Below, piece by piece: positions 1-9,039 of a stretch of DNA of 9,039 nt. Position 1 is the stretch's first letter; every line of letters begins with the position of its first letter. The translations under genes were made by a program, and so were the position numbers. The notes below the pieces were generated by a model. It made no database searches and was not told the origin of the DNA. It worked only from the letters and a program-made list of their open reading frames with translations. The DNA lies in the NCBI GenBank assembly GCA_964565725.1, contig CAZMGA010000011.1, positions 12,842-21,880 on the forward strand, in the 5' to 3' direction. The stretch is from an uncultured archaeon (lineage in GTDB: Archaea > Iainarchaeota > Iainarchaeia > Iainarchaeales > 0-14-0-20-30-16).

Positions 1-573
1 GAAAGTGTTCAAAGTCATACTGGTAATTTAGCTGGTGATTACTCTATTTATAATGGAATATTTAATCAATTTAATATTGTGAGTGCGAACACAGTAAATG
101 AATTAGTAAATTTTTCTGCAATTTTATCTAAACCTAAAACAAAAAATATAACTATAATTACTAATGGCGGGGGATATGGTATATTATTATCTGATTATTT
201 TGAAGAATATAATATCCCTATTTTAGATTTTTCAGATAATTTAAAAAATGTTTTAAAGAAAAATTTACCTTTTGGAGTATCTGTTAAAAATCCTATAGAT
301 ATTATGGGAGATGCAAATACTGAAAGATATTTGACAGCTATAAATTTAACTAAACAAATATCAGATACCTATGTAATTATTTTATTAGGTCAAGTTTCTA
401 CAATTAATAAAGAAGAGGTTTTAAATCTTAAAAAAGGATTAGAAAAATTAAATAAAAATATATTTATTATTTCTACAATGGATGAATATACTAAAATATT
501 ACAAGAAAATTTTTTAGTTTATGAATTTCCAGAAGATTTAGCAAAATCTTTATCTAAAAATTTATTAAAATAA
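1..573 (+). CDS. ADP-forming acyl/acetyl-CoA synthetase-like CoA-binding protein, C-terminal part (5' end outside window)
   Basis: Frame 1 is open from base 1 (ESVQSHTGNLAGDYSIYNGIFNQFNIV...), so the GTG at 79 in the ORF track is internal. The pattern SHTGxLAG ... ITNGGGYGIL..D ... NPIDIMGDA matches what I know of the flavodoxin-like ligase-CoA domain of NDP-forming acyl-CoA synthetase alpha subunits. Stop TAA at 571-573. Confidence 0.7.
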   Translation, partial: ESVQSHTGNLAGDYSIYNGIFNQFNIVSANTVNELVNFSAILSKPKTKNITIITNGGGYGILLSDYFEEYNIPILDFSDNLKNVLKKNLPFGVSVKNPIDIMGDANTERYLTAINLTKQISDTYVIILLGQVSTINKEEVLNLKKGLEKLNKNIFIISTMDEYTKILQENFLVYEFPEDLAKSLSKNLLK

Positions 574-585
574 AAATGGAAAAAT

Positions 586-1014
586 TTATTTTCCTTTATT
601 TGCTTGTATAGGTAAATTAGTATAATCTACACAAAAATTTATTTTATTTAAAGCTTTTTTTGTTAAATAGGATTTTAAAAATGCTTTAATTAAATCTTTT
701 TGTTTTGGTGTTGATTCTTCAGATATACATGCATTAATTGCCTTTCCTGCGTTTACAGAATTAATAGCTTTTAATACTTTAGCAATATCTTCTTCGGATT
801 TTCCAATACCTTTTGTTATATTTTCAATATATTCATCTACAGATTTTATATTTATTGATTTCTTTAAATATTGTTCAATTTTTGCATCAAAGCTTATACT
901 TACTGATGCTAAAAAACTAGCTATATCTATTGTTGGAACATTATTATCTATTTTAAACTTTTTTATTGCTTTCCAATCATTTGTATTTGCTGTAAAAATT
1001 ATTTCTTCTGTCAT
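586..1014 (-). CDS. hypothetical protein (142 aa), no family recognised
   Basis: Complete ORF. The minus-strand sequence upstream of the ATG reads AAGGTGATACT-ATG, a Shine-Dalgarno-like GGTGAT. Convergent with the preceding CDS, 12 nt apart. Confidence 0.6.
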   Translation of the reverse strand: MTEEIIFTANTNDWKAIKKFKIDNNVPTIDIASFLASVSISFDAKIEQYLKKSINIKSVDEYIENITKGIGKSEEDIAKVLKAINSVNAGKAINACISEESTPKQKDLIKAFLKSYLTKKALNKINFCVDYTNLPIQANKGK

Positions 1015-1149
1015 AGTATCACCTTAATTATTAAAATATAATATATAGCTTAGTATTTTTATATCTTTATATTATCTGATCATTTTTATTTAATAATTTA
1101 ATAAGAATAATTTAGAAATGTTTATATATAACATTTATATAGTCTATTT

Positions 1150-1314
1150 ATGGCTAGAAAAGTAAATTTATTGGGTAATTTAGGAAACTTAGGGCATTTT
1201 GGTCATTTAGGATTTTTAGGTTATTATTATACACCTCTTAGATGGCTTCACATATTATATATATTCTATCTTTTGTACTTTTTGTATTTTTACAAAATGA
1301 ATAAAAATAAATAA
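1150..1314 (+). CDS. possible small ORF (54 aa): MARKVNLLGNLGNLGHFGHLGFLGYYYTPLRWLHILYIFYLLYFLYFYKMNKNK
   Basis: ATG at 1150, TAA at 1312-1314 (hand translated). TATA-like TTTATATA at 1121-1128 sits about 25 nt upstream, compatible with a leaderless mRNA. There is no SD. The glycine/leucine repeat comes from the 9-bp tandem array. The ORF could be an accident of the repeat. Confidence 0.2.
   Translation: MARKVNLLGNLGNLGHFGHLGFLGYYYTPLRWLHILYIFYLLYFLYFYKMNKNK
1171..1224. repeat. six tandem 9-bp units, consensus TTAGGNNAT
   Basis: ttgggtaat / ttaggaaac / ttagggcat / tttggtcat / ttaggattt / ttaggttat, head to tail with no spacer. It is a G-containing island in an AT-rich intergenic region. Confidence 0.8.
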
Positions 1315-1354
1315 AAATTAGATTATAAAAATAAAATATTAAAGTAATAATAAA

Positions 1355-1573
1355 TTAGATTTTTTTAATAATTTCTTTTAGAGATTCTTTTTTTAAATCT
1401 CCAATTTTTATATCTCCTTTTTCTTTGATATATGTAAATACTTCTGCATTAGATGTAATAAAATAATATTTTTCTTTAATTCAAAACTAGAATCAGGGAA
1501 TCTTTGATCCCCAAAAACAAAAATCACAATTTAGATTACATTTATTTCCTATTAAATAATGAATTTCATTCAC
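1355..1573 (-). pseudogene. radical SAM enzyme remnant (N-terminal CX3CX2C motif fused in frame to a C-terminal tail, interrupted by three stops)
   Basis: Minus-strand translation starting directly after the gatE stop: VNEIHYLIGNKCNLNCDFCFWGSKIP*F*F*IKEKYYFITSNAEVFTYIKEKGDIKIGDLKKESLKEIIKKI*. GxKCNLxCxFC is the canonical radical-SAM 4Fe-4S cluster motif. Only about 72 codons remain, against more than 200 expected. In-frame TGA/TAG/TGA lie at the junction. Confidence 0.55.
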
Positions 1574-3415
1574 TTATTTCACTTCATTTATTTTTTTTTC
1601 TAAGTATTGAGATAATTGTTTCATATCTGGTTTTATTTTATTTTCTGTTAATGTTTTCATTATTGTTCCAAACATTGCATTAATTGGTGAATGATGGTTT
1701 TTAATAAAGTCTTTATTTTCTTTTAAAATATTATCTATTATTTTTTTACTATTTTCATCTAATTCTGACTTTTGTAATGTGTTTAAAATTTCTTCTTTTG
1801 TTTTTCCAGATTCAAAATCTTTTATAGCTTTAGAAAAATCCTTTCTTGTTATTTTTTTTTCTTTTTCAGCATTTAATATCCATAAATATTTATTTAAATT
1901 TACTTTTTCTGGTAAAGCCATAAAAAAATCTGCTAAGCTTAAAGGATTATATTTTTCAATATATTTTGTAAATTGTTTTGCATAATTAGTTTGAGATATA
2001 TGCTCTGATATTTGTTGATTTAATCCATATTTTTTATAAATTTCAATTCTTTCATTATACCATAAAGGTAAATTATTTTTAATATCTAAAACTTCTTTTT
2101 TAGTAATATATCTTAAAGGTGTATCTGTTTCGGGATACATTCTTTCTGATCCTGCTAAAGGTCTAGAATATTCGGTTGTACCATCATTTAAAGGGTTTCT
2201 TGTTTCTTTTATTACACCTTCAAATAATTTTAATGCTCTTTCAAAAGCAATTTTTAATGCTCTTTCCGCTTCTTTTTGTTCTTCTATAACTATTACAAAT
2301 AAATCATTTTCATTTGCATTTAATTTTTTATTAATTTCTTTTATATTATCTAAAGTAAAGCCATATTTTGGTAATTCATCTGTATGGAATAGTCCTTTTG
2401 CTTTAGTTTGAACTTTTACATATCCTGATATTTCTGAACCTACTCTTTTTCCAGGCATAGTTTCTTTACCAAATAATCCTTTATAACCTTTTAATAATAT
2501 TGCTAATGCCTTTTGATTTTTTTTAATTGCTTCTTTTAATTTTTCATTTTCTGTTTTTAATATTATATCTGAAACATCATATATTTTAAATTCTTGATTT
2601 TTATCTACATTTTTATTTAAATAATTTTTAACTTCTATTAATGCTAATTGTCTTTTAACTTCATTTTCTACATATGTTTCAATTAAATCTAAATATTGTA
2701 CACCTTTTATTTCTATTCTGGCTCCTTCTTTAATTGATATATTTACATCTTGTCTTATTGAGCCTAATCCTCTTTTTGCATTTCCTGTTATTCTAAATAA
2801 TTCCCCAATTTTTTTTGCACATTCTTTAACTTCTTCAGGTGTTTCTAAATCTGGTTTTGTAGTGAACTCAATTAAAGGAATTCCTAATCTTTCTAATGCA
2901 TATTCTACTTTATTATTTGTATTATTTATTATTTGAGATGCATCTTCTTCTAAACAGATACTTGCAATACCTATATTTTTATTATAAATATTTAAAAATC
3001 CATTTTGTGCAATTAAGGAAGTTCTTTGAAACCCAGAAGTATTTGATCCATCAATAACCATTTTTCTCATAATAAATACAGTATCAAAAATTTCTGAATT
3101 TGTTTTTAATGCAACTTCTAAAGTAGTTTTTAAAGCTTCTTCATTTATGTTTTGTGGAGGTTCTTCATCCAATTCAACTAAACAAATTTTATTCTTGTGT
3201 GCGTTATAAAAATAAGTTCTGCCTTTTTTATATTCTTGTAATGCTGTTTTATCAAATTCTCCTTTTTCTGAAGCTACAGGTCTTAATTTTCTATTAATTT
3301 CAAATTCCCCTAAATCCTCATATATTTCAGAGTTACAATTACAAAATAATTTTTTTGTATTTAATTGTTGATGGCATTCTAAACCCGCTTTAAACCCTAA
3401 TTCTTTATAATTCAT
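1574..3415 (-). CDS. gatE: Glu-tRNA(Gln) amidotransferase subunit E (archaeal GatE)
   Basis: 613-aa ORF. The N-terminus MNYKELGFKAGLECHQQLNTKKLFCNC..., the overall length and the GatB/E-type core plus helical C-terminal tail match GatE as I know it. SD-like GTGAT lies just upstream of the ATG on the minus strand. Confidence 0.92.
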   Translation of the reverse strand: MNYKELGFKAGLECHQQLNTKKLFCNCNSEIYEDLGEFEINRKLRPVASEKGEFDKTALQEYKKGRTYFYNAHKNKICLVELDEEPPQNINEEALKTTLEVALKTNSEIFDTVFIMRKMVIDGSNTSGFQRTSLIAQNGFLNIYNKNIGIASICLEEDASQIINNTNNKVEYALERLGIPLIEFTTKPDLETPEEVKECAKKIGELFRITGNAKRGLGSIRQDVNISIKEGARIEIKGVQYLDLIETYVENEVKRQLALIEVKNYLNKNVDKNQEFKIYDVSDIILKTENEKLKEAIKKNQKALAILLKGYKGLFGKETMPGKRVGSEISGYVKVQTKAKGLFHTDELPKYGFTLDNIKEINKKLNANENDLFVIVIEEQKEAERALKIAFERALKLFEGVIKETRNPLNDGTTEYSRPLAGSERMYPETDTPLRYITKKEVLDIKNNLPLWYNERIEIYKKYGLNQQISEHISQTNYAKQFTKYIEKYNPLSLADFFMALPEKVNLNKYLWILNAEKEKKITRKDFSKAIKDFESGKTKEEILNTLQKSELDENSKKIIDNILKENKDFIKNHHSPINAMFGTIMKTLTENKIKPDMKQLSQYLEKKINEVK

Positions 3416-3486
3416 TTAATCACTATACTAAATATTTATATATTATTATCATTTAACTTATATAAATATATCTTATGGGTGAAATT

Positions 3487-3753
3487 ATGGATAAAATTAA
3501 TTTGTCATATTTATTAATTGGAATAATATGTAGTTTATTTATTTTACTAATAATCGTGTTGATTATTTACTTTGTAAAAGTTTATAATTATAACAAAAAT
3601 AAGCCTAGGAGAAAATATTTAGTAAAAGATGAGGAAAAACACACTTGGCAAGGTTTTGAAACTCAAGATGAAGTAAAAGTAAAGTATAAGCCTAAAAAAT
3701 ATAAAGTTAGAGAATATGAAGTTAAATCTCCTAAATATAAAGGTAGTAAATAA
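3487..3753 (+). CDS. small membrane protein, one N-terminal TM helix and a Lys/Tyr-rich tail (88 aa from the second ATG)
   Basis: The ORF track starts at 3475, but GGGTGA (3477-3482) is an SD-like motif 4 nt before the ATG at 3487. MDKINLSYLLIGIICSLFILLIIVLIIYFV is a clear TM segment. The tail is KVKYKPKKYKVREYEVKSPKYKGSK. This ORF fills an otherwise 340-nt gap between gatE and the HAD gene. Confidence 0.5.
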   Translation: MDKINLSYLLIGIICSLFILLIIVLIIYFVKVYNYNKNKPRRKYLVKDEEKHTWQGFETQDEVKVKYKPKKYKVREYEVKSPKYKGSK

Positions 3754-4365
3754 TTACTTTTTTAGATATTTTTCCAATTGTTTAAAAGAAGTAATTCTTT
3801 CTTTTACATTTTTATATTCGTTTTTTCTATCTATTAATAATGCATTCATACCTGCGTTTTTTGCGCCTATATAATCATTTTCGTAATGATTCCCTATAAA
3901 TAAGATCTCATTAGGTTTTAGATTTAATTTTTTAATTGCCTTTTCAAATATTTTTTTATCTGGTTTTTTTAATTCTTCTTCATAGGAATAAATAACAAAA
4001 TCAAATATTTTTTTATATCCCCAATTGTTAATAATTTCTTTTGTAACAAATGAGCAATTACTTATTATTCCATATTTATAATCTTTCATTAATGGCAATA
4101 TATATTCGAAATCAGAGAATTCAACATAATTTGTTTTTGTATGTTTATTCATTAATATTTTTAGCTTTTTTAATTTCATAGCTCCGCAGGTTTGTTTAAA
4201 ATAATTATAAAATTCATCTAAATTAGTATTAGTTATCATTATTTTTTCAATAAAACTTTCACCCAGGTTTTGTTTAATAAACTTCATTAGGTTATCATGT
4301 GTTTTATTGCTTTTATTTCTCAATATAGTATCCCATATATCAAATACAATTGCTTTAATAACCAT
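3754..4365 (-). CDS. HAD-superfamily hydrolase (subfamily IA-like)
   Basis: N-terminal VFDIWDTIL (motif I-like), ISNCS (motif II Ser), a KPD lysine and FIGNHYENDYIGAKNAGM (acidic motif IV). The 203-aa size is typical. Confidence 0.85.
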   Translation of the reverse strand: MVIKAIVFDIWDTILRNKSNKTHDNLMKFIKQNLGESFIEKIMITNTNLDEFYNYFKQTCGAMKLKKLKILMNKHTKTNYVEFSDFEYILPLMKDYKYGIISNCSFVTKEIINNWGYKKIFDFVIYSYEEELKKPDKKIFEKAIKKLNLKPNEILFIGNHYENDYIGAKNAGMNALLIDRKNEYKNVKERITSFKQLEKYLKK

Positions 4366-4383
4366 AATATATATACTCTTTAA

Positions 4384-4497
4384 GATATAAAAATCTTTTT
4401 ATCACTTTTCAGTATAATTCAAATATTCCCTTTATTTAGTATAATAGCAATAAGTACTTTGTTTTGTGTATTGTTCAGAAAGAAGAATAAGATTTAA
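4384..4497 (+). repeat. module copy A: degenerate 'motif-TM-basic-stop' coding remnant (…IFLSLFSIIQIFPLFSIIAISTLFCVLFRKKNKI*)
   Basis: The core 4426-4497 aligns with copies B and C. The frame is open from 4384, but no ATG/GTG/TTG precedes the helix. Relative to B/C it has an 18-nt in-frame deletion and a 27-nt in-frame internal duplication (ttcagtataattcaaata / tttagtataatagcaata). The ancestral stop position is now AAG, with a 2-codon extension. Confidence 0.7.
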
Positions 4498-4539
4498 ATA
4501 AACTATAGTGCTATTTATATTATGATAAAAAGAATTTTT

Positions 4540-4580
4540 AACTAGTTTTCATTGACCCCTAAACACCTTAGGGACTAGTT
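4540..4580. other. two-tier hairpin (type I), followed by a T5 tract
   Basis: Outer stem aactagt (4540-4546) pairs with actagtt (4574-4580), 7 bp. Inner stem ccctaa (4557-4562) pairs with ttaggg (4568-4573), 6 bp, with a 5-nt loop. There is a 10-nt 5' bulge. GGCTTTTT lies at 4583-4590. It shares the arms GACCC(C)TAA ... CCTTA..GGACT with the hairpin at 6846-6913. Confidence 0.6.
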
Positions 4581-4636
4581 CAGGCTTTTTATACTATTTG
4601 TATGTCTGGCATTTTAACTTTAAAAGGAGAGTTAAT

Positions 4637-6166
4637 ATGTCGTTATTAATTATAAAGAATTTAAGTAAAGACTTTTCTCACAAAGTAATCTTTGAGAATG
4701 AGGAATTAATAATAAATGAAACTGATAAGATTGGTTTAATTGGTAAGAATGGCTCGGGTAAAACCACTTTAATAAATATCATCTTAGGTAAAGAATCATT
4801 TTTTGGTAATTTGCAAAAATTAGATTTAAAGATAAGTGTTTTAGAACAACAATCTTTAAATGCAAATCAAAAAGTAATTGATTTCTTAAATATAGATTTG
4901 TATTCTGATAATTCAGATTTAATATCTAAAGTTTTGGAATTATTTAATAAATTTGCATTAAGTTCAGAATTATTTGATCAAAATTTGTTAACTTTATCTG
5001 GTGGAGAAAAAACTAAATTAGCTTTAATAAAAATAATGCTTCAAGATCCAGATTTGTTAATATTGGATGAGCCCACAAATCATTTAGATTTTTTAGGTTT
5101 ATATATTTTACAAAAATTCTTAAAAGATTTTTCTAAAGCTTACATTTTAGTTTCCCACAATAGAGATTTTTTAGATAACAATACAAATAAAATTGTTGAA
5201 ATTGAAAATACTAAACTATTATCTTATGAAGGAAATTATTCTGAATTTAAAGAAAAAAAACAAAAAGAATTTGAACTTAAAATTGAATTATATGAAAATA
5301 ATTTAAAAGAGCACAAAAGATTAAAAAAAAGTGCAATCCAGAAATTAGAATGGTCTCAAAATAATTGTGCTATTAAGAAACCTAAACCACATGATAAATT
5401 AAGATTTCAATCTTATAATAGGTTAAATAAAGGTTATGATTTTAATGCAATAAATGCAAAAATAATATTTGACAGAGCTAATGCTATTGATTTGTCTAAG
5501 CCTTTTGAAGATACTGAAAGATTAAATATTGAAATTTTGCCATTTGAAAAAAGCTATAATGAAGTTTTGGTTTTGCAAAAAATTTCTAAAACAATTAATA
5601 AAGAATTGTTTAGCAATTTGAATTTAGAAATTAAAAGACTCGAAAAAGTTTTCATAGTAGGGAGAAATGGTTCTGGTAAGACAACTTTATTAAATATTAT
5701 TTGTGGCAAAGATAAAGATTTTTCTGGAAATTTAATTTTAGGTGAAAATGTAAATGTTGGTTATATTACTCAAGACAAATCTTTCTTGCATAAAGATTGC
5801 AATATTTTAGAATATTTATTAGAGCAACATAAAGATCTGGATGAATTTATTTTAAGAGATTATTTGGCTAAATTTTTATTTAAGGGTAATGATATAAACA
5901 AAAAGCTAAACATTCTTTCAGGGGGAGAAATAATGCGTTTAGATTTGTTAGATAAATTACTTTACAAATGTAATTTCTTAATTTTAGATGAGCCAACAAA
6001 TAATTTAGATATTGCCACTATTGAATTATTAGAACAAGCTTTAATAGATTTTCAAGGCACTATATTATGCATATCTCACGATAAGCAATTAATAAAAAAT
6101 GTTGCAACAATAGTTTACGAGTTAACTGAAAAAGGATTGAGGGCATTAAACAAAGAATTTATTTAA
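4637..6166 (+). CDS. ABC-F-type soluble twin-NBD ATPase
   Basis: Two complete NBDs: Walker A GKNGSGKT and GRNGSGKT; signatures LSGGEKTK and LSGGEIMR; Walker [13 protein letters not shown] and [12 protein letters not shown]; H-loops VSHNRDF and ISHDKQL. A Lys-rich helical interdomain linker is present and there is no TM domain. GGAGAG (4626-4631) precedes the ATG at 4637, so the track's 4598 start is probably too long. Confidence 0.9.
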
Positions 6167-6206
6167 TAACATTTTTATATTTGTATTGTAGTATTATGTT
6201 ATAGTT

Positions 6207-6839
6207 TTGGATACTTTTTCTAATGTAAAATATATTTTCATTGATGAAAGTGGTGATTTAGGGCAGTATGGTTCAGAATATTTTACTATAGTTGCATTAA
6301 CAACTAGTGATATTAAGAAAATAGGAAGAATAATAAAAAAAGTCAGACAACGAATAATGAAAAAGAAACTTAAGAATTTATCTGAAATTAAAGCTAATAA
6401 TTCAAACGAAATAATAAGAAAATATGTTTTAAATAGTTTAATTAATTGTAATTGTTTAATTTCTTCAATAGTGATTCCGAAATCAAAAATAAAACAAGAA
6501 TTATATGGCTCTAAAAATAAATTATATAATTATCTTTGTGGAGTTTTATTTAGTCATATTGATTTAAATGTTTCTTATTTAGAAATAATTATTGATAAAA
6601 AAGATAGTAATAAATTATTACGAGAGGACTTCAATCATTATATTTCAGAAAAAATAAAAGAGAAAGTAAAAATTAAATTTAGTATTACTCATTTAGATTC
6701 TCAAGCATCTAATGAGTTGCAAGTAGTTGATTTTGTTGCATGGGCAATAAATAGAAAATATTCTCATAAAGACGATACTTATTATAATATAATCGAGAAA
6801 CTAATTTGTAATAAAGATAAACAAGAAATTTGGAAATAA
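6207..6839 (+). CDS. DUF3800-family protein
   Basis: N-terminal YIFIDESGD and C-terminal ELQVVDFVAWAI are the two acidic motifs I associate with DUF3800. The only canonical start before the conserved N-terminus is TTG at 6207, with an in-frame TAG at 6189-6191. It lies 40 nt downstream of the ABC-F stop on the same strand. Confidence 0.78.
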   Translation: MDTFSNVKYIFIDESGDLGQYGSEYFTIVALTTSDIKKIGRIIKKVRQRIMKKKLKNLSEIKANNSNEIIRKYVLNSLINCNCLISSIVIPKSKIKQELYGSKNKLYNYLCGVLFSHIDLNVSYLEIIIDKKDSNKLLREDFNHYISEKIKEKVKIKFSITHLDSQASNELQVVDFVAWAINRKYSHKDDTYYNIIEKLICNKDKQEIWK

Positions 6840-6845
6840 GAATAA

Positions 6846-6913
6846 GTGTGGACCCTAAGCAAGACCAATTCGTGCACCATCCGGTACACTCCTTACTAAG
6901 GACTTACCCACAT
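6846..6913. other. long imperfect three-tier hairpin (type I, expanded), relatively GC-rich
   Basis: Basal stem 6847-6851 pairs with 6908-6912 (tgtgg/ccaca). Middle stem 6853-6863 pairs with 6892-6901 (9 pairs, 2 C/A mismatches, 1 bulged A). Apical stem 6872-6878 pairs with 6883-6889 (6 pairs, 1 C/A mismatch), loop atcc. It starts 7 nt after the DUF3800 stop. Confidence 0.6.
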
Positions 6914-6975
6914 ATATAATTATATCTATGATATATAAATATTTTTTGATAATTATTTATAAAGATTAAACATAA

Positions 6976-7059
6976 TCCCCATTCTGGATAGTATTCTCAT
7001 CATTAGGAATAATTGCAGTAAGCACTGGGTTTTGTGTGTTGTTGAGAAAGAGAAATTAG
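6976..7059 (+). repeat. module copy B: 'motif-TM-basic-stop' coding remnant (SPFWIVFSSLGIIAVSTGFCVLLRKRN*) without a start codon
   Basis: About 78% nt identity to copy C over 27 codons by hand alignment. In-frame TAA at 6967-6969 and 6973-6975 lie immediately upstream, and no start codon is present. Stop TAG at 7057-7059. Confidence 0.75.
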
Positions 7060-7063
7060 ATTT

Positions 7064-7100
7064 TAGTATAATGGAAATTAGTATAACCACCATTATACTA
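7064..7100. other. perfect 11-bp-stem hairpin containing a direct repeat of TTAGTATAA
   Basis: tagtataatgg (7064-7074) pairs with ccattatacta (7090-7100), with a 15-nt loop. ttagtataa occurs at 7063-7071 and 7078-7086. agtataat also occurs twice inside module A (4411-4418, 4439-4446). Confidence 0.6.
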
Positions 7101-7115
7101 ATTCTGGTTATAATG

Positions 7116-7179
7116 AATTTGTCCGGAAAAAGCGGACAAAATGTGTCAATATTGTCCGGAAAAAACGGAAGAAATTTCC
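7116..7179. other. hairpin (type II) plus a degenerate direct copy
   Basis: tttgtccg (7118-7125) pairs with cggacaaa (7133-7140), 8 bp, loop gaaaaag. The 20-nt direct repeat ttgtccggaaaaagcggaca (7119-7138) versus ttgtccggaaaaaacggaag (7152-7171) matches at 17/20. A small ggaa/ttcc hairpin lies at 7167-7179. The right arm GACAAAATGT recurs at 8634-8643 and 8666-8675. Confidence 0.6.
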
Positions 7180-7190
7180 TTTGTATGTAG

Positions 7191-7245
7191 ATTCCTTACG
7201 GAATTCCGTAAAGAATACTATGATTTTCTTACGTAAAAGCGTAAG
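7191..7245. promoter_or_regulatory. two CTTACG-type inverted repeats immediately upstream of a TATA-like box
   Basis: A 26-bp palindrome attccttacggaattccgtaaagaat (7191-7216) has a perfect 16-bp core at 7196-7211 and one C/A mismatch. A hairpin cttacg-taaaag-cgtaag lies at 7228-7245. TATATATAT at 7247-7255 is centred about 27 nt before the ATG at 7278, suggesting a leaderless mRNA. Confidence 0.45.
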
Positions 7246-7277
7246 GTATATATATTTCTTATAATACTAATTATAAT

Positions 7278-8579
7278 ATGCCCAATATAAAAGATGACAT
7301 TAAGAAAATAATTTTAAAATATTCTGATTTGATTCCAAAGGAAGTTTTTAAAAGAGAATTAATATTGTCAGAATTAAAATTTGATAAGGCAAACGTAATA
7401 ATTGGGCCAAGAAGATCTGGTAAAACCTATTATTTATATTATATTATAAATGATATTAAATCAAATGAAAAGTTTATATATATTAATTTTGAAGATAATT
7501 TATTACCAAAACTTGAAAGACAAGATCTAAATTTGATATTAGAATGTTCAAAAGAATTATATGGCAATAATTTGATATTTTTCTTTGATGAAATTCAGAA
7601 TATCGATAATTGGGAAAATTTTATAATTTCATTATTAAATGAACATTATAAGGTATATGTTACAGGCTCAAATTCAAAATTGTTAAGTAAAGATATTGCA
7701 ACAGCTTTAAGAGGAAAATCATTATCTTATTTACTTTTGCCTTTTTCTTTTTCTGAAATAATATCTTATAAATTAGGAAAATTAGAAAAAGGTTGGGAAA
7801 ATAGCAAAACAGCATATGATATTAAGAAAGTATATAATGATTATTTTTTGTATGGTGGATTTCCAGAAGTATTTTTGTCTGAGAATTTAGATTTAAAAAA
7901 CAAATTAATAAATAATTATTTTGAATCGGTTTTGTATAAAGATTTGATTGATAGATTGAAGATAAAAAACATTAAATTAGTTGAAATAATTATGAAATAT
8001 TTATTAAATTTATTTGGCAATAATTTTAGTATATCTGTTTTTGAGAATTATTTAAAGTCAAATAAGATAGCTTATAGTTTAGAAGATTTATATGCCATAT
8101 TATATAGTTTACAAGATGTATTTTTAGTTTATTATTTAAAAGAATATTCTAAATCTTATAAAAAAACAGAGGTATCAAAATCAAAAATATATTTATTTGA
8201 TTTGGGGTATATTAGATTTATTTCTAGAGAATCAGAAGATAATGGCAGAATATTGGAAAATTTAGTATTTATTGAATTGTATAGGCGTTTAGATTGTATT
8301 AATGTTCCAAAAGTATTTTATTTTAAATCTAAGAAAGATCAAGAATGTGACTTTGTTTTAGAAGATAAAGGCAAGATTGTTCAGGCAATTCAAGTGACCT
8401 ATAGTTTAGAAACTAAAAATAAAGATAGAGAAATAGATGGTTTATTGTCTGCAATGGAGTTTTTTAGTTTAAAAGAAGGTATAATCTTAACAAATGATCA
8501 AGAAGAAACTTTTGAGATAAATAACAAGACAATACATGTTTTACCTGTTTGGAAATGGTTATTACAAACTAAGAAGTAA
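7278..8579 (+). CDS. AAA+ ATPase of the AAA_14/DUF4143 (COG1373-like) family with a C-terminal PD-(D/E)xK-like module
   Basis: Walker A GPRRSGKT, Walker B IFFFDEIQ and a DUF4143-like middle region. The C-terminal ENLVFIELYR...QECDFVLEDKGKIVQAIQVTYS resembles the restriction-endonuclease-like E-x-D...(I/V)Q/EVK tail typical of this family. Confidence 0.87.
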   Translation: MPNIKDDIKKIILKYSDLIPKEVFKRELILSELKFDKANVIIGPRRSGKTYYLYYIINDIKSNEKFIYINFEDNLLPKLERQDLNLILECSKELYGNNLIFFFDEIQNIDNWENFIISLLNEHYKVYVTGSNSKLLSKDIATALRGKSLSYLLLPFSFSEIISYKLGKLEKGWENSKTAYDIKKVYNDYFLYGGFPEVFLSENLDLKNKLINNYFESVLYKDLIDRLKIKNIKLVEIIMKYLLNLFGNNFSISVFENYLKSNKIAYSLEDLYAILYSLQDVFLVYYLKEYSKSYKKTEVSKSKIYLFDLGYIRFISRESEDNGRILENLVFIELYRRLDCINVPKVFYFKSKKDQECDFVLEDKGKIVQAIQVTYSLETKNKDREIDGLLSAMEFFSLKEGIILTNDQEETFEINNKTIHVLPVWKWLLQTKK

Positions 8580-8584
8580 TTTCT

Positions 8585-8600
8585 GGGCTTTTTCCTTTTT
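8585..8600 (+). terminator. oligo-T tracts after the ATPase gene (archaeal-style terminator candidate)
   Basis: gggcTTTTTccTTTTT begins 6 nt after the stop. It is similar to caggcTTTTT at 4581-4590. Confidence 0.4.
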
Positions 8601-8614
8601 CTTCACAACTTCTT

Positions 8615-8675
8615 GCATTTCGTTCAATAATTGAACAAAATGTCCTACATTTCGTCTAATCTTTAGACAAAATGT
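8615..8675. other. two tandem 12-bp-stem hairpins (type II) able to refold into a central alternative hairpin
   Basis: Segments are 1 = 8616-8627, 2 = 8631-8642, 3 = 8647-8658 and 4 = 8664-8675. Pairings 1:2 and 3:4 each give 11 Watson-Crick pairs plus one C/A mismatch at the same position (8621/8637 and 8653/8669). Segments 2:3 can pair instead (aaatgt-cct-acattt plus 2 more pairs). Confidence 0.65.
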
Positions 8676-8764
8676 ACTGCAACCCTTTCTGGATAGTTAG
8701 TGCATCAATATTAATAATTGCAGTGAGTATTGGATTTTGTGTGTTGTTAAGGAAAAGAGATTAA
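8672..8764 (+). CDS. module copy C: intact 30-aa ORF MYCNPFWIVSASILIIAVSIGFCVLLRKRD (small single-TM peptide)
   Basis: ATG at 8672-8674, TAA at 8762-8764 (hand indexed). Divergence from copy B is biased to third codon positions, which argues that this frame is or was translated. There is no SD. The ATG lies inside hairpin segment 4. Confidence 0.45.
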   Translation: MYCNPFWIVSASILIIAVSIGFCVLLRKRD

Positions 8765-8806
8765 TCCTATTTAAACTTTTTCGTTCTACATATTATTAGT
8801 GAGTTT

Positions 8807-9039
8807 ATGGAAGATAAATTTAATTTTGATTTAAAGCCAATAGTAAAGGAATACGAAAAGTTTTTCGGTTTTAAATTAAATAAGCAACCTAAGTCTATAT
8901 TTTGTTATAATAGAAAAGAATATGATAAACTATTTGGTTGCAAAACACAATCTTGGAGTGCACAATTTGCTACTAAAGATATGATTGTAAGTATTCATCC
9001 TACTTTATGGGAAAAATATACAAATCATGCAAATCCTTC
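8807..9039 (+). CDS. hypothetical protein, N-terminal 77 codons (3' end outside window)
   Basis: From the ATG at 8807 the frame stays open to the window end: MEDKFNFDLKPIVKEYEKFFGFKLNKQPKSIFCYNRKEYDKLFGCKTQSWSAQFATKDMIVSIHPTLWEKYTNHANP. TATA-like CTATTTAAAC at 8767-8776 lies about 30 nt upstream. No family recognised. Confidence 0.55.
   Translation, partial: MEDKFNFDLKPIVKEYEKFFGFKLNKQPKSIFCYNRKEYDKLFGCKTQSWSAQFATKDMIVSIHPTLWEKYTNHANP

What the first reader, a model, noticed from the sequence alone, without database searches (positions are those of the whole stretch)
4384..8764. Three orphan 'motif-TM-RKR-stop' modules diverging like protein-coding sequence
Copies A (core 4426-4497), B (6976-7059) and C (8681-8764) are homologous and co-oriented.

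In one frame they read:
- A: …FPLFSIIAISTLFCVLFRKKNKI*
- B: SPFWIVFSSLGIIAVSTGFCVLLRKRN*
- C: NPFWIVSASILIIAVSIGFCVLLRKRD*

Hand alignment of B against C over 27 codons gives 18 nt differences: 10 at third positions, 5 at first and 3 at second. Eight codon changes are synonymous (P, V, V, S, G, L, R, K). The stop falls at the same codon but is TAG in one copy and TAA in the other. In the 3' 16 codons, 7 of 9 differences are third-position. That is a purifying-selection signature.

Against that, B has two in-frame stops just upstream and no start codon, and A has no start either. A also carries in-frame indels (an 18-nt deletion and a 27-nt duplication). Only C begins with ATG.

The tripartite layout of short motif, helix and basic cluster at the extreme C-terminus is the architecture of sortase, exosortase and archaeosortase sorting signals, and also of type I toxin peptides. 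Here, though, there is no protein body in front of it.
Basis: seen in the sequence. Interest (0 to 1): 0.8.

Follow-up and report, generated by a model that had tools for sequence, protein, structure and literature searches.

The report
Orphan transporter-gene ends flanking mobile cassettes
The three short 'helix plus basic tail' modules are leftover copies of the last about 30 codons of a sodium:solute symporter gene, and they sit at the joints of an array of swappable defence-type gene cassettes in a tiny (DPANN-like) archaeon, most likely as integration-site scars: a known kind of structure in a little-studied group.

Summary
A (4423-4497), B (6967-7059) and C (8672-8764) form the top direct-repeat family in the window: 79% and 67% identity against a background of 29±5%. 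They diverge mainly at synonymous sites (pN/pS 0-0.3).

The interpretation does not hold. The modules are not sorting signals or toxin peptides. They are homologous to the last transmembrane helix, basic tail and stop codon of a roughly 480-aa sodium:solute symporter (PF00474) that is common in DPANN archaea and CPR bacteria.

In a Diapherotrites MAG the intact gene is followed by 2.7 kb of inserted genes and then an orphan copy of its own end. This is the attL/attR picture known from e14 and icd. Orphans in three lineages all begin within about 10 codons of each other. They separate cassettes that differ between strains and carry defence-type cargo (PDC-S01 ATPase, mad3-like ATPase, Fic, HsdM).

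Best explanation, confidence 0.62: tandem site-specific integration into the gene's 3' end, where each element carries a replacement end, so the protein-like divergence is inherited.

Three points remain unexplained:
- No recombinase was found in any cassette.
- No intact symporter gene is present in this lineage.
- The breakpoints are not all clean.

It is a new member of a known kind and of moderate interest.

The parts
4423..4497 (+). Module A. The most decayed orphan copy of the symporter 3' end (IFPLFSIIAISTLFCVLFRKKNKI*). It lacks the NPFWIV part, carries an internal duplication just upstream (4402-4425), and its stop has shifted two codons downstream.
   Evidence: tblastn with the L010 tail, E=6e-5. 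nhmmer 4432-4483, E=1e-6. 67% ungapped identity to B. Open frame 4384-4497 has no usable start.
4498..6966 (+). Cassette 1. It holds an ABC-type double ATPase (4637-6166), DUF3800 (6207-6839) and a GC-rich structured element (6846-6913). The whole cassette is absent in haplotype L003.
   Evidence: Pfam. PADLOC mad3, 6e-46. L003 joins window 4340-4411 to 6988 onward. Fold of 6840-6920 on the minus strand: -26.1 kcal/mol, z -2.9.
6967..7059 (+). Module B. An orphan copy (SPFWIVFSSLGIIAVSTGFCVLLRKRN*). Its 5' end retains an out-of-frame remnant of the 'N-I-I' codons, with two in-frame stops upstream.
   Evidence: B versus D: 8 synonymous and 0 non-synonymous differences.
7060..7277 (+). Conserved left end of cassette 2. 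It contains a 12-bp-stem hairpin (7063-7101), two direct repeats TTGTCCGGAAAAARCGGA (7119-7136 and 7152-7169, 33-bp spacing) and further palindromes up to 7260.
   Evidence: Folds give z -3.1 and z -4.6/-4.8. The repeat pair has 0 matches in 200 shuffles. Window ~7121-7172 is 81% identical to DNA downstream of the L022 orphan, although the cargo differs.
7278..8579 (+). Cargo of cassette 2: an AAA_14 + DUF4143 ATPase.
   Evidence: Pfam. PADLOC PDC-S01, 8e-98. The protein is identical in L001-L004.
8596..8671 (+). Conserved right end of cassette 2. It contains two direct repeats CATTTCRTYNAATNNTTRRACAAA (8616-8639 and 8648-8671, 32-bp spacing) that abut module C.
   Evidence: 0 matches in 200 shuffles. 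83% identity over 75 nt to the DNA upstream of the L022 partial module, also present upstream of D in L002.
8672..8764 (+). Module C. An orphan copy (MYCNPFWIVSASILIIAVSIGFCVLLRKRD*). Its ATG is fortuitous.
   Evidence: The same ATG is out of frame in allele D.
8765..9039 (+). Start of a third cassette, with an ORF from 8807 that runs off the window. No family match.
   Evidence: The sister contig L002 has entirely different DNA after its module D.

Best explanation
A, B and C are detached copies of the final about 27-34 codons of a sodium:solute symporter (SSF/SSS, PF00474) gene: the loop, the last transmembrane helix, the basic tail and the stop codon. This gene is widespread in DPANN archaea and CPR bacteria.

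They most likely act, or once acted, as attachment (att) sites. The proposed sequence of events is:
1. Mobile DNA integrates by site-specific recombination into the 3' end of the symporter gene.
2. The element brings its own version of that end, so the gene stays intact.
3. The previous end is displaced downstream of the insert.
4. Re-use of the site stacks elements in tandem, leaving one orphan end at each joint.

Because every copy spent its history as the working end of a symporter gene, in the host or as the element's replacement end, the copies differ mostly at synonymous sites.

In this window the array holds at least two cassettes with defence-type cargo and no recombinase of their own. 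This resembles cis-mobilizable elements, which rely on a recombinase supplied in trans. The symporter body itself is missing.

Status of each step:
- Shown: homology to the symporter end; a full gene plus insert plus orphan in a relative; sharp common module borders; strain-to-strain cassette differences.
- Inferred: site-specific recombination; a recombinase acting in trans; the loss of the symporter body.
For: 1. Parentage of the module.
- The module peptide is the extreme C-terminus of 471-533-codon open frames in the nine loci not cut short (one, L010, at a contig start; two others open for only 218 and 324 codons), out of 12. The two of these tested (L010, L011) are SSF/TIGR00813 members.
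- The same helix motif (WIVGASLFIIAISTxFC) ends nearly all of the 120 database homologues.
- Orphans only ever cover residues 412-447 of the 447 codons of the L010 protein that the contig holds.

2. A complete example.
- In L010 the intact gene ends at 1346, followed by an AsnC-HTH gene and a radical-SAM gene.
- An orphan copy then lies at 4079-4174, and the homology continues 8-11 nt past the stop.
- The two copies have pS 0.62 and pN 0.14. That is too much synonymous divergence for a duplication made in place, so one copy probably came from another lineage.

3. Sharp borders.
- Homology starts 80-90 nt before the end of the stop codon and ends 0-10 nt after it. This holds in all five pairs compared across three lineages.

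4. Cassette polymorphism at the modules.
- L003 lacks module A and cassette 1.
- L002 has module D followed by different downstream DNA.
- L024 and L022 differ upstream of the same module.
- L022/L024 and L023 diverge directly after GGGTTTTGTG inside a module.

5. Conserved cassette ends.
- The window's AAA_14 cassette and the Fic cassette of L022 share conserved ends with paired repeats at 32-33-bp spacing, although their cargo differs.

6. The island is younger than the core genome.
- Window versus L001 nucleotide identity is 96.7% and 93% for the cassettes, against 81-86% for GatE and its neighbours.

7. The symporter end is also the point of change in cleaner genomes.
- The L025 and L027 proteins are about 90% identical except for the last 30 residues (13/30), and the DNA downstream is unrelated.

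8. Known precedents.
- e14 integrates in icd, supplies the gene's 3' end and leaves a 163-bp pseudo-icd copy, icdC (PMC6379469; PMC13626634).
- CIMEs keep their att sites but have no recombination genes (PMC7563491).
Against: - No integrase, resolvase or casposase domain was found in any cassette ORF scanned, across the window, L002, L010 and L022-L024. The only transposase-like gene is a TnpB in L022, about 1.7 kb from a module.
- No intact symporter gene exists in the window. None was found in the contigs of its clade that were tested for it (L001-L006, L032-L035). In the closest relative with a readable flank (L032), a different gene sits next to HAD and there is no module in the ~410 nt of flank the contig holds.
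- Not all haplotype breakpoints lie in the modules. The window and L002 diverge at 8582, just after the AAA_14 stop. C and D differ, although the cassette upstream of them is 99.75% identical.
- Cassette 1 does not share the conserved ends of cassette 2.
- No circular or extrachromosomal form was found in viral, phage or plasmid collections.
- Only three of the four possible half-module combinations are seen, so recombination inside the module is suggested but not proven.
Confidence: 0.62

Rival explanations
1. A recombination hotspot with no dedicated recombinase. The symporter-end modules and the conserved cassette ends are simply shared flanking homology. General homologous or illegitimate recombination between strains uses that homology to swap, add or delete accessory genes.
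For: - Several haplotype breakpoints lie outside the modules: 8582 in the window versus L002, and about 85 nt upstream of the module in L024 versus L022.
- Sequence downstream of the L022/L023/L024 partial module is mosaic and re-converges.
- No recombinase was found.
- The island is more similar between strains than the core genome.
Against: - Copies within one genome are only 67-79% identical over about 85 nt, which is poor substrate for homologous recombination.
- This rival does not explain how a detached gene end arises in the first place. It also does not explain why the L010 orphan and the gene's own end differ by pS 0.62.
- The common sharp 5' limit across lineages fits a defined site better.
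Confidence: 0.18
2. Decayed paralogues. The locus once held several tandem full-length symporter genes. Their bodies were deleted or overwritten, leaving only the ends.
For: - A, B and the L022 partial copy show decay: in-frame stops, a 5-nt and an 18-nt deletion, and frameshifts.
- L003 may retain about 40 decayed codons.
Against: - Independent deletions would leave random 5' limits. In fact six of the eight copies start within about 10 codons of each other, and no other symporter fragment is present anywhere in the loci.
- DPANN relatives carry a single symporter gene at such loci.
Confidence: 0.07
3. One reading: the modules are expressed on their own as small membrane peptides (type I toxin-like), or are sorting signals awaiting fusion to a protein.
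For: - C is a 30-codon ATG ORF.
- The peptides are hydrophobic with a basic tail.
- A scores 15.8 bits against the Loki-CTERM model.
Against: - A and B lack start codons.
- C's ATG is out of frame in allele D.
- All sorting-signal scores are below their cut-offs.
- The peptide is homologous to a transporter's last helix, which fully accounts for its layout and its selection signature.
Confidence: 0.03
4. An integron-like array, in which the modules are attC-type structure-specific recombination sites.
For: - The array consists of co-oriented one- or two-gene cassettes, each followed by a repeat less than 4 kb from the next.
- Integrons exist in archaea, including DPANN groups (PMC9668308).
Against: - As single-stranded DNA the modules fold no better than shuffled sequence, on either strand: z from -0.47 to +1.24.
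- There are no R''/L''-L'/R' inverted repeats and no IntI.
- The repeat is derived from coding sequence.
Confidence: 0.03

Closest known systems
e14 / phage 21 integration into the 3' end of icd in E. coli, leaving the icdC pseudogene
   Same: - An element integrates in the 3' end of a protein-coding gene and supplies a replacement end.
- The displaced original end remains as a short orphan direct repeat on the far side of the insert.
- The two copies differ mainly by synonymous or conservative changes (PMC6379469; PMC13626634).
- L010 shows the same layout.
   Different: - Here the target is a symporter gene in DPANN archaea.
- The inserts are 1.6-2.7-kb cassettes with no integrase.
- Several are stacked in tandem.
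- In the window lineage the target gene body is absent.
[quoted passage not shown]
   Same: The host is archaeal, the target is the 3' end of a protein-coding gene, and the same site is re-used to give arrays (PMC6563490).
   Different: - Those elements carry an integrase or casposase.
- Their att sites or target-site duplications are short; only a minority exceed 25 bp.
- Here the repeat is about 85-100 nt and diverged, and no recombinase is seen.
Cis-mobilizable elements (CIMEs) and accretion at the 3' end of fda or tRNA-Lys in streptococci
   Same: Elements are bounded by att sites, lack recombination genes, and are stacked in tandem with cargo that includes defence functions (PMC7563491).
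   Different: - CIMEs are bacterial, linked to conjugative elements, and defined relative to a known ICE integrase.
- In streptococci the most decayed elements lie farthest from the target gene.
- Here no partner element or integrase is known, and the most decayed copy (A) is at the left border.
Integron cassette arrays (including archaeal integrons)
   Same: There are tandem, mostly co-oriented small cassettes separated by a repeated recombination-site-like sequence. Most archaeal examples lack an adjacent integrase, the so-called CALINs (PMC9668308).
   Different: attC sites are non-coding imperfect palindromes recognised as folded single strands. The modules here do not fold and are derived from coding sequence.

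Membership tests
C-terminal end of SSF/SSS sodium:solute symporter genes (PF00474 / TIGR00813) | Sequence homology of the module to the last helix and tail of full-length family members | tested here: met
   - 12 loci have the peptide at the end of the open frame, nine of them 471-533 codons long.
- The full proteins match SSF at 1e-30 and TIGR00813 at 8e-44, which is below NCBIfam's curated cut-off (150.3 bits against 184).
- tblastn of the L010 protein hits window B, C and A at residues 412-447 only.
- An nhmmer profile links orphans and full genes.
att-site duplication by an integrative element in the 3' end of a protein-coding gene | Direct repeats of the gene's 3' end flank the inserted DNA | tested here: met
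   This holds for window A/B/C, L002 B/D, the two L010 copies and the two L022 copies.
att-site duplication by an integrative element in the 3' end of a protein-coding gene | The upstream repeat completes an intact target gene | tested here: inconclusive
   Met in L010, where the full gene ends at 1346 and the orphan lies at 4079-4174. Not met in the window, L001-L004 or L022-L024, where no gene body is present.
att-site duplication by an integrative element in the 3' end of a protein-coding gene | Occupied and empty sites differ exactly at the repeats | tested here: inconclusive
   - L003 lacks A and cassette 1, but its junction is not a simple A/B hybrid.
- L022 and L023 diverge inside a module.
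- Other breakpoints lie outside modules.
- L025-L031 have symporter genes with no orphans.
att-site duplication by an integrative element in the 3' end of a protein-coding gene | A site-specific recombinase is encoded in the element or in the genome | tested here: not met
   No recombinase domain was found in any cassette ORF. The rest of the genome could not be examined, because the window's own contig is not retrievable.
att-site duplication by an integrative element in the 3' end of a protein-coding gene | Excision to a circular form and re-integration | not testable with these tools
   This needs raw reads or an experiment. No extrachromosomal copy was found in viral, phage or plasmid collections.
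Cis-mobilizable element (CIME) | Bounded by att sites, without recombination or transfer genes, and derived from or mobilised by a related autonomous element | tested here: inconclusive
   The first two features fit. No related autonomous element has been identified.
Integron attC site | An imperfect palindrome that folds as a single strand, with an IntI tyrosine recombinase | tested here: not met
   Single-stranded DNA folds of A, B and C on both strands give z from -0.47 to +1.24. No IntI is present in the window. Criteria are taken from PMC9668308.
Sortase / exosortase / archaeosortase C-terminal sorting signal | A signature motif, helix and basic cluster at the end of a secreted protein that matches a curated CTERM model | tested here: not met
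   The best NCBIfam hits are below their cut-offs: CoaP_CTERM 13.3 against 35, and Loki-CTERM 15.8 against 19.9. Homologous full-length proteins are polytopic transporters, not secreted proteins.
Sortase / exosortase / archaeosortase C-terminal sorting signal | A cognate sorting enzyme in the genome | not testable with these tools
   Only 9 kb of this genome plus about 14 kb of sister contigs are available, and none of it encodes such an enzyme.
Type I toxin or other small membrane peptide gene | A conserved start codon and an intact short ORF in each copy | tested here: not met
   A and B have no usable start, and C's ATG is out of frame in allele D.

The most novel reading that the evidence does not exclude
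The modules, together with the conserved cassette ends, may define a previously undescribed cassette system in DPANN archaea. The ends are paired repeats at 32-33-bp spacing, at 7119-7169 and 8616-8671. Single defence-type genes would be moved by a recombinase supplied in trans. The recombination site would be derived from, and still encode, the end of a symporter gene. Functionally this resembles an integron, but with a coding, non-hairpin site. Such a system could persist and shuffle even after the original target gene is lost.
Probability: 0.2. Interest if true: 0.65.

Novelty: new member of a known kind. Interest (0 to 1): 0.38.

Why it matters
Very little is known about how DPANN archaea, which have tiny and mostly uncultured genomes, acquire and exchange accessory and defence genes.

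This locus points to the 3' end of a widely shared symporter gene as an insertion hotspot. It explains why a non-genic sequence can look as if it is under purifying selection: the signature is inherited from its time as a working gene end.

It also provides concrete sequence markers for finding such islands and their missing recombinase in other genomes. These markers are the roughly 90-nt module and the two pairs of repeats at the cassette ends.

For genome scanning it is a useful caution. 'Orphan coding-like modules' at cassette joints are most simply integration scars, not new peptide genes.

Tried and rejected
- **tRNA and Rfam scans of the window:** no hits.
- **Protein word search with B and C concatenated:** 1 candidate, none scored.
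- **phmmer of the 30-aa C ORF against 1.84 billion representatives:** 0 hits at E<=0.001. Both this and the word search are underpowered for such a short helix, so they are not evidence of absence.
- **Viral collection:**
  - The module DNA pattern gave three chance hits with no flanking homology.
  - The peptide pattern gave nothing.
  - The cassette-end patterns gave nothing.
- **JGI metagenomes:** a strict DNA pattern gave nothing. The peptide pattern then gave L022-L024.
- **Phage and plasmid BLAST of B plus the cassette's left end:** no match.
- **Retrieving the window's own 21.9-kb contig to read beyond 9039:** the contig is not on record.
- **GatE-anchored relatives, used to see whether a symporter gene sits next to HAD:** it does not. 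L032 has an unrelated gene there, and L033-L035 have a different gene order.
- **attC-like folding:** rejected.
- **Reverse-strand ORFs across B and D:** their peptides are not conserved, whereas the + frame is.
- **Read-through or frameshift from the upstream genes into the modules:** rejected, because 90-140 nt with multiple stops intervene.
- **L010 versus L027:** the inserted radical-SAM and HTH genes are not orthologous between the two, so there is no simple inversion story.

Full report
**Setting**

The window is very AT-rich, about 22% G+C, and archaeal. It encodes GatE (1574-3415, minus strand) and a DUF2666 protein. The nearest named GatE is from Candidatus Iainarchaeum at 49% identity, with a cluster of unnamed relatives at 54-72%. 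The organism is therefore a DPANN-like archaeon.

The gene order around the finding is:
- a HAD hydrolase (3754-4365, minus strand)
- module A
- an ABC-type double ATPase (4637-6166) and DUF3800 (6207-6839)
- module B
- an AAA_14/DUF4143 ATPase (7278-8579)
- module C
- an ORF from 8807 that runs off the window

The modules therefore sit exactly between gene cassettes.

**Checking the observation**

The three modules are the top direct-repeat family in the window.
- B-C identity is 79% and A-B is 67%. The background for B against every other window position is 29±5%, with a maximum of 48%.
- A DNA profile built from module copies finds exactly three sites in the window, all on the plus strand.
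- The quoted translations are correct.

My recount of B against C gives 19 differences, at codon positions 1/2/3 = 6/4/9, rather than 18. The same eight codons are synonymous, and the stops are TAG against TAA.

Nei-Gojobori counts confirm the coding-like divergence:
- B-C has pS 0.53 and pN 0.12 (p=0.004).
- B against a fourth copy, D, from a sister contig has 8 synonymous and 0 non-synonymous differences (p=1e-5).
- Across the 21 pairs of seven copies, pN/pS is 0-0.4 (0-0.3 for all but one pair), with pS up to 0.96.

A and B have no usable start codon. C has an ATG. The modules are reproducible: A and/or B recur in four independent assemblies; no other contig covers C.

**What the module is**

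A peptide-pattern scan of one genome per prokaryotic species returned 12 loci. In all 12 the module peptide is the extreme C-terminus of the open frame; nine of the frames run to 471-533 codons (one, L010, is cut by a contig start; two others are open for only 218 and 324 codons). One example is the Diapherotrites MAG L010, ending ...GNIINNPFWIVFSSLGIIGVSTLFCILLRKRN*. Several CPR bacteria end ...GNIIDKPVWIVGASLFIIAVSTGFCLAMPKK.

The two of these proteins tested (L010 and L011) match the sodium:solute symporter family: PF00474 at 1e-30, and TIGR00813 at 8e-44, which is below NCBIfam's curated cut-off. A database search with the L010 protein gave 860 relatives at E<1e-60. Nearly all of the best 120 end with the same helix motif.

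When the L010 protein is searched back against the window and its sister contigs, only residues 412-447 of the 447 codons the contig holds are ever matched. The 'motif, helix, basic cluster, stop' layout is therefore the last loop, last transmembrane helix and cytoplasmic tail of a polytopic transporter. This helix is strongly conserved across the family, which by itself explains the synonymous-biased divergence.

Curated sorting-signal models score below their thresholds. C's ATG is out of frame in the allelic copy D, because the sequence upstream of NPFW differs by 16 nt between them. The sorting-signal and toxin-peptide readings are therefore not supported.

**How detached gene ends arise**

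L010 shows the complete structure.
- The intact symporter gene ends at 1346.
- An AsnC-type regulator gene and a radical-SAM gene follow.
- At 4079-4174 there is an orphan copy (NIINNPFWIVGASVGIIAVSTGFCVLLRKRD*).
- The orphan's homology to the gene's own end begins at the N-I-I-N-N-P codons and continues through TAATTCTCTTT after the stop.

This is the arrangement produced when an element integrates into the 3' end of a gene while carrying a replacement end. Prophage e14 does this in the E. coli icd gene, leaving the 163-bp icdC pseudogene (PMC6379469; PMC13626634).

The two L010 copies differ by pS 0.62 but pN 0.14. A duplication made on the spot would start identical, and the orphan copy would then drift neutrally. 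Such divergence under protein-level constraint points instead to two ends that evolved in different lineages as working gene ends before being brought together.

**Evidence that the modules behave as a defined unit**

In every pairwise comparison, across three lineages, homology begins 80-90 nt before the end of the stop codon and stops 0-10 nt after it. Orphan 5' limits cluster at residues 412-421 of the parent protein in six of the eight copies. Random decay of full-length paralogues would not produce this.

Orphans occur in a third, unrelated low-GC lineage, L022-L024 from JGI metagenomes. A 44-codon open frame and a frameshifted partial copy flank a Fic/DOC gene there.

**Cassette variation**

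- In the same sequencing run that yields a contig identical to window 1-4369 (L005), another contig (L003) joins the HAD upstream region directly to module B. It lacks module A and cassette 1.
- L002 carries the same AAA_14 cassette at 99.75% identity, then an extra 100-codon ORF, a different module (D) and unrelated downstream DNA.
- L024 and L022 have different genes upstream of an identical module.
- L022/L024 and L023 are identical up to GGGTTTTGTG inside the partial module and diverge immediately after it. In L023 the downstream DNA leads into a type I restriction-modification methylase gene (HsdM_N, 7e-22).
- Between the window and L001, the cassettes are 93-96.7% identical while GatE and its neighbours are 81-86%. 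The island is therefore younger than, or exchanged independently of, the core genome.
- In two Iainarchaeum genomes without orphans, the symporter proteins are about 90% identical except for the last 30 residues (13/30), and the DNA downstream is unrelated. This again marks the gene end as the point of change.

**Cassette anatomy**

The DNA downstream of module B contains a hairpin at 7063-7101 and two TTGTCCGGAAAAARCGGA repeats, 33 bp apart, at 7119-7169. The DNA upstream of module C contains two CATTTCRTYNAATNNTTRRACAAA repeats, 32 bp apart, at 8616-8671.

Both regions are conserved, at 81% over 52 nt and 83% over 75 nt, at the corresponding positions around the Fic cassette of L022. This holds although the cargo gene and its orientation differ.

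If the cassette were circularised, these repeat pairs would flank the module on both sides, as arm-type sites flank the core of a complex attP. That reading is an inference. Cassette 1 does not share these ends.

The cargo matches candidate defence families:
- AAA_14/DUF4143 = PDC-S01 (8e-98)
- the ABC ATPase = mad3 (6e-46)
- Fic = SoFic/PDC-S04
- HsdM

**What does not fit**

- No recombinase domain was found in any cassette ORF of any locus.
- No intact symporter gene is present in the window. None was found in the contigs of its clade that were tested for it (L001-L006, L032-L035).
- In L032 (GatE 72% identical) a different gene abuts HAD. The island's left border, just after AAAAATCTTTTTAT upstream of HAD, is therefore fixed, but the target gene is not there.
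- Either the symporter body was deleted, or the array lives on without it. In favour of deletion, L003 keeps about 40 decayed codons and A keeps 23.
- Some breakpoints lie outside the modules. Only three of the four possible half-module combinations are seen, so crossover within the module is suggested rather than shown.
- The modules do not fold as single strands, with z from -0.47 to +1.24. They are therefore not integron attC sites, for which single-strand folding is the defining property (PMC9668308).

The closest functional analogy for recombinase-less, att-bounded, stacked elements is the bacterial cis-mobilizable element (PMC7563491).

**Verdict**

The sorting-signal and toxin interpretation is replaced by a well-supported identification: these are orphan 3' ends of a symporter gene at cassette junctions.

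The most likely mechanism is repeated site-specific integration with replacement of the gene end (confidence about 0.6). The recombinase and the fate of the target gene remain unresolved.

This is a new member of a known kind of structure in a poorly explored group, and of moderate interest. A more novel possibility is a trans-acting, integron-like cassette system that uses a coding-derived site. It cannot be excluded, and I put its probability at about 0.2.

Noticed in passing
window 3475-3753 (+): This 92-codon ORF is another 'C-terminal piece only'. It matches the transmembrane helix and lysine-rich tail (residues 610-695) of a 697-aa CARDB surface protein. That protein is intact at the same position in L001 (4309-6402) and L032 (1065-3158). 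The match is 42% identity, E=3e-14. The window haplotype has lost about 1.8 kb of this gene.
   Followed up: partly
window 1015-1573: About 560 nt of very AT-rich DNA lies between DUF2666 and GatE. It contains a 54-codon ORF (1150-1314, GNLGNLGHFGHLGFLG) flanked by a 43-nt imperfect inverted repeat (1050-1092 / 1308-1350). L001 and L032 have only 8 and 4 nt between these genes, so this looks like a small insertion.
   Followed up: no
window 6846-6913 (also L001 9570-9637): A GC-rich island sits in 22%-GC DNA at the right end of cassette 1. The minus strand folds to -26.1 kcal/mol (z -2.9). It is conserved in L001 with two substitutions. There is no tRNA or Rfam match, and its function is unknown.
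   Followed up: partly
window 7120-7260: A dense cluster of palindromes and hairpins lies upstream of the AAA_14 gene (z -4.6 on the plus strand, -4.8 on the minus strand, 0 of 200 shuffles as stable). Part of it is conserved in L022. It could be operator, terminator or recombination arm sites.
   Followed up: partly
L010 3-1346 versus L011 8543-10087: The symporter of a Diapherotrites archaeon and that of a MAG labelled only 'bacterium' are 58% identical over 476 residues. Many DPANN and CPR homologues are 60-66% identical to each other. This suggests transfer of the gene between the two groups of ultra-small organisms.
   Followed up: no
window versus L001 (whole length): Nucleotide identity rises from 81-86% in the core genes (GatE, CoA-ligase-like, DUF2666) to 93% (HAD plus cassette 1) and 96.7% (cassette 2). 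The AAA_14 protein is identical in four assemblies.
   Followed up: partly
L022 6773-7858 (-); L032 5594-6596: Other mobile or defence-type genes appear in related contigs. A TnpB (OrfB_IS605 / Cas12f1-like) gene lies 1.7 kb upstream of the L022 orphan. A nucleotidyltransferase-HEPN pair is inserted next to DUF2666 in L032.
   Followed up: no
L002 2981-3050 and L022 11044-11120: A conserved stretch with two perfect palindromes (GGTCGCAATTTGCGACC and a second one) directly follows the terminal module in L022. In L002 it is separated from module D by a 273-codon membrane-protein gene on the minus strand. This may be the original chromosomal flank of the site.
   Followed up: partly

Follow-up and report, generated by a model that had tools for sequence, protein, structure and literature searches.

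The window analysed here, a 9,039-nt stretch of DNA from an uncultured DPANN archaeon, probably holds an island of the CIME (cis-mobilizable element) kind that grew by insertion after insertion into the 3' end of an SSF-family transporter gene and has since been orphaned and reshuffled by recombination. The order on the plus strand is module A, cargo 1, module B, cargo 2, module C and the next gene, with cargo blocks of 1.7-2.6 kb. The first-pass annotation had described this same alternation of modules and cargo, and the modules are indeed the top direct-repeat family in the window (4410-4490, 6978-7058 and 8683-8763; 67-79% pairwise identity). It had favored a hairpin-bounded cassette system and had offered, as an alternative, that the modules are duplicated 3' ends of a target gene that delimit insertions. 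It is this alternative that the data support: the target is an SSF-family transporter gene, and presence/absence polymorphism is seen.

Sequence homology identifies modules A, B, and C as the 3' ends of SSF-family (PF00474) symporter genes, covering the final transmembrane helix, the basic tail after it, and the stop codon. In tblastn searches, modules matched SSF ends with E values of 1e-8 to 1e-15, and module A matched SSF C-termini at approximately 2e-5; the C-terminal helix is common to all 120 best SSF homologs. As a protein query, the 47-aa module peptide had no match. Module A (4405-4497, plus strand), the most decayed of the three, ends with IFPLFSIIAISTLFCVLFRKKNKI and a stop codon and has a type-1-like tail; the PFWIV... 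segment is missing from it, as is any ATG, GTG, or TTG start, and positions 4384-4404 upstream of it are an additional remnant. Module B (6949-7059, plus strand) is a pseudogene fragment with a type-1 tail that reads IIIYKD-stop-T-stop-SPFWIVFSSLGIIAVSTGFCVLLRKRN-stop. It matches the SSF gene of L005, a locus from a related Diapherotrites MAG, with a tblastn E value of 7.7e-13, and the homology extends upstream through the in-frame stops. Module C (8675-8764, plus strand), which reads CNPFWIVSASILIIAVSIGFCVLLRKRD followed by a stop codon, has a type-2 tail like those of the orphan copies in loci L005 and L002. The core motif TTCTGGATAGT occurs in module B (6982-6992) and in module C (8687-8697), that is, twice in the window versus 0.15 occurrences expected. 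Module B differs from the L002 copy L002b by eight synonymous and one non-synonymous changes and from the L005 SSF gene by 10 synonymous and three non-synonymous changes. Because the copies differ mostly synonymously, they must have diverged while functioning as gene ends, under selection at the protein level.

In L005, a full SSF gene ending with NNPFWIVFSSLGIIGVSTLFCILLRKRN and a stop codon is followed by an Lrp-like regulator gene, a radical-SAM gene, and then an orphan end, NIINNPFWIVGASVGIIAVSTGFCVLLRKRD plus stop; the SSF end and the orphan copy form a 104-nt direct repeat with 76% identity. An intact target gene is thus present at one end of the L005 array. In the window and in L001, module A abuts the HAD gene instead; the window lineage yielded no intact SSF gene, and its leftmost module is unattached to any transporter gene. 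The type-2 tail is common to the rightmost module of each array (module C in the window, L002b, and the L005 orphan), as expected if the rightmost module is the displaced native gene end. A search of GTDB genomes with the module DNA pattern returned one match, L005, and JGI metagenomes and IMG/VR returned none. Among the loci examined, orphan modules were found only in L005 and the window lineage, and there were no orphan gene ends beside the SSF genes of the more distant loci L006, L008, and L021-L023. Among Iainarchaeum MAGs, synteny is lost at the SSF stop codon and regained at PolD, with 3.1 kb versus 7.2 kb of unrelated genes between. The radical-SAM/regulator pair looks inverted in L008 relative to L005, but this reading was rejected because the proteins are not orthologous.

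Cargo 1 consists of two plus-strand genes. The first (4637-6166) encodes an ABC-F type ATPase with two ABC_tran domains and a linker (Pfam ABC_tran, 8.5e-41; ABC_tran_Xtn), for which a look-up of the exact product returned no record; locus L025 carries a nonsense variant, C4755A, in the Walker A of this gene. The second (6207-6839) encodes a DUF3800 protein (PF12686, 4.3e-16), and L025 encodes the same protein. Cargo 2 (7278-8579, plus strand) encodes an AAA+ ATPase with AAA_14 and DUF4143 domains (Pfam, 4.7e-33 and 1.1e-18, respectively). The PADLOC PDC-S01 HMM matches it over its full length (E value 7.9e-98, residues 22-431), which makes it a candidate defense gene of the PDC-S01 family, and the accessory cargo blocks appear to be partly defense-like. 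The identical AAA+ protein is encoded on four contigs with different flanks. None of the seven loci with AAA+ relatives in JGI metagenomes is flanked by modules, which speaks against the module being carried by the AAA+ gene itself. The first gene past module C (8807-9039, plus strand) is partial and runs off the window; it has no Pfam match, and a homolog search with it found none. A TATA-like sequence, ATTTAAAC, lies immediately 3' of the module C stop codon. No RNA genes were detected in the whole window (Rfam at E <= 1; tRNA scans).

The intergenic region between module B and the AAA+ gene contains elements that were overlooked in the first-pass annotation. An AT-rich inverted repeat (7064-7101; TAGTATAATGG / CCATTATACTA) directly follows module B, with a local fold of -8.8 to -9.8 kcal/mol. 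Two CTTACG-N6-CGTAAG palindromes (7195-7213 and 7228-7245; z -3.8) immediately precede a TATA-like box and the start codon of the AAA+ gene. The same palindromes occur upstream of AAA_14 homologs in two distant relatives, L014 (733-783) and L015 (771-788), and are the gene's own operator-like elements, promoter-proximal and conserved. A 31-aa CxxC ORF in this region (7141-7236) was rejected as spurious: it has no Pfam match and is not conserved upstream of AAA_14 homologs.

Presence/absence polymorphism, which the first-pass annotation had proposed looking for, does exist at this locus. The ABC-F/DUF3800 block is present in the window and in L025 and missing in L003, where the HAD side is joined straight to module B and the AAA+ gene. 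It is present or absent within single samples, in co-occurring strains, and L025 is a 2.6-kb contig that corresponds exactly to 4382-7017, with the block as a separate graph node. At this site, L003 has 59 nt versus 2584 nt in the window, that is, a replacement and not a conservative insertion into the L003 allele. On the left, the boundary of the polymorphism is at 4403 (4366 versus L001), upstream of the module A core; on the right, it falls within module B, at 6988. There are contig breaks at 4369-4403, 6988, and 8669: contigs retrieved via gatE, HAD, and DUF2666 all end at 4369-4393, the homology of L003 and L004 to the window begins at 6988, and contig L004 stops at 8669, where the tandem type II hairpins (8616-8674) end. 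Comparison with L001 revealed a mosaic: its core genes are 81-91% identical to those of the window, whereas positions 4367-5269 are approximately 100% identical and positions 6997-8582 are 100% identical, and this AAA+ tract begins inside module B (6997). Populations are thus polymorphic for these blocks, and diverged lineages share them at 100% identity. In L002, a perfect direct repeat (55 nt or more) lies on either side of the AAA+ block; beyond it, the tails diverge. The L002 repeat, the variable ABC-F/DUF3800 block, and the AAA+ tract identical to that of L001 all point to recent movement.

The island probably formed in the following way. An incoming block would bring along the last 100-130 bp of the SSF gene as a copy of its own; recombination within this gene-end copy would insert the block, supply a new gene end, and displace the old end downstream, and repeated insertions would leave a row of gene-end fragments (A, B, and C) with cargo in between. 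The insertions would have been carried out by a site-specific recombinase, acting in trans or since lost. Later, the transporter gene body would have been deleted in the window lineage, leaving an orphan array beside HAD, and the present exchange would be largely homologous recombination, with modules and neighboring cassettes serving as homology. As the first-pass annotation had remarked, the window has neither a transposase nor an integrase: its ORFs contain no Y1/HUH, TnpB, or integrase domain, and neither the window nor the variable regions examined in related contigs yielded an integrase or a recombinase of another kind. We found no extrachromosomal or viral contig with the module; module and hairpin DNA had no match in GenBank phages, and the SSF C-terminus profile had no confirmed match in IMG/VR.

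That no integrase was found anywhere in the DNA examined is what would be expected if the cassettes were shuffled by homologous recombination only, a possibility that we consider rather unlikely but the strongest of the alternatives. The gene end would then be portable homology: circles formed by module x module recombination would re-enter at any other module by a single, RadA-dependent crossover of the Campbell type, and a site-specific recombinase would never have been involved. The mosaic identity with L001 and the scatter of breakpoints (4366, 4403, 6988, and 6997), which are not fixed, fit this explanation, and the ABC-F/DUF3800 polymorphism can be read as allelic replacement between identical flanks. 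However, the origin of the first gene-end duplication is left unexplained, and the module copies of the window, at 67-79% identity, are poor substrates for homologous recombination. Moreover, the perfect 55-nt repeat of L002, with its sharply differing tails, resembles an att core with different arms.

A still less probable explanation is that nothing here was ever mobile and that the modules are debris of local duplications, deletions, and rearrangements at a decaying SSF locus, with ordinary chromosomal genes between them. On the one hand, this locus no longer has a live transporter gene, module A is heavily decayed, and there are other truncations nearby (e.g., a CARDB gene reduced to 92 aa). 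On the other hand, static relics would not be expected to include a 100% identical AAA+ block in a lineage with core genes only 81-91% identical, or an ABC-F/DUF3800 block that varies within single samples; L005 has other cargo between the SSF gene and its orphan end, and the mainly synonymous differences between modules point to separate working genes as their sources and not to one decaying copy.

The reading preferred in the first-pass annotation, in which the hairpins are the recombination sites of an HUH/Y1 (IS200/IS605-PATE-like) or attC-like cassette system with its enzyme elsewhere, is largely refuted, and we regard it as very improbable. Each cargo was said to be bracketed by a hairpin family of its own. 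The first type I hairpin (4540-4580, plus strand; outer stem AACTAGT/ACTAGTT, inner stem CCCTAA/TTAGGG), in the upstream region of the ABC-F gene, has a modest DNA fold (-7.1 kcal/mol, z -2.65, three of 200 shuffles as good); the second, a GC-rich stretch (6846-6913, plus strand), is not a significant hairpin (z -1.06), as 29 of 200 shuffles fold as well. When compared with each other, the two sites reach a local score of 13 versus a shuffle mean of 13.1 (matched by 501 of 1,000 shuffles); their similarity is at chance level, and type I is not a family. Type II hairpin IIa (7117-7142, plus strand; ATTTGTCCG..CGGACAAAAT; z -5.4) and the tandem pair IIb and IIc (8616-8674, plus strand; CATTTCGTTCAAtaaTTGAACAAAATG and CATTTCGTCTAAtctTTAGACAAAATG) do fold far better than shuffles (IIb, 8616-8642, z -3.6; IIc, 8648-8674, z -5.1; both together, z -4.6), but the degenerate copy (7151-7175, plus strand) does not fold (z 0.06); its sequence similarity to IIa is significant (0 of 1,000 shuffles).

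The presence of type II hairpins on both sides of the AAA+ gene and the two compensatory changes in the inner stem of the tandem pair (GTTCAA/TTGAAC in one versus GTCTAA/TTAGAC in the other) speak for hairpins as sites, as does the divergence of the window and L002 exactly at the 3' end of IIc. IIb and IIc are similar to each other (none of 1,000 shuffles reaches their score); the upstream and downstream hairpins have only the 10-mer GACAAAATGT in common (two of 1,000 shuffles), and this 10-mer has five sites with at most one mismatch versus 1.06 expected. Given the chance-level similarity of the type I sites and the single 10-mer between the type II sides, the claim of own-family bracketing does not stand for the ABC-F/DUF3800 block and is only loosely true of the AAA+ block. 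Against hairpins as sites, the shared AAA+ tract starts in module B, 120 nt before IIa, and the block has long flanking direct repeats, which IS200/IS605 elements are not known to generate. In 157,730 nt of related loci, we found no further copies of either hairpin family except in the same cassette, and type II hairpins were seen only next to this AAA+ gene, whereas similar short perfect hairpins occur in ordinary intergenic regions of the same genome, at promoters and gene ends. A regex scan of both strands of the window for attC box pairs (RYYYAAC as R'' and GTTRRRY as R', spaced by 50-150 nt, at a cassette 3' end) found none anywhere. In place of an integron-type imperfect hairpin of 55-141 nt after each cassette ORF, the AAA+ gene is followed by two short perfect hairpins. 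The hairpins are thus mainly promoter- or terminator-proximal palindromes and not cassette borders: the punctuation of the array is the modules.

There is likewise very little probability that each module is a gene in its own right, encoding a small single-pass membrane peptide that is conserved for its function. Conservation at the protein level and an ATG that gives module C a 30-aa ORF (8672-8764) speak for this reading, but the ORF is fortuitous, with its ATG supplied by hairpin IIc; from the counterpart ATG in L002b, only three codons can be read before a stop. Modules A and B and those of L003 and L002 have no start codon, and SSF homology runs on upstream across in-frame stops.

The mobile elements and gene-flow routes of DPANN archaea are poorly charted, and this locus offers a concrete insertion hotspot at the 3' end of a widely conserved SSF gene. 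Kilobase blocks, one of them a candidate defense gene, come and go here and are found at 100% identity in lineages whose core genes differ by 10-19%. The transporter-end motif is a searchable marker for mapping such islands across Iainarchaeia (Diapherotrites) genomes and could lead to the missing recombinase.

Among known systems, the CIMEs of Streptococcus thermophilus are a model for the island that we propose: accretion of ICESt1/ICESt3 islands at the 3' end of a protein gene, fda, leaves such elements behind, and tandem accretion leaving integrase-less, att-flanked units has been described (PMC5704250). As in those islands, integrase-less units with accessory cargo stand in a row, and the direct repeats that flank them are copies of the target-gene 3' end (modules A, B, and C; the 55-nt repeat of L002; the 104-nt repeat of L005). 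In contrast, the units described here are very small (1.7-2.6 kb) and belong to a DPANN archaeon instead of a Firmicute; they target an SSF transporter gene, the body of which is gone in the window, and no autonomous partner element or integrase is seen.

Some archaeal and bacterial integrative elements target the 3' ends of tRNA genes and carry a replacement 3' end in attP. In a similar manner, the incoming element at the SSF locus would bring a functional gene end and displace the old one downstream, which would explain why the displaced copies look selected; in contrast to those elements, the target is protein-coding, the repeats are longer and more diverged, and an integrase is absent. With IS200/IS605 elements and their non-autonomous PATE derivatives, the AAA+ block shares same-strand hairpins near both ends. 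However, no window ORF encodes TnpA or TnpB, the hairpins at the two ends of a unit are not related subterminal hairpins, multiple dispersed copies of hairpin ends were not found in the related loci, and the block is flanked by long direct repeats, with its shared tract starting in a module and not in a hairpin.

Integron cassette arrays and CALINs have been reported also in Archaea (PMC9668308). Like these, the array described here is a same-orientation series of small, mostly one- or two-gene units with a recurring site between them, and, as in CALINs, a recombinase is not nearby; no IntI integrase with attI was seen in the window or the related contigs. Unlike in integrons, what recurs is a piece of a gene, where an integron would have an attC hairpin; R''/R' boxes are absent, and the cassettes come with promoters and operators of their own. 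If the AAA+ cassette were circular, a type II pair would stand on each side of the module; speculatively, these pairs could be accessory binding sites. Tentatively, and against the odds as we see them, the module might even still serve as a working docking site, within an active cassette platform of DPANN archaea whose integrase acts in trans: small promoter-bearing cassettes would circularize by module x module recombination, with the type II hairpin pairs as arm-type sites, and move between species with defense-like genes. If so, this platform would be a functional archaeal counterpart of integron cassettes, in which a gene fragment takes the place of attC.

The three modules that separate the cargo blocks form the strongest direct-repeat family of the window (4410-4490 in module A, 6978-7058 in B, and 8683-8763 in C), so the module/cargo architecture described in the first-pass annotation is real. 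Read in a single frame, all three specify a hydrophobic helix, then basic residues, then a stop (...PFWIV(F/S)(S/A)S..IIAVS.GFCVLLRKR(N/D)*). Searched with a degenerate DNA pattern of the modules, the GTDB collection gave a single genome, a Candidatus Diapherotrites MAG (L005), in which the module sequence forms the native end of an SSF-family (PF00474) transporter gene of full length. Downstream of that SSF gene come an Lrp-like regulator, a B12/radical-SAM gene, and an orphan second copy of the SSF gene end; the two end copies are a 104-nt direct repeat. The best 120 homologues of this transporter come from DPANN archaea and CPR bacteria and share its C-terminal helix, and tblastn comparison of the modules with SSF C-termini gave E values of 1e-8 to 1e-15 (about 2e-5 for module A). 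In module B, the homology runs further upstream across two in-frame stops (IIIYKD*T*SPFW versus LFIYGNIINNPFW); a start codon is absent from modules A and B and present only in C, where a hairpin supplies it. SSF homology, in-frame stops, and missing start codons together show that the modules are fragments of SSF gene ends, not genes. The annotation's alternative, that they are duplicated 3' ends of a target gene delimiting successive insertions, is thus supported, and its target is identified as the SSF transporter, with its intact gene and orphan end in L005.

Module B differs from its copy in the related contig L002 by eight synonymous changes and one non-synonymous change, and from the L005 gene by 10 synonymous and three non-synonymous changes. 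Because these differences are mostly synonymous, the copies must have diverged while each still formed the end of a functional gene, in separate genomes or elements. The rightmost module of each array (window C, L002b, and the L005 orphan) has a type-2 tail (..AAGGAAAAGAGATTAA), and gene-proximal copies have type-1 tails; a type-2 tail on every rightmost copy is expected if that copy is the displaced native gene end.

Two further observations concern the modules and the SSF gene. A TATA-like ATTTAAA(T/C) lies directly 3' of the stop in module A (4500-4512), module C (8768-8776), and the second L002 module (L002 2068-2078); a gene-end fragment seems to bring a promoter for the downstream DNA. 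Among the best 120 homologues, the SSF transporter is 60-66% identical across contigs labelled by their sources as DPANN archaea (Woesearchaeota, 'ainarchaeum') and CPR bacteria (Patescibacteria, Magasanikbacteria, Gracilibacteria, Peregrinibacteria), which suggests cross-domain transfer of the gene.

By Pfam, the window (archaeal DNA, 22% G+C) contains a CoA-ligase fragment and a DUF2666 gene; two minus-strand genes, gatE (1574-3415) and a HAD hydrolase (3754-4365); and, on the plus strand, the ABC-F ATPase (4637-6166), DUF3800 protein (6207-6839), and AAA_14+DUF4143 ATPase (7278-8579); a plus-strand gene without assigned function starts at 8807, beyond module C. Pfam finds no recombinase domain among the window genes, as the annotation had stated, and tRNA and Rfam scans of the whole window returned no tRNA genes or Rfam families. 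With PADLOC, the AAA_14/DUF4143 ATPase hits the candidate defence family PDC-S01 (7.9e-98); in the same comparison, the ABC-F protein has generic ABC-ATPase matches only and the DUF3800 protein has no match. Since cargo G+C equals that of the core genome, the donors were similar organisms. Intergenic DNA in the array (4498-4636, 6840-6948, 7060-7277, and 8580-8674) is richer in G+C than coding DNA (27-35% versus 21-23%), the opposite of the usual trend.

Contigs from several samples, recovered by exact-protein look-ups, revealed the presence/absence polymorphism that the annotation had proposed to seek. In contig L003, the HAD side (window 4340-4403) is followed by 59 nt of an SSF remnant that is longer and more decayed, then by module B, from position 6988 on, with the AAA+ gene after it; L003 lacks the 2.6-kb ABC-F/DUF3800 block. 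That block forms a contig of its own (L025, 4382-7017), and the AAA+ block likewise stands by itself (L004, 6988-8669). Every core-side contig terminates within 4369-4393, and these breaks are branch points of the assembly graph. The ABC-F/DUF3800 block is present in the SRR27197504 assembly and absent from the SRR16642441 assembly; the contig breaks in the former suggest that variants with and without it coexist there. The sole base difference between L025 (374) and the window, C4755A, turns a Ser codon of the first ABC-F Walker A into a stop, and part of the population thus carries a pseudogenised ABC-F cassette gene.

The related contig L001 shares 81-91% identity with the window in its core genes (gatE, HAD, and others), yet is ~100% identical over 4367-5269 and 100% identical over 6997-8582, a tract beginning within module B. 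L002 has an extra 100-aa gene 3' of the AAA+ gene, and the whole unit lies between perfect direct repeats of module sequence at least 55 nt long, beyond which the tails differ, in a manner resembling attL/attR. In two Iainarchaeum MAGs (L006 and L008), synteny is lost at the SSF stop codon and regained at PolD, with unrelated gene sets of 3.1 kb and 7.2 kb in between. These sequence comparisons demonstrate that the blocks move between lineages. Elsewhere in L008 (3474-8980), an AAA_14/DUF4143 gene and a 1373-aa ORF separate two TrmB genes that are direct neighbours in L006 (8940-9009), probably another site at which this ATPase family has inserted.

Other changes were noted near the array. A 560-nt stretch in the DUF2666-gatE interval (1025-1586), with a 54-aa Gly/Leu-rich ORF (1150-1314), a decayed minus-strand gene fragment, and two hairpins, is missing from L001 (2343->2352). 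A 92-aa ORF at 3475-3753 corresponds to the C-terminal membrane anchor and tail of a CARDB surface protein, which L001 retains in full at 697 aa (4309-6402; 42% identity, E 3e-14); ~600 codons are gone from the window lineage, another instance in which only a gene 3' end survives.

We consider it fairly probable that the island was built by successive insertion at the SSF gene 3' end: elements bearing a replacement copy of the target gene 3' end would insert several times over (tandem accretion). Three findings are at odds with a simple site-specific system that is active today: no integrase was found in any DNA examined (the window and related contigs and variable regions), the ABC-F/DUF3800 polymorphism is a replacement rather than a conservative insertion, and breakpoints are not constant (4366, 4403, 6988, and 6997). 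The same findings make homologous recombination alone a serious rival account of the array, although we judge it unlikely. With these misfits taken into account, successive insertion would describe the site-specific origin of the array, the transporter body would have been lost later in the window lineage, and present-day shuffling would proceed largely by homologous recombination.

The remaining idea, hairpin-bounded cassettes of the HUH or attC type, is not supported: the window has no R''/R' attC boxes, neither hairpin family occurs elsewhere in the 157,730 nt of related sequence searched, and most of the palindromes are gene-proximal. Nor is each cargo bracketed by its own hairpin family, as had been claimed. 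Type I similarity is at chance (501 of 1000 shuffles attain its score of 13, and the shuffle mean is 13.1); the 4540-4580 hairpin is of modest strength (z -2.65), and the 'type I' element at 6846-6913, 68 nt long, forms no significant hairpin in the shuffle test (z -1.06). The type II hairpins do stand out from shuffled sequence (z -5.4 for 7117-7142, -3.6 for 8616-8642, and -5.1 for 8648-8674), the last two differ from each other at the inner stem by a pair of compensatory changes, and the upstream and downstream ones share only GACAAAATGT. The CTTACG-N6-CGTAAG palindromes at 7195-7245 have counterparts in two unrelated metagenome contigs, L014 and L015, where AAA_14 homologues carry them just 5' of their TATA-like box; each of three tandem AAA_14 genes in L014 has the same conserved hairpin upstream (GACAAGTTTGTtACAAACTTGGC; 626-655, 2275-2305, and 3838-3870). 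Perfect hairpins with 3-nt loops occur between ordinary genes of the same organism too. Taken together, these observations indicate that most hairpins are probably regulatory or terminator-like palindromes close to genes.

L014 also has a tRNA-like sequence (3590-3660). Past the array in L002, a divergent promoter region (2975-3035) holds an adjacent pair of perfect hairpins with ATT loops (AAGGTCGCAattTGCGACCTT and GTTCCAattTGGAAC), laid out like the type II pair at 8616-8674. The window and L002 diverge at the exact end of the second hairpin of that window pair. If modules B and C recombined to give a circle, the module in it would lie between this pair on one side and the hairpin at 7117-7142 with its degenerate copy (7151-7175) on the other, a hypothetical layout that would resemble arm sites around an attP core.

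We regard the locus as of moderate interest, since the blocks are mobile between lineages and no recombinase was found in the DNA examined. The island is of a known kind; what is new is its host, a DPANN archaeon, and its target gene. In the bacterial literature, tandem accretion leaves att-flanked units without an integrase, known as CIMEs (PMC5704250), and the window's pattern of gene-end-flanked, integrase-less units matches theirs.
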